Positions 1 through 54,452 of a stretch of DNA of 54,452 nt are shown here, one piece after another. The DNA comes from Chlamydiota bacterium. Lineage in GTDB: Bacteria > Auribacterota > Tritonobacteria > UBA1439. Each line of letters starts with the position of its first letter. The first letter of the stretch is position 1. The position numbers were made by a program, and so were the translations under genes. The notes below the pieces were generated by a model, which searched no databases, had not been told where the DNA came from, and worked only from the letters and a program-made list of their open reading frames with translations. The stretch spans positions 1 to 54,452 of the forward strand of contig JBAXOY010000004.1 of NCBI GenBank assembly GCA_037133055.1, read 5' to 3'.

Positions 1-524
1 TGGTGCCCCTCGGCGCTCGACTTGAACTGGTCCCAGAGCTCGGGGGGCTGGTCCTGGTAGTTCCACCCGAACTGCTCGTCCCGGGGGGAGAAATAGCGCT
101 CCTTTGCGCGAATCCCGTGCTCGTCGCGGCGGATGCCGAGGAGGATCGCGTCGAGCTTCTCCCGGGCGATGAAAGCCTTCAGCGCCTGGGTCTTCTGGGC
201 GTGGCAACAGTCGAGCTTCGTCCCTCTGTCCGGCCCCATCCCCGCGGCGATCGCCTTCTCGTTCCGCGCGATTCTGAGATCGAGCCCCCACTCGCGCGCG
301 TACCGGTCCCTGAAGGCGTAAATCTCCCTGAACTTGCGGCCGGTGTCGATGTGGATGACCGGGAAGGGAATCTTCCCGAAAAACGCCTTGCGGCACATCC
401 AGAGGAGCGAGGTGGAGTCCTTCCCGATGGACCACAATATGCCGATGTTCCTGAACCTGCTGAAGGCCTCGCGCACCACGTAGATGGTCCTGCTCTCGAG
501 CTCTTTCAGATGATCCATGACCAT
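1..524 (-). CDS. cysD: Sulfate adenylyltransferase subunit 2 (PAPS-reductase family), 3'-partial at window edge
   Basis: Not in the ORF track; manually translated MVMDHLKELESRTIYVVREAF...WSIGKDS...PVIHIDTG...KTQALK...GIRRDE...RAKERYFSPRD...W..QPPELWDQF, all CysD hallmarks. Start is ATG 524 or 518. Confidence 0.92.
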   Translation of the reverse strand, partial: MVMDHLKELESRTIYVVREAFSRFRNIGILWSIGKDSTSLLWMCRKAFFGKIPFPVIHIDTGRKFREIYAFRDRYAREWGLDLRIARNEKAIAAGMGPDRGTKLDCCHAQKTQALKAFIAREKLDAILLGIRRDEHGIRAKERYFSPRDEQFGWNYQDQPPELWDQFKSSAEGH

Positions 525-558
525 GTTCCCCCGGGCCGTGAGTATGCCCGTTCGGAGG

Positions 559-1383
559 TCAGTACTCAATCCCCATCATTTTTCCGAGGGCCGCGCCGAA
601 GATCAATGCGAGCAGAAAATAGGCGACGCTCCAATGCAGGCGCATCCCCGCCATGCGGATCGTCCTGGAGGGATAGTCCACCCGCAGGACCGAGACCGGG
701 CTCCCCCGGCCGATCGTCTCCCCGCCGGGGAAGAGAAACGCCCGCCGCATCGAGGGCCTCGCGCTCTCGGGATAGATACACGCAACCCCCGCCCCGACCC
801 GGATATCCTTTTCGACCGCCGCGCCGTTCACCGTGACCGTGACCGCCTGCGCGCCCACACCGGTCGCCCGCACCCGCCAGTCTATCTCGCGGTCGCCGAT
901 ACGCACCGGGGACGTCTCCGTCTTCAGCCCGTCCGTCACAGCGAGAGCCGCGCGCGCGGTGCGGGTATCGGCACCCGGCCCGAGTTCGACCGACACGATC
1001 GACGCCTCGCCCGGCATAAGCGGGCGATGCGCGTACCGGAGATCGAGCTGCACGCAGACGAGCGCCACGGGCACGATCGCAACCGCGAGCGGCACCAGCG
1101 CCCGTCCCACATACCGCAGGGACTCTCCCCATACGCCCGCGAGCGAGGCGAGCATCGCGGCGGGCTCGTCACGATAGAGGTAGATGCCGAGGAGGTGCCC
1201 CTGGATGCGCTTCCGTGCCCGCCGTATCGCGTCCTGATCGGAGACGAGCCGGTACGCCAGGATGACTCCGGCCGCGGTGAGGAACGCGGCGAAGGCAAGC
1301 CCCCAGACCGGCGCCGCGTCCCTGAACGGGTACAGCAGGGCGTCGAAAAGCCGTGTGACGAGGCGACCGGCTGCGGAAATCAT
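559..1383 (-). CDS. Membrane protein, DUF106/EMC3-TMCO1 (Oxa1 superfamily)-like, with an inserted soluble beta-rich domain
   Basis: ATG 1383 overlaps the upstream stop (ATGA). TM1, then a charged amphipathic segment (SDQDAIRRARKRIQ), TM2 (LVPLAVAIVPVALV), a ~130 aa soluble region and a C-terminal TM (HWSVAYFLLALIFG..LGKMMG). The family call is from recall. Confidence 0.6.
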   Translation of the reverse strand: MISAAGRLVTRLFDALLYPFRDAAPVWGLAFAAFLTAAGVILAYRLVSDQDAIRRARKRIQGHLLGIYLYRDEPAAMLASLAGVWGESLRYVGRALVPLAVAIVPVALVCVQLDLRYAHRPLMPGEASIVSVELGPGADTRTARAALAVTDGLKTETSPVRIGDREIDWRVRATGVGAQAVTVTVNGAAVEKDIRVGAGVACIYPESARPSMRRAFLFPGGETIGRGSPVSVLRVDYPSRTIRMAGMRLHWSVAYFLLALIFGAALGKMMGIEY

Positions 1384-1568
1384 GAAAGATACCCGAGCCC
1401 CCTCAGTTTTTCCCTCACCTTCGCGGCGTCCTCGCCCGGGTCGATCCCCGCGACGGCCTTTTCGAGCAGGTGGGTGATCAACTCGTCCGCGCCCGGGTAG
1501 CCGGCCGCGGCTGCGCACCGCGCAAGTTTGTCGTACAGCTCCCCGTCGATCCGTATCTTCCTTGCCAT
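1380..1568 (-). CDS. Small ribbon-helix-helix (CopG)-like protein with C-terminal VREKLRGLGYLS motif
   Basis: GGGGAG RBS 6 nt before ATG 1568 (alternative start 1574); beta strand KIRID followed by two helices; stop coupled to the next gene. Confidence 0.8.
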   Translation of the reverse strand: MARKIRIDGELYDKLARCAAAAGYPGADELITHLLEKAVAGIDPGEDAAKVREKLRGLGYLS

Positions 1569-1632
1569 TGACATCTCCCCCCTCGCGTCACGGTTTCTTC
1601 GGGAATCTACGTGTCCTCCGTGGTGAAAAATC

Positions 1633-3630
1633 CTATTGCTCCCGCGGCAACGCCTGTTCCGCAGCGAAGATATTTTTCCCGATCATGTCCCCCGGCTTCG
1701 GTATCCCGAACTCCGCGAGGATGGTCGGGGCGAGGTCGTAGAGGTGCGGCGCGTCCATGACGATCTTCCGGCTCGCGAACAGGACGCCGGGGACAAGCTC
1801 CGTCGCCCCGCAGTGGTCCCCGCTCCACTTCTCGGCGCTCACCTCCAGAAGTTCACCGGTCACGTCCCCGAGCGCGCTTTTCCACGACGTCCGGTACCCC
1901 CAGTCGTAGCCGACGATAAGGTCGGGGGCCCTTGAGATATACTCGCCCGAATACACCTCGTCGGCCCTGTAGACCCGCTTCACCACCGTGCGCCCGTTCT
2001 CCGGGTCCCGCTCCGCCGCGAGCTTTCCCGCGATCTCCCTCAGCAGGGCGTCCCGCGCCGCCCCGGGCTCCACGATCCCGTCGCGCTCCCTCCCGCGGAG
2101 GTTGACGTAGAGGGAGTTCAGTCCGAGCGCGTAGGCGCGCGTATTCCGCCAGTCCACATCCTTCAATGCGCCCGTTCCGGCTCCGCCTTCCAGGACGAGA
2201 TAGCCGTTGCGGGCAAGCCACGTGTTGAGGCTGAACGCTTTGTAGAACGGCCCGAAACCGTGGTCGGACATGACGATGAGCGTCGCCCGGTCGTTTAGCG
2301 TCGCCATAACCTTGCCTGCCGCGGCGTCCATCTCCGCGTAGGTCCCCTCGATCACGTCGCCGAGGCGCAGGCGCGCCGCCGGGTCGTAGACAGGGTGCTT
2401 CGGGTCGCGCAGGTGCCAGAAGATGTGCGTCCCCAGATCGGTGCTCGAGAAGTAGTAAAAGAGAAGCCCGTCGCGGAATCGCCCCCGCGCGTAATCGAAG
2501 AGGCGGTTGTTCTCGTCGAGGACCATCCGGAACTGCCGGTAGAACTCGTCGATGGTGAAGGTGTTGTTGGTGAGCGTCTTCGTGTTCTCCGGCATCCCCT
2601 GCGTGTAGAAATACCCCGCGGCGTCCGCCACCTCGCGCGCGTACCCGCGGGGGGTGTCGATGGGGAGCGCCGGGGCTTTCGGGTCGATGTTGACCGGCGT
2701 CACGTAGAGCTTAAAATGGGGATGCGCTTCCTTAAGGTAGAGCCGGCAGATCCCGTTCACGGGGGGGAGGATCGGCAGGGGCCTGAACCCGAGCACGATC
2801 CAGTCGCTCCACTCGCCCTGATTGAGGATCAATTTCTTTCCCGCGATGTCGATGCGCGCGACCGGGTTCTCCGGGTCGATCCACGCCGTGAACGGCACCG
2901 TGAGGCGGGGCGAATCCTTCCGGTAGGTGTTCGCGGGCCCCGAGATCGCGGCGCGGACCGCCCCTCCGGCGGGCTCCACGAGCGTGAATTCCGCGCCCGA
3001 CGGGTCCTTCGGGATATCGCCTGGGTCGGTCGTAAAAAACTGGTAGATGCCGTAGGTGCCCATCAGGTCGGGGGTCCCCATCCCGGAGATGCTCCGGGAG
3101 CGGCCCGGCACGGGTGGAAAATTGGACGGAATCCTGAAGATCGTGGCCGGGATCCCGTTCTCGTCGAGATATTCCCAGAACGCCTTCCCCTCCCGCTTCA
3201 GAACCACGGTGCCCCCGGAGACCGGCAGCACATAGCCGCCCATCGCGAGCGTCCGGCGCGGGGGGATGGTCTCGGAGGTGGAGAGGTACGGCAGGTACGT
3301 GGCCGGGTCCCGGTGGATGAAATCGAATAGTGCGTGCCCTCCGGGGTTTTTGCCCGTGATAAAGTTGGACCACGCGACGGGACTCTGCGGCGGAACGCTC
3401 GACAGGAGTTCCTTGAAATCGCCCTTCTCCGCGAGGCGCTTCAGGTTCGGGAGCCCGCCCTTCGCGAACATCTCCCGGACGATCCTCGGGTCCATGCCGT
3501 CGAAGGCGAGCACGACGACCCTCTTCCCCGCGGCGCGGTCGGCCCGGCCGCAGCCGGAGGCGAGAAGCGCGGCCGAGAGGGCCGCGGCCATCCCGGGGAT
3601 CCACCCGTTTCGCCCCGCGCGCGGCTTCAT
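1633..3630 (-). CDS. AlkP-superfamily phosphohydrolase/transferase (type I phosphodiesterase/nucleotide pyrophosphatase-like), predicted lipoprotein
   Basis: Lipobox LLASG-C; VLAFDG, PPQSPVAW (Ser nucleophile), D..TH, SDHGF and WSGDH metal-site motifs. Confidence 0.88.
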   Translation of the reverse strand: MKPRAGRNGWIPGMAAALSAALLASGCGRADRAAGKRVVVLAFDGMDPRIVREMFAKGGLPNLKRLAEKGDFKELLSSVPPQSPVAWSNFITGKNPGGHALFDFIHRDPATYLPYLSTSETIPPRRTLAMGGYVLPVSGGTVVLKREGKAFWEYLDENGIPATIFRIPSNFPPVPGRSRSISGMGTPDLMGTYGIYQFFTTDPGDIPKDPSGAEFTLVEPAGGAVRAAISGPANTYRKDSPRLTVPFTAWIDPENPVARIDIAGKKLILNQGEWSDWIVLGFRPLPILPPVNGICRLYLKEAHPHFKLYVTPVNIDPKAPALPIDTPRGYAREVADAAGYFYTQGMPENTKTLTNNTFTIDEFYRQFRMVLDENNRLFDYARGRFRDGLLFYYFSSTDLGTHIFWHLRDPKHPVYDPAARLRLGDVIEGTYAEMDAAAGKVMATLNDRATLIVMSDHGFGPFYKAFSLNTWLARNGYLVLEGGAGTGALKDVDWRNTRAYALGLNSLYVNLRGRERDGIVEPGAARDALLREIAGKLAAERDPENGRTVVKRVYRADEVYSGEYISRAPDLIVGYDWGYRTSWKSALGDVTGELLEVSAEKWSGDHCGATELVPGVLFASRKIVMDAPHLYDLAPTILAEFGIPKPGDMIGKNIFAAEQALPREQ

Positions 3631-5795
3631 GAACGCACCCCGCGTTCCACAACGACCCCGAGCGGCCTGCCGTCTATGAAGGCGGGGGGCGCGATGCCGA
3701 AGAGTCCGAGCACCGTCGGGGCGATATCCTGTATATGCGGATCCTTCACTTTGACGCTTTTACTGCAGAAGAAGACCCCCGGGACAAACCGGTGGTCGAT
3801 GCAGTGGTCGGCGCTCCACGCCCTGTTGTTGTCGGAGAACACCGCCGTGGTGATCTTCCCGGTGACCGAGTCCCACGAGCACCGGTACCCCGGACGGTAC
3901 CCGACGATCAGGTCCGGGCCGTTTTCGATGTAGGGGCCGGAGTAGACGACGGCGGTGTCGTACACGGCCGCGATCGCCGTGTCGCCGCCCTCCTCGTCCC
4001 TGAGCCCCGTGAGCTTCCCCGCGAGCTCCCGTTTCAGCGTGACCGCCTCCGCCGGGGACACCGTGCCCCGCGCCTCACGCCCCTTCAGGTTCAGGTAGAT
4101 GCCGGAGAGGCCGAATCCGTAGGCCCTCGTCTTCTCCCAATCGACCCCCTCGAACCATTCCCCGCACATGGATGCGCCGCCCTTGAGCGCCAGATAACCG
4201 TTTTGAAAAAGCCAGTTGTTCAGGTTCACCCCGCGGCGGAAGAGCGTGAACCCGTGGTCTGAAAGGACCATCATGAGATCCCCGGGCCCGAGCTCCGCCC
4301 GCACCCTCCCGACAAGCCCGTCCATTTTCCGGTAGAGATCCTCAATGACGGGGGGACCGGGGGGCGCCTGTCTCCCCTTCCGCGCGGGCTGGTCCCCGCT
4401 CATCGCGCGCCAGAACTCGTGCTGGACGGCGTCGGTGGTGTCGAAGACGCAGCAGAGCACCCCCTTCCGCAGCCGCCGGAGGGAGTGAAAGAATATCTCT
4501 TCGAGTCTCCCCTGTATGCGGTATGCCTGCGTGAGAAACGCCTCGTCGGTGAGTACGCCTTCGTTGAGCGCCCAGGTGTCCTGCGGGAGCCCGAGCGTGG
4601 CGAAGGGGCCGAGGATCTTGGCGAGATGCACGGAAAAGATGCGCGGATGCGATATCGGGAGCGAAGGGTGCTCCGGATCGATGTTGACGGGCGACAGGTA
4701 GAGCTCAAGGTGCGGCGCAACGCGCTTGAGAAAGAATTGCGCGATACCGCGGACTCTCGTCCCGAGCGGGGCGCGGAAGACGAGAGGGATCCAGTCCGAG
4801 AGCTCGCCCTCCGCGAGCGCATAGCTCCTTCCGGCGACTTTCAGCTTCACCGCCCCGCGCTCCAGATCCACCGCGATCATCAGCGGGATCTTCAGGTCGC
4901 CGCACCTCCCGAAGGGATCCTCCGGGCCGGAGATATCGGTCGCGTAGACGGGGCCCTCCCCCGAAAGCTGCACGCGGCAGCCTCCGGTGAGCGCCCCCTC
5001 ATCGCCGGGCTTCGAGGTGTAGAAGGCGAACGTCCCCTGCGACCCCTTGAGATCCGGGGTGCAGAGGCCCGAGAGGAGCATGCCCCTGAACCGGTCCGGG
5101 GGAAAGGTGATCGGGACCTTGAGTATGACGCTTGGGACACCGTGCTCCCCGAGTATCCTCCAGAACGGCACCCCCTTCCGGAACAGGGCGATCCTCGGTT
5201 TCCCGAACGGTATACGGAGCCCGCCGAGGCGGAACCGCCTTCGGGGCGGGGAGATCGAGGCCGAAGAGAGCGCGGGGAGGCAGGTGCGCGGGTCGCGCTT
5301 CAGGAAGTCGAATATGTTGTGCTTTCCGGGATTCGAACCGGTGATGAACGAAGACCAGGCGACGGGGGATATCGGCGGGTTGGAGGTGCGAAGCGGCGAA
5401 AAGCACCCCTCGGCGGCGAGCGCCGAAAAGTTGGGCAGCTTTCCCTCCCTCATCCACCCTGAGGCGAGTTCCGGGTCGAGGCCGTCGAGCCCCACGATCA
5501 CCAGGCGGCGGACCGCCGCGCGGCGCAGCGCCTTCCTGCCGCGCAGCCGCGCGATGACGAGCCGCGCGGGGAAAGTGAGCAGCGCGACGACCGCCAGGAG
5601 CATCCCCCCGAGGATGGACAGGAAGGAGCCGAGAAACGCGAAGCCCGCGCCGGGGCCTATGTAGGCATGCGCGGCCGAGGGGATCGCGACGAGGATCGCG
5701 GCCGCCGCCGCGGCAAGGTTCCGGCCCCGGGAGCCCGCCTCCGTTCCTCCCCTCATCCCTCCCCGCGGCCTTCGCCCCCCCGTGGTGAACGTCAT
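3627..5795 (-). CDS. AlkP-superfamily phosphohydrolase/transferase paralog with signal peptide, YIGPG motif and TM anchor
   Basis: IVGLDGLD, PPISPVAW, D.VQH, SDHGF and WSADH motifs. Start uncertain (ATG 5795 or 5756; the track uses TTG 5816). Confidence 0.87.
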   Translation of the reverse strand: MTFTTGGRRPRGGMRGGTEAGSRGRNLAAAAAAILVAIPSAAHAYIGPGAGFAFLGSFLSILGGMLLAVVALLTFPARLVIARLRGRKALRRAAVRRLVIVGLDGLDPELASGWMREGKLPNFSALAAEGCFSPLRTSNPPISPVAWSSFITGSNPGKHNIFDFLKRDPRTCLPALSSASISPPRRRFRLGGLRIPFGKPRIALFRKGVPFWRILGEHGVPSVILKVPITFPPDRFRGMLLSGLCTPDLKGSQGTFAFYTSKPGDEGALTGGCRVQLSGEGPVYATDISGPEDPFGRCGDLKIPLMIAVDLERGAVKLKVAGRSYALAEGELSDWIPLVFRAPLGTRVRGIAQFFLKRVAPHLELYLSPVNIDPEHPSLPISHPRIFSVHLAKILGPFATLGLPQDTWALNEGVLTDEAFLTQAYRIQGRLEEIFFHSLRRLRKGVLCCVFDTTDAVQHEFWRAMSGDQPARKGRQAPPGPPVIEDLYRKMDGLVGRVRAELGPGDLMMVLSDHGFTLFRRGVNLNNWLFQNGYLALKGGASMCGEWFEGVDWEKTRAYGFGLSGIYLNLKGREARGTVSPAEAVTLKRELAGKLTGLRDEEGGDTAIAAVYDTAVVYSGPYIENGPDLIVGYRPGYRCSWDSVTGKITTAVFSDNNRAWSADHCIDHRFVPGVFFCSKSVKVKDPHIQDIAPTVLGLFGIAPPAFIDGRPLGVVVERGVRS

Positions 5796-5808
5796 GCCCC
5801 CCGCCAGC

Positions 5809-7176
5809 CTACACAATGCCGTATTTCTTCAGTTTGTACCACAGGTTCCGCTCGCTGATCCCCAAAAGCTTCGACGCGCGGGCCTTCACCCCGTCCGCCT
5901 CGCGGAGCGCCTTCTCGATCATGGTTTTTTCGAGCGAGGCGACCGCCCCGTCGAGGCCGGCCGGATCCCCCACGGCGGAATCCGGGTGCGCGATCGGAAA
6001 ACCGTGGACGATCTCGGGGGGGAGATCCTCCATGCCGATCCGCCCCGTGCTGCTCACCGCCACCGCCCGCTCGATGACATTCTCCATCTCCCGGACGTTG
6101 CCGGGCCACGCATAGGCGGCGAGCGCCCGCAGCACCTCTTCCGGGGGCGGCGCGACCTCCTTCCCCCACTCCCGAGAGTATTTCCGCGTGAAATGCTCGA
6201 CGAGCGGGGGGATGTCCCCGGTCCGTTCGCGGAGCGGGGGGACCATGACATTCACGACATTCAGGCGGTAGTAGAGGTCCTCGCGGAAGGCGCGCTCCCG
6301 GATCATCGCGCGGAGGTCTCGGTTGGTGGCGGCGATGACGCGCACGTTGACGCCGACCGTCTCGTTGCTCCCCACCTTCTCGAACTCCTTTTCCTGCAGG
6401 ACGCGGAGTATCTTCGCCTGGAGCGCGGGCTCCATGTCACCGGTCTCGTCGAAGAAGATGCTGCCCCCGTCCGCCTTCTCGAACCTTCCCTGCCGCTCGA
6501 CGTGCGCCCCCGTAAACGCCCCGCGGACGTGGCCGAAAAGCTCGCTCTCGAGGAGGGGGGTGGGGATCGCCGCGCAATTGACCGCCACGAAGAGCCGCTC
6601 GCGGCGCGGGCTCTTCGCGTGGATCGAGCGCGCGAGGAGCTCCTTCCCGGTGCCGGTCTCGCCGCAGAGCAGGACCGAAGCGTCCGTAAGGGCGACGCGG
6701 TCGATCATGGAGTAAATCTCCCGCATCTTCGCGCTCGCGCCGATGATCTCCTGGACCTCGCGGGCCCGGGTGAGCTCCTCCCTCAGGTAGATGTTCTCCC
6801 GCTTCACCTTCTCCAGTTCGAAGACCCTGGAGATGACCACCTCCATGCTCTCGACGTCGAACGGCTTGAGGACGAAATCGCTCGCCCCTTGCCGCATCGC
6901 CTCGACGGCGCTTTTGATGGTCCCGTAGGCGGTCATGATAACCACGGGAGTCCGGAGCTCCCTGCGCCGCATCTCTCTGAGCAGGTCGATCCCGCTCATG
7001 CCTCCCGGCATCTTGAGATCGGTCAGCACGAGGTCCACGCGCTTCGCCTGAATGATCGCGAGCGCCTGCGCGGCGCTGTCGGCCTGGAGCGGCTCGTAGC
7101 CGATCCGGTCCAGCATCATCTCCGCCAGCCTGAGCATGTTACGCTCGTCGTCCACCACCAGCACCCGCCGTTTCAT
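5809..7176 (-). CDS. Sigma-54-dependent response regulator (NtrC/AtoC family)
   Basis: REC domain (VVDDE, DLKMP, KP), Walker A GETGTGKE, GAFTGA, FREDLYYRLNV, C-terminal Fis HTH. Confidence 0.96.
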   Translation of the reverse strand: MKRRVLVVDDERNMLRLAEMMLDRIGYEPLQADSAAQALAIIQAKRVDLVLTDLKMPGGMSGIDLLREMRRRELRTPVVIMTAYGTIKSAVEAMRQGASDFVLKPFDVESMEVVISRVFELEKVKRENIYLREELTRAREVQEIIGASAKMREIYSMIDRVALTDASVLLCGETGTGKELLARSIHAKSPRRERLFVAVNCAAIPTPLLESELFGHVRGAFTGAHVERQGRFEKADGGSIFFDETGDMEPALQAKILRVLQEKEFEKVGSNETVGVNVRVIAATNRDLRAMIRERAFREDLYYRLNVVNVMVPPLRERTGDIPPLVEHFTRKYSREWGKEVAPPPEEVLRALAAYAWPGNVREMENVIERAVAVSSTGRIGMEDLPPEIVHGFPIAHPDSAVGDPAGLDGAVASLEKTMIEKALREADGVKARASKLLGISERNLWYKLKKYGIV

Positions 7177-7181
7177 ATGGA

Positions 7182-7223
7182 CCGTCCCGACTCCCGTCTC
7201 CCATCTTACCGCTTACAACTTAC
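7182..7223. repeat. 7-nt periodic degenerate tandem tract
   Basis: ccgtccc gactccc gtctccc atcttac cgcttac aacttac fills the kinase-regulator spacer. Confidence 0.7.
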
Positions 7224-9299
7224 TCACGCCGCCGGCAGCACCACCGTGAATGTGGTGCCCTTGCCCGGCGCGCTGTTCACCTCGACCCTTCCCTTGTGTG
7301 CCTCCACGATCCGGTACACGATGGAGAGCCCGAGTCCCGACCCGTCATCCTTTGTCGTGAAGAACGGGTCGAAGATATGGTCGAGGTTCTTCTCGTCGAT
7401 GCCCCCGCCTGTGTCGCCCACGCTCGCGAAGACCGTCTCGCCCTCTCCCTCCCCCGTGGCGAGGGAGAGCCTCCCGCCCCCGGCCATCGACTGGACCGCG
7501 TTCAAAATAAGATTCAGGAACACCTGGCAGAGCTGCTCGCGGTCGCCGCGCGCCCTCGGGATCTCCTTCGCGTAGTCCCGCGATATCTCGATGTCCTGGA
7601 GGCGGTGCTGGGGGCCCACCAGGGCGAGGGCCCAGTCCAGTGTCTCCCCGAGTTCGCACGGCTCGCTCTTCGGCGCGGAGGGCCGCGCGAAGTCGAGGAG
7701 CCGCGTGACCACCCGGTTCAGGCGGTCGACCTCCTCCATCATAAACCCGGCGAGCTCGTGATTCTGCTCGCCCTCGCGGCTGCTCCGCTTGATCATGTCC
7801 GCAGACGTCTTCATGATCCCGAGCGGATTGCGTATCTCGTGCGCGACGCCCGCGGCGAGCGTGCCGATCCCCGCGAGCTTCGCGGACTGGAACAGCTTGT
7901 GCTCGAGCGCCCTCCTCTCGCTGATATCCTTGGCGTATTCGATCACGTGCGTCACCCGGCCCCCCTCCTCGAGGAGGGGGAAGCTGTAGACCTCCATCTC
8001 CCTCTCCTTCTGCCCCGGAACGCTCCAGCGAAGCTCTCCCGACGAGGCCGCTCCGCAACGGAAGGTGTTCTCGGCAGGGCAGTTCGGGCATGGCGCGTCG
8101 CCGCCGTGATAGGCGCGATAGCAGGCGTCTCCGATGAGTTCCGCCTCGCCGCGACCCACCATCGCGGCGATCCCGGCATTGGCGTTGACGATGCGGTACT
8201 CCCGGTCGATCACGGAAATGCCGTCCGAGATGCCGTTGAAGAGCCTCCGGAGCCGCTGGTTCGACCCCTCGAGCTCACGGGTGCGGTCCCGCACCCGCTC
8301 TTCGAGCTCTCGGTAGTACGATCCAAGCCTCTCGGCCATGATGTTGAACCGGTCGGCGAGGTCCTGGAGCTCGTCGCCCGTATCGAGGGACATCCGGTGA
8401 TCGAAGTTCCCCTCCCCGATGAGCCGCGCGCCGCGGTCAAGTTCGAGTATCGGCCGCGAGAACGACCGCGAGAGGTAGAGCGCCAGCACCAGCCCGCACG
8501 CGAGGACGATCACTCCGCCGACGAGGCTGATTTTTTCCGCCTGCCGGTCGGCGAGGGTGGCCGTCTCCACCGCGAGGAGGCCCTCGCTCTGGGCGAGCTC
8601 ATGGAGCTCCGCGATTCCCTCCATGGCGCGGTCCTTCGCCTCGATGAGCTGGAGCGAGAGCTGCTTCAGTCGCGACTCGGACTCGGAGATGGTCCGGCTG
8701 AGGACCTCGAGCTCCGCCAGGCGCTCCTGGGCGTCGCGCGTGCTCACGCCGAGGATGCTCCCGAGCACCGCTAGCTCCCGCGCCGGATTCTCCCCCTTCC
8801 CCGCCTTCCCCTTCGTGTCGATGACGCCTTTCACCGTCGCGGCGACGTCCTGGATGAGGCGATGCCCCTGGACTTTCTCGATCTTGTCCGCGAGGGCGAG
8901 GAGCTCGCGGGAGCTCCGGTCGACCGTGGCGAACTTGGCCTTGAGCTCGGCGATCTTCTTCCGCTCCCGGTCGTCGACGGCCCCCTTCCCCGCCGGGCCC
9001 CGCCGGCAGGACTCCTCGAGGGCATCGAGGTCCTTCTTGTAGAAGAGCACGAGCTGGGTGAAGGTCGCCCGGCGCGCCTTCTTGCCGGAGACCATGTACT
9101 CGCCGAGCGCCGTGACCGCCCGGTCGAGCGTCATCTGGAGGTCCGTGATGAGGCCCTCCTTCTCCTGGACGTAGACGAGCCGGCGGGTGCCGTCGGCCAT
9201 GATGCGGATGGACACGAGCGTGAAGAGGAGGAGCGCGCTGATGAGCGCGACCATCGCCATGAAGCTGGCGAGTATCTTGGACTGGATTCTGATCCGCAT
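7224..9299 (-). CDS. Sensor histidine kinase (TM-helical sensor-TM-HAMP-PAS-HisKA-HATPase)
   Basis: AHEIRNPL H-box, NLILNA N-box, DTGGG, FDPFFTTK, GSGLGL. Confidence 0.95.
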   Translation of the reverse strand: MRIRIQSKILASFMAMVALISALLLFTLVSIRIMADGTRRLVYVQEKEGLITDLQMTLDRAVTALGEYMVSGKKARRATFTQLVLFYKKDLDALEESCRRGPAGKGAVDDRERKKIAELKAKFATVDRSSRELLALADKIEKVQGHRLIQDVAATVKGVIDTKGKAGKGENPARELAVLGSILGVSTRDAQERLAELEVLSRTISESESRLKQLSLQLIEAKDRAMEGIAELHELAQSEGLLAVETATLADRQAEKISLVGGVIVLACGLVLALYLSRSFSRPILELDRGARLIGEGNFDHRMSLDTGDELQDLADRFNIMAERLGSYYRELEERVRDRTRELEGSNQRLRRLFNGISDGISVIDREYRIVNANAGIAAMVGRGEAELIGDACYRAYHGGDAPCPNCPAENTFRCGAASSGELRWSVPGQKEREMEVYSFPLLEEGGRVTHVIEYAKDISERRALEHKLFQSAKLAGIGTLAAGVAHEIRNPLGIMKTSADMIKRSSREGEQNHELAGFMMEEVDRLNRVVTRLLDFARPSAPKSEPCELGETLDWALALVGPQHRLQDIEISRDYAKEIPRARGDREQLCQVFLNLILNAVQSMAGGGRLSLATGEGEGETVFASVGDTGGGIDEKNLDHIFDPFFTTKDDGSGLGLSIVYRIVEAHKGRVEVNSAPGKGTTFTVVLPAA

Positions 9300-9326
9300 G
9301 GGACGTGCGCGGCGGGGATTCCCTGC

Positions 9327-11156
9327 CTACTCGACCGTGACGCTCTTCGCCAGGTTCTTGGGCTTGTCGATGTCGCAACCCCTGAAGCGGGCGATGTGGT
9401 ACGCCAGGAGCTGGAGGGGGACCACGTTGACGATCGGCGACAGCTCCTCCCGCGTCTCCGGGACGTAGATCACATCCTCCGCGATCTCCTTCAGGGCGGC
9501 GTCCCCCTCCGTGGCGAGGGCGATGATCCTGCCCCCGCGCGCCTCCACCTCCTTCATATTGGAGATCATCTTAGCATATTTCTCCCCCTTCGTGCAGATG
9601 CAGACGACGGGGAACTCACGGTCGATGAGGGCGATCGGCCCGTGCTTCATCTCGCCCGCCGGGTACCCTTCGGCGTGCAGGTAGGAGATCTCCTTCAGCT
9701 TCAGCGCCCCCTCGAGCGCGGTCGGGTAGTTGAACCCGCGCCCGAGAAAGAATGCGCTCTTCGCCCCCGCGTATTTCGGCGCGAATTCCCGTATCTGCGC
9801 CTCCGCGCGGAGCGCGCGCTCGATCTTCCCCGGCAGCGTCTCGAGCTCCGCGAGGATCCGGCGCGCCTCTTCGGGGGATATCTGGCCCCTGATCCTTCCC
9901 GCGTGGACGGTGAAGAGGACGAGGGCGACAAGCTGGGCGGTGTAGGCCTTGGTGGAGGCGACGCCGATCTCGGGCCCCGCCCGGGTGTAGATGACCCCGT
10001 CGCTCTCGCGGTCGATAGTGCTTCCCATGACGTTCACCACGGAGATGATCCTGCATCCCTTCTCCCTGGCCATCCGGAGGCTCGCGAGCGTGTCGGCGGT
10101 TTCCCCGGACTGGCTCACCGTCATCACCAAGGTGTTCCGGTCGAGCTTGGGGCTGCGGTACCGGAACTCGCTTGAGTAATCGACCTCGACCGCGAGGTCG
10201 GTGTAGTGCTCGAGGAAGTAGCGCCCCCCCATGCCGGCGTAGCAGGCGGTGCCGCACGAGATGATGAACACCTTGGTGAGCGCCCGGATGCTCTCCTCGC
10301 CGATGCGGGGGAGATCGAGCGCGACGCCGGTCCTGTCGGGGAGGATCCTCCCGATCAGGGCGTTCCTCAGGGCCTCGGGCTGTTCATAAATCTCCTTCAG
10401 CATGAACTTTTCGAAGCCGCCCTTCTCCGCCTGTTCCAGCGTCCATTCAATCCGGTGCGGGGTGTGGGAAACGGGCGCGAGGGCGCTGTCAAAGACCTCG
10501 ACCGAACCGCGGGTGACCCGGGCAAGCTCGCCGTCGTTCAGGTAGATGACGCGGTCGGTGTACTCGAGGATCGCCGGGACGTCGGAGGCGATGAACTGCT
10601 CCCCCTTCCCGAGCCCGATAATCAGGGGACTCGCCTTGCGCGCGGCCACGATCTCGTCGGGCCGCTCCTCGGAAATGACGGCGATGGCGTAGGCGCCCTC
10701 CGCCTCCGCCACGGCGCCCCGGACGGCCTCGAGAAGATCCCCGGAGTAATGCTTCTCTATGAGGTGGACGAGGACCTCGCTGTCGGTCTCCGAGCTGAAG
10801 CGGTGCCCCTCGGCCGCGAGCGCCGCTCTCAGGCCCGCGTAATTCTCGATGATGCCGTTGTGCACCATGGCAAAACGCCCGGTGCAGTCGGTGTGCGGAT
10901 GCGCGTTCGGGGTGTCGGGCTCGCCATGCGTCGCCCATCGGGTGTGTCCCACCCCCGTGTGCCCGCGGAGGGGGGACGCCGCGAGGAGTTCCGCGAGACC
11001 CGCAAGCTTCCCCTCTTTCTTGCGGACGGAGATCTTCCCGCGGTCGATGATCGCGACTCCCGCCGAATCATACCCGCGGTACTCGAGCCGGAAGAGCCCC
11101 TTCAGGATGACTTCCTGCGCGTCCCTTCCGCCGATGTAGCCGACGATGCCGCACAT
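9327..11156 (-). CDS. glmS: Glutamine--fructose-6-phosphate aminotransferase
   Basis: MCGIVG, LEYRGYDSAG, GHTRWATHG, SQSGETADT, C-terminal NLAKSVTVE. Confidence 0.98.
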   Translation of the reverse strand: MCGIVGYIGGRDAQEVILKGLFRLEYRGYDSAGVAIIDRGKISVRKKEGKLAGLAELLAASPLRGHTGVGHTRWATHGEPDTPNAHPHTDCTGRFAMVHNGIIENYAGLRAALAAEGHRFSSETDSEVLVHLIEKHYSGDLLEAVRGAVAEAEGAYAIAVISEERPDEIVAARKASPLIIGLGKGEQFIASDVPAILEYTDRVIYLNDGELARVTRGSVEVFDSALAPVSHTPHRIEWTLEQAEKGGFEKFMLKEIYEQPEALRNALIGRILPDRTGVALDLPRIGEESIRALTKVFIISCGTACYAGMGGRYFLEHYTDLAVEVDYSSEFRYRSPKLDRNTLVMTVSQSGETADTLASLRMAREKGCRIISVVNVMGSTIDRESDGVIYTRAGPEIGVASTKAYTAQLVALVLFTVHAGRIRGQISPEEARRILAELETLPGKIERALRAEAQIREFAPKYAGAKSAFFLGRGFNYPTALEGALKLKEISYLHAEGYPAGEMKHGPIALIDREFPVVCICTKGEKYAKMISNMKEVEARGGRIIALATEGDAALKEIAEDVIYVPETREELSPIVNVVPLQLLAYHIARFRGCDIDKPKNLAKSVTVE

Positions 11157-11165
11157 GGTGCTCCC

Positions 11166-12356
11166 TCATTCCCCGCGCCGGAGCCCCGACCCCGGCGCCG
11201 CGTACGCGACCTCGCCGCCGATGATTGTCGTCCGGACGCCGAACTTCTCGTCGAAGATCACGATGTCCGCGTCCATCCCCGGCGCGAGCGCGCCCTTCCG
11301 CGCGTCGATTCCCGCCAGCCGCGCCGGGTTCGACGTCGCGAGCGCCGCGACGTCCGCCGGAGGCGCCCCGGTCCATTGCCGGACGTTGCGGAGCGCCCCG
11401 CTCATCGTCAACACCGAGCCGCAGAGGGTGCCGTCTTCCAGCACCGGTGTGCCGCCGCGGATGGTGACCTCTTTCCCGCCGACGCGAAAGGCGTGGGTCT
11501 CCGCGTCGAGCGCCTGCATGCAGTCCGTGACCAGAATAATGCCATCCCGCCCCTTGAGTTTCAAAGCCATTTTCACCATCTCCGGGTGCACGTGCATGCC
11601 GTCCGCGATGAGCTCCGCGACGACCCGGACGTTCGCCAGGGCCGCCGCGGCGAGCCCGGGGCGGCGGTGGTGCATGCCGCTCATGGCGTTGAAGAGGTGC
11701 GTCACGGAGCGTACCCCGGCCCCGAACGCCTCGCACGCCTCCCTGTAGCTCGCATCGGAATGCCCGGCGGCCGGGATGCCGCCGCGCGCCGCGATTGCCT
11801 CGATGAGCCCCCGCGCGCCGGGGAGCTCGGGGGCCAGCGTGACGATCATGGGGCAGCCGTCCGCGGGCGCCATGAGCGCGCCGAGCTCGTCCGGGTCCGG
11901 CAGCCGCAGGTGCTCGACCGGGTGCACGCCCGCGCGCGCGGGATTGAGGAACGGCCCCTCGATGTGGATCCCGACAATCCCCCCGGCCTTCCCGCTCCTG
12001 ATCATGTCCCCGAGGCACGCGACCGCGCGCCTCATTGTTTCCCCCGGGGCGCTCCTCACCGTGGCGAAGAGCGCCGTGGTGCCGTAGCGGGCGTGGGTCG
12101 CCGCGATCTCCCGCGCGTCGCCGGCATCGCCCGAAAGAAAGTCCGCCCCCGAGGCCCCGTGCGCGTGGAGGTCGATGAACCCCGGGCCGACGCAGCAGCC
12201 CCCGGCGTCGATCATCCGCCCTCCGCGGGGGCGCTCCCCGGTGGATTTCCCCGCATACACGATCGTGCTGCCGCGGACGACGACCACGGAGTCCGGTATC
12301 TCGCTCCCGCGGTGAATCAGGCGGCCGTGTATGATCGTGAGTGTCGGGTCATTCAG
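11166..12356 (-). CDS. nagA: N-acetylglucosamine-6-phosphate deacetylase (start anomalous)
   Basis: PGFIDLHAHG, HIEGPFLN, HLFNAM, DGMH, LVTD. NagA-like residues continue upstream of GTG 12287 to CTG 12356. Confidence 0.9.
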   Translation of the reverse strand: MNDPTLTIIHGRLIHRGSEIPDSVVVVRGSTIVYAGKSTGERPRGGRMIDAGGCCVGPGFIDLHAHGASGADFLSGDAGDAREIAATHARYGTTALFATVRSAPGETMRRAVACLGDMIRSGKAGGIVGIHIEGPFLNPARAGVHPVEHLRLPDPDELGALMAPADGCPMIVTLAPELPGARGLIEAIAARGGIPAAGHSDASYREACEAFGAGVRSVTHLFNAMSGMHHRRPGLAAAALANVRVVAELIADGMHVHPEMVKMALKLKGRDGIILVTDCMQALDAETHAFRVGGKEVTIRGGTPVLEDGTLCGSVLTMSGALRNVRQWTGAPPADVAALATSNPARLAGIDARKGALAPGMDADIVIFDEKFGVRTTIIGGEVAYAAPGSGLRRGE

Positions 12357-12381
12357 GGAGTGTCATCCCGGCGCCCCCGCC

Positions 12382-13734
12382 TCACCGCATGCAGGCGGTC
12401 GCACCCATCCGGCGCATCACGTCTCCCACAAGGTAGATCGAGCCGGTGACGAATATCCCGTCCGCCGCGCCCTCCTCCACCGCCCGGCGGGCCCGCCCGA
12501 GCGCCGCGCCCGGGTCCGCCGCCGTTTCCGCCCGCGTCCCCGCCCGCGCCCGCCAGGCCGCCGCGAGCGCGCCCGGGTCCGCGGATCGGCCGCTCGGCAC
12601 CGGCGTCACGAACACCGCCGATGCGAGGGGGCCGAGTGCTTCGCAGATTCCCCCGGCGTCCTTGTCCTCGAGCGCGCCGAGGACGAGCGCCCACCTCAGT
12701 CCGGGGAAGAGCGCGGCGACGGCGCCCGCCGCCGCGCGCGCGCCGTCTGGATTGTGCGCGCAGTCGACGAGGGTGAGCGGGGCGCGGCTCAGGATCTCCA
12801 TCCTCCCCGGCCACCGGACTCCCGCGATCCCGCGGACCATGGCGGCGTCATCGATCGCGGCGCCGCGCCCCCGCAGCTCATCGACCACCCCGCACGCGAC
12901 CGCGCAGTTCGCGGCCTGATGGCGCCCGGCGAGCGGGACGGTGAGTGGCCCGAGGGGGCCGCGCGTCCCCCTCACCTCGAGCACGGTTCTCCCGGGGTCC
13001 TCGCGCAGGATCGAATAGAGTATAGCATCCCCCACGCGGAGCACGGTAGCCCGCTTTTCCGAGGCCCGCCGCATGATCGTCTCGAACGCCTCGTCGGGCA
13101 TCTCGCCGCAGACGACCGACGCCCCCTCCGCGATGATCCCCGCCTTTTCCGCGGCGATCGCCGCGATCGTATCGCCGAGCACCGCCGTGTGCTCAAGCCC
13201 TATCGAGGTAATCGCGGCGACGGGCGCCCCGGACGCCGTCGTGGCGTCAAGCCGCCCCCCGAGCCCGGTTTCGATCACGGCGAAATCCGCTCCCTGCCGC
13301 ACAAAATGGAGAAAGGCCATAGCGGTCATGAATTCGAAATACGTGGGCGGCCCCACGGGGCCCGTCGCGACCCTTTCCGCGACCGGGATGAGTGCGGCCG
13401 CGAGCGAGTCCGCCTCCTCCTCCCCCACCGGCTCGCCGCAAAGCCTGATCCGCTCCCTGAACGTGACGAGGTGGGGCGAGGTGTAGAGCCCCGTGCGGAA
13501 GCCGGCCGCGCGCAGCACGGACTCGACCATCGCGCATACTGACCCCTTCCCGTTGGTGCCGGCGACCTGGATGAAGGAGAGTGACCGCTGCGGGTCGCCG
13601 CAGCCGCCGAGGAGGAGTCGAATGCGATCGAGCCCCGGCCGCATGCCGAAGCGCTCGAGGCGCGAGAGGTACGCCTCGCAGACGCCGCGGGCGGGCCTGC
13701 CCGGCGACGGAGAGGTGGGGGCGGGGGCGCTCAC
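12382..13734 (-). CDS. folC: Folylpolyglutamate synthase/dihydrofolate synthase
   Basis: VAGTNGKGS, YTSPHL, ETGLGGRLDAT, WPGR, DCAHN, TGSIYLVG. GTG 13734 overlaps the accD stop; conserved accD-folC order. Confidence 0.95.
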   Translation of the reverse strand: MSAPAPTSPSPGRPARGVCEAYLSRLERFGMRPGLDRIRLLLGGCGDPQRSLSFIQVAGTNGKGSVCAMVESVLRAAGFRTGLYTSPHLVTFRERIRLCGEPVGEEEADSLAAALIPVAERVATGPVGPPTYFEFMTAMAFLHFVRQGADFAVIETGLGGRLDATTASGAPVAAITSIGLEHTAVLGDTIAAIAAEKAGIIAEGASVVCGEMPDEAFETIMRRASEKRATVLRVGDAILYSILREDPGRTVLEVRGTRGPLGPLTVPLAGRHQAANCAVACGVVDELRGRGAAIDDAAMVRGIAGVRWPGRMEILSRAPLTLVDCAHNPDGARAAAGAVAALFPGLRWALVLGALEDKDAGGICEALGPLASAVFVTPVPSGRSADPGALAAAWRARAGTRAETAADPGAALGRARRAVEEGAADGIFVTGSIYLVGDVMRRMGATACMR

Positions 13735-14621
13735 ACGCGGTGGGCGGCCCCGTGACGGCGGGCATTCGGGGGGGGCATGTCGGGGGAGAACCGGGGCGCA
13801 TCGAAGAGAGAGAGGATTTCGGCGAGGGCGCCCTTCAGCTCCTTGCGCCCGACGATGAGATCGACCATGCCGTGCGTGATGAGGAACTCCGAGGTCTGGA
13901 ACCCCTCGGGGAGCTCCTGCCGGATCGTCTGCTTGATGACCCTCGGCCCCGCGAACCCGATGAGGGCGCCAGGCTCCGCGATGATGATGTCGCCGAGCGA
14001 GGCGAACGAGGCGGTGGTCCCCCCGGTGGTGGGGTTCGTCATCACCGAAATATAGAGGAGCCCCTCCGCGGCGAACCGGGCGAGGGCGGCGCTGGTCTTC
14101 GCGAGCTGCATCAGGCTGAGCGCGCCCTCCTGCATCCGGGCGCCGCCCGAGGCGGACACGATGATCAGGGGAAGGCGCTTCCCGAGCGCCAGCTCCACCA
14201 GGCGGGTGATCTTCTCGCCGACGACCGAACCCATGCTGCCCCCCATGTACGGGAAGTCCATGGCCGCGAAGGCCACCCCGAATCCGGAGAGCGACCCGAT
14301 GCCCGTCACGATGGCCTCGGGGACCCCGGACTTCTTCTCCGCGATGACCTGGCGCTTCGGGTAGGGCATCGTGTCCACGAACTTGAGCGGGTCCGTCGGG
14401 CGCATCTCGGGGTCGATTTCGAAAAACTCGCTTTCTCCGAAGAAGCTGCGTATCCGCTGCCAGGCCGGGAGCGGATACAGGTAGCCGCACTTCGGGCAGG
14501 TGAGAAGGTTGGTCGTGATCTCCTGGCGGGTGACCATCTCTCCGCAGCCCTTGCACTTCATCCAGAGCCCGGCCGGGATGTCCCTCTTCTTGACCTTTAT
14601 CTGCTTGGCAAAGAATCTCAT
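13731..14621 (-). CDS. accD: Acetyl-CoA carboxylase carboxyltransferase beta subunit
   Basis: LWMKC..C / CPKC zinc finger, GGSMGSVVGEK, SGGARMQEG, GFAGPRVI. Confidence 0.97.
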   Translation of the reverse strand: MRFFAKQIKVKKRDIPAGLWMKCKGCGEMVTRQEITTNLLTCPKCGYLYPLPAWQRIRSFFGESEFFEIDPEMRPTDPLKFVDTMPYPKRQVIAEKKSGVPEAIVTGIGSLSGFGVAFAAMDFPYMGGSMGSVVGEKITRLVELALGKRLPLIIVSASGGARMQEGALSLMQLAKTSAALARFAAEGLLYISVMTNPTTGGTTASFASLGDIIIAEPGALIGFAGPRVIKQTIRQELPEGFQTSEFLITHGMVDLIVGRKELKGALAEILSLFDAPRFSPDMPPPNARRHGAAHRV

Positions 14622-14675
14622 GACTGCCTCATTGAAGTCTGGACCCCTCCCCCCCTGAGAGGGAGGCCACCCTAT

Positions 14676-14715
14676 TCTCCCCTCCCCCCTTGAGGGGGAG
14701 GGTGAGGGTGGGGGG
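14676..14715 (-). repeat. REP-like palindromic repeat, copy 1
   Basis: Minus strand CCCCCACCCTCACCCTCCCCCTCAAGGGGGGAGGGGAGA; a second degenerate hairpin lies at 14644-14666. Confidence 0.8.
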
Positions 14716-14720
14716 CGTAG

Positions 14721-16154
14721 TTACCCGAGCCTCTCCTTGAGCAGCGCGTTCACCACCTGCGGGTTCCCCTTTCCCCTCGTCGCCCTCATGATCTGCCCCA
14801 CGAGGAAGCCGAGCGCCTGCTTCTTCCCCGCCCGGTAGTCCTCCGCCGACTTCGGGTTGGCGGCGATCACCTCGTCGACAATGCGCGCGAGCTCCCCCTC
14901 GTCGCTGATCTGAGCGAGCCCCTTCAGGCGGACAAGCTCGCCCGCCCCCGCCCCTGTCCTGAACATCTCCGCGAACACGCCCTTTGCCGTCGCGGCGCTG
15001 ATCGTCCCCGCGGCGACGAGGCCGAGGATCTCCGCGATCCCCTCCGGGCGCACCCGGCACGCCGCGACGGTCGCGCCGCTCTCCTTGAGCGTCCTCAACA
15101 TCTCCCCCATGATAAAATGCCCCGCCGCCTTCGGGTCCGCGCCCTCTTTTACGGCGTCCTCGAAGTAGTCCGCGAGCTCCCGCTCCGACGTCAGCACGTC
15201 CGCATCGTAGGCGGTGAGGCCGTATGAGGCCGCGAACCGGTCGCGCCGCGCGAGAGGCGCCTCGGGAATCTCTCCCCTGAGCGCCCGAAGCCATGCCTCT
15301 TCCGGAACCACCGGCACGAGGTCCGGCTCGGGGAAGTAGCGGTAGTCGTGCGCCTCCTCCTTGCTCCGCATCGGGTGAGTCATCTCGCTGTCGGATTCCC
15401 AGAGCCGCGTCTCCTGGACGATCCGCTCCCCCGCGGCGGCAGCGCGCTTCTGCCGCTCGATCTCGTAGGCGAGCGCCTTCTGGACCGCCCGGAACGAGTT
15501 CATGTTCTTCACCTCGGCCTTCACGCCGAGCTCCCGCGCGCCCCGCGGCCGGATGGAGACGTTCGCGTCGCAGCGGAGGCTGCCCTTCTCCATGTCGCAG
15601 TCGGAGACGCCAAGGTACTGGATCGTGAGCTTCAGCGCCTTCAGGTACGCATACGCCTCGTCGGGGGAGGCGATCCCGGGCTCGCTGACGATCTCGAGGA
15701 GCGGGACGCCGGTCCGGTTGAAGTCGACGCCCGAGTCGCCCCCCGGGGTCTCGGAGTGGACGAGCTTCCCCGCGTCTTCCTCAAGGTGGACGCGGGTTAT
15801 GCCGATCCGCTTCCGCGAACCTTCGACCTCGATATCGAGCCCCCCCCCCACGCACAGGGGGAGGTCGTACTGGGAGATCTGATAGTTCTTGGGGAGGTCG
15901 GGATAAAAGTAGTTCTTGCGGTCGAACTTGCTGAACGGCGCGATGCGGCTCCCGAGCATCATCCCGGTGAGGACCGCGTACCGGAGCGCCTTTTCGTTCA
16001 GCACCGGGAGCGTCCCGGGGAGCCCAAGGCAGACGGGGCACACCGAGCTGTTCGGCGGTGCGCCGAAGGCGGCGGGGCAGCCGCAGAAGACCTTCGACTC
16101 GGTCTTCAGATGCACGTGCACCTCGAGCCCGATGACCGCCTCGTACTCAGCCAT
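14721..16154 (-). CDS. gatB: Asp/Glu-tRNA amidotransferase subunit B
   Basis: VIGLEVH, FDRKNYFYPDLPK, HLEEDAGK, DYRYFPEPDL. Confidence 0.98.
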   Translation of the reverse strand: MAEYEAVIGLEVHVHLKTESKVFCGCPAAFGAPPNSSVCPVCLGLPGTLPVLNEKALRYAVLTGMMLGSRIAPFSKFDRKNYFYPDLPKNYQISQYDLPLCVGGGLDIEVEGSRKRIGITRVHLEEDAGKLVHSETPGGDSGVDFNRTGVPLLEIVSEPGIASPDEAYAYLKALKLTIQYLGVSDCDMEKGSLRCDANVSIRPRGARELGVKAEVKNMNSFRAVQKALAYEIERQKRAAAAGERIVQETRLWESDSEMTHPMRSKEEAHDYRYFPEPDLVPVVPEEAWLRALRGEIPEAPLARRDRFAASYGLTAYDADVLTSERELADYFEDAVKEGADPKAAGHFIMGEMLRTLKESGATVAACRVRPEGIAEILGLVAAGTISAATAKGVFAEMFRTGAGAGELVRLKGLAQISDEGELARIVDEVIAANPKSAEDYRAGKKQALGFLVGQIMRATRGKGNPQVVNALLKERLG

Positions 16155-16178
16155 GGTTAAAGAACCCCGCGTTTCTCT

Positions 16179-17639
16179 CTATACCGGCGGACGCTTTGTG
16201 TGCCAGTCCGTCGCGGACTCGTACGCGCGCGCCGCCCTGAAGATCGACGCCTCGTCGAACGGCCTCCCGATGAGCTGGAGGCCGACCGGGAGCGCATCGC
16301 TCGTGAAGCCGCACGGGATCGAGAGCGCCGGAACCCCCGCGAGGTTCGCGGAGATCGTGAAGATGTCCGAGAGGTACATCTGGAGCGGGTCGGCCGTCTT
16401 CTCCCCCACCCTGAACGCCGCCGTCGGCGTGACCGGCGCGGCGATCAGGTCGCATTTCGCGAACGCCTTTTCAAAATCGTTTTTCAGGAGCGTCCGCGCC
16501 TTTTGCGCCTTCAGGTAGTAGGCGTCGTAGTAGCCCGAGCTCAGGACGTAGGTCCCGAGCATGACCCGCCGCTTCACCTCATCGCCGAACCCCTCCGACT
16601 TCGTGCGCTCGTACATATCGAGCAGGCCCTTCGGGTTCGGGGCGCGGGAGCCGTACTGGACTCCGTCGTAGCGCGCGAGGTTCGAGCTCGCCTCGGCCGT
16701 GGCGATGATGTAGTAGGTGGCGACCGCGTATTCCGTGTGAGGCAGGCTCACCTCCACGGGCTCGGCGCCGAGCTCCCGTATCCGGCCGATGGCGGCCCCG
16801 ACCGCGGCCTTCACCCCGGCGTCCATCCCCTCGATGAAATACTCCCTCGGGACGCCGAGGCGCATCCCCCTGACCCCGTCTTCGATACCGGCCGAGAGGC
16901 CCGCGACGGGCACCTCCACGGAGGTCGAGTCCCGTGGATCGTGCCCCCCGATGACCTCGATGAGGAGGGCGATGTCGCGCACGCTCCGGGCGATCGGCCC
17001 GATCTGGTCGAGGGAGGAGGCAAAAGCGACGAGCCCGTAGCGGGAGACTCTGCCGTAGGTCGGTTTCAGGCCCGCCACGCCGCATAGGGCGGCCGGCTGG
17101 CGGATCGAGCCGCCCGTGTCGGAGCCGAGCGCCGCCGGAATCTCGCGCGCCGCCACGGCCGCGGCGGAGCCGCCGCTCGATCCCCCCGGCACCCGATCCG
17201 TGTCCCACGGGTTCCGGGTCGCCCCGTAGCACGAGTTCTCCGTGGAGGAGCCCATGGCGAACTCGTCCATGTTCAGACGCCCGAGGAACACCGCCCCCTC
17301 GCCGCGGAGGCGCTCGATCACGGTTGCGCTGTAGGGCGCGACGAATCCGTTCAGGATCCTGGAGGCGCAGGTGACGGGTTTCCCCCCTGCGCAGAGGTTG
17401 TCCTTTATCCCGATGGGGACGCCCTCGATCCGCCCGTTCGCCCCGCCCGACGCGAGGCGGCGATCGGCGGCATCCGCCTCGGCGAGGGCGTCCCTCTCGA
17501 AGAGCTCGATAAAGGCACGGACGGTTCCCTCGACCCTGCGCGCGCGGTCGAGGCACGCCGCGACCAGGTCACGGGAGGAGATCTCCCGCTTCCGTATCGC
17601 CGCCGCCGCTTCGGTTACCGTGAGATCGATGAGGTCCAT
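16179..17639 (-). CDS. gatA: Asp/Glu-tRNA amidotransferase subunit A
   Basis: Amidase signature [28 protein letters not shown]. Confidence 0.98.
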
Positions 17640-17650
17640 ACTTCGCTCCC

Positions 17651-17695
17651 CTTCACACCCTTCACACCCTTCACACCCTTCACACCCTTCACACC
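17651..17695. repeat. Perfect 9-bp tandem repeat (CTTCACACC)x5
   Basis: Read directly in the gatC-gatA spacer. Confidence 0.95.
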
Positions 17696-17740
17696 TTTAT
17701 ACGAGGGGCAGGTTCAGCGCAATGCCCGATTGTGATGGCG

Positions 17741-18028
17741 TTATTCGATCACCTGCGGCACCTTGACGAACCCGTCCCCCGACTTCGGCGCGAGCTTCAG
17801 GATGGTGTCATGATCAATCGTGGGGCACGCCTTGTCCGGGCGGGTCACATTCTTCAAAGGAAGAACGTGAGCCGTCGGCTCGACGTTCACCGTGTCGAGC
17901 TCGTTCAGCTTTTCGATATAGCCGACGATCGCGCCGAGCTGGGAGGTGAGGCGTTCCTTCTCCTCTTCGGTGAGGCTGAGGCGCGCGAGCCGGGCGACAT
18001 ACTCAACGTCCGTGCGGGTGATCGCCAT
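17741..18028 (-). CDS. gatC: Asp/Glu-tRNA amidotransferase subunit C
   Basis: VEYVARLARL, LNELDT.NVEP, FVKVPQVI; first gene of gatCAB. Confidence 0.96.
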   Translation of the reverse strand: MAITRTDVEYVARLARLSLTEEEKERLTSQLGAIVGYIEKLNELDTVNVEPTAHVLPLKNVTRPDKACPTIDHDTILKLAPKSGDGFVKVPQVIE

Positions 18029-18164
18029 GGGTTCTCCAGAAATGTCGTTCGGGCTCTCTCAGTGGGACATTCTAACACATAACGCCCGCGCGAGGGAACA
18101 TTCACCGGGGATCATCCTGCGGCCCTCTAATCCCTGCGAAAATGCCATGTCGGGCTTCTTCCGG

Positions 18165-18208
18165 GGCATGGAGATCGGGGCATGGAGATTGCCTGGCATG
18201 GACATTGC
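18165..18208 (+). promoter_or_regulatory. Tandem sigma-54 (-24/-12) promoter-like motifs
   Basis: TGGCATGGACATTGC (18194-18208) matches TGGCA-N-TTGC with GG-N10-GC spacing; preceded by GGCATGGAGATTGC (18179-18192) and degenerate GGCATGGAGATCGG (18165-18178). Confidence 0.65.
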
Positions 18209-18246
18209 CTTGCATCTTGAGCACCGCCATGCTATGGTTTCCGATC

Positions 18247-19251
18247 ATGCACTCAATCCGTTGTGCCGCCATGACGACTGCCGCGATGGCCCTGATCACA
18301 CCCGCCGGATTCGGGCAGCCGAACGCGCGCCTGATGCCTCTCCCCTCCGGAAGCCCCCGCACATTCTCATTCCCCGCGCCCGCCGATCCGGTCATCAGCG
18401 ATGACCCGACGAGCGCGCAGCCCATCGGATTGGGCGGCGCGGCAACCGGCGGCGACACCGTGCGCCTCCGGATCGGGCTCCCGCAATTCGCGGGCCCCGT
18501 GGACGTGTATTTCGCCCTGTTTGCGCCGTCCCTAGATCCGCGTGCCATCCTGATTCTGGGGGAGAACTCCACCCTCTCCCCCATGCCGCTCGGCGTGACT
18601 CCATGGAGAACGGGTGTCACGGAGGCCGTGGACGAGGATCTCTTCGGCGGGGTGCCCGTGAAAGACCTCTCTCCCGCGCGGCATGACCTGTACTGCGCGG
18701 TGGCGCCGGCGGGCTCCACGCAATCCTACTATCTCTGGCAAACCTCTTTCACCGTGAGCGGATTGGCGCGTCTGGCCGTGGTGCTGAATGGCCCCGGCGA
18801 TCTGCTTTCCTGGATGAACGCGCACATCTCCTACGGGTGGCCCGGATGGGAAACGGACGGGAGCACGATGCGCACCTGGAGATATCTCTCTCCGGAGGAG
18901 GTGTACGCAAACGGGCAGGGCGATTGCACGGCCCAGTCCGCCTTCGAAAAGTACCTCCTCGGCCGGAACGGCTACGCCTGTCGCCTTCTCTGGTTGGAAA
19001 GGGCCCGCTACAGCGACCACGCGGTGTGCTACGGGGAAGGCCCCGGCGGGTTCTACTACCTTGAGCATGCCTTCGACGCGTTCAAGGGGATCTACGGTCC
19101 GTTCGGTTCGGTGCAGGAGATCGGGGCCCATATGTATGGGCATCTGGTCCAATCCGACGGACACGAAGACAGTTACACGCTCTCCCATTTCGATGACGTG
19201 CCCTACGGCGTCGACTGGTGGGAATTCCACAGGCTGCTCTCGCCGCTGTGA
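18247..19251 (+). CDS. Exported protein: beta-rich N-domain plus C-terminal transglutaminase-like cysteine-protease domain
   Basis: Signal-like N-terminus; SPEEV...GQGDCTAQS, SDHAVC, YYLE. Start uncertain (18229/18247/18271). Confidence 0.7.
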   Translation: MHSIRCAAMTTAAMALITPAGFGQPNARLMPLPSGSPRTFSFPAPADPVISDDPTSAQPIGLGGAATGGDTVRLRIGLPQFAGPVDVYFALFAPSLDPRAILILGENSTLSPMPLGVTPWRTGVTEAVDEDLFGGVPVKDLSPARHDLYCAVAPAGSTQSYYLWQTSFTVSGLARLAVVLNGPGDLLSWMNAHISYGWPGWETDGSTMRTWRYLSPEEVYANGQGDCTAQSAFEKYLLGRNGYACRLLWLERARYSDHAVCYGEGPGGFYYLEHAFDAFKGIYGPFGSVQEIGAHMYGHLVQSDGHEDSYTLSHFDDVPYGVDWWEFHRLLSPL

Positions 19252-19373
19252 TTCCCGACTCGACCCGCGCTCTTTCCCCACACCATGCTGCGAGGCCGGC
19301 CCTCTCGTTCATGTACCTCCCCCATAGCGGGGACGCCGTGAGACACCCCGCAGGTGTCCGGAGTGAAACCCGC

Positions 19374-21140
19374 TCATCTGATCGTGAACCGAGCCGCGGC
19401 CTCCATGAACGCGTCCCCGCGCCCTGTGATCGGCCGGCACGGATCGAAGAACGCAGCCACGATTTCGTACGCACCCGTTGGCGCGCCCGGAAAGACCGTG
19501 GTCGAGAGGAGAGGGTACGTGAAGGGGGAGGCAAGCCCGTGGACGGAAGACGCTACCGGCGTCACCGGCCCCAGCGTTATCGCGTCCAGCATCGAGCCGT
19601 CGGGGAGAATGATCACCGCGTAGGCGGTGAAGAGGCGCTCGATGGAACGGTTCAGGATAAACCGGGAGGTGAAAGAATCGCCGGCCGCGAACGAAGTCCC
19701 GTTGAGCGTAATCCCGGCCTGAGCTTCGGGGGTCGGCGACGGCGTCGGGGTGGGGCCGGGTGTCGGCCCCTCCCCGGAGGGGACCGCCACCCGGGCGAGC
19801 GTGCCGGCCGCTGCCTTGACGCATTGGGTCGCGTAGCCGGGATTGCAGATGGCCCGCGTGTCATTGATGGTGTGGTAGTACGGGTTGAAGTCGGCGCCGT
19901 TATCTTCGATCCCGACAATAGCCGGATATCCCGCGTCCCAAAATCTTGAGTGATCGCTCCATCCCGCGCCTCCTGTCGTGTACTTGTGCGGCGCGAGCGG
20001 CAGCGAATACCGGCCTATGGTCTCGACGAGGAGATCCGCCATCGCCCCCGACTCGGCCATCGATCCGCAGTACACCTCCATCCAGCCGTCCGCGTTCCCG
20101 TCGTAGGCGATCATGTCGAAGTTGAGCGCGCCGAGGACGTTCTTCCCCATTCCGGCGAGGGCTTGCACAAAATAGTGGCTCCCTATCAGTCCCTGTTCTT
20201 CACCGGTGAAAAGGACATAGACGATCGTGTTCTCGAACCGGTACCCCTTGAGCACGGATGCGGCGAGGAGGACCGCCGTGGATCCGCTCGCGTTGTCATC
20301 CGCTCCCGGCGCGGTTCCACCCTCCGGCATATCATCGACGTGGGCGCACACGATGACCACATTGTCCGGGTTGACGGTCCCCGTCTGCTCGGCATAGACA
20401 TTCCGCAAGGAGTTGCCGTCCCAGACATACTCGTGGTACGCGGCCGTGAGCCCCTGCGCCTGGAAATACTCGTACCCGTACCGCGTGGCCTTCTCTATCG
20501 GGATCACCTGATAGGAGTTGCGGGTCTGCAGTGTGTACGGCGCCCCGCCTATCGTGACGCTGTTCACCCCGCTCAGGTTGCCGATCATGGCGGTGATATC
20601 GCCTTCCATGATCCGGTCGATGATCTCCTGGACCAGGTCCGAGCGACGGGACAGCTTCTCCGGGGGCGGCAGGGGTTGGACCCGCGCGGAGCCGGCCTGC
20701 GGCGGAGGGAGCAGCGCCTTCAGCTCCATTCCCGCCGAGGAGAGGAGGCCGACGGATGCGCGCGGGGCTCTCACGAGCGCCGTGCTCCCGCCGCAGAGCA
20801 ATAGTGATGCGTTCCGGTCCAGGAACTCGAAGTCCAGCCCTCGGCGCGCCCACACCACGTAGAGCTCCTCGCCCGGTTCGGGATCGTCGATCGCGATACA
20901 GCGCCCGCCGCCGGGGGCGAGAGGACCCTTCAGCGATCGCCGAGCGGCGACGACGGCAGCCTCTTCCCCCTCTATTAGGAACCTGGTCCAGACCTCGACT
21001 CCCGCGGGCGGGGCATAGCTGCTTCCCGCGGGCGATACGACGCAGTAGAGGGAATAATCCTCCTGTTGGGCTCCCGCAAAGGACGATATGAACGAAATGA
21101 ATAACAAGATTCCCGCCGCCATTGCGCGCAGTGCCCTCAT
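19374..21140 (-). CDS. Secreted M28-family metallo-aminopeptidase with PT linker and C-terminal beta-sandwich domain
   Basis: Signal peptide; AHVDD, PGADDNASG, GEEQGL.GS, NFDMI, SDH, YHT; PTPGPTPTPSPTP linker. Confidence 0.92.
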   Translation of the reverse strand: MRALRAMAAGILLFISFISSFAGAQQEDYSLYCVVSPAGSSYAPPAGVEVWTRFLIEGEEAAVVAARRSLKGPLAPGGGRCIAIDDPEPGEELYVVWARRGLDFEFLDRNASLLLCGGSTALVRAPRASVGLLSSAGMELKALLPPPQAGSARVQPLPPPEKLSRRSDLVQEIIDRIMEGDITAMIGNLSGVNSVTIGGAPYTLQTRNSYQVIPIEKATRYGYEYFQAQGLTAAYHEYVWDGNSLRNVYAEQTGTVNPDNVVIVCAHVDDMPEGGTAPGADDNASGSTAVLLAASVLKGYRFENTIVYVLFTGEEQGLIGSHYFVQALAGMGKNVLGALNFDMIAYDGNADGWMEVYCGSMAESGAMADLLVETIGRYSLPLAPHKYTTGGAGWSDHSRFWDAGYPAIVGIEDNGADFNPYYHTINDTRAICNPGYATQCVKAAAGTLARVAVPSGEGPTPGPTPTPSPTPEAQAGITLNGTSFAAGDSFTSRFILNRSIERLFTAYAVIILPDGSMLDAITLGPVTPVASSVHGLASPFTYPLLSTTVFPGAPTGAYEIVAAFFDPCRPITGRGDAFMEAAARFTIR

Positions 21141-21204
21141 TCCCGCTCCTTTCCCCAGAGCATCACGATGTCCCGGGAGGCACGATTCGATACACCATCC
21201 GCAG

Positions 21205-21227
21205 CGGGGGATTCAGCCCCCGTTTTT
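21205..21227 (+). other. GC hairpin followed by a T-tract (terminator-like or REP-like)
   Basis: CGGGGG-attcag-CCCCCG-TTTTT. The T-tract is on the + strand although both flanking genes are minus. Confidence 0.4.
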
Positions 21228-21232
21228 CCCGC

Positions 21233-22195
21233 CTATACGGTCGCATTATTCTGCCGGGATTCCAATGCCATCAATGCGTACAGGGTCACCCACTTGCTCG
21301 GCTCCCCCCTCTTCCCGGCCTTGAGGAGCGCCTGCACGGGAGTCCAGTCGAGGACGTATCTGCCGTCCGCGTCCCGTTTCCCCTCCAGGATGGCCCACGC
21401 CCTCGCCGTTTCCCTTCGCTTCCCGTACCCGAGACGGCTGAGCGCATACAGGATATCGTTCAACGCCGCCCGCCAGGTGACGGGACAAATAGTGCGCGTC
21501 ACGTCGAAGTTTACCGGTTTACGCCGATCGTCCATTCTGAACAGGCATTCCCTCTTCAGAAAATACCGCGCGAGGGCCGTGCAGCGCGCATGCCGCCTGT
21601 ATTCGGGGAGTTCCGCGAACGCCATCAGCGCCTTCACGCTTCCCCGCACGCAGCTCTTCACCACCCTCTTCGCGTATTTTCCCTCGTGCATGTCGCACAG
21701 GTACCCGCTGTCAGGGCGGACCGTGTCGAGCATGAGCCCGATCGTCCTCCGCACCCTCGCGTCGTCCCGGTACCCGAGCAGGATAAACGTCCGTATGTTG
21801 TAGGCGTAGAAGCACGAATAATGGCGCAGGAAGTCGCCGTCGGCCTTCTGAAGATTGAGGTATCTCTCCGCCGCTTTCCGAACGAGCGGGTGCGTCCTGT
21901 CGAGGCCGAGTTCCGCGAGGTATGCGAGGCAAAAGTGGGTGGTGGCGAACGCCCCGTACTCGATCCCCTTCCCCGCCCATTCGCCGGTACGCGGGTTCTT
22001 CTGGAGCCAGTAGCCGTCCGGGTGCATTCTCTCGAGGATGCGGCGGACGGGCTCGCTTGCGGGGATCGCCTTTTTCGCGGTGACGACCTCCGGATCGCAC
22101 TCGCTCCGGTCCAGAAGCTCGACAAGTGTCCGATACCGGATGGACGGCTCGTCCGCCTCCAGCAGCCAGTCGCGAACCCGGGGGTTGATCTTCAT
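21233..22195 (-). CDS. Prenyltransferase/squalene-cyclase repeat-like (alpha/alpha toroid) hypothetical protein
   Basis: WLLE..EPSIRY, QW-like repeats (MHPDGYW, LQKADGDF, KRDADGRY), C-terminal GEPSKWVTL. Confidence 0.72.
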   Translation of the reverse strand: MKINPRVRDWLLEADEPSIRYRTLVELLDRSECDPEVVTAKKAIPASEPVRRILERMHPDGYWLQKNPRTGEWAGKGIEYGAFATTHFCLAYLAELGLDRTHPLVRKAAERYLNLQKADGDFLRHYSCFYAYNIRTFILLGYRDDARVRRTIGLMLDTVRPDSGYLCDMHEGKYAKRVVKSCVRGSVKALMAFAELPEYRRHARCTALARYFLKRECLFRMDDRRKPVNFDVTRTICPVTWRAALNDILYALSRLGYGKRRETARAWAILEGKRDADGRYVLDWTPVQALLKAGKRGEPSKWVTLYALMALESRQNNATV

Positions 22196-22293
22196 ATATT
22201 GGGGTCGAGCCACGATATCTTATTCCCTATCAAAGCATTACGCCTTATTAGCTCCCTTAAAACAGCCTTAAACACTATTTTCCCCCTCTAAAA

Positions 22294-23025
22294 TCAAGTA
22301 TAAGGAGACCGCTCTTCCATTACACTCCAGATGGAAATCCCTTCGGGGGTTACCTCTTCATTGATATACGTTCTCACCCGCCGACTGTGCTTTCTTATAG
22401 ATTCAACGAATCGCTTGTTCCCAACCGCCAGGCTGCCTGTCCATATCGGGTTGCGTGCTATGTCTCCTCTCACAATCCATTTTGAAATCCAGTCGGAGTA
22501 GGAGTCTCTAGCCTTTTGAAGATCGGAATAGCCGAGCAGCGGAAGGAGTATCTCTGTGTTAAGAATCCTGTATCGTTTCCTCGTTCCCATGAACTCATTG
22601 TAGCCACACCATTCCCATTCCAAAGGGTGTTTCACTTTTCCCGCTCGTACCATGTTGAGATCGATGTACACAAGGCAATTCCAGAGATAACGGCCGCTAT
22701 CGATCATCGTGCAAGAATACCTGTCTTCCCAGTATGCCCCCTTCCGTCCCTTCCTCCAATTGTAGTGCTGGGCGCTCCTGCTCTGGAGAAGATGCATTAA
22801 TCTGCCGATTGAATCCTTCGCGCAGGAGCGCAGGACGAGGTGGATATGATTGCAGGTTACGCAGTAGCCGAGGACGGAGACCTTGAAGCGGGCAGCTGCT
22901 TCATGAAGCCATTTTCGATAATAGTTGCGGTCCTGTGAGAATTTCAAAAGGAAGGAACGATCGTGACACCGGTGGGTGATATGATACAGATACCCCGGCT
23001 GGATATACCTGTTTGCACGTGGCAT
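22294..23025 (-). mobile_element. Y1 HUH transposase, IS200-like/REP-associated tyrosine transposase (RAYT) type
   Basis: MPR..R, YHITHR, YCV.CNHIHL (HUH), YIDLNMVRAG (catalytic Tyr), W.W.GY; AT-richer than the flanks. Confidence 0.9.
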
Positions 23026-23169
23026 GGTAATCCAATCTCCTCGTGCAAGGGAACATTCCTTAAAAGCAAGAAATAGGGTTAAAAATCGCTTCTAAGGCTT
23101 TTTTTAGAGTACTAAACCATTACATCCTTTTCAACCACAATGAGATATCGTGGCTCGACCCCAATATCC

Positions 23170-23625
23170 TCACACTCTCAGCTTCCAGTTCGTCAGCTCG
23201 ACGATGTTCCCCTCGGGGTCCGTCGCGAAGACGAAGGTGAACGCCCCCTTGCCGTCCTCGTGCACGGTCACCTCCCCGAGCGTCGATCCGCCGTGCGCGA
23301 TAATCCCTGCAAGTCCGCTCGCCACGTCCTCCACCTCGAACGCGAGGTGGCCGAACCCCCTCCGGTTCGCCCTCGCGGGGAGTTTCCCCTCCGACTCGGA
23401 GAACTGGAATATCTCGAGGAGCGGGCCTTTTTTATCGCACCCGGGAAGCGTCAGTTTCAGCCCCCTCAGGCTCGCCCCCGGCACGCCGGTGCCCCGTGCG
23501 AGCCACGGGTCGTCGATCCGGCTCTCGGGAGGAACCCGGACGCAGCCGAAGACCTCCTCGTAGAACCGGGCGAGCGTGTCCCAGTCCGCCGCGATGATGT
23601 TCACGTGCTTGAATCTCGTCTTCAT
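23170..23625 (-). CDS. VOC/glyoxalase family protein
   Basis: HVNI, FYEEVFG, LLEIFQF, GFGHLAFEVED, DPEGNIVEL; GGGGAG RBS. Confidence 0.9.
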   Translation of the reverse strand: MKTRFKHVNIIAADWDTLARFYEEVFGCVRVPPESRIDDPWLARGTGVPGASLRGLKLTLPGCDKKGPLLEIFQFSESEGKLPARANRRGFGHLAFEVEDVASGLAGIIAHGGSTLGEVTVHEDGKGAFTFVFATDPEGNIVELTNWKLRV

Positions 23626-23732
23626 GGCTGCTCCCCCGTGTAGTATCCATATAATATGTCATATCCGCCGGCGTTGCGCTAGGCTTGCAGCGATCCCGGC
23701 GGCATAAAAATAGTGCTAAGAGTGGATGCGCC

Positions 23733-23891
23733 ATGAGCAAGGAACTGATTCCCTCCGAACGCATCGAACGAAAGATCATCCTGCTGCGCGGGCAGAGGGT
23801 CATGCTGGATCGAAACCTGGCTGTGCTCTATGGCGTGCCGACCAAATCATGCCGCGCGGGAGGGATCGGGCGGGGATTCGAGGCAAGCTAG
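23733..23891 (+). pseudogene. Truncated ORF6N-domain DNA-binding protein
   Basis: IERKIILLRGQRVMLDRNLAVLYGVPTK matches the ORF6N start; similarity stops where ..LNQAVKRN is expected and a stop follows. Confidence 0.82.
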
Positions 23892-23914
23892 GTATATGAC
23901 ATTTAGCACCTTAT

Positions 23915-23953
23915 ATTGGGCATATTTGCCATCTATTGGCTAATATGCCCAAT
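23915..23953. promoter_or_regulatory. Inverted repeat, candidate antitoxin operator
   Basis: ATTGGGCATATT-t-GCCA-tctat-TGGC-t-AATATGCCCAAT upstream of the XRE gene. Confidence 0.6.
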
Positions 23954-23971
23954 TTTTTGTGTATATTATTG

Positions 23972-23999
23972 TTGACCAATAAACCCTTTTTGATACTAT
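23972..23999 (+). promoter_or_regulatory. Sigma-70 promoter candidate for hipBA
   Basis: TTGACC-16 bp-TACTAT with extended -10 TG at 23991. Confidence 0.55.
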
Positions 24000-24034
24000 A
24001 GTTGCGAATACCACCGGAACTGAGGAGTGGGCGC

Positions 24035-24361
24035 ATGAATTTCACAGCCATGAGTGATAAGGCAATACTGGACGAACTTGGTAAAAGGATCCAACAAGAA
24101 CGCCTCAATCAGAATATCAGCCAAATGGCGCTGGCTCAACACGCCGGAGTCGCTCGTAATCTCGTCCAAATGGTCGAATCCGGGCGAGGATGTACCCTAA
24201 AAAGCATGATGCGGATTCTACGGGCTCTTAATAAGCTGGACCAATTAAGTATGTTTCTGCCCGAACCGGGGTTGAGTCCCGTTCAACTAGCCAAGCTTAA
24301 AGGCCGCGAAAGACACCATGCGTACGGCTCACGTCTTAGCCGCAAAACGGAGCCGAATTAA
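24035..24361 (+). CDS. XRE-family HTH protein, HipB-like antitoxin
   Basis: GAGGAG RBS; RLNQNISQ..LA..AGV..N.VQ.VESG; immediately upstream of the HipA-family gene. Confidence 0.88.
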   Translation: MNFTAMSDKAILDELGKRIQQERLNQNISQMALAQHAGVARNLVQMVESGRGCTLKSMMRILRALNKLDQLSMFLPEPGLSPVQLAKLKGRERHHAYGSRLSRKTEPN

Positions 24362-24364
24362 TCC

Positions 24365-25720
24365 ATGCCCGCGCGCATACGCAGAGTAAACGTAACGACC
24401 GTCTTCCTCTGGGGGCACGAGGTTGGCGCAGCGGCATGGGATGAAGAACACACCATCGCCCGCTTCGAATATACAGATGACTTTCTGCGCACCGGGCTGA
24501 ATATCGCGCCGTTGATGATGCCATTGCAGCGCGGGATATTTTCATTTCCAGGTTTGAACTTCAAAACTTTTCGGGGTCTGCCGGGCCTTTTGTCAGATTC
24601 ACTCCCGGACCGGTTCGGCAATCGTCTCATCGATGCATGGTTACAGCGCCTTGGCAGATCTATCGAAGATTTTACCTCCATCGAACGGCTCTGCTACATC
24701 GGCACGCGCGGCATGGGCGCGCTTGAATTCAAACCGGCAATCGGACCCCAGGAACGAAAAGCGATACCGATAGAAATATCGGAACTGACACAGTTGGCGG
24801 CCGATATTCTTCGCCATCGCACAAACTGGGTCGTGAATTTACAGGGCTCCCGGGCTGAAGCTTTGAAAACCATCATACGTGTGGGTTCCTCAGCGGGAGG
24901 GAATCGCGCTAAAGCTGTTATTGCCTGGAATCCGAGCACCCACGAAGTTCGATCCGGCCAGGTTCAGCCCCCACCCGGTTTTGAGCCGTGGATTCTAAAA
25001 TTCGATGGGGTGAACGATACGGCGCTCGGCGATCCAAAGGGCTATGGCCGCGTAGAGTATGCCTATTATACGATGGCGATCTCAGCCGATATCCGGATGA
25101 GCACATGCCGATTATTGGAGGAAAACGGTCGGGCCCACTTCATGACGAGGCGATTCGACCGGGACAAAAAGGGCGACAAAATCCACACCCAGTCTCTTTG
25201 CGCCATGGCTCACTACGACTTCAATGCCGCGGGCGAATACAGCTACGAGCAAGCCTTTTCCGTGATCCGCCGCCTGAACCTCGGTCATGAGACGATGAAG
25301 GAAATGTACAGGCGTATGGTCTTTAATGTGCTGGCATGCAACCGAGATGATCATACAAAGAACATCGAATTTTTAATGGATACGCGAGGGCAATGGCAAT
25401 TATCCCCCGCATTTGATCTCACGTGGGCTTTCAACCCTGCAGGACGTTGGACAAGTCGCCATCAAATGAGCATCAACGGTAAGCGAGAGGGCATTACCCG
25501 ATCCGATTTTCTTACCGTTGCTAAACAGACGGGTATCAAGGACGCACCCGAGGCAATCGATAAAATCATACACGCAGTCTCACAATGGACGCACTATGCA
25601 GATGAGGCAGGCGTTCCCTCCAAACTAAAAAAAGAAATAGCTCGCTCCCATTATCCTGGCATGGCCAAGAGAAGAAATAGATCTAGATCTTCTTTACATC
25701 CACGAAAAAGCAGAGAATAA
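24365..25720 (+). CDS. hipA: HipA-family serine/threonine kinase toxin
   Basis: N-terminal coupled domain (DSLPDRFG, RGMGALEF), SSAGGNRAK loop, ILKFD, RRFDR, NRDDHTKN, LSPAFD. Confidence 0.93.
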   Translation: MPARIRRVNVTTVFLWGHEVGAAAWDEEHTIARFEYTDDFLRTGLNIAPLMMPLQRGIFSFPGLNFKTFRGLPGLLSDSLPDRFGNRLIDAWLQRLGRSIEDFTSIERLCYIGTRGMGALEFKPAIGPQERKAIPIEISELTQLAADILRHRTNWVVNLQGSRAEALKTIIRVGSSAGGNRAKAVIAWNPSTHEVRSGQVQPPPGFEPWILKFDGVNDTALGDPKGYGRVEYAYYTMAISADIRMSTCRLLEENGRAHFMTRRFDRDKKGDKIHTQSLCAMAHYDFNAAGEYSYEQAFSVIRRLNLGHETMKEMYRRMVFNVLACNRDDHTKNIEFLMDTRGQWQLSPAFDLTWAFNPAGRWTSRHQMSINGKREGITRSDFLTVAKQTGIKDAPEAIDKIIHAVSQWTHYADEAGVPSKLKKEIARSHYPGMAKRRNRSRSSLHPRKSRE

Positions 25721-25723
25721 AAA

Positions 25724-25797
25724 TGGAGCGGGTGAAGGGAATCGAACCCTCATAGCCAGCTTGGGAAGCTGGAGCTCTACCACTGAGCTACACCCGC
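25724..25797 (-). tRNA. tRNA-Gly (CCC)
   Basis: GCGGGTGTAGCTCAGTGGTAGAGCTCCAGCTT-CCC-AAGCTGGCTATGAGGGTTCGATTCCCTTCACCCGCTCCA; full cloverleaf with encoded CCA. Confidence 0.98.
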
Positions 25798-25874
25798 CCC
25801 GAGAGGCGAAGCGTATTCTAGCACCGAGACCCGCTGTTTTCAACACTCCACTTCGGCTTTCCGCATTCAGCGGG

Positions 25875-25937
25875 GAGATTGCTTCGCCCCGTCACCTGAC
25901 ACGCACCTGCCTGCCGGATGACGGGGCTCGCAATTAC
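25875..25937. repeat. Palindromic intergenic element (GAGATTGCTTCG...CTCGCAAT type)
   Basis: Stem GCCCCGTCA/TGACGGGGC framed by GAGATTGCTTC and TCGCAATTAC; lies downstream of pfkB. Confidence 0.55.
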
Positions 25938-25947
25938 ACCAGGTTGA

Positions 25948-26850
25948 TTATTCAAAGCATGCCAGGGTGACGAACTGGCGGTAGCGGTAGGCGATCTCCT
26001 TGTCGGTGAGCGTCCGCATCCGGTCGAGGCTGAAATCCTCCACGTTGAACGACGCCATCACGCTCCCGTAGATGACCGCCTGCCGGAGGGTCTTCCAGTC
26101 CGTCTTCTTCTCCCGCGCAAGGTGCCCTATGAACCCGCCCGCGAAGGTGTCCCCGGCGCCTGTCGGGTCCGTGATATCCTCCATCGGGAACCCGGGGGCC
26201 GAGAATATCCCCTCCCTGCCGAAGAGGAGCGCGCCGTGCTCCCCCTTCTTGATGACCACGTTCGACGGCCCCCACGCCATGATCATCTTCGCCGCCTTCA
26301 CGAGGTTCAACTGCTGTGTGAGCTGGCGCGCCTCCGCCTCGTTGAGCACGACGATGTTCACCTTTTTGAGGAGCGCGATGAGCGCGTCCTTTTTCCCCTG
26401 GATCCAGAAGTTCATCGTGTCGCAGGCGACGAGCTTCGGATTCTCCATCTGATTGAGCACCAACATCTGGAGCTCGGGATCGATGTTTGCGAGGAACAAA
26501 TACCCCTTGTTCCGGTACTCCTTCGGTATCTCGGGCTTGAACTGCTCGAAGACGTTGAGGCAGGTCGAATGGGTGATCGCCTCGTTCATGTCGTACTTGT
26601 ACGACCCGACCCAGTGGAACGTCTTTCCGTCGAGCACCTTCAGCCCCTTCGTGTTGATCTTCCGGGATTTCAGGAACTCGATGTGCTCCTTCGGGAAGTC
26701 CTTCCCCACCACCGCGACAAGGTTCACCGGCGCGAAGAAGCTCGCCGAGACGGAGAAGAACGTCGCCGAGCCGCCGAGCGCCCGCTCCCGCTTCCCGAAC
26801 GGCGTCTCCACGGTGTCCAGCGCCACCGATCCCACCACGAGAATGCTCAT
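25948..26850 (-). CDS. PfkB/ribokinase-family carbohydrate kinase
   Basis: VVGSVALD, LGGSA, NEAEA, DPTGAGDTFAGG. Confidence 0.93.
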   Translation of the reverse strand: MSILVVGSVALDTVETPFGKRERALGGSATFFSVSASFFAPVNLVAVVGKDFPKEHIEFLKSRKINTKGLKVLDGKTFHWVGSYKYDMNEAITHSTCLNVFEQFKPEIPKEYRNKGYLFLANIDPELQMLVLNQMENPKLVACDTMNFWIQGKKDALIALLKKVNIVVLNEAEARQLTQQLNLVKAAKMIMAWGPSNVVIKKGEHGALLFGREGIFSAPGFPMEDITDPTGAGDTFAGGFIGHLAREKKTDWKTLRQAVIYGSVMASFNVEDFSLDRMRTLTDKEIAYRYRQFVTLACFE

Positions 26851-26873
26851 CTGCACGTCCTTTCTTTGAACTT

Positions 26874-26916
26874 CACCCCTGCCCTGACCCTCCCCCTTCG
26901 GAGGGGGAGGGGAAAA
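26874..26916 (+). repeat. REP-like palindromic repeat, copy 2
   Basis: CACCCCTGCCCTGACCCTCCCCCT-TCGG-AGGGGGAGGGGAAAA. Confidence 0.8.
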
Positions 26917-26947
26917 GCAGGGCAGCTTCCGCGGACACGTTATTACT

Positions 26948-28255
26948 CTATCCGCGACCCTTCTTCAAGTGTTTTTCAACGACTTTAATGGCGCAGTAGT
27001 CCCCACACATCGTGCAGACGTCGGAGGTGCGCGGCGGGCTCGCCTTCCGGATCGCCCGGGCTTTCGCCGGGTCGAGCGCGAGCGCGAGCATCCCCTCCCA
27101 GTCCCGCGCCCTGCGCTTCCGCGACATCGCGAGGTCCCAGTCGGCGGCGCCGGAGACTCCCTTCGCGAGGTCGGCCGCGTGGGCGGCGATCCGGGCCGTG
27201 ATCACCCCCTCGCGAACATCGTCCGGCCCCGGCAGGCCCAGGTGCTCGGTCGGGGTCACGTAGCAGAGGAAATCAGCCCCCGCCGCTCCCGCCACGGCGC
27301 CTCCGATCGCGCACGCGATATGGTCATAGCCCGGGGCGACATCGGTCACGAGCGGCCCCAGGACGTAGAACGGCGCGCCCCCGCAGACCTCCTTCTCGAT
27401 TTTCACGTTCTCCTCGATCCGGTGGATCGGCACGTGCCCCGGGCCCTCGATCATCACCTGCACCCCCTCGCGGTGCGCGTGGGCGCGGAGCTCCCCGAGC
27501 GTGAGCAGCTCCTGGAACTGCGCCCGGTCGTTGGCATCCGCGATGCACCCCGGCCGCATCGCGTCCCCCAGGCTGAGCGCCATGTCGTGGCGCGCCGCGA
27601 TCTCTACCAGCCGGCCGAAATCGCGGTAGAGCGGGTTCTCCCTCCCGTTCGCGACCATCCAGGTCACCAGAAACGCCCCCCCGCGGCTCACGATGTCCAT
27701 GACGCGCCCCTGTTTCTTCAGGCGCTCGAGGGCGGCGAGCGTCGCGCCGCAGTGGACGGTGACGAAGTCCACTCCGTCCCTGCCGTGCTCCTCGATCGCC
27801 TCGAAGATCTCGTCCTCCGTCATCGAGGCGATGCCGCCGCCCGCCCGGGCCCGCGCCACGGCGGCCTGGTAGATCGGCACCGTGCCGAGGGGGACGGGGC
27901 AGGCCGCGATGATCTTTTTCCGCATCGCCGCGAGGTCTCCCCCCGTCGAGAGGTCCATCACCGCGTCGGCGCCCGCGTCGACGGCGGCCTTGAGTTTCTC
28001 GATCTCGAGAGAGGGCTTCGCGCAGTCGGCGGAGGTGCCGATGTTCGCGTTGACCTTGGTCCTCAGGCCCCGGCCGATGCCGCACGGCGCGGCGCGGCGA
28101 TGGAGCCGGTTCCGGAGAATCACCACCGTCCCCGCGGCCACGGACTCCATCACGTACTCGGGTCTAACCCGTTCGGCGCGCGCGACGGCGCGCATCTCAG
28201 GGGTGATCCGTCCCTTTCTCGCCTCGATGATCTGCAGCACGGGTTTTGTGCTCAT
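26948..28255 (-). CDS. thiC: Phosphomethylpyrimidine synthase
   Basis: TKVNANIGTS, MDLSTGG, GTVPIYQA, IVSRGG, EGPGHVP, CYVTPTEH, CTMCG..C; adjacent to thiE. Confidence 0.96.
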   Translation of the reverse strand: MSTKPVLQIIEARKGRITPEMRAVARAERVRPEYVMESVAAGTVVILRNRLHRRAAPCGIGRGLRTKVNANIGTSADCAKPSLEIEKLKAAVDAGADAVMDLSTGGDLAAMRKKIIAACPVPLGTVPIYQAAVARARAGGGIASMTEDEIFEAIEEHGRDGVDFVTVHCGATLAALERLKKQGRVMDIVSRGGAFLVTWMVANGRENPLYRDFGRLVEIAARHDMALSLGDAMRPGCIADANDRAQFQELLTLGELRAHAHREGVQVMIEGPGHVPIHRIEENVKIEKEVCGGAPFYVLGPLVTDVAPGYDHIACAIGGAVAGAAGADFLCYVTPTEHLGLPGPDDVREGVITARIAAHAADLAKGVSGAADWDLAMSRKRRARDWEGMLALALDPAKARAIRKASPPRTSDVCTMCGDYCAIKVVEKHLKKGRG

Positions 28256-29022
28256 GAATTCAACCCCGATCCATGCGCCCTGACGAAACGCCCGATCTCC
28301 TCGACGATCCCGCGCGCGGCTTCTCCCGGGTCCGCCGCAGAGAGCACCGCGGAGGCGACCGCGACACCTGAAGCCCCCGCCGCAAGCACCTCGGCCGCGC
28401 GCGCCCGCGTGATTCCTCCGATGGCGACCACCGGAATCCCCGGCGTCCGGACGCCGACATTTTCCGCTGCGGTCCTCCCCCCCTCCCTATCCCTCCCCCT
28501 CACAGGGGGAGGGGAATGATGGCGTTCACGGATCCGCGAGGGGAGATCCCCCGCCGCGCGGCATATCGCCGCGAGGCCCGCCACGCCGAGAGGCGCGGCG
28601 TCGCCCTTCGTGGTCGTGGGGTACACCGCGCCCGCGCCGAGATAGTCGGCCCCCTCGTCTCTCGCGCGCAACGCCTCGTCGACCGTCTGCGCACTCCGGC
28701 CGATGATCTTCCCCGGGCCGAGGAGCCGCCGGGCCTCCCCCACCGCCATGTCCGACGCCCCGAGGTGCACCCCGTCCGCGTGACGCGACGCCGCGAGGTG
28801 CGCGCGATCGTTGACGAGGAGCCTCGCCCCCCCCGACCGACAGAGGGGACCGAGCCGCGCGAGCTCCCCGGCGACTTCCTCGTCCGACGCCCGTTTGTCC
28901 CGGTATTGGAACCAGCCGGCGCCCGCGTCGAGCAGCGACCGCAGCACCGCGGCGGGGTCGCGGTCGCCGAGAAGGGCCCTATCGAGGATGATATAGAGGC
29001 CGATGCGTGATCGCGTCGTCAT
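28252..29022 (-). CDS. thiE: Thiamine-phosphate synthase with an in-frame ~36 aa insertion
   Basis: QYRDK, VNDR, DGVHLG, IIGRS, PTTTK, PVVAIGGI, GVAVASA. Confidence 0.93.
   Translation of the reverse strand: MTTRSRIGLYIILDRALLGDRDPAAVLRSLLDAGAGWFQYRDKRASDEEVAGELARLGPLCRSGGARLLVNDRAHLAASRHADGVHLGASDMAVGEARRLLGPGKIIGRSAQTVDEALRARDEGADYLGAGAVYPTTTKGDAAPLGVAGLAAICRAAGDLPSRIRERHHSPPPVRGRDREGGRTAAENVGVRTPGIPVVAIGGITRARAAEVLAAGASGVAVASAVLSAADPGEAARGIVEEIGRFVRAHGSGLNS
28477..28516 (+). repeat. REP-like palindromic repeat, copy 3 (inside thiE)
   Basis: CCCCCCCTCCCTATCCCTCCCCCT-CAC-AGGGGGAGGGGAA. Confidence 0.82.
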
Positions 29023-29054
29023 GCAAAGTCCCGGGGGCTATCCGCAGAGCAGGA

Positions 29055-29094
29055 ACACCCCCACCCCTACCCCGTCACGGGGGGAGGGAGAAAA
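29055..29094 (+). repeat. REP-like palindromic repeat, copy 4 (degenerate)
   Basis: CACCCCCACCCCTACCCCGTCACGGGGGGAGGGAGAAAA. Confidence 0.65.
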
Positions 29095-29104
29095 GGCCGC
29101 GCGC

Positions 29105-29605
29105 TCATCGGCCGGGTTTTTTCGCGTGAGACCGGAGCCGCGCTGCCTTCGCGATGAGGCCCGTGGTGGACCGGCCCTCGATCAGCGGGATGATGACCAC
29201 CCTGCCCCCCGCCGCCTCGACGGTCTCGCGCCCCGCCACGTCTCCCGGCCGGTAGTCGCCACCCTTGACGATGACGTCCGGCACGAGCTCCGCGACGAGC
29301 GCGGCGGGCGTGTCCTCCTCGAACACCGTGACGTAATCCACGGCTTCGAGCGCGGCGAGCATCTCCGCCCGGTCCGCCTCGGGCACGAGCGGCCTCCCGG
29401 CCCCCTTGAGCCGTTTCACCGACCCGTCGCTGTTCACGCCCACGACGAGGGCGTCGCCGAGCGCCCGGGCTTCCCGGAGGTAGCGGGCATGGCCTAGGTG
29501 CAGGATATCGAAGCAGCCGTTCGTGAAGACAACGATCTTCCCGGCCGCCTTCAGGCGGCGGGCCTCGGCCCGCATCTCCTTCCTCGATAGGATTTTATTT
29601 TTCAT
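29105..29605 (-). CDS. rfaE2: D-glycero-beta-D-manno-heptose 1-phosphate adenylyltransferase (stand-alone HldE domain II)
   Basis: [34 protein letters not shown]. Confidence 0.95.
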
Positions 29606-29619
29606 GATGAAAGAAAACT

Positions 29620-29661
29620 CACCCCCACCCCAACCCTCCCCCTTCACAGGGGGAGGAGAAA
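29620..29661 (+). repeat. REP-like palindromic repeat, copy 5
   Basis: CACCCCCACCCCAACCCTCCCCCT-TCAC-AGGGGGAGGAGAAA. Confidence 0.8.
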
Positions 29662-29705
29662 CAAGAATGGAGTCCCCGCGTCTCCGGCACGTGCACGGGC
29701 GGGGA

Positions 29706-30278
29706 TCACTTCCCGAAGAGCGACTGCTCGACGAGGCCGCAAAGGATATGGCCCAGCGCGGCGTGGACTTCCTGGATGCGGGGCGACAGCTTCGAGGGGA
29801 CGGTGATGCAGAGGTCTGCCTGACGGGCGAGCGGCCCCCCGTCTCTCCCGCTCAGTGCGAGCACCCGCATCTTCAGACGTTTTGCCGCGCAGACGGCCTC
29901 AAGTATATTGGGCGATTTCCCGCTCGTGGAGACCGCCAGGAGCAGATCCCCTTCCCTCCCGTGCGCGGCGACCTGCCGGGCGAAGACATGCTCGAAGCCG
30001 TAGTCGTTCCCGATGGCGGTGAGCACGGCGGTGTCGGCGGAGAGGGCGATGCACCGGAGCGGCGCGCGCTCGATCATGAACCGCCCCACGAGCTCCCCGG
30101 CGAAATGCTGCGCGTCGGCGGCGCTGCCGCCGTTCCCGCAGATGAGGAGCATACCGCCCTTCCCGAGGCAGTCCGCCAGGATCCCGGCCATCCGGCAGAT
30201 CGTCCCGGACTCCTCCTTCGAGATCCTGAGCATGAGCGCGGCCGACTCACCGAGCTCGGCCTCGACCCGCTCCCGCAT
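29706..30278 (-). CDS. gmhA: D-sedoheptulose-7-phosphate isomerase
   Basis: [33 protein letters not shown] 30278 lies just after the pfk stop (alternative start 30308). Confidence 0.95.
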
Positions 30279-30279
30279 C

Positions 30280-31305
30280 CTAGATAAAGAAAGCGCGGGC
30301 TTCTTCATAGAGCTCCGGACTCACCGTCCTCAGTTTCGACACCGCGTCCGACAGGGGGACGGAGGTCACCTGGTTTCCCTGGAGGCTCACCATCCGGCCG
30401 AATTTCCCCGCCGCGATTAGCTCGACCGCGTGCAGCCCGAACCGGAGGCCGATGTACCGGTCGAGGGCCGAGGGCCTTCCGCCGCGCTGGAGATGCCCCA
30501 GGACGACGTGCCGCGTTTCGTACCCGGTCCGCTTCTGGATCTCCGCGGCGAGCCGCTCGCCGATGCCGCCGAGCCTGACGTGTCCGAACGCGTCCTTCTC
30601 ACCGCCCTGGAGATGCATGTCCCCGCCGAGCTCCGCGCCCTCCGCCACCGCCACGATGCTGAAGTCGGAGTAGTTCTCGTGGCGCTCCCTGAGCACCCGG
30701 CACAGGTCGTCGAGGTCGGTCTTCACCTCGGGGATGAGGATGTAGGTCGCCCCGCCCGCGAGCCCGGCCCAGAGCGCCATCCACCCGGCGTGCCGGCCCA
30801 TGATCTCGACGACCATCACGCGCTCGTGCGACTCCGCGGTCGTGCTCAGGCGGTCGCAGGCCTCCATCGCGGTGTTGATGGCGGTGTCGAACCCGAAGGT
30901 GCGGTCGGTGCCCGAGAGGTCGTTGTCGATGGTTTTCGGGACCCCCACCGTGGGGAGCCCCGCGTCAAACATCTTCTTCGCCGCGCCGAGCGTGTCGTCC
31001 CCGCCGATGGCGACCAGGGCGAAGAGCCCCATCTTCCGGAAGTTCTCCATGACCTTCTGCATAAGATTGTCGTTCGTGCACGGGTTGGTGCGCGAGGTCC
31101 TGATGATGGTGCCGCCCTCGCGCACGATGCCGAGGATGTCCTTGAGGCCGAGCGGCGTTTCGTCGCACTCGATCATCCCCTTCCAGCCGCGCCGGATCCC
31201 CGCCACCTCGTACCCCTCGATCATCGCCTTCCGCACGACGCCCGCGATGACCGGGTTCAGGCCCGGGCAGTCGCCGCCGCCGGTGAGGACCCCTATCTTC
31301 TTCAT
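30280..31305 (-). CDS. pfkA: 6-phosphofructokinase, short group-III type, PPi-type signature
   Basis: TGGGDCPG, GGDDT, PKTIDND, MGRHAG, LGHLQRGG. Confidence 0.93.
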   Translation of the reverse strand: MKKIGVLTGGGDCPGLNPVIAGVVRKAMIEGYEVAGIRRGWKGMIECDETPLGLKDILGIVREGGTIIRTSRTNPCTNDNLMQKVMENFRKMGLFALVAIGGDDTLGAAKKMFDAGLPTVGVPKTIDNDLSGTDRTFGFDTAINTAMEACDRLSTTAESHERVMVVEIMGRHAGWMALWAGLAGGATYILIPEVKTDLDDLCRVLRERHENYSDFSIVAVAEGAELGGDMHLQGGEKDAFGHVRLGGIGERLAAEIQKRTGYETRHVVLGHLQRGGRPSALDRYIGLRFGLHAVELIAAGKFGRMVSLQGNQVTSVPLSDAVSKLRTVSPELYEEARAFFI

Positions 31306-31341
31306 GCGCGCTCCTCCGGATTCCAGTGACGAGAATGACCT

Positions 31342-31911
31342 TCAATCAATCGTATCGTCCGCGCTCGCGTCGCCCTCGCCCGCCGCGTCCCCCAGTATCT
31401 TGCCCACGCTGACGCTCACCTCGCTCACGTTGATCCCGAGCGAGTCCTGGACCTTGTTCTTGATGGCATTCTGCATCTCCTCGCTGAGCCGCGGGATATT
31501 GGCCCCCGACCAGACGTCCATCCGTATGGCGATGCCGATCCCCTCGGCGCCGGCGTGGATCCTCGGCACCAGGCTCTTCACCCCGCTGAAGTCGGCCCCG
31601 GCGCGGCGGATGAAGTCCTCGACCGCGTCCATGGAGATCGCCACTTCGCCGCTCGGGTTGTCGAAGGCGATGCACTGCTCGCGCCGCATCTCCCGCATCT
31701 TGAGCAGGATGACCCCCGCCCCCGCGGCGACGAGGATGAGGCCCGCGCGCCAGTTCCACGGGGAGGAGAAGAGGCGCGCCGCGGTCTCCGCGGGGTTGAA
31801 CGGCATCGGCGCGAGGCCGGCCTCCGCGAGAAACGACCAGAGCATGATGACCCCGAGCGACAGGGCGACGGCGATGAAGATGACCAGCAGCGCGGATCGT
31901 ATGAATGTCAT
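31342..31911 (-). CDS. AmaP-like membrane anchor with Asp23-like C-terminal domain
   Basis: Two TM helices, then GEVAIS.DAVED, and .Q..IK..V...LGI.V..V.V.V; downstream of accBC. Confidence 0.75.
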   Translation of the reverse strand: MTFIRSALLVIFIAVALSLGVIMLWSFLAEAGLAPMPFNPAETAARLFSSPWNWRAGLILVAAGAGVILLKMREMRREQCIAFDNPSGEVAISMDAVEDFIRRAGADFSGVKSLVPRIHAGAEGIGIAIRMDVWSGANIPRLSEEMQNAIKNKVQDSLGINVSEVSVSVGKILGDAAGEGDASADDTID

Positions 31912-31953
31912 TGCTCCCCCCCCCCGGTAGAACCGATTGTCATTATCAGCGCC

Positions 31954-33315
<1,362 letters not shown>

Positions 33316-33330
33316 GCCCGTCCCCCGGCC

Positions 33331-33765
33331 CTATCCGATCCTGAAAAGCCTCTTCCCGAACTCGACGGCCTCGCCGTTCTCCGCGAGGACCTCGATGATT
33401 CTGCCCTTTCGCTCGGCCTTGATTTCGTTCATCACCTTCATCGCCTCGATGATGCAGACGGTGGTGTTCTCGTCCACCTCCTGCCCGACCTCGGCGTACG
33501 GTTTCGAATCGGACGAAGGGGCCGCGTAGAAGGTCCCCACCATCGGTGACATGATATAGACGCCCTCGGGCTCCTTCTTCTCCGGCTCCGCGTGCGGGGG
33601 GGGCGCCGCTGCCGGGGCGGCCGCCGTTTGCGTGATGGCGGGCGCCTGGTCGGGCCGCGAGCCTTTCCTGATCGAGAGCTTGAACCCCTCGCGCTCGATC
33701 ACGAACTCGGTGATCTCGTTCTCGTTCATGAGCCCGACGATCTCTTTGATCTCTTTTATGTTCAT
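33331..33765 (-). CDS. accB: Biotin carboxyl carrier protein
   Basis: SPMVGTFY, EAMK biotinylation motif, Ala/Pro linker. Confidence 0.96.
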   Translation of the reverse strand: MNIKEIKEIVGLMNENEITEFVIEREGFKLSIRKGSRPDQAPAITQTAAAPAAAPPPHAEPEKKEPEGVYIMSPMVGTFYAAPSSDSKPYAEVGQEVDENTTVCIIEAMKVMNEIKAERKGRIIEVLAENGEAVEFGKRLFRIG

Positions 33766-34847
33766 AACAGGCTGTCCCCGGGTTCTTTCGCCGAAGCGGT
33801 GAGCACGGCGCACCCGCGCGGCGTTACCGCCACCATGTCCTCGATCCTCACGCCGCCCCAGCCGGGAATGTATATCCCAGGCTCCACCGTAAAAACCATG
33901 CCCGGCTCGAGCCTCTCCCGGTTTTCGCGGCTTATGCGGGGCGCTTCGTGCACTTCGAGGCCTATTCCGTGTCCGAGCGCGTGGCCGAAGTACTTTCCAT
34001 ACCCCGCCGCGGCGATCGACTCCCGCGCGGCGCGGTCGACCTCAGAGACGATGGCCCCGGCTTTTATTGTTTGCAGCGCAAACTGTTGCGCTACGAGAAC
34101 CGCCCGGTACACCTCACCATACCGTGAGGTCACTTTACCCAAATGAAACGTGCGCGTCAAGTCGGAATTGTACCCGCGGGCCCTCGTCCCGAAATCGATG
34201 AGGAGCGGTTCCCCCCCCCGCACGACCGCGGCGCCGGAGCGGTGGTGCGGCATCGCCCCGCGGGGCCCCGCGGCGACGATCGGACGGAACGCCGTCTCCT
34301 CGGCTCCCGCGTCGAACGCCGCGCGATCGAGGAGGGCGGCGATCTCCCGCTCCGTCATGCCGGGCCTGATGCGGGGGCGACACTCGGCGAGGACCGCGTC
34401 GGCCATTCGTGCGAGCCGCCGGAGCAGCGCCAGTTCGGGGGGACTCTTGACCGCTCTGAGCCGTTCCACGAGCGGGGGAGAAGGGGCGAGGCGGCATCCG
34501 CCGCGGCAGGCGCGCCTCATGGCGAGCCATGCGCCGTAGGCGAGCGCGTCGGGCTCGAACGATACCTCGCGAAGCCCGAGTTTCCGGATACGCGCGGCCA
34601 CCGCGGCGAACGACTCCCGGGGGGACACGGCGAGGATGCGGCAGCCGTCCGCCTCGCGTTCGGCCTGGAGCCGGTAGCGAAAATCGGTGATGAGCAGACA
34701 CTCCCGCGCGGAGACGAGGCATCGCGCCGCGCTGCCGGTGAATCCGGTGAGGTAGCGTATGTTCGAAAGGCTTGTGACGAGTAGGCACTCCCGCCCCTCG
34801 TTCCGCATCAGCGTCCGGAGGCGGGCGAGGCGGTCAGGATTTCCCAT
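33762..34847 (-). CDS. Xaa-Pro peptidase (M24B)
   Basis: [46 protein letters not shown]. Confidence 0.95.
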
Positions 34848-35286
34848 GCAGGGGCCCCTTGAGCAGTGCCGCGACGGCCCGGAGCCCGAGATAGTAGCTT
34901 CGGGGGCCGAATCCCGAAATCTGGCCGACGGCGACCGGGGCGACGAGCGAGGCACGCCGGAACTCCTCGCGCGCGTGGATGTTGGAGAGATGCACCTCGA
35001 CCGTGGGAATCTTCACGGAGGCGATCGCGTTGCGGATCGCGACGCTTGTGTGGGTGTACGCCGCGGGATTGATCATGATCGCGTCGCAGCGTCCCATCGC
35101 CCCGCCGATCCGGTCCACGATCTCACCCTCGTGGTTCGACTGGACGATCTCGACCTCGATCCCCTCCTCGGCCGCAACCGCCTTGAGGCCCGCGTTGATC
35201 TCCCCGATGGTCGCATTGCCGTACATCTCGGGCTCAAGGACCCCGAGAAGCTGGAGGTTGGGACCGTGAATCACCAGCACCTTCAT
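34834..35286 (-). CDS. aroQ: Type II 3-dehydroquinate dehydratase
   Basis: [31 protein letters not shown]. Confidence 0.96.
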
Positions 35287-37328
35287 TGCCTGTCCTTCCC
35301 CCCGCGCAGGTCCCGTTCGAGATCCCGAATCTTCTCCGCCGTCATCGCCCGGAGCCTTTCGAGAGACTCGGGGCTGTGGCGGCGGATCCTGCGCGGCTTC
35401 CTTTGCGCCGTCTCGATCAAGGCGAGGCCGCGCCGGTATTCTATCAGAGAGGCCCCTCCCTGTCCGGTTTTTTCGAGCAAATCCCCCATCAATAGACGGT
35501 AGTCCGGGTCGTGGGGATTACACCGGATGGCCCGGCTGAGCTCGGAGATCGCCGCGGCTGCGCCCCGGGGCTCGCGTCCGGCCCCGCAAAGGCGCCAGAG
35601 GCAGATTGCGTAGCTGAAATGATACGACGGAATCCCCGCCCCCAACGCGGCGGCCCGCGCGTAGGAGTCGAGGGCCCGCGCGTCCCCCTCCTCCCGCGCC
35701 CGCGCCCTCGCGAGCAGCATCCAGTAATCCGGGTTGTCGCCCTCGATCGCGATCGCCTTCTCGATCTCGGCCCGTGCCTCCCCCGCCCTCCCCGAATCGG
35801 AATAACGGCCGGCGGAGAGTCGGTGCGCCTCGGCCCTCGCGTGAGGGACGGCGATCCACGCCGCGCCAGCAATCACGAGCGCCGCGAGGGCGATGCCCGC
35901 GGAGGGAGACAGCTTTTTCCATTCCTTGGGCGGAGAGGCGGCGCCCGCGCCGATCCCCGCGAGAAGCCAGACGGTGAACGTCGTCCCCGGGACCACGAGG
36001 CCCACGTCCGCCGCGTCGTGCAGGAGAAACGCGCACAGCGAGACGAACACCGCGGCGCAGAGCGGCTCTTGTCTCCCCTCCCCCGAACGCAGTGCGACAA
36101 GCCATGCGACCGCCATGCAGAGGAACGCCGCGAGACCGGCGACGCCGGTTTCCGCCGCGAGCCCGAGGTACGCGCTGTGCGCCATCCGCCCCTCCTCGGA
36201 GCCGGGCAGCCTGAAGGCGGGGTACGCCCCCGCGAATGTCCCCGGACCCATGCCGGCGAGCGGGTGCGCCCTCCACATCCCGAGGGCCGCGCGCCAGTAA
36301 TCCGCGCGCGCGCCGAGGCTATCCATCAATCCCGCGGGGATTGAGCCGGAGCACCACGCCCCGACACACAGGACGGCGAATGCGAGGACGATGATCCACG
36401 CGGCCCTGAACCGCCCGGCGAACAGGAGCGGAGCCAGCACGCAGGCCGCGCAGAGCGAGAGCCAGGCGCCCTCCGAGGCCGTGAGGGCGAGCGCCCAGAG
36501 AGGAAGTATCGCGATCGGGAATATGCAGAGCGTACGAAGCATGCCCCCCTCGCGCTTCTCCGCGATCCCGAGCCCCGCGGCGAGCGCGGTCACGGCGGCG
36601 AACAGCCCGGCGAGGAGGAGCGGCTTCCCGGCGAGTTCGGGGAAAAAGGCCCACGCGGCCGAGGACGCGGCGAGGAGCGAGAGATACCCCGCGGTCGCCG
36701 CGGAAAGCGCGTCAGTCTTCCGGAACCAGCACACCGAGGCCGTGAAGGGTATCGCCACGACGAGAAAACCGGCGAGGGCGTTCGGGTAGAAGAAGGTCGA
36801 GAAGATTGCGCGCGACAGCAGGCGGCCCATGAAAGCCGAGCCCATGTCGCAGCCCCTCAGCGCCCCCTCGAACGCGGCGCGCGTCTCCGCGAGGCCCTGG
36901 AAATGCTGGTAGAGGCCGTAGAGTGAGACGGCGAGCGCCCCGGCGATCAGGGCGGCGCAGAGCGCGTTGCGCGCGCGACGTGAGACGGACACGTTCGCGG
37001 CCACAAGATAGGCGGCGGTGCAGGCGGCCGTTTGGAAGAGGACCCCCTGCGCGAGCCAGCGCCGCGAGGTCGCGAGGGAGAGGGCGAGGATCACGAGGAA
37101 ATAGAGCAGGACACAGCCGTCCGCCCCCGCCCGCAGGCGCCACCCTCCGTTTCCGAGAGAGGAAACGGCGAGCAGCGCCGCGAGCAGCGCGAGCGCCGCG
37201 AGGGCGATGAACGCGTCGCTCTCCGGGTAGGTGACGCCGGTCCAGAGGAGCCTCACCAGGAGAAGCGCCCCGAGCAGGGCGGCCGCGGCGACCCGCGCCG
37301 CCTCGATGAACCTGCCCCCGCGGCACAT
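35283..37328 (-). CDS. O-antigen ligase/O-oligosaccharyltransferase-like (Wzy_C) membrane protein with C-terminal TPRs
   Basis: Multi-TM; [24 protein letters not shown]...AETG; TPR helices at the C-terminus; TGATG coupling to wecA. Confidence 0.85.
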
Positions 37329-38428
37329 CACGCGCCCCCGTTTTTCTTCGACCCGAAATATTCGAGGATGGCGATCACGGAGACGACCAGCGCGACCTGG
37401 ACGAAGACGACGGTCCCTCCACGCCACCCGACCCGGGGGAGGAAGACCGCCGAGAGCCCCGTGCAGAGCGTCACGAGGTAGACGAAGAGGACCGCCCCGC
37501 GGACGGACATCCCGAGATTGGTGAGGCGGTGGGAGAAATGGCGCCGGTCCGCCCGGAAGATGCTCTGCCCCCGGGAGATCCTGATGACGATGACCGACAG
37601 GGTATCGTAGATCGGCACCGCGAGGATGACGAGCGGCATCGCCACGGCGAGCGAGCCGGTCGCCGAGTGCCGGTACCAGGTCTGCATCACGCTCATCACG
37701 GCGATGAAGTAGCCGATGAACATGCTCCCCGCGTCCCCCATGAAAATCCCCGCGGGGTTGAAGTTATACCGGAGGAACCCCAGGAGGCTCCCGGCGAGGA
37801 CCGCGAAGAGGGACGCGATAAAGTAGTTGCCGCTCAAGGCGGAGATCCCCCCCATCAGGGCGGAGACGATGCACGCCACCCCCGCGCAGAGCCCGTCCAT
37901 GTTGTCGAGAAGGTTGAACGAGTTGGTGATGACCACGACCCAGGCGACGGTGACGAGCGCGCTGAAGAGGTAGGACGGGACGAAGAGGGTGATCCGCACA
38001 TCGAGGGCGACGAGTCCGACCGCCATGAGAAGTTGCCCGAGGAGCTTCACGCGGGGCGAGAGCTCCACGGCGTCGTCCCAGAGCCCGATGAGAAATATGA
38101 CGAGCCCCCCGAGGAGTATCACCGCGAGCTTCGGCAGGACCGCGAGCGCGCCGGAGAGGTACGGGGAAAGCCCGGCGGGGACCAACGCGGCCAGCGGCCC
38201 GCCGCGCGCGGCGAGGAAGGCGAGCGCCGAGTTGAGCAGGATCGTGAGTGCGACCGCGGCGAAGATGGCGGCCCCGCCGAGGAGGGGCGTCGCCCCCCGA
38301 TGGGCCTTCCGCTCGCCAGGGACGTCCAGCATGCCGGTGAGGACCGCGGCGCGCCGCGCGAGCGGGGTGAGGAGCAGGCTCAGGGCGAGCGAAAGCGCGA
38401 ACAGGTATGCATAGACAAGGCCCCACAT
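37328..38428 (-). CDS. wecA: Undecaprenyl-phosphate GlcNAc-1-phosphate transferase (WecA/MraY family)
   Basis: TP.LGG, GLWDD, NSFNLLDNMDGL, FMGDAGS, D..HF.H. Confidence 0.9.
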   Translation of the reverse strand: MWGLVYAYLFALSLALSLLLTPLARRAAVLTGMLDVPGERKAHRGATPLLGGAAIFAAVALTILLNSALAFLAARGGPLAALVPAGLSPYLSGALAVLPKLAVILLGGLVIFLIGLWDDAVELSPRVKLLGQLLMAVGLVALDVRITLFVPSYLFSALVTVAWVVVITNSFNLLDNMDGLCAGVACIVSALMGGISALSGNYFIASLFAVLAGSLLGFLRYNFNPAGIFMGDAGSMFIGYFIAVMSVMQTWYRHSATGSLAVAMPLVILAVPIYDTLSVIVIRISRGQSIFRADRRHFSHRLTNLGMSVRGAVLFVYLVTLCTGLSAVFLPRVGWRGGTVVFVQVALVVSVIAILEYFGSKKNGGA

Positions 38429-38578
38429 AACTGTACCCCGTTTCTTCTGCTGATTACTACTGATCTTGTCCTAATCTAGCGCGAGTGAGTGAATAAGAGA
38501 GCTGAAATGGCTGCTGAGAATTAGATCGTTCTTGTGAGCACTATCTTCCGTACGCCCCATGGTGGTCACTATCTGCTA

Positions 38579-39400
38579 TTACACCGGATTTTTTTGAAAA
38601 GCAATGCCTATATTGCGGCCAAAGTATTTCACCAGGCTCGGCACGAAGAGAATGTCAAGACCACGCATGAGGATCTTTAGGATTTTTAGCCATCCCCGAT
38701 GAAACTTGTTCAGCGGATTGACGACTGCAAGGCAGACATTCACCAATTCAACGAAGATATAGTCACCCGATATCTGAATCTGTCGTACCGGATGTAACGC
38801 CCCGAGTGCTGCCAATTCTTTGTTGCTGAAAGGCTTTTCGAATCCGAAAGGCCACCTATTTTTCTTTTCAAGAATATATTTCCGCAAGATGAAAAACGGA
38901 TTCCGTGCATTGGGAACAATCACTGCAATACACCCGTTGTCCGTCGTAAGGCGACACATCTCCTCGAAGGATTGTTGTCTCAATGCACCATCAAAATGCT
39001 CAATAACGCCCTCATTCCAAACCAAATCGAACGACTTATCCGAAAAAGGTGCGTGAAAAAGATCTGCGTTTATCGTGGTTACTTTCCCTTGGAGTCCGTA
39101 TTTTATAGCGGTAGCGCGTACTATGGTAAGAGCCTTATTACTGAAATCCACAAAGGTAGCGCTTTTTACCATATCCGCATGCGTAGCAGTAAACGCCAGA
39201 GTGCAGGAGCCTGTTCCGCAACCAAGCTCAAGGAGCTTCAATGGGCCCCTTTCCCGATAAAGCGCTTCAAGACGCTTGCCCGCCAAATGAGAAAAAAGCT
39301 TATAGTACGTCGTTGTCTGGACGGAATTGATGTCCGTTCCGGCATAGTTATCCCAATATTTTTCCCAGATATGAGGATGGGCTCTTGTTAGATTCTCCAT
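38579..39400 (-). CDS. Class I SAM-dependent methyltransferase (AT-rich)
   Basis: LELGCGTG, VDFS, FDLVWNEGVIEH, VPN. Confidence 0.9.
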   Translation of the reverse strand: MENLTRAHPHIWEKYWDNYAGTDINSVQTTTYYKLFSHLAGKRLEALYRERGPLKLLELGCGTGSCTLAFTATHADMVKSATFVDFSNKALTIVRATAIKYGLQGKVTTINADLFHAPFSDKSFDLVWNEGVIEHFDGALRQQSFEEMCRLTTDNGCIAVIVPNARNPFFILRKYILEKKNRWPFGFEKPFSNKELAALGALHPVRQIQISGDYIFVELVNVCLAVVNPLNKFHRGWLKILKILMRGLDILFVPSLVKYFGRNIGIAFQKNPV

Positions 39401-39407
39401 TGGAGCA

Positions 39408-40526
39408 TCATATCCGCTTCTCAATGATACGCCGTATCCGCGCCGCCGCCCGGCCGTCGCCGTACGGGTTCATGCCCTTCGCCATCGCGCGGTACGCGCG
39501 CGGCGAGGAGACAAGCCTCATCGTCTCGCGCACGATTGTCCCGCGCTCCCTGCCCACGAGCCGCGCAACCCCCAGCGCCACTCCCTCCGGCCGCTCGGTC
39601 TCGTCGCGCATCACGAGGACCGGTTTCCCCAGCGAAGGCGCCTCCTCCTGAATGCCGCCTGAGTCGGTGAGGATGAGGAAGCACCGCGTCATCAGATAGA
39701 CGAGCTCGCCGTAGTTCACCGGTGGGAGTAGGCGTATGCCGGCCCGCCCGGCGAGTATCTTCCCGGCGGCCCCCCGCACACGAGGATTCAGGTGCACGGG
39801 GTAGACGATCTCGACGTCGGGTGCCGCCCTGACAATATCGACAAAGGCCCGGCACATCTCCCCGAGCGGGCGCCCCCAGCTCTCCCGCCGGTGCGCGGTG
39901 ACCAGGATAACCTTCTTCGTGAAATCTATCTTCCCGAGGCGCGGATACCGCGCGGTGATGAGCGTCCGCGCCCAGAGCAACGCGTCGATCCCCGTGTTCC
40001 CGGTCACAAAGATTCCTCCGGGGATTATCCCCTCCCGGAGAAGGTTGTCCCTCGCCACGGCTGTCGGCGCAAAATGGAGGTCGGCGACGTTCGCGATGAG
40101 GCGTCGGTTCATCTCCTCGGGGAACGGGTAATACCGGTCGCCCGTCCTCAGGCCCGCCTCCACGTGGGCGACCGGGATTTTCTTGTAAAACGCGGCGAGG
40201 GCGACGAGGAACGCCGTGGTCGTGTCGCCCTGGACGACCACCCGGCAGGGGCGCACCCGGTCGAGCAGGGCACCGATCGCGCGTGTGACCGCCGAAGTAA
40301 GGTATTCGAGGTCCTGCCGCGGCCGCATCACCCCGAGGTCGAAATCGACGCGGAGCCCGAAGAACTCACGGACCTGGTCGGCCATCGCACGGTGCTGGCC
40401 GGTCGAACAGACGAGGCACCGCAGTGTTCCGGACGCCTTGAGGGCCCGGATAACCGGTGCGAGCTTTATCGCCTCGGGCCTCGTCCCGAACACCACGAGC
40501 ACCGCCTGCTTCCGTTTTCTTCCCAT
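39408..40526 (-). CDS. wecB: UDP-N-acetylglucosamine 2-epimerase (non-hydrolysing)
   Basis: FGTRPEAIK, TGQH, QGDTTT, HVEAGLR, TDSGGIQEEAP, NPYGDG. Confidence 0.96.
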   Translation of the reverse strand: MGRKRKQAVLVVFGTRPEAIKLAPVIRALKASGTLRCLVCSTGQHRAMADQVREFFGLRVDFDLGVMRPRQDLEYLTSAVTRAIGALLDRVRPCRVVVQGDTTTAFLVALAAFYKKIPVAHVEAGLRTGDRYYPFPEEMNRRLIANVADLHFAPTAVARDNLLREGIIPGGIFVTGNTGIDALLWARTLITARYPRLGKIDFTKKVILVTAHRRESWGRPLGEMCRAFVDIVRAAPDVEIVYPVHLNPRVRGAAGKILAGRAGIRLLPPVNYGELVYLMTRCFLILTDSGGIQEEAPSLGKPVLVMRDETERPEGVALGVARLVGRERGTIVRETMRLVSSPRAYRAMAKGMNPYGDGRAAARIRRIIEKRI

Positions 40527-40576
40527 CGGCTCCCGACTCCGGTTACACAGTACACTACCCCAGCCCCCCGCTCCTG

Positions 40577-41341
40577 TCAACGCGGGCCATTTTCCACCGT
40601 GAAGTACAGCCGATACCTGTCGCATGCCGGCCGCACCGCCCACGGAACGATCCGCGCCGCGCCCCGGAGCGCCCACGGGACGTACCAGTCGCGCCTCGCG
40701 AAACGCCACCCCCCCTCCTCCACCGCGCGCCTCCACTCCCCCGGCTCCTGTTTCGTGGCGTACTCGACCTCTCCCCCGAGGATGCCCATCCGGTGCAGGC
40801 GTGCCCGGAGCCCGGAGCGCCGCACGTCGGAAATCACCATCACTCCTCCCGCGGCCGCACGCCCGTGCAACGCCCGAAAGAGCGCGACCGCTTCCTCGTA
40901 TTCTCCGGAGCGGCGGAGCGGCCGCCGCGTGACGAAGATGTGGTGCAGCACGTCGCTCATGAGGATCAGGCCCCACCGCCTCGCGTCTCGCTCAAGGAAA
41001 TCCACGACAGTCGAACGTTTCACCTCGAAGCGGTCCGCGAGGCCGAGAGAGGCGATGAGGCCGCGGAGTTCCGCAAAATCCTCGTCCCCGTTCCCGTCCG
41101 CCTCGTTGAACGGGTCCACCCCCGTCGCCCTGCCGATTCTTCCTTCCAGCAGATCGAGGAGCACATCGTGCCCGTGCCCCACGCCCACGCAGAGGACGGA
41201 TTCGCGCAATTCCCGGGGGACGGGGGCGAGAAGCGATTCGGAGGCGTACCGCAGCCGGGCAAGGTCAACCGAGAGCCCGCGCCCTGCCGCCCGCCGGGCG
41301 ATATGCTCCCCGAGCTCCGTCACCCGCGGATCATCCGACAT
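40577..41341 (-). CDS. Class I SAM-dependent methyltransferase-like protein
   Basis: VLCVGVGHG (variant motif I), GVD, LILMSDVLHH, GGVMVISD. Confidence 0.72.
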   Translation of the reverse strand: MSDDPRVTELGEHIARRAAGRGLSVDLARLRYASESLLAPVPRELRESVLCVGVGHGHDVLLDLLEGRIGRATGVDPFNEADGNGDEDFAELRGLIASLGLADRFEVKRSTVVDFLERDARRWGLILMSDVLHHIFVTRRPLRRSGEYEEAVALFRALHGRAAAGGVMVISDVRRSGLRARLHRMGILGGEVEYATKQEPGEWRRAVEEGGWRFARRDWYVPWALRGAARIVPWAVRPACDRYRLYFTVENGPR

Positions 41342-42578
41342 GCGGATCCCCTGCAACCAGTCCGCGGTACACCTCCGCATAGCGCTCTGCCCCGGAATCC
41401 CACGACAGGCGTTCCCGCGCGTATACGGCGCAACGGCCCGGGAGGTCCTCGCGCACCATCCGCTCGCGCAAAGATCCGAGCGGCTCCATCCCCTCCTCGA
41501 GAGACTCCTCGCTCGTGTCTAGCAGGACGACGCCGAGCTTTTCATCCCCGACGATCCGGGCGACATCGCGCACCGCAGCCGTCGTCACCACGGGCAGGCC
41601 GCAGGCGAGGTACTCGGAGAACTTGGCGGGGAACGCGACCCTGTTCACGGGCGATTCCCCCCGCACGAGAACGCCGCAGTCCGCCGCGGAGAGCCACCCG
41701 GGCATCCGGTCGTGCGGCGCGTCGGCGAGCGTGTACGATCCCGCGACGAGGCCCATGGCGACGAGCTCCCTTTCGATCATCGGGTGATATGCCTTCGCGG
41801 AGAGGATGAGCGGGTGGGCGTCCGGGAACGAGCGGACGATTCGCGCGAGGACCCTGACCGTCTCGACGGCCGGGTTCCACGCGAGAAAATTCCCCGCGTA
41901 GACGGCGACGAACTTCCCTTCGAGCCCGTGCTGGCGCCTCGTCTCCTCCCGCGCTTCGGGGTCCCGCGCAAATATCCGCGTATCGGCGCAGCAGGGGACC
42001 ACCGTCACCGGCGGTGCCGCGGGCCCGAGCTCGCTCCGGAGCTCATCGCGGTGCGCCTCCGAGACGCATATCAGATGGTCGGCATTGAGCGCGCATCTGC
42101 GCTCCATGCGTTTCAGCGCGGCGTACCGGGCGTCGCCCCGGCGGCAGCGGCCGTTCATCACCGCCTCCTCGGGCGCGGACCCGTGGTAGTCGAACACCAG
42201 TTTGACGCCGAGCGCGGCCTTCAGCCGCGCGTCGATGCGCGGGCAGAACATGCTGTGGATATGGAGGATGTCGGGCCGCTCTCCCTGCGCGACGAACCTG
42301 AGCGCCCGGGTCACCAGGCGGCCATCCATCGCCCGGCCGAACGGCATCCTTTCGGGGAGGAGCCAGTTCCCGTAGACGGGCGCGGGGCTCGCGGCGGCGT
42401 AGCGGCTCAGGTCGCGGCGCCGATCTCCCCTCGCGAACACCCTGAAGAGGGCCTCGTTCGCGAGCAGGGCGCACCCGCCCGCGAGGCGGTTGACGTATTC
42501 GAACGAGGTGAGGGCGCGCGACCGGTATCCGCCGAACGATTTTGCGAACGCCCCGCCGGTGATGAACAGGATTTTCAT
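41331..42578 (-). CDS. Glycosyltransferase family 4
   Basis: KILFI, D.HG, ICVSE, P.KF.EYLACGLPVV. Confidence 0.9.
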   Translation of the reverse strand: MKILFITGGAFAKSFGGYRSRALTSFEYVNRLAGGCALLANEALFRVFARGDRRRDLSRYAAASPAPVYGNWLLPERMPFGRAMDGRLVTRALRFVAQGERPDILHIHSMFCPRIDARLKAALGVKLVFDYHGSAPEEAVMNGRCRRGDARYAALKRMERRCALNADHLICVSEAHRDELRSELGPAAPPVTVVPCCADTRIFARDPEAREETRRQHGLEGKFVAVYAGNFLAWNPAVETVRVLARIVRSFPDAHPLILSAKAYHPMIERELVAMGLVAGSYTLADAPHDRMPGWLSAADCGVLVRGESPVNRVAFPAKFSEYLACGLPVVTTAAVRDVARIVGDEKLGVVLLDTSEESLEEGMEPLGSLRERMVREDLPGRCAVYARERLSWDSGAERYAEVYRGLVAGDPHVG

Positions 42579-43384
42579 TTCGGTGAGATTTCCATCACGA
42601 GCTCATCCCCCGCGGCGGGAGACCCCGATCCGCCGCGCAGGGCAAAGAGCGGGTACAGGATGAACGGCAGCATGGACGCCGGGTTGAGCCCCAGTATAAG
42701 CGTGAACGCGAGCCACGTCTCGAAGATCGCGGACGCGGCCCTTCCCGGCGCGTAGCGCGTCCCCACGACCCTGAATCCAGCGCCTTCGACGAGCGCGGCG
42801 ATCGAGGCGGGCGCGTAGTATCCTTTCCCCCTGACCCCGAATCCGACGCCGAGCCTGTCCCTCAACTCTTCGCGCGTCGCCGGGAATCGCAGCCGGCGGA
42901 CGAAAAAAGCGTGGAGCCGTCCCGGGCTCTCGCAGAGCCGGTCCAGGTACAGGTAGCCGACGGGCACGGAGAGCACCGCCCTCCCCTCCGGCGCGAGCAC
43001 CCTCCGCACCTCCGCGAGGATGGCGCGATCGTCGGGGAGCATCTGGAGAACGCTCGAGAGAAGGACCCTGTCGAACGAGCCGTTCCTGAATGGGAGCCGC
43101 GCCCCGTCGCACGCGAGGAGAACACAGTTCTCCGGCAGGCCGCGAAGCGCGGCGCGGTCGATCCGCAGGTCCGCGCCCGCCGCGAACCGGCACCGCCGCG
43201 CAATCTCTCGCGTGAGCCAGCCGCTGCCGCAGCCCAGATCGAGCGCCGCGCGCCCGGGGGCGAGGTCCAGCATCCGCATGAGCACCGGGGCCTGGAGGCG
43301 CCGCATGAAATTCGGCTGCCCCGCGATGCGACAGGCGAGATCCTTGATCTGCCCCCCGCGGGGGATGTACCCGAACCCGGCCAT
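42575..43384 (-). CDS. Class I SAM-dependent methyltransferase (type 11)
   Basis: LDLGCGSG, LPFRNGSFD, EVRRVL.PEG. Start 43384 or 43420. Confidence 0.9.
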   Translation of the reverse strand: MAGFGYIPRGGQIKDLACRIAGQPNFMRRLQAPVLMRMLDLAPGRAALDLGCGSGWLTREIARRCRFAAGADLRIDRAALRGLPENCVLLACDGARLPFRNGSFDRVLLSSVLQMLPDDRAILAEVRRVLAPEGRAVLSVPVGYLYLDRLCESPGRLHAFFVRRLRFPATREELRDRLGVGFGVRGKGYYAPASIAALVEGAGFRVVGTRYAPGRAASAIFETWLAFTLILGLNPASMLPFILYPLFALRGGSGSPAAGDELVMEISPK

Positions 43385-43400
43385 GTACCCTCCCCATGGA

Positions 43401-44768
43401 CTAGGAATCCGCGGAAACACGCCTCAGCCCATTCGCCGCGTACATGCAGAGAACCGGCATGAGGGGGACCCTGAATCTCGGTCCGGCCTCAGGCCTAGCG
43501 GAAAGAAGCACCAAATACACCACGATCCCCAAGCACAATAGATGCGCGAAGAATCTCCCCCGATCGCGCAAACGAATGCCCGCCACCGTCCTCAGCGAGC
43601 CGGCGTAGAGGAGAAGGAGATACGCCGCCGATGCAATAAACGCTGTAAAAACCGCGGGTATGCCCACGGCCCATTTCATCAGATACCGGCGCGCCGGAAG
43701 CCTCGCCATATCCCCCAAGCACCCCTCCTTGTCCGGCGCAACGCCGAGGCATTGAAGGAGTTCATACTCCCCCGGCACAAAAAGTATCTTGCCCGCGCCC
43801 CTCAGGGCACTTCTCAGGAAGAGAAGGGGGTGCTTCTTCACGATCGCGGCCCCCGCGACCCCATGCGCGCTGAGCGTTTCCGCCAGCGACCTGCGCCCGT
43901 CATCCGGGATCAGCTCTTCGATCCTCCTGCCCGCCTCTTCAAACGAAATTCGCTCCCGCATGGAGATGATATCCGCGGCCCTATACCTCAGCAGGCTCTC
44001 ATTTGCGATAAAGCAATACTCCGCCCTACCCGTCACGCGGAAATTCCTGAGCTGCCAACCGCCGATGAGCGCGAGCCACGGCGCGAACAGGAGCAGGCAC
44101 GACACAAGCCCTCTTTTCCATCCGCGGCCCTTCGCTATTTCGAAAAGACAGAGCCATGCCAACACCGGGAAGACAAGCCAATAGGCGATGGGTCGGACAA
44201 GGGTAGAGAGAGAGGCTCCGATGCACAGGGCGTAAATCCACGAGCCTCGCGGGCGGACCGCTAGATGCAGCCCCACGCACGCCGATAGGGTCATTAGACA
44301 GGTAAAGAGCGTCTCGGTAAGGAAGAGCTCCGAGTAGGAAAGGGAGACCGGATCCAGCGCAAGCAGGAGGACCGCAGACGCAGCCGTTGCGCGGCCCCAA
44401 AGACGTGCGGCCATCACATACATCATAACGGCGGTAACGATGCTGAGCAGGATCTGCGCAATGATAACCGAGGCATGCCTCTCGCCAAAAATCAAATAGA
44501 TCGCGGCAATAAACGCGGGATACCCCGGCGTACGGAGAATCTGAGGCTCGTCAGGCCTTTCGGGGCTCACCGAAAATATTCCCAAGCGCGCGATCGACCT
44601 TGCGCTTTGATCATAGCTCGATGAATCAAGTCTCATGACCGTTGAGGGACATGTCCGGTGAATATGCCAACAAAGGGCCAGTTTCAGCAAAAGTGAGATC
44701 GCGAGAATGACGCAGACAAAGGCGCATCCAGCCCGATCCGGAATCTTTTTCAGCAAGACCGGCGTCAT
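43401..44768 (-). CDS. GT-C (ArnT/PMT-like) membrane glycosyltransferase
   Basis: D...Y...A, RTPGYP, LTETLF, LVRP, RFRVP; multi-TM. Confidence 0.82.
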   Translation of the reverse strand: MTPVLLKKIPDRAGCAFVCVILAISLLLKLALCWHIHRTCPSTVMRLDSSSYDQSARSIARLGIFSVSPERPDEPQILRTPGYPAFIAAIYLIFGERHASVIIAQILLSIVTAVMMYVMAARLWGRATAASAVLLLALDPVSLSYSELFLTETLFTCLMTLSACVGLHLAVRPRGSWIYALCIGASLSTLVRPIAYWLVFPVLAWLCLFEIAKGRGWKRGLVSCLLLFAPWLALIGGWQLRNFRVTGRAEYCFIANESLLRYRAADIISMRERISFEEAGRRIEELIPDDGRRSLAETLSAHGVAGAAIVKKHPLLFLRSALRGAGKILFVPGEYELLQCLGVAPDKEGCLGDMARLPARRYLMKWAVGIPAVFTAFIASAAYLLLLYAGSLRTVAGIRLRDRGRFFAHLLCLGIVVYLVLLSARPEAGPRFRVPLMPVLCMYAANGLRRVSADS

Positions 44769-45043
44769 GATTTCATCCCCATACCCGCTTCGCGGCCCAC
44801 CGACGGACGCCCTCCAGGGCAGCGCATCCCCGCGTGGCCGGGATTCTCCGCGCTCCGCACGATCGTGACGGTGGGGAATCTCGCCCGGACCTCCCCGGCC
44901 GTCCCGTCGGTCGAGGCGTTGTCCACCAGGACCGTCCCGAAGTTTCCGTAGCCGGTCTTCGCCACCGACCCCAGGCACTCGAGGACGTCGTCCCTCCCGT
45001 TCCATGCGAGGACGATGACGATCACCCGCGGCTCCCGTTCCAC
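44765..45043 (-). pseudogene. Truncated GT2 glycosyltransferase
   Basis: VIVLAWN, CL.S, VDNASTDGT, EN.G.AG, then similarity is lost; 92 aa. Confidence 0.85.
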
Positions 45044-45064
45044 ACCCTCTCTCCCCCCCCTGCG

Positions 45065-46501
45065 TCAGGCCTCGCGGCGGATCACCCTCTTCAGATAACC
45101 CCAGTCGGCCGCCGTCACCAGGCCCGAGGCCGCCACGGCCCCACAGTGGAAGACGAGGTACGCCGGCAGGACGGCGTACCACGGCGCCCAGCCGGCCTGC
45201 GCGCACGCGATCGCGCCGCAGGAGACCGCGAGTGCCGGAAGGCAGCGGAGTGCCGTCCCCCTCGCGGCGACGCGGACGACGCGCGCGCGCAGGTAGAGAG
45301 AGAGTACCACGAACGTCACGAGCTCGCCCAGGAGCGTCGCAAATGCGGCCCCCCGAGCCCCATACTGGGGGATGAGCAGCCAGTTCGCCGCGACCATGAC
45401 GCAGGCGGTGACGGCAATTGCCTTTACCGCGAATACGTAATGGTCGGCGGCGATGAGGACATTCCCGAACAGATAGGTGTACACGATCAGTATCGACGCC
45501 CAGGCGAGGATCGCGAGGAGCGGGGCGGCGGGGGCGTACTGCGGGCCGAAGACAACCGCGACGATCGCCCCGGAGGAGAGGGTGAGGCCCGTCGCCACGG
45601 CGAGGAAGACCACGAGCACGGACGTGCGCATCGCCGCGAAAAGGGCGGAGAACCGGTCCGGGGACGAGGCGTGGAGCTCGGAGAGAACGGGGAGGAGGGC
45701 CTGCATCGTCATGAGGCCGAACATCGTGAGCGTGTCGATCACCCGGTACGCCGCCGTGTACCATCCCACCTCACCCGGGCCGCGCATCAGCATGAGCATG
45801 AAAACATCGACCTTGTAGTAGATGATGGCAAAGAGCGCCCAGAGCATCAGCGGATACGATTTCCTCGCGAGTTGCCCGACGAGCGCGGGACGGGGATTCC
45901 ACTCCACGCGTGCGATCCTCGCGCGGCAGAGGAGATGCGCGTGGAGGGCCTTCATGATCTCCGCGCCGGTGAAGATGCAGAAGAGCGCCGTGAGGCGCAG
46001 TCCCATGAGGAGCGCCGCGATGCTCGCGATCACCCGCGCGCCGGCCCAGGCCATTTCGACGAGGGCCGTGTACTCCATCTTTTCGAACGCCCTGAAGGCC
46101 GCGTCGTACGAGGTGAATATCGCGGTGGGGATGAGAGAGACGCAAGCGATAAGGAGCGGGACCCGCATCCCCGCGAGTCCTCCCGCGAAGTACGCCACGG
46201 AGAGGCTCAGGGCGACGGCGGCGGCCCCGGTGAGGATGTTGAGGATGAGCGCGTTGCAGAGATAGAAACCCGCCTTCTGCTTTTCCCGGGAGATCTCCCG
46301 CACGAGAAAGTCCCGCGTGCCGAATCCCGCCACCGGGAGGAAATACGCGATGAAAACGAGGATGAACGAATAGGTGCCGAACCCGGCCTCGCCGAGTCTC
46401 CGCGCCGCGCAGATCACGAGCGCGATGGATACCGCCGTGGTGACGATGCGGGCGAGAACGAGGAAAAAGGTATTCCTGGCCACCCTCCGGACGATGCTCA
46501 T
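45065..46501 (-). CDS. wzx: Wzx-type oligosaccharide flippase
   Basis: VARNT, R.LG...FG.YS, Y.KVD..ML, VG.Y.AAYR, LIP.YGA.GAA.AT; many TM segments. Confidence 0.9.
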   Translation of the reverse strand: MSIVRRVARNTFFLVLARIVTTAVSIALVICAARRLGEAGFGTYSFILVFIAYFLPVAGFGTRDFLVREISREKQKAGFYLCNALILNILTGAAAVALSLSVAYFAGGLAGMRVPLLIACVSLIPTAIFTSYDAAFRAFEKMEYTALVEMAWAGARVIASIAALLMGLRLTALFCIFTGAEIMKALHAHLLCRARIARVEWNPRPALVGQLARKSYPLMLWALFAIIYYKVDVFMLMLMRGPGEVGWYTAAYRVIDTLTMFGLMTMQALLPVLSELHASSPDRFSALFAAMRTSVLVVFLAVATGLTLSSGAIVAVVFGPQYAPAAPLLAILAWASILIVYTYLFGNVLIAADHYVFAVKAIAVTACVMVAANWLLIPQYGARGAAFATLLGELVTFVVLSLYLRARVVRVAARGTALRCLPALAVSCGAIACAQAGWAPWYAVLPAYLVFHCGAVAASGLVTAADWGYLKRVIRREA

Positions 46502-47439
46502 TCTCCCGCGCCTTTCTGCGGCCCGCGCGCGTCCCCGCTCCCGCTCAGGAGATCCACGTACCGCGCGAGCAGGAGGTCGTCCGCCCGCTCCCGCGCGTAG
46601 TCGAGGAAGCGCGCGAAGTCCCCAAAGCGCATCACGTCGATCGGGTCGAAGTAAAGGTTGACGTACGAGTTCGTGTCGACGGCGGTGTCGATCAGGAACC
46701 TGAACATCGCGAAGAACTCGTCCTCGCACCCCCGCGCGCCCGGGGCGCGGAAGTAGCGCCAGGTCTCGAAGACCTGGAACGGCTCCCGCGGATAGAAGCT
46801 GAGCGGGAACTCCACGAGGCCCACCCGCGGCCGGTACGGCGCCCCGAACGCCGGCGTCCGAACGGCGGGGCGGGACGAGGAGTACCGGTACCCGACCCGC
46901 TCCAGGATCTCGTCCACGCCGTCCGTGTGGGCGTTCCCGAAATGCGGCGTCCGGAATCCAAGCGGCTCGTAGTGCAGCAGCCGCGCGCACGTCTCGTGGC
47001 ACGCGAGGATCTCCTCCTCCTGCTCGCGCGAGGAGAGCTGGTTGAATCTCCTGCCCGGGTGGAGGATCGCGCTGCTCGGGTGCGTGTGGGAGTGGTTCAG
47101 TATCTCGTGCCCCTCCGCGAGGATCCGGCGGTGAAGGTCGGGCTCGCGCTCGATCCACTTCCCCACGCAGGCGAAACAGGTCTTCATGCCCCGGTCGCGC
47201 AGGAGGTCGAGGAGCCGCGGCGCCGCCGCAAGGTCCTCCGGGAGGTCACAGTCCCAGGAGAGCGTCAGGCAGGCGCGCTTCCCGTCCCACGATCGAAGGC
47301 CGCGGTTGTTGCCGTAGAACAGCCGCGTAAAAAAAAGCGGTGCGCCCGCAGTGACGGCCTTCCGGAGCGCCCTCGTCGCGGCCGCGCGCGGGCGTTCGCG
47401 GTCCATCGCGCCTATTTTCCGTATGACTGCCCCGAACAT
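46498..47439 (-). CDS. Polysaccharide deacetylase (CE4/NodB-like)
   Basis: LTLSWD.D, GHEI.NHSHTH, GFRTP, YRYSSS. Confidence 0.9.
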   Translation of the reverse strand: MFGAVIRKIGAMDRERPRAAATRALRKAVTAGAPLFFTRLFYGNNRGLRSWDGKRACLTLSWDCDLPEDLAAAPRLLDLLRDRGMKTCFACVGKWIEREPDLHRRILAEGHEILNHSHTHPSSAILHPGRRFNQLSSREQEEEILACHETCARLLHYEPLGFRTPHFGNAHTDGVDEILERVGYRYSSSRPAVRTPAFGAPYRPRVGLVEFPLSFYPREPFQVFETWRYFRAPGARGCEDEFFAMFRFLIDTAVDTNSYVNLYFDPIDVMRFGDFARFLDYARERADDLLLARYVDLLSGSGDARGPQKGAGE

Positions 47440-47618
47440 GCCTCGCCTCCGCCCCGGTCCTGCCCGTCCGCGTGCGCGCGGCGGGCATCCCTCAAAAGAA
47501 CTGTTCGTCTTTCGGCTTCATCCAACGCGCGTACGGGTTAATGCCGATGCGCGCGACATCGCTTTCGGCGCCGCGCCTTGCATACGGCCATCCGGCGTGT
47601 GACCCGCGGCGAGGTACA

Positions 47619-48668
47619 TTATCTATCCGGACAGGCTCCCAGCCGCAGAAGCGGCGCTACAACCCGGCGGAGCTTTCTCGCATATACTTCGTTGCATCGC
47701 GCGGATGGATGGCCATCCCATTGATTCACCGCGGTTTCCTCACGCAAGAGCTCGCTCGCGAACTCCTTTTCAAAGTTTACCGTGACAAAACCGGCCGCCC
47801 CGGCCGCCTTCTCAGCCTGGTGGTAGCAGCGGAGATAGCGCCACACGGCGGCATCGGGATTGCCGTAGGCGGTTGCCCCCGTGGCGCTCGATCCCTGGTT
47901 GAGAATCGCAAAAACAGGGGGCGGCAGCATCCTATCGTCGGACATCTTTTTTATGTCCCGCAGCGCCTTTACAAAATTCTTCCACTCCCTGGAATCCGTC
48001 GCGTAGGTCCTCCAAAGAGCCTCCATCCCATCCGGGATGCACCCTGTTCTCTCGAGCAGCGTGGATACCCTCCGAAGAAGGGCCTCAGACACCCGCGTCA
48101 ACCCGGCCTTTCTCAACCCGGCAATCTGCGCGAAAAGCCAGGCGTACCGGGCCCTCTCCGTGGAATAGTTCTCGCTCCTGGGCTGAGTGTCGTTCAGGCA
48201 AAAGCCCACGATGATCAGATCCGGCCTCACTCGATCGATGTAGTTCCTGAGGATATCTCTTTCCAACACCGTCGGGCCGCCTACTGCCCCGAAGTTTAAC
48301 ACCTCCACGCGCTTTTCAGGATAGGATTCCGCCAGGCGGCGTTCGAGCAAATTCGTATAGCGTTCGCCCTCGGCGAGGCCGACGCCCCAGGTCAATGAGT
48401 CACCCAGCACCATTATCCTGAGGGCCTGCGCCGGTTTTGCGGCCGCGAACTCCCTCTCACGGAAACCAAATCGGTTGTTGACCACCCTGTGCCCCCATGT
48501 AATGGCACGACCGTCATTGGATGGCCGTTTCCCCGATTCAATCCTGAGCCCCGCCTCGAACACCGCTGCCACCACGGCGATGAGCACGAGATTCGCCGCG
48601 AGGATGACGGCGACTTTCCTCATCGTCTTCCATCGCAACATGCCGACAGTCCCCGGAAGATTATTCAT
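47619..48668 (-). CDS. SGNH/GDSL hydrolase with N-terminal membrane anchor
   Basis: LGDSLTWG, NFG..G, FCLND, DGHP. Start may be the internal M at 48623. Confidence 0.88.
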   Translation of the reverse strand: MNNLPGTVGMLRWKTMRKVAVILAANLVLIAVVAAVFEAGLRIESGKRPSNDGRAITWGHRVVNNRFGFREREFAAAKPAQALRIMVLGDSLTWGVGLAEGERYTNLLERRLAESYPEKRVEVLNFGAVGGPTVLERDILRNYIDRVRPDLIIVGFCLNDTQPRSENYSTERARYAWLFAQIAGLRKAGLTRVSEALLRRVSTLLERTGCIPDGMEALWRTYATDSREWKNFVKALRDIKKMSDDRMLPPPVFAILNQGSSATGATAYGNPDAAVWRYLRCYHQAEKAAGAAGFVTVNFEKEFASELLREETAVNQWDGHPSARCNEVYARKLRRVVAPLLRLGACPDR

Positions 48669-48800
48669 GGATCATGTTTCCCCGCGCACCCGCTATTTCC
48701 CATGCGCACATTCCGGTTCCGCACGGGACGGGCAGGCCGCGTTCGAGGGGACAACGGTAATTCCAGATTCAGCATGCGTCCGCACGGCATTGGGTCTCAC

Positions 48801-50075
48801 TTATGGGAATCTCAGACCCTTTTCCCCTCTCCCCCCTTGAGGGGGAGGGCCGGGGTTGGGGGGAAAAGCATCCACCGTGAGTGACCCTTTACTTCCCGCG
48901 CAACAATATATTCCGGACAGGAGGCGGCCGTAGAGGTTTTCCACGTCGCGGATGAGGCGTTCCTCGGTGAAGCGGCCGAGAACGATCCTACGCCCCTCCT
49001 CCCCCATCGCCGCGGCCCGGGCAGGGTCGTCCAGAATTCGGAGGATCAGCGACGCGATCTCCGCCGGGTCTCGCCCCGCGGCGAGAAACCCGCTTACCCC
49101 GACGCGCACGACGTCGGCGACTCCCCCGACCGCCGTCGAGACGACGGGGCGCCCCGCGGCTGCCGCCTCGATGAGGCAGACCGGCGTCCCCTCGTTGATC
49201 GAGGTGAGCACAACCACGTCCGCGTCCGCGTACACCCGATCGAGATCGCCGCGCCAGCCGGTGAACCGCACCGAGCTGCCGAGGCCAAGGGCGCGCGCCT
49301 CCTGCTCGATCTCCGCCCGCCGCGGGCCATCCCCGACGACGAGAAACACCGCGTGCGGCTTCGCCTCGCGCACGCGGAGGGCCGCGGCGAGAAAGAGGGG
49401 GTGGTCCTTGATGCCGGTGAGCCTGCCCACCATCGCGATGAGGGGATCGCCGGGGCCGATCCCGAGCTCCCGGCGTAGCTCTCCGCGAAGCGAGGCGCTC
49501 TTTTCAAAGCGCGCGAGATCGAACCCGAGGGGGATTACCTCGTACTGCTCCGCCCGGCCTATGCGGTACTTCCCGACGAGCTCCTCTTTCTGGGACCCGG
49601 TCAGGGCGATGATCCTGTCCGTGCCGCGCGCGAGCCACCGCTCGATGGCGAGGAAGATTCGCGTGCGCTTCGGGGTGAAGTAGCCGCTGAAAACGTGCCC
49701 GTGAAACGTGTGGACAGTCTTCGCGCCCGGGAAAGCCCTCGCGGCGAGCCGCCCCAGCATCCCGGCCTTGGCGAGGTGGGTGTGGATGATGTCGGGCCGC
49801 TCCCGACGGACGATGTGGAGGATGCGGGCGAGGCTCGCGGCGTCGGCCCACGGGGCGAGCTCCCGCTGCATCGAGGGGACCTCGACCACCCGTATCCCGC
49901 ACTCCCGCGCCTGCGGGGTCATGTCGCCCTCCCCGGGGCCCGGGCGGCCGCAGACGAGTGCGGTGTCGAACTTCCCGGACGGAAGGCCGGCGCTCAGGGC
50001 GATGGCATTGAGCGAGGGCCCACCGATATTCAGGCGTGTGATAATCCGGAGGACCTTCGCGGGGCGGGCGCTCAC
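48801..50075 (-). CDS. Glycosyltransferase family 4 with repeat-derived C-terminal extension
   Basis: ITRLNIGGP, HTH.AKAG, HTFHGH, S.NEGTP..LIEA; GTG coupled to the asnB stop. Confidence 0.92.
   Translation of the reverse strand: MSARPAKVLRIITRLNIGGPSLNAIALSAGLPSGKFDTALVCGRPGPGEGDMTPQARECGIRVVEVPSMQRELAPWADAASLARILHIVRRERPDIIHTHLAKAGMLGRLAARAFPGAKTVHTFHGHVFSGYFTPKRTRIFLAIERWLARGTDRIIALTGSQKEELVGKYRIGRAEQYEVIPLGFDLARFEKSASLRGELRRELGIGPGDPLIAMVGRLTGIKDHPLFLAAALRVREAKPHAVFLVVGDGPRRAEIEQEARALGLGSSVRFTGWRGDLDRVYADADVVVLTSINEGTPVCLIEAAAAGRPVVSTAVGGVADVVRVGVSGFLAAGRDPAEIASLILRILDDPARAAAMGEEGRRIVLGRFTEERLIRDVENLYGRLLSGIYCCAGSKGSLTVDAFPPNPGPPPQGGRGEKGLRFP
48820..48863 (-). repeat. REP-like palindromic repeat, copy 6 (within the GT4 3' end)
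   Basis: Minus strand CCCCCCAACCCCGGCCCTCCCCCTCAAGGGGGGAGAGGGGAAAA. Confidence 0.8.
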
Positions 50076-51961
50076 GGCACCGCCCCCGCGTCGATGAACT
50101 CGCGATGCCACAGCTCAAGCGCAAGGAGCGCCCAGAGGCGATAGGTGTGGTCGCGGGCCCCGCCCTGGTGCTCCTCGACGAGCCGGCGCACGCGCGAAGG
50201 GTCGAAGTAGCCGCGCCCGAGCGAGGACGGATCGAGGAGCACGCCGCGGAGATAGTCCTTCAATTCCCCGCGAAACCAGCGGCTGATCGGGACCGCGAAT
50301 CCCCGCTTCGGCCGCCGGAGAATCTCCGGAGGGATCAGGTCGGCGAACGTCTCCTTGAGGATGTGCTTCCCCTCGCGTCCCTTGAGCTTCCACCGTGAGG
50401 GAAGCGCCGCGACGAACTCGACGACGCGATGGTCGAGGAAGGGAGACCGCGCCTCGAGTGAAACGGCCATTGTGGCGATGTCGACCTTGACCAGCAGGTC
50501 CTCCGGGAGATAGCTGTGGAGGTCCGTGAAGAGGAGGCGGGCGATCTCGTCGTCCATGCGGCAGGCTTCGTAGAGACGGCGGATATAACCGGGGGCGTCC
50601 CATCCGATGCTCTGCGCCCGCATCTCTGGAGAATACAGTATTTTTCGCTCTTCGTTCCCGAAATAGGCGACATAGCTCAGGTACCGCGCGGGCCCCCCGA
50701 GCCCGACCGATTCGGCGAAACGCCTGACCCTGTGGAGGGAGCTGTCGCGCGGGACGCGGGCGAGGAGCCTGCTCAAAAGCCGCCCCTGGAGCTTCGCGGC
50801 GGGGATCTTTCCCCACCTGCCGGCGAGGGTATAGGCCAGATACCGGTCGTACCCGGCGAAAAGCTCGTCGCCCGCGTCGCCGTTCAGAGCCACCGTCACG
50901 TACTGGCGGCTGATCTCCGCGACGTGGTAGGTCGGCAGCGCCGAGGAGTCCGCGAACGGTTCGCCGTAGTGTCGGACGAGCTTCGGGAGGAGATCGATCG
51001 CATTGGGCTTCACGATGAACTCGTGGTGGTCCGTCGAATACCGCTTCGCGATCATCCGCGCGTAGGGGAGCTCGTTGTAGGTCTGGTCCTCGAACCCGAT
51101 CGAGAAGGTTTTGACCGGGCGGTCGCTCAGGCCGCTCATCAGGGCGACCACGATGCTCGAGTCGATCCCTCCGCTTAAGAACGCCCCGAGCGGCACGTCG
51201 CTCACGAGCCGGAGCCGCGTGGCCTCGGTCATAAGCTCGCAAAGGCGCTCGCGCGCCTCCCCGAAGGAAATATCCGCGGGCCGCTCCGGATTCACTTCCC
51301 AGTACCGCTCTATTGCGACCTTGCCGTTCTCGAGGATAAGGTAGTGCGCCGGGAGGAGCTTCCGCATCCCCTCGAAGATGGCGAGGGGGGCGGGGACATA
51401 CTGGTATGTCAGATAGAGGTCGAGGGCACTGAGATCCACACGCCGCTCGACGCCGGGGTGGCGCAGGATCGGCTCGGGACCGGAGGCGAAGATGAAGTCA
51501 CCGCCCTCGAAACGGTAGAAGAACGGCTTGACGCCGAGGCGGTCCCTCGCGCAGAAGAGCCGCCGGTTCCGCCCGTCCCAGAGCGCGAAGGAGAACATCC
51601 CGCGGAGTCTCTCCAGGCATTCCGTGCCGAGCTCCTCGTAGAGGTGGAGGATTACCTCGGTGTCGCAGCGGGTCCGAAATCGGTGCCCCCGCGTCGCGAG
51701 GCCGGCGGCAAGCTCCTGAAAATTATAGATCTCGCCGTTGAAGACCAGCCAGAGAGTGCCGTCCTCGTTCGTCATCGGCTGGACGCCGGCTTCGACATCG
51801 ATGATGCTCAAGCGACGGTGACCGAACCCCACGGGCCCGTCGAGGTGGTAGCCCTCGCCGTCGGGCCCCCGGTGCGTCATGAGACGAGTCATCGCCTCGA
51901 GTGTTGCCCGGTCCACGGTCCTCGCCCGGTCACCGTACACGATTCCGCATATTCCGCACAC
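50072..51961 (-). CDS. asnB: Asparagine synthase (glutamine-hydrolysing)-family amidotransferase
   Basis: (M)CGICG, HRGPD, FNGEIYN, LSGGIDSS, DELFAGY, R.K.GF..P. Confidence 0.95.
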   Translation of the reverse strand: MCGICGIVYGDRARTVDRATLEAMTRLMTHRGPDGEGYHLDGPVGFGHRRLSIIDVEAGVQPMTNEDGTLWLVFNGEIYNFQELAAGLATRGHRFRTRCDTEVILHLYEELGTECLERLRGMFSFALWDGRNRRLFCARDRLGVKPFFYRFEGGDFIFASGPEPILRHPGVERRVDLSALDLYLTYQYVPAPLAIFEGMRKLLPAHYLILENGKVAIERYWEVNPERPADISFGEARERLCELMTEATRLRLVSDVPLGAFLSGGIDSSIVVALMSGLSDRPVKTFSIGFEDQTYNELPYARMIAKRYSTDHHEFIVKPNAIDLLPKLVRHYGEPFADSSALPTYHVAEISRQYVTVALNGDAGDELFAGYDRYLAYTLAGRWGKIPAAKLQGRLLSRLLARVPRDSSLHRVRRFAESVGLGGPARYLSYVAYFGNEERKILYSPEMRAQSIGWDAPGYIRRLYEACRMDDEIARLLFTDLHSYLPEDLLVKVDIATMAVSLEARSPFLDHRVVEFVAALPSRWKLKGREGKHILKETFADLIPPEILRRPKRGFAVPISRWFRGELKDYLRGVLLDPSSLGRGYFDPSRVRRLVEEHQGGARDHTYRLWALLALELWHREFIDAGAVP

Positions 51962-52016
51962 GTCTCGCGTCCCCCGTCTCACCTCTTACGGCTTACAGCT
52001 TACGGCTTACAGCTTC
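51961..52016. repeat. 7-nt periodic degenerate tandem tract
   Basis: cgtctcg cgtcccc cgtctca cctctta cggctta cagctta cggctta cagcttc. Confidence 0.75.
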
Positions 52017-53176
52017 CTTGCCAGCAGTCCCTCGTACAGATCCTCGTGCGCGCGCACCATGCGCTCGACAGTGAAATCCCGCCGCACGCGGTCAAGGCCC
52101 CGGCGCCCCATCTCCCCCGCCCCGGCCGGGTCCTCCAAGAGGCGTATAAGCGCCCGTGCCATCGCCCCCGGGTCCCTCGGGGGGACAAGGAGACCGGTCT
52201 TCCCCTCCTCCACCGCCTCCGGGACCCCCCCGACCCGGGTCGCGACCACCGGCTTCGCGCGCGCCATCGCCTCGAGGACAACGTTCGGGAACCCCTCCTC
52301 GTGCGAGGCGAGGGCGACGACATCCGAGAGCGCGATGACGTCCCCGCTGTCCGCGCGGGACCCGAGAAGGACCACGCGCCCGTGGAGATCCGGCGCGGAG
52401 GCCCGCTTTTCGATTCCGGCCCGCAGTTTCCCGTCCCCGACGAGGACAAACTGCGCCGCCGGGACCTTCCGCGCAACCTCAGCGGCGGCATCGAGAAATT
52501 CGAGATGCCCCTTGTAGGGGAAGAAGTTCGCGACGAGACATACCACCGGCCCGCGAATATCCGTTCCGGCGATTTCGCTCCACCCGGCGCGGGCCGGGGC
52601 CTCGGGGATCCGCACGCCATTGTAGATGAGGCGAAGGCGCCCGGGGGAGATACGCTCGCGTGCGAGGGTGTCCACCCTCACCGCTTCGGAGTTCGCGACG
52701 GCGGCGTCCGTCCAGCGGTTCACGAGATTTTCAAGGAATCGGAGGAGTGGCCGACCCTCCTTGTAGCACCCAAGGCTCCTCCTTCCCGTCACGAGGATCG
52801 GCACGCGGACGAGGCGGACGGCGAGCCCCGCCATCACACAGGCCATCGGGAGCACGCCGTGCACAATGTGAGGCTTGAATGATCCCATCAGGCGCGCGAG
52901 GGTGCATACTTCTCTCCGCATCTGCCGTACACATCGAATTTTTCGGGAATAATCAAGCGGGGGCGAATGATAGACCGTCCAGGGAATCTGCCGTTCCGTG
53001 AGTTGCTGGAGCAGGGGGCCCGCCCCCTTCATGCAACACACGTGCGGTTCGAACTTGCGGGCATCGAGGCTGCACACAAGTTCCAGGAGCTGGCGCTCGG
53101 CGCCGCCGTATTCCATCGAGAGGGTCACATAGAGCAGGCGTGCCCGGGATGTCACACCCGCCCGCGCAATTTCCAT
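52007..53176 (-). CDS. Glycosyltransferase family 4
   Basis: GGAERQ, ANSEAV, IYNGV, KG, EGFPNVVLEAMA. Confidence 0.93.
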   Translation of the reverse strand: MEIARAGVTSRARLLYVTLSMEYGGAERQLLELVCSLDARKFEPHVCCMKGAGPLLQQLTERQIPWTVYHSPPLDYSRKIRCVRQMRREVCTLARLMGSFKPHIVHGVLPMACVMAGLAVRLVRVPILVTGRRSLGCYKEGRPLLRFLENLVNRWTDAAVANSEAVRVDTLARERISPGRLRLIYNGVRIPEAPARAGWSEIAGTDIRGPVVCLVANFFPYKGHLEFLDAAAEVARKVPAAQFVLVGDGKLRAGIEKRASAPDLHGRVVLLGSRADSGDVIALSDVVALASHEEGFPNVVLEAMARAKPVVATRVGGVPEAVEEGKTGLLVPPRDPGAMARALIRLLEDPAGAGEMGRRGLDRVRRDFTVERMVRAHEDLYEGLLARKL

Positions 53177-53982
53177 GCCGGCCCTTTCCGGAACAGAAAC
53201 CAGTTATTCCCGATACTCTTGTCTCTTTTGAGATTCACAAGCTCGAAATCGGGGAAACGCATCCGAATGTTCTCGCACACTTCCTCGACGGTGGCATATT
53301 CGTAGGGAAGGCCGCCGAGCCAATCCGAGACATCGATTCTCCAGCTCATCCCCCTGTGGGATGTATACCCCCGGATTTCTTTCAGGGGATTCCTCGCCGT
53401 GGCAAGGCGGGATGCCATGAAGCACCCCATATACGACAGATCCATGAGATATTTGCCCGCGCGCGGCATCCTGTTGTACAGCCTTTTAACCCCCCGCCAA
53501 AATTCCGAGCCGTACAGTCCATCCTTTTTGTTGTACAGTGCGAGGTACAGATACCCGCCTTCCGCAACGCACATCCCGGCGTTTCCGAGCGCGCGCCACA
53601 TTGCGCCTGTATGATGGAGAACCCCCCACGAGTATACGATATCGAATGTGCCCCGCCACGACGAGGGGATGTCATCCAACACCGAGCCTTCCCGAACTTC
53701 CCAGTGCGGCGGGTTGCCCGCCTTCTCGCGCAGAAAGAGGCAGCAGTGTACCGAGAAAGGGTCGACATCGACACTCACGATCCTCGCAGCGCCGAGGGTA
53801 TACGCCGCATACGAGAAGAGCCCGCTGCCGCAGCCGATATCGATGAAACTCAGGCCGCGCAGATCCCGCACTCCCAGGAACTCCGTGAGCGATCGCTCCG
53901 CGCTCCTTACCCTCTCCTCGTCGAAGGATTTCAGAAACCGCTGCCAGTTCTTCCCGAACGAAAAGGGTTTCCGTGCATTCAC
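53152..53982 (-). CDS. Class I SAM-dependent methyltransferase
   Basis: FSFGKNW, IDIGCGSGL, FDIVYSWGVLHHTG, DWLGG.PYE. Start uncertain (GTG 53982). Confidence 0.9.
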   Translation of the reverse strand: MNARKPFSFGKNWQRFLKSFDEERVRSAERSLTEFLGVRDLRGLSFIDIGCGSGLFSYAAYTLGAARIVSVDVDPFSVHCCLFLREKAGNPPHWEVREGSVLDDIPSSWRGTFDIVYSWGVLHHTGAMWRALGNAGMCVAEGGYLYLALYNKKDGLYGSEFWRGVKRLYNRMPRAGKYLMDLSYMGCFMASRLATARNPLKEIRGYTSHRGMSWRIDVSDWLGGLPYEYATVEEVCENIRMRFPDFELVNLKRDKSIGNNWFLFRKGPAWKLRGRV

Positions 53983-54143
53983 CGGCGAGTCTCCCGGGGC
54001 TTCCGGACGGCATGGGCTCCGCGCGGGCGCGGGGTCCGCGGCAGGGACCGGGGTGCGGACAACGCGTCCGAAGGACCGCCGCCCGTCCGCGGGCACGGGG
54101 ACCCGGCGCGCGCGGATGCAGGCGGGGGGCCGAGCACCCTGCC

Positions 54144-54317
54144 CTATGCGGCCCCGCCTTCAGGCATCTCCGCCTCGTCGATGAGCATGATGGGGATGCC
54201 GTCCCGTATCGGGTACCGCCGGCCGCACTTCCCGCAGACGATCCTCTCCCCATCGAGCTTCACCTCCGCCTTGCAGGCGGGGCACGCGAGTATCTCCAGC
54301 AGCTCCTTGTCGATCAT
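54144..54317 (-). CDS. Trm112-family (YcaR-like) zinc-binding protein, 57 aa
   Basis: Below the ORF-track cutoff: MIDKELLEILACPACK...VCGKCGRRYPIRDGIPIMLIDEA; strong AAGGAGG RBS. Confidence 0.93.
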   Translation of the reverse strand: MIDKELLEILACPACKAEVKLDGERIVCGKCGRRYPIRDGIPIMLIDEAEMPEGGAA

Positions 54318-54339
54318 CGTTTCCTCCTTTTCACCAGAT

Positions 54340-54375
54340 GTTCAAACAGTTCAACCGGTTCAAACGGTTCAAGCC
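54340..54375. repeat. 9-bp degenerate tandem repeat GTTCAAnnn x4
   Basis: gttcaaaca gttcaaccg gttcaaacg gttcaagcc. Confidence 0.75.
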
Positions 54376-54452
54376 GCAAGACGTTTTTCCCCCGTGCCGC
54401 CAGCTTTCAATCTTGGACTTTCAGCTTTGGGCTGTTGTCCCATCCGCGGCAA

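Follow-up and report, generated by a model that had tools for sequence, protein, structure and literature searches.

We consider it on balance probable that the genes at the start of the DNA stretch analyzed here (54,452 nucleotides; the window) belong to a seven-gene operon, in which a widespread four-gene membrane cassette has been joined to a dedicated, non-assimilatory sulfate-activating enzyme. The proposed gene order would be AlkP1, AlkP2, an LGY mini-protein, a DUF106-like membrane protein, CysD, CysN, and a short AlkP. At the gene level the link of this module to activated sulfate is real, and of the AlkPs it is the third, short one, outside the window, that is most tightly associated with sulfate activation, not the AlkP1/AlkP2 pair. 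The window itself holds the four cassette genes, the 5′ part of cysD and, upstream, a two-component system:

Positions 3 to 524, minus strand: the 5′ part of cysD (sulfate adenylyltransferase small subunit), a gene truncated by the contig start.
Positions 559 to 1383, minus strand: 274-aa membrane protein, DUF106/Oxa1-like.
Positions 1380 to 1574, minus strand: mini-protein of 64 aa, or of 62 aa from the ATG at 1568.
Positions 1633 to 3630, minus strand: AlkP2, 665 aa, with an NPP-type alkaline-phosphatase fold.
Positions 3627 to 5795 (alternative start 5816), minus strand: AlkP1, 722 aa from the ATG at 5795, a paralogue of AlkP2.
Positions 5809 to 7176, minus strand: sigma-54-dependent response regulator (Pfam Response_reg, Sigma54_activat, and HTH_8), directly upstream of AlkP1.
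Positions 7224 to 9299, minus strand: HAMP-PAS sensor histidine kinase (Pfam HAMP, PAS, HisKA, and HATPase_c), upstream of the response regulator.

The sequence-only reading of this DNA had described the run from AlkP1 to cysD as five co-directional genes with two ATGA overlaps, and both overlaps were located: one between AlkP1 and AlkP2 at 3627-3630, and one at 1380-1383, where the mini-protein stop coincides with the ATG of the membrane gene. The cysD gene lacks an overlap and starts 35-41 nt after the membrane-gene stop, at the ATG at 524 or 518 as placed by alignment with the CysD of loci L001 and L002. Gene callers in the public collection chose the ATG at 5795 for AlkP1, and the collection gives no product name for any of the four cassette proteins. 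A 319-aa version of the membrane protein, from a GTG at 1518, was rejected as over-extended, its orthologues being about 274 aa long. Short contigs from runs X3 and X5 (two other studies) bridged the junction between cysD and the membrane gene at ≥99% identity; none of the contigs from the four DNA runs was long enough to cover the whole stretch. From its position next to AlkP1, the sigma-54 response regulator is a possible controller of the cassette, and this adjacency recurs in few related loci. No sigma-54 promoter match was present between the response regulator and AlkP1, and the sigma-54 consensus had 25 matches in the window at two or fewer mismatches versus 34.6 expected.

The cysD assignment made from the sequence held, in that the fragment scored 216.6 bits against NCBIfam NF003587 (cut-off 195; full-length L001 CysD, 331.2 bits) and also matched Pfam PAPS_reduct, of which it is the only family member in the genome. 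Beyond the window, a run X2 contig extended 785 nt past the left end, and synteny with L001/L002, rather than sequence, was used to join the contig of the window (C4) to contig C7. By this synteny the genes that follow cysD are cysN, a third short cytoplasmic AlkP, and then a convergent gene, not cysH/cysI. The cysN fragment on C7 is truncated and scored 235.8 bits against TIGR02034, below the 336.1 cut-off, while its L001 orthologue fell just above it (337.9). No APS kinase, CysH, Sat, or sulfite reductase (NIR_SIR) was detected in the 92.2%-complete genome, a 191-contig MAG for which gene absences are provisional. Because these genes are missing, sulfate assimilation is unlikely, in agreement with the earlier proposal that the module does not serve it, and the sulfate-activating enzyme beside the cassette is apparently not used for cysteine synthesis. 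The genome also has one Sulfotransfer_3 gene, for which no PAPS source is apparent, and the operon encodes no acceptor, lipid carrier, or glycosyltransferase.

The four-gene cassette (AlkP1, AlkP2, mini-protein, and membrane protein) was complete in 52 of 77 related loci, spanning a dozen or more phylum labels, and 48 of the 52 retained the gene order seen in the window; given this recurrence, the arrangement is not due to chance. A sulfate activation or sulfotransferase gene lay near the cassette at 37 of the 77 loci, comprising Sat, APS kinase, or CysD in 12 and a small conventional sulfotransferase after the cassette in 25, with Sulfotransfer_3/_1 types adjacent, while the flanks fetched at 34 loci held no sulfate-related gene. 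In all five genomes tested (2.2-6.8 Mb), the sole APS kinase match adjoined the cassette. Some cassette loci also carried GT2+DUF2304, GT4, and methyltransferase genes, and LtaS/EptA-like PF00884 proteins bearing the LGY tag co-occurred with the cassette. The suggestion that the module handles sulfate stood in part: AlkP pairs are strongly enriched for neighboring sulfate-activation and sulfotransferase genes, which supports the genetic tie to activated sulfate, but the adjacency of cysD itself proved lineage-specific (3 of the 77 genome loci), and the short AlkP is the closer partner. Of the outcomes named in the sequence-only reading as refuting it, a lack of such enrichment and cysH/cysI after cysD were both looked for, and neither was observed. 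Searches of the literature at the level of titles and abstract openings returned no description of the cassette, and the passages on Auribacterota consulted in PMC9324843 make no reference to CysD, to sulfotransferases, or to alkaline phosphatases.

The short AlkP on C7 matched PF01663 with 137.5 bits (cut-off 23), has a Ser nucleophile (S57) at the aligned position, and is predicted to be cytoplasmic. We scanned metagenomes with a profile built from a 9-sequence alignment, which gave 80 loci picked by the short AlkP alone, and 52 of these had an activation gene. Where at least 2.5 kb upstream of the short AlkP was available (43 independent loci), a same-strand activation gene lay within 3 kb in 34 and directly adjoined the short AlkP in 27. 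Moreover, L017 and L064 each encode Sat and a short AlkP as one fused protein. Short AlkPs downstream of APS kinases are orthologues (38-42% identity) of the one found beside CysN, and since the same orthologue thus occurs in both contexts, a PAP-phosphatase role cannot be common to both; this role was rejected on account of the clusters that would make APS only.

The two larger enzymes are paralogues, as had been recognized from their sequences, with 40.9% identity over 623 aa and matches to PF01663 of 94.9 bits (AlkP1) and 110.4 bits (AlkP2; Pfam cut-off 23). Both have the Ser-nucleophile motif PPxSPVAW, as PPISPVAW at residue 147 in AlkP1 and PPQSPVAW at residue 80 in AlkP2. Formylglycine sulfatases were ruled out, again in line with the earlier view, because neither enzyme has a C/S-x-P-x-R motif at the nucleophile (CxPxR is absent from both) or a Pfam match to PF00884; the single SPPRR of AlkP1, at 189, is not conserved and lies apart from the nucleophile. 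Invariant residues were D111, S150, H466, D520, H521, D670, and H671 across 45 AlkP1 orthologues, and D44, S83, D398, H402, D456, H457, and H606 across 52 AlkP2 orthologues. The ligands of a two-metal site (N-terminal Asp, D..H, D-H, and C-terminal His) are conserved in both enzymes, the individual residues being those that we take, by analogy, to bind the metals.

Single-sequence phmmer searches of the PDB with AlkP2 or the membrane protein gave nothing useful, and profiles were needed. The AlkP2 model (AF2 pLDDT 92.4) had its best Foldseek matches among NPP, ENPP, PhnA, or PafA structures exclusively, led by the nucleotide pyrophosphatase/phosphodiesterase (NPP) of Xanthomonas (PDB 2gsn/7mw8/7n1s; E=2.5e-11, TM by target about 0.6), ENPP1/3, the phosphonoacetate hydrolase PhnA, and PafA, and the likeness extended to ENPP5 and the lipid-active ENPP6 and ENPP7. 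The enzymes share with these proteins the metal-site motifs DG, D..H, SDHG, and H and the position of the nucleophile, and in the alignment with Xac NPP the DG and SDHG blocks correspond. Their active site resembles those of phosphodiesterases/pyrophosphatases. However, identity to these proteins is about 12%, and AlkP2 carries a beta-rich insertion of about 200 aa. The nucleophile of NPP and PhnA is Thr, whereas that of the AlkPs is an invariant Ser, making them a variant of the clade and not typical members. They further differ in forming a pair predicted on opposite faces of the membrane, with a third cytoplasmic member, and in their tie to sulfate activation. Specifically, AlkP2 has the lipobox LASGC, with lipobox, Tat, or Sec signals in its orthologues, while AlkP1 has a signal-like segment, a transmembrane anchor with the motif YIGPGAGF (conserved in 44 of 45 orthologues), and a basic stretch, with a median of 7 K/R versus 1 D/E in the 25 residues after the anchor. 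These features predict opposite topologies, with the AlkP1 catalytic domain on the cytoplasmic face and AlkP2 exported, a distinction absent from the sequence-only reading. The AlkP1 and AlkP2 clades were each monophyletic (support 0.98/0.99). For AlkP2, our working analogy is LtaS/EptA/OpgB, PF00884 enzymes without formylglycine that decorate envelope polymers from the outer side of the inner membrane, using a covalent Ser/Thr intermediate; unlike these, AlkP1 and AlkP2 belong to PF01663 and lack a polytopic membrane domain, and one paralogue faces the cytoplasm in the predicted topology.

The membrane protein, always encoded alongside AlkP enzymes, has the architecture TM1, coiled coil, TM2, Ig-like beta-sandwich, and TM3, with AF2 helices at 25-47, 50-69, 74-117, and 251-269 (mean pLDDT 96.5). 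A profile of 46 orthologues matched archaeal MJ0480 (5c8j) of the DUF106/Ylp1 family over positions 4-118 (E=2e-7), supporting the "Oxa1-like" label that it had been given. Over these first 118 residues it resembles DUF106/Ylp1 and the Oxa1 superfamily (EMC3, GET1, TMCO1, and YidC). The layout of TM1, a positively charged coiled coil, TM2, and then TM3 is also shared, and the AF2 model contains the three-TM core of these proteins with the coiled coil between TM1 and TM2. In contrast to DUF106, the protein is bacterial, and an Ig-like domain some 130 aa long separates its TM2 from TM3. Net charge was +4.4 for the coiled coil and −1.8 for the beta domain, the latter having weak Ig-like Foldseek matches (E about 1e-3 or weaker). 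No Oxa1-type structure was among the Foldseek matches listed for the whole model, and no Pfam family, DUF106 included, matched at E≤0.01. The family comprises 3689 representatives (50% identity) at E≤1e-3.

In the mini-protein, a candidate ribbon-helix-helix (RHH; CopG/NikR-type) protein, an acidic linker precedes the C-terminal [KR]LxGLGY[IL]x tag, and G23, E29, E36, G57, L58, and Y60 are invariant in 55 orthologues. It had no Pfam match; its profile matched RHH structures in the PDB weakly (1y9b, E=0.008; NikR, E=0.056), and nearby Atlas clusters were automatically named CopG family. Besides the mini-protein, APS kinases and exported LtaS-like enzymes carry this C-terminal LGY tag. It was present on 40 of 934 ORFs of the genome loci, on 14 of 15 APS kinases and 34 of 35 CysD-type proteins adjoining short AlkPs, and on PF00884 proteins with 5-7 TM helices or export signals, none of which (0/14) had CxPSR. 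Canonical CysD (1zun) also ends in GY, so the "tag" of CysD may be a family trait. In complex prediction, AlkP1 (98-729) plus the membrane protein, with the mini-protein as partner, scored 0.38, a weak pass at a mark reached by 58 of 80 solved complexes versus 2 of 110 mismatched pairs, given that passes at ≤0.60 include only 7 of the 80 solved complexes but both passing mismatches. The best of three controls scored 0.00, as did the control in which AlkP1 was replaced; runs agreed in at least 92% of contacts, and partner pLDDT was at least 74.

Known bacterial sulfation proceeds through CysDN/CysC or Sat/CysC and cytoplasmic PAPS-dependent sulfotransferases, such as NodH, Stf0, and RaxST. The module resembles these routes in that dedicated activation genes are clustered with modification genes and a small sulfotransferase follows the cassette in 25 of the 77 loci, but differs in that this genome has no APS kinase, AlkP-fold enzymes are the constant partners, and parts are predicted on both membrane sides. 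In the working that we favor, CysDN would, by homology, convert sulfate to APS, and the short cytoplasmic AlkP would consume the sulfonucleotide (APS in this operon, PAPS in those clusters that include an APS kinase), a role suggested by its position nearly always after the last sulfate-activation gene in metagenomes. AlkP1 at the inner membrane face and exported AlkP2 at the outer face would act on one common type of membrane-bound phospho- or sulfo-ester intermediate, each via a Ser-linked covalent intermediate at a two-metal site. The Oxa1-like protein could connect both faces, either as a carrier/flippase or as an insertase for the AlkP1 anchor, and the product would be a sulfated or phospho-sulfated envelope component. 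The LGY tag may, as the complex prediction faintly suggests, dock partners onto the AlkP enzymes of the same side. Carriers of the tag in this docking proposal are the mini-protein, APS kinases, CysD-type proteins, and exported LtaS-like transferases.

A possible but doubtful alternative is that the cassette is independent of sulfate and performs phospho-headgroup transfer or cleavage on lipids or lipid-linked glycans at both leaflets, comparable to LtaS/EptA or ENPP6/7, with sulfate esters made by ordinary PAPS-dependent sulfotransferases and the short AlkPs hydrolyzing PPi or APS/PAPS/PAP to pull or tune activation. The NPP-type fold with its lipid-active ENPP6 and ENPP7 matches fits this reading, as do the conventional sulfotransferases at 25 of 77 loci, the tagged PF00884 proteins that travel with the cassette, the glycosyltransferase and methyltransferase genes at some loci, and one short AlkP type that occurs fused to or next to Sat, an enzyme dependent on PPi removal, and does not occur in the GTP-driven CysDN-type clusters. 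However, this genome has CysDN without APS kinase, so that a PAPS-dependent route would lack its donor; the short AlkP beside CysN is orthologous to those after APS kinases; and APS hydrolysis would be a futile cycle. Very unlikely, in our estimate, is that the Tyr of the LGY tag is itself the substrate, being sulfated, phosphorylated, or nucleotidylated, with the AlkPs writing or erasing the mark on either membrane side. The invariance of Y60, G57, and L58 behind an acidic linker, the occurrence of the tag on both cytoplasmic and exported proteins, matching the locations of the AlkP paralogues, and the adjacent sulfotransferases would agree with it, but such a system has no known precedent, canonical CysD has a similar GY end with no such system known, and docking would be the simpler account of these observations, one to which the complex prediction lends weak support. 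Nutrient acquisition, in which the AlkPs are scavenging phosphodiesterases or phosphatases, cysD serves ordinary sulfur assimilation, and their adjacency is incidental, was already disfavored and is scarcely probable. PF01663 enzymes are commonly secreted scavengers, AlkP2 is exported, and a two-component system lies upstream; against this stand the genome's lack of CysH, sulfite reductase, and APS kinase, the predicted cytoplasmic placement of AlkP1 and the short AlkP, the gene order kept in 48 of 52 complete loci, the sole APS kinase beside the cassette in five of five genomes, and the existence of Sat-AlkP fusions.

The boldest version of the sulfate reading, which we regard as rather unlikely, is a PAPS-independent trans-membrane sulfuryl relay from CysDN-made APS via the short AlkP, AlkP1, and the Oxa1-like protein to AlkP2 and LGY-tagged LtaS-like enzymes. 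Here, AlkP-fold enzymes would load a membrane carrier at the inner face via a sulfo-Ser or phosphosulfate intermediate, the Oxa1-like protein would pass the carrier across, and AlkP2 with the tagged LtaS-like enzymes would sulfate envelope targets in the periplasm. Against sulfate carriage or a sulfo-Ser intermediate, and so against the favored working too, speaks the resemblance of the active site to those of phosphodiesterases/pyrophosphatases, which act on phosphorus rather than sulfur. To our knowledge, every sulfation described in biology so far relies on PAPS-dependent sulfotransferases of the cytoplasm or the Golgi. If true, the relay would be the first extracytoplasmic sulfation pathway, would comprise the first alkaline-phosphatase-fold sulfotransferases, and would give an Oxa1-family protein a non-insertase role.

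The cassette may bear on whether extracytoplasmic sulfation exists in bacteria and, if so, how it works. It is widespread, lacks any characterized member, and adjoins the sole APS kinase match of several genomes. It also provides a testable protein set, comprising three AlkP paralogues with predicted locations, a bacterial relative of the Oxa1 superfamily, and a short shared C-terminal tag. Should the transfer be of phospho- rather than sulfo-groups, the cassette would still be a new machine for modifying the envelope and bring with it a new code of protein docking. It places related phosphatase-fold enzymes on what are predicted to be both membrane faces and is here joined to a sulfate-activating enzyme with apparently no part in cysteine synthesis, a combination that points to novel sulfur chemistry at the envelope.

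The first 5,816 bases of the window carried five co-directional genes, all on the minus strand, with ATGA overlaps at two junctions (AlkP1/AlkP2 and mini-protein/membrane gene). This arrangement, as described in the sequence-only reading, held up with small corrections; the paralogous, Ser-nucleophile AlkP pair lacking CxPxR that had been proposed was likewise recovered.

3627-5795/5816, minus strand: AlkP1, PF01663 match, PPISPVAW motif
1633-3630, minus strand: AlkP2, PF01663 match, PPQSPVAW motif
1380-1574, minus strand: mini-protein, 62/64 aa
start ATG at 1383 (not GTG at 1518), minus strand: membrane protein, 274 aa
3-524, minus strand: cysD, 5′ part, above the NCBIfam CysD cut-off
5809-9299, upstream of AlkP1: sigma-54-type response regulator and HAMP-PAS histidine kinase (Pfam)

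The cysD start lay 35-41 nt past the stop of the membrane gene, and cysD was incomplete because the window is the entire contig (C4), whose start cuts the gene. The regulator and kinase genes finished approximately 13-50 nt ahead of AlkP1 (window 5757-5808) and may be co-transcribed with the AlkP genes; no sigma-54 promoter-like site was found upstream of AlkP1, and the families of this kinase and regulator occurred near AlkP genes elsewhere at few loci only (L002, L006, L071, and L073). Just upstream of the kinase, on its strand, were glmS- and nagA-like genes of amino-sugar metabolism (window 9327-12287), named by their translations. Additionally, a stretch of about 240 nt within AlkP2 (2855-3097) is also present in another genomic context at ≥95% identity: contigs from three sequencing runs of different studies (X2, X3, and X5) matched this segment alone and diverged on both sides into one common, unlike sequence.

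AlkP1 and AlkP2 shared 40.9% identity across 623 residues, and homology shows the AlkPs to be putative two-metal, Ser-nucleophile NPP-type enzymes. Both look like active enzymes, because the metal-site residues and the Ser were invariant in 45 AlkP1 and 52 AlkP2 sequences. The AlkP2 model (pLDDT 92.4) had its best structural matches in Xanthomonas NPP, ENPP1/3, PhnA, and PafA at ~12% identity, the AlkP2 profile matched the same NPPs weakly in sequence (E about 1e-4), and the core was split by a beta-rich insertion of ~200 residues. Family model, fold, and metal site place the cassette enzymes in the NPP/PhnA clade, but they differ in the large insertion and in having a Ser nucleophile, whereas that of NPP and PhnA is Thr. 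Formylglycine sulfatases were ruled out as a class for the AlkPs, since CxPxR was absent from both and PF00884 was unmatched in the Pfam search. A YIGPGAGF transmembrane segment was present in 44 of 45 AlkP1 orthologues, in many cases with a signal-like segment ahead of it and in every case with a basic stretch behind it (median 7 K/R versus 1 D/E), so that the AlkP1 catalytic domain is predicted to be cytoplasmic. AlkP2 orthologues had lipobox, Tat, or Sec signals (LASGC in the window copy), and most short AlkPs, the third type, lacked a signal.

A one-genome-per-species scan with AlkP2 as query returned 77 loci (1.15 Mb in total). The closest came from MAGs named Ca. Tritonobacter, Ca. Euphemobacter, and 'PVC group', and the remainder were labelled Planctomycetota, Verrucomicrobiota, Nitrospirota, Acidobacteriota, Bacteroidota, Myxococcota/Deltaproteobacteria, KSB1, WOR-3, Eisenbacteria, Sumerlaeota, Krumholzibacteriota, Gemmatimonadota, Dadabacteria, and others. 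The cassette of AlkP1, AlkP2, mini-protein, and membrane protein was complete in 52 of the 77, with the window's gene order in 48 of these 52; incomplete loci were mostly truncated contigs, and an AlkP2-type gene stood alone in seven. A tree built from 131 sequences resolved AlkP1 (48) and AlkP2 (64) as separate clades with support of 0.98 and 0.99, and the duplication is therefore old. We found no description of the cassette in the literature searched, including passages of the paper naming the closest relatives, and no names for its proteins in the public collection.

The sulfate link is real. The enrichment of AlkP pairs for sulfate-activation genes that had been anticipated was seen both in the 37 of 77 loci that had activation (Sat, APS kinase, or CysD) or sulfotransferase genes and in five of five genomes tested (2.2-6.8 Mb), where the sole APS kinase match adjoined the cassette. 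Specifically, Sat, APS kinase, or CysD was found in 12 loci, a PF00884 protein in 25, and a small sulfotransferase homologue also in 25, immediately after the membrane gene in the 15 found by clustering; cysD was beside the cassette in three of the 77 only.

The tightest partner of sulfate activation is the short AlkP. Among genome loci, 13 of 21 short AlkPs were ≤500 nt from an activation gene. As an independent test, metagenome contigs were scanned with short AlkPs alone, giving 80 loci (flanks of 5 kb or less), 52 with an activation gene and only 11 with cassette genes. Where at least 2.5 kb of upstream sequence was available (43 metagenome loci), an activation gene lay on the same strand and no more than 3 kb away in 34, and was directly adjacent in 27 (CysN 10, CysD 10, APS kinase 7). 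One short-AlkP orthologue (38-42% identity) followed CysN here and APS kinase elsewhere, and its role should therefore concern the 5′-phosphosulfate common to APS and PAPS, not PAP. In two loci, a short AlkP was fused to Sat:

L017, 5156-7789, and L064, 13988-16624: Sat-short AlkP fusion, 877-878 aa (PUA_2, ATP-sulfurylase, and PF01663)

The AlkP subtype fused to Sat was absent from CysDN-type clusters, and a pyrophosphate-removing role beside Sat would fit it. Short CysD-like proteins were also noted directly upstream of the short AlkP (L103, L110, L117, L122, L126, L133, L139, and L143, among others), in two subtypes with ...YRSLGCMPCT... or ...SDIPAWEQDLENT... ahead of the tail, all ending LR.LGY[MF]. 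No CysN was found beside them in the metagenome loci at the threshold used, and these proteins may be related to CysD yet independent of CysN.

At the two closest related loci (L001 and L002), the order was cysD-cysN-short AlkP. Correspondingly, the end of C7, another contig of the genome, carried part of cysN (residues 93-411) followed by a complete PF01663 protein of 433 aa, on a strand compatible with a C4-C7 join, which we infer from synteny. By homology, CysDN is expected to make APS. A contig of another run reached 785 nt beyond the left end of the window, and the cysD/membrane-gene junction was spanned by contigs of two other studies. Beyond the short AlkP lies a convergent beta-propeller gene, which marks the end of the operon. 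Large PQQ/BamB-like beta-propeller proteins flanked the operon in this genome (C7; L078 5946-7568 and 11392-13467), as one did in its closest relative (L001 3396-7409). Of the cysN, cysC, and sulfotransferase genes to be sought leftwards, cysN was thus located on C7, placed after cysD by synteny, and the genome gave no APS kinase match. Its one Sulfotransfer_3 gene, present although APS kinase was not found, was in a sugar-nucleotide context:

C17 23414-24082 (L080 5219-6139), minus strand on C17: Sulfotransfer_3 gene, with an NAD-dependent epimerase/dehydratase and a DUF4915 protein as neighbours

The membrane protein had been called Oxa1-like, which agrees with the match of a profile of 46 orthologues to the archaeal DUF106 protein MJ0480 (E=2e-7, first 118 residues). 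Its model (pLDDT 96.5) placed an Ig-like sandwich between TM2 and TM3, a domain additional to those of the related DUF106/Oxa1-superfamily proteins, and its charge distribution predicts that the coiled coil faces inwards and the sandwich outwards. The family had 3689 representatives at E≤1e-3 and 1415 at E≤1e-30, with a length of ~274 aa for nearly all among those listed. The mini-protein (55 sequences) was strongly conserved, with invariant G23, E29, E36, G57, L58, and Y60, a weak RHH likeness, and a C-terminus comprising an acidic linker and the LGY tag, [KR]LxGLGY[IL]x. A three-chain prediction of AlkP1 98-729, membrane protein, and mini-protein (partner) lent weak support, scoring 0.38 versus 0.00 for the best of three controls (0.00 also with AlkP1 replaced), with contact agreement of ≥92% among runs and partner pLDDT of at least 74. 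Of 80 solved complexes, 58 passed the mark used, as did 2 of 110 mismatched pairs; those that passed at 0.60 or under were only seven of the 80 and both of these mismatches. Docking of the mini-protein on AlkP1 is a hint, no more.

The LGY C-terminus occurred in 40 of 934 ORFs in genome loci, on mini-proteins, PF00884 proteins, five of seven APS kinases, CysD of L001 and L002, and a few short AlkPs. Next to metagenome short AlkPs, it was on 14 of 15 APS kinases and 34 of 35 CysD-type proteins; canonical CysD (1zun) ends ...KKRQGY, and the CysD tag may be a family trait. Among tagged PF00884 proteins, which had export signals or 5-7 TM helices, none of 14 contained CxPSR, whereas four untagged ones did. 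The tagged proteins resemble LtaS/EptA-type transferases, with a tag that would lie in the periplasm; the LGY tag is predicted to be on both membrane sides, like the paralogous AlkPs. In this genome, the strict motif occurred six times across all six frames, three at ORF ends, namely the mini-protein and two neighbouring ORFs:

C74 12111-12929 and an ORF ending at 12968, both on the minus strand; L079 6111-6929: tagged ORFs outside the operon

They comprise an ABC-type ATPase (PF00005) with the C-terminus ...DRLRALGYIA and a short, Cys-containing ORF with the C-terminus ...RLKALGYL, and both adjoin an ACT-HAD protein. Because these lie outside the operon, the tag clientele in this genome may extend past sulfate enzymes.

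A dedicated, non-assimilatory, sulfation-linked envelope cassette is the reading we somewhat favour; its specific sulfuryl-relay version is rather improbable. In the flanks fetched, 34 of the 77 loci, nearly half, had no activation, sulfotransferase, or PF00884 gene. The main rival, that the cassette moves phospho-groups while ordinary sulfotransferases sulfate and short AlkPs merely service activation, seems unlikely. For modification of the Tyr of the tag, the probability is slight, and for scavenging or assimilation slighter still. The genes cysH and cysI, proposed as evidence against the module, were not seen downstream of cysD, where cysN and the short AlkP stand instead (C7, joined by synteny); cysD was the sole PAPS_reduct-family gene of the genome, and searches of this fragmented MAG (92.2% complete, 0.7% contamination) returned neither an APS kinase nor an ATP sulfurylase (Sat), and no NIR_SIR sulfite reductase either.

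In the favoured, sulfation-linked reading, the sulfonucleotide would be consumed by the short AlkP, AlkP1 on the inner face and AlkP2 on the outer face would act on one kind of membrane-bound intermediate, and the Oxa1-like protein would connect the two faces or insert the unusual AlkP1 anchor. The LGY tags may serve in the docking of partner enzymes, and the final product would be a sulfated envelope component.
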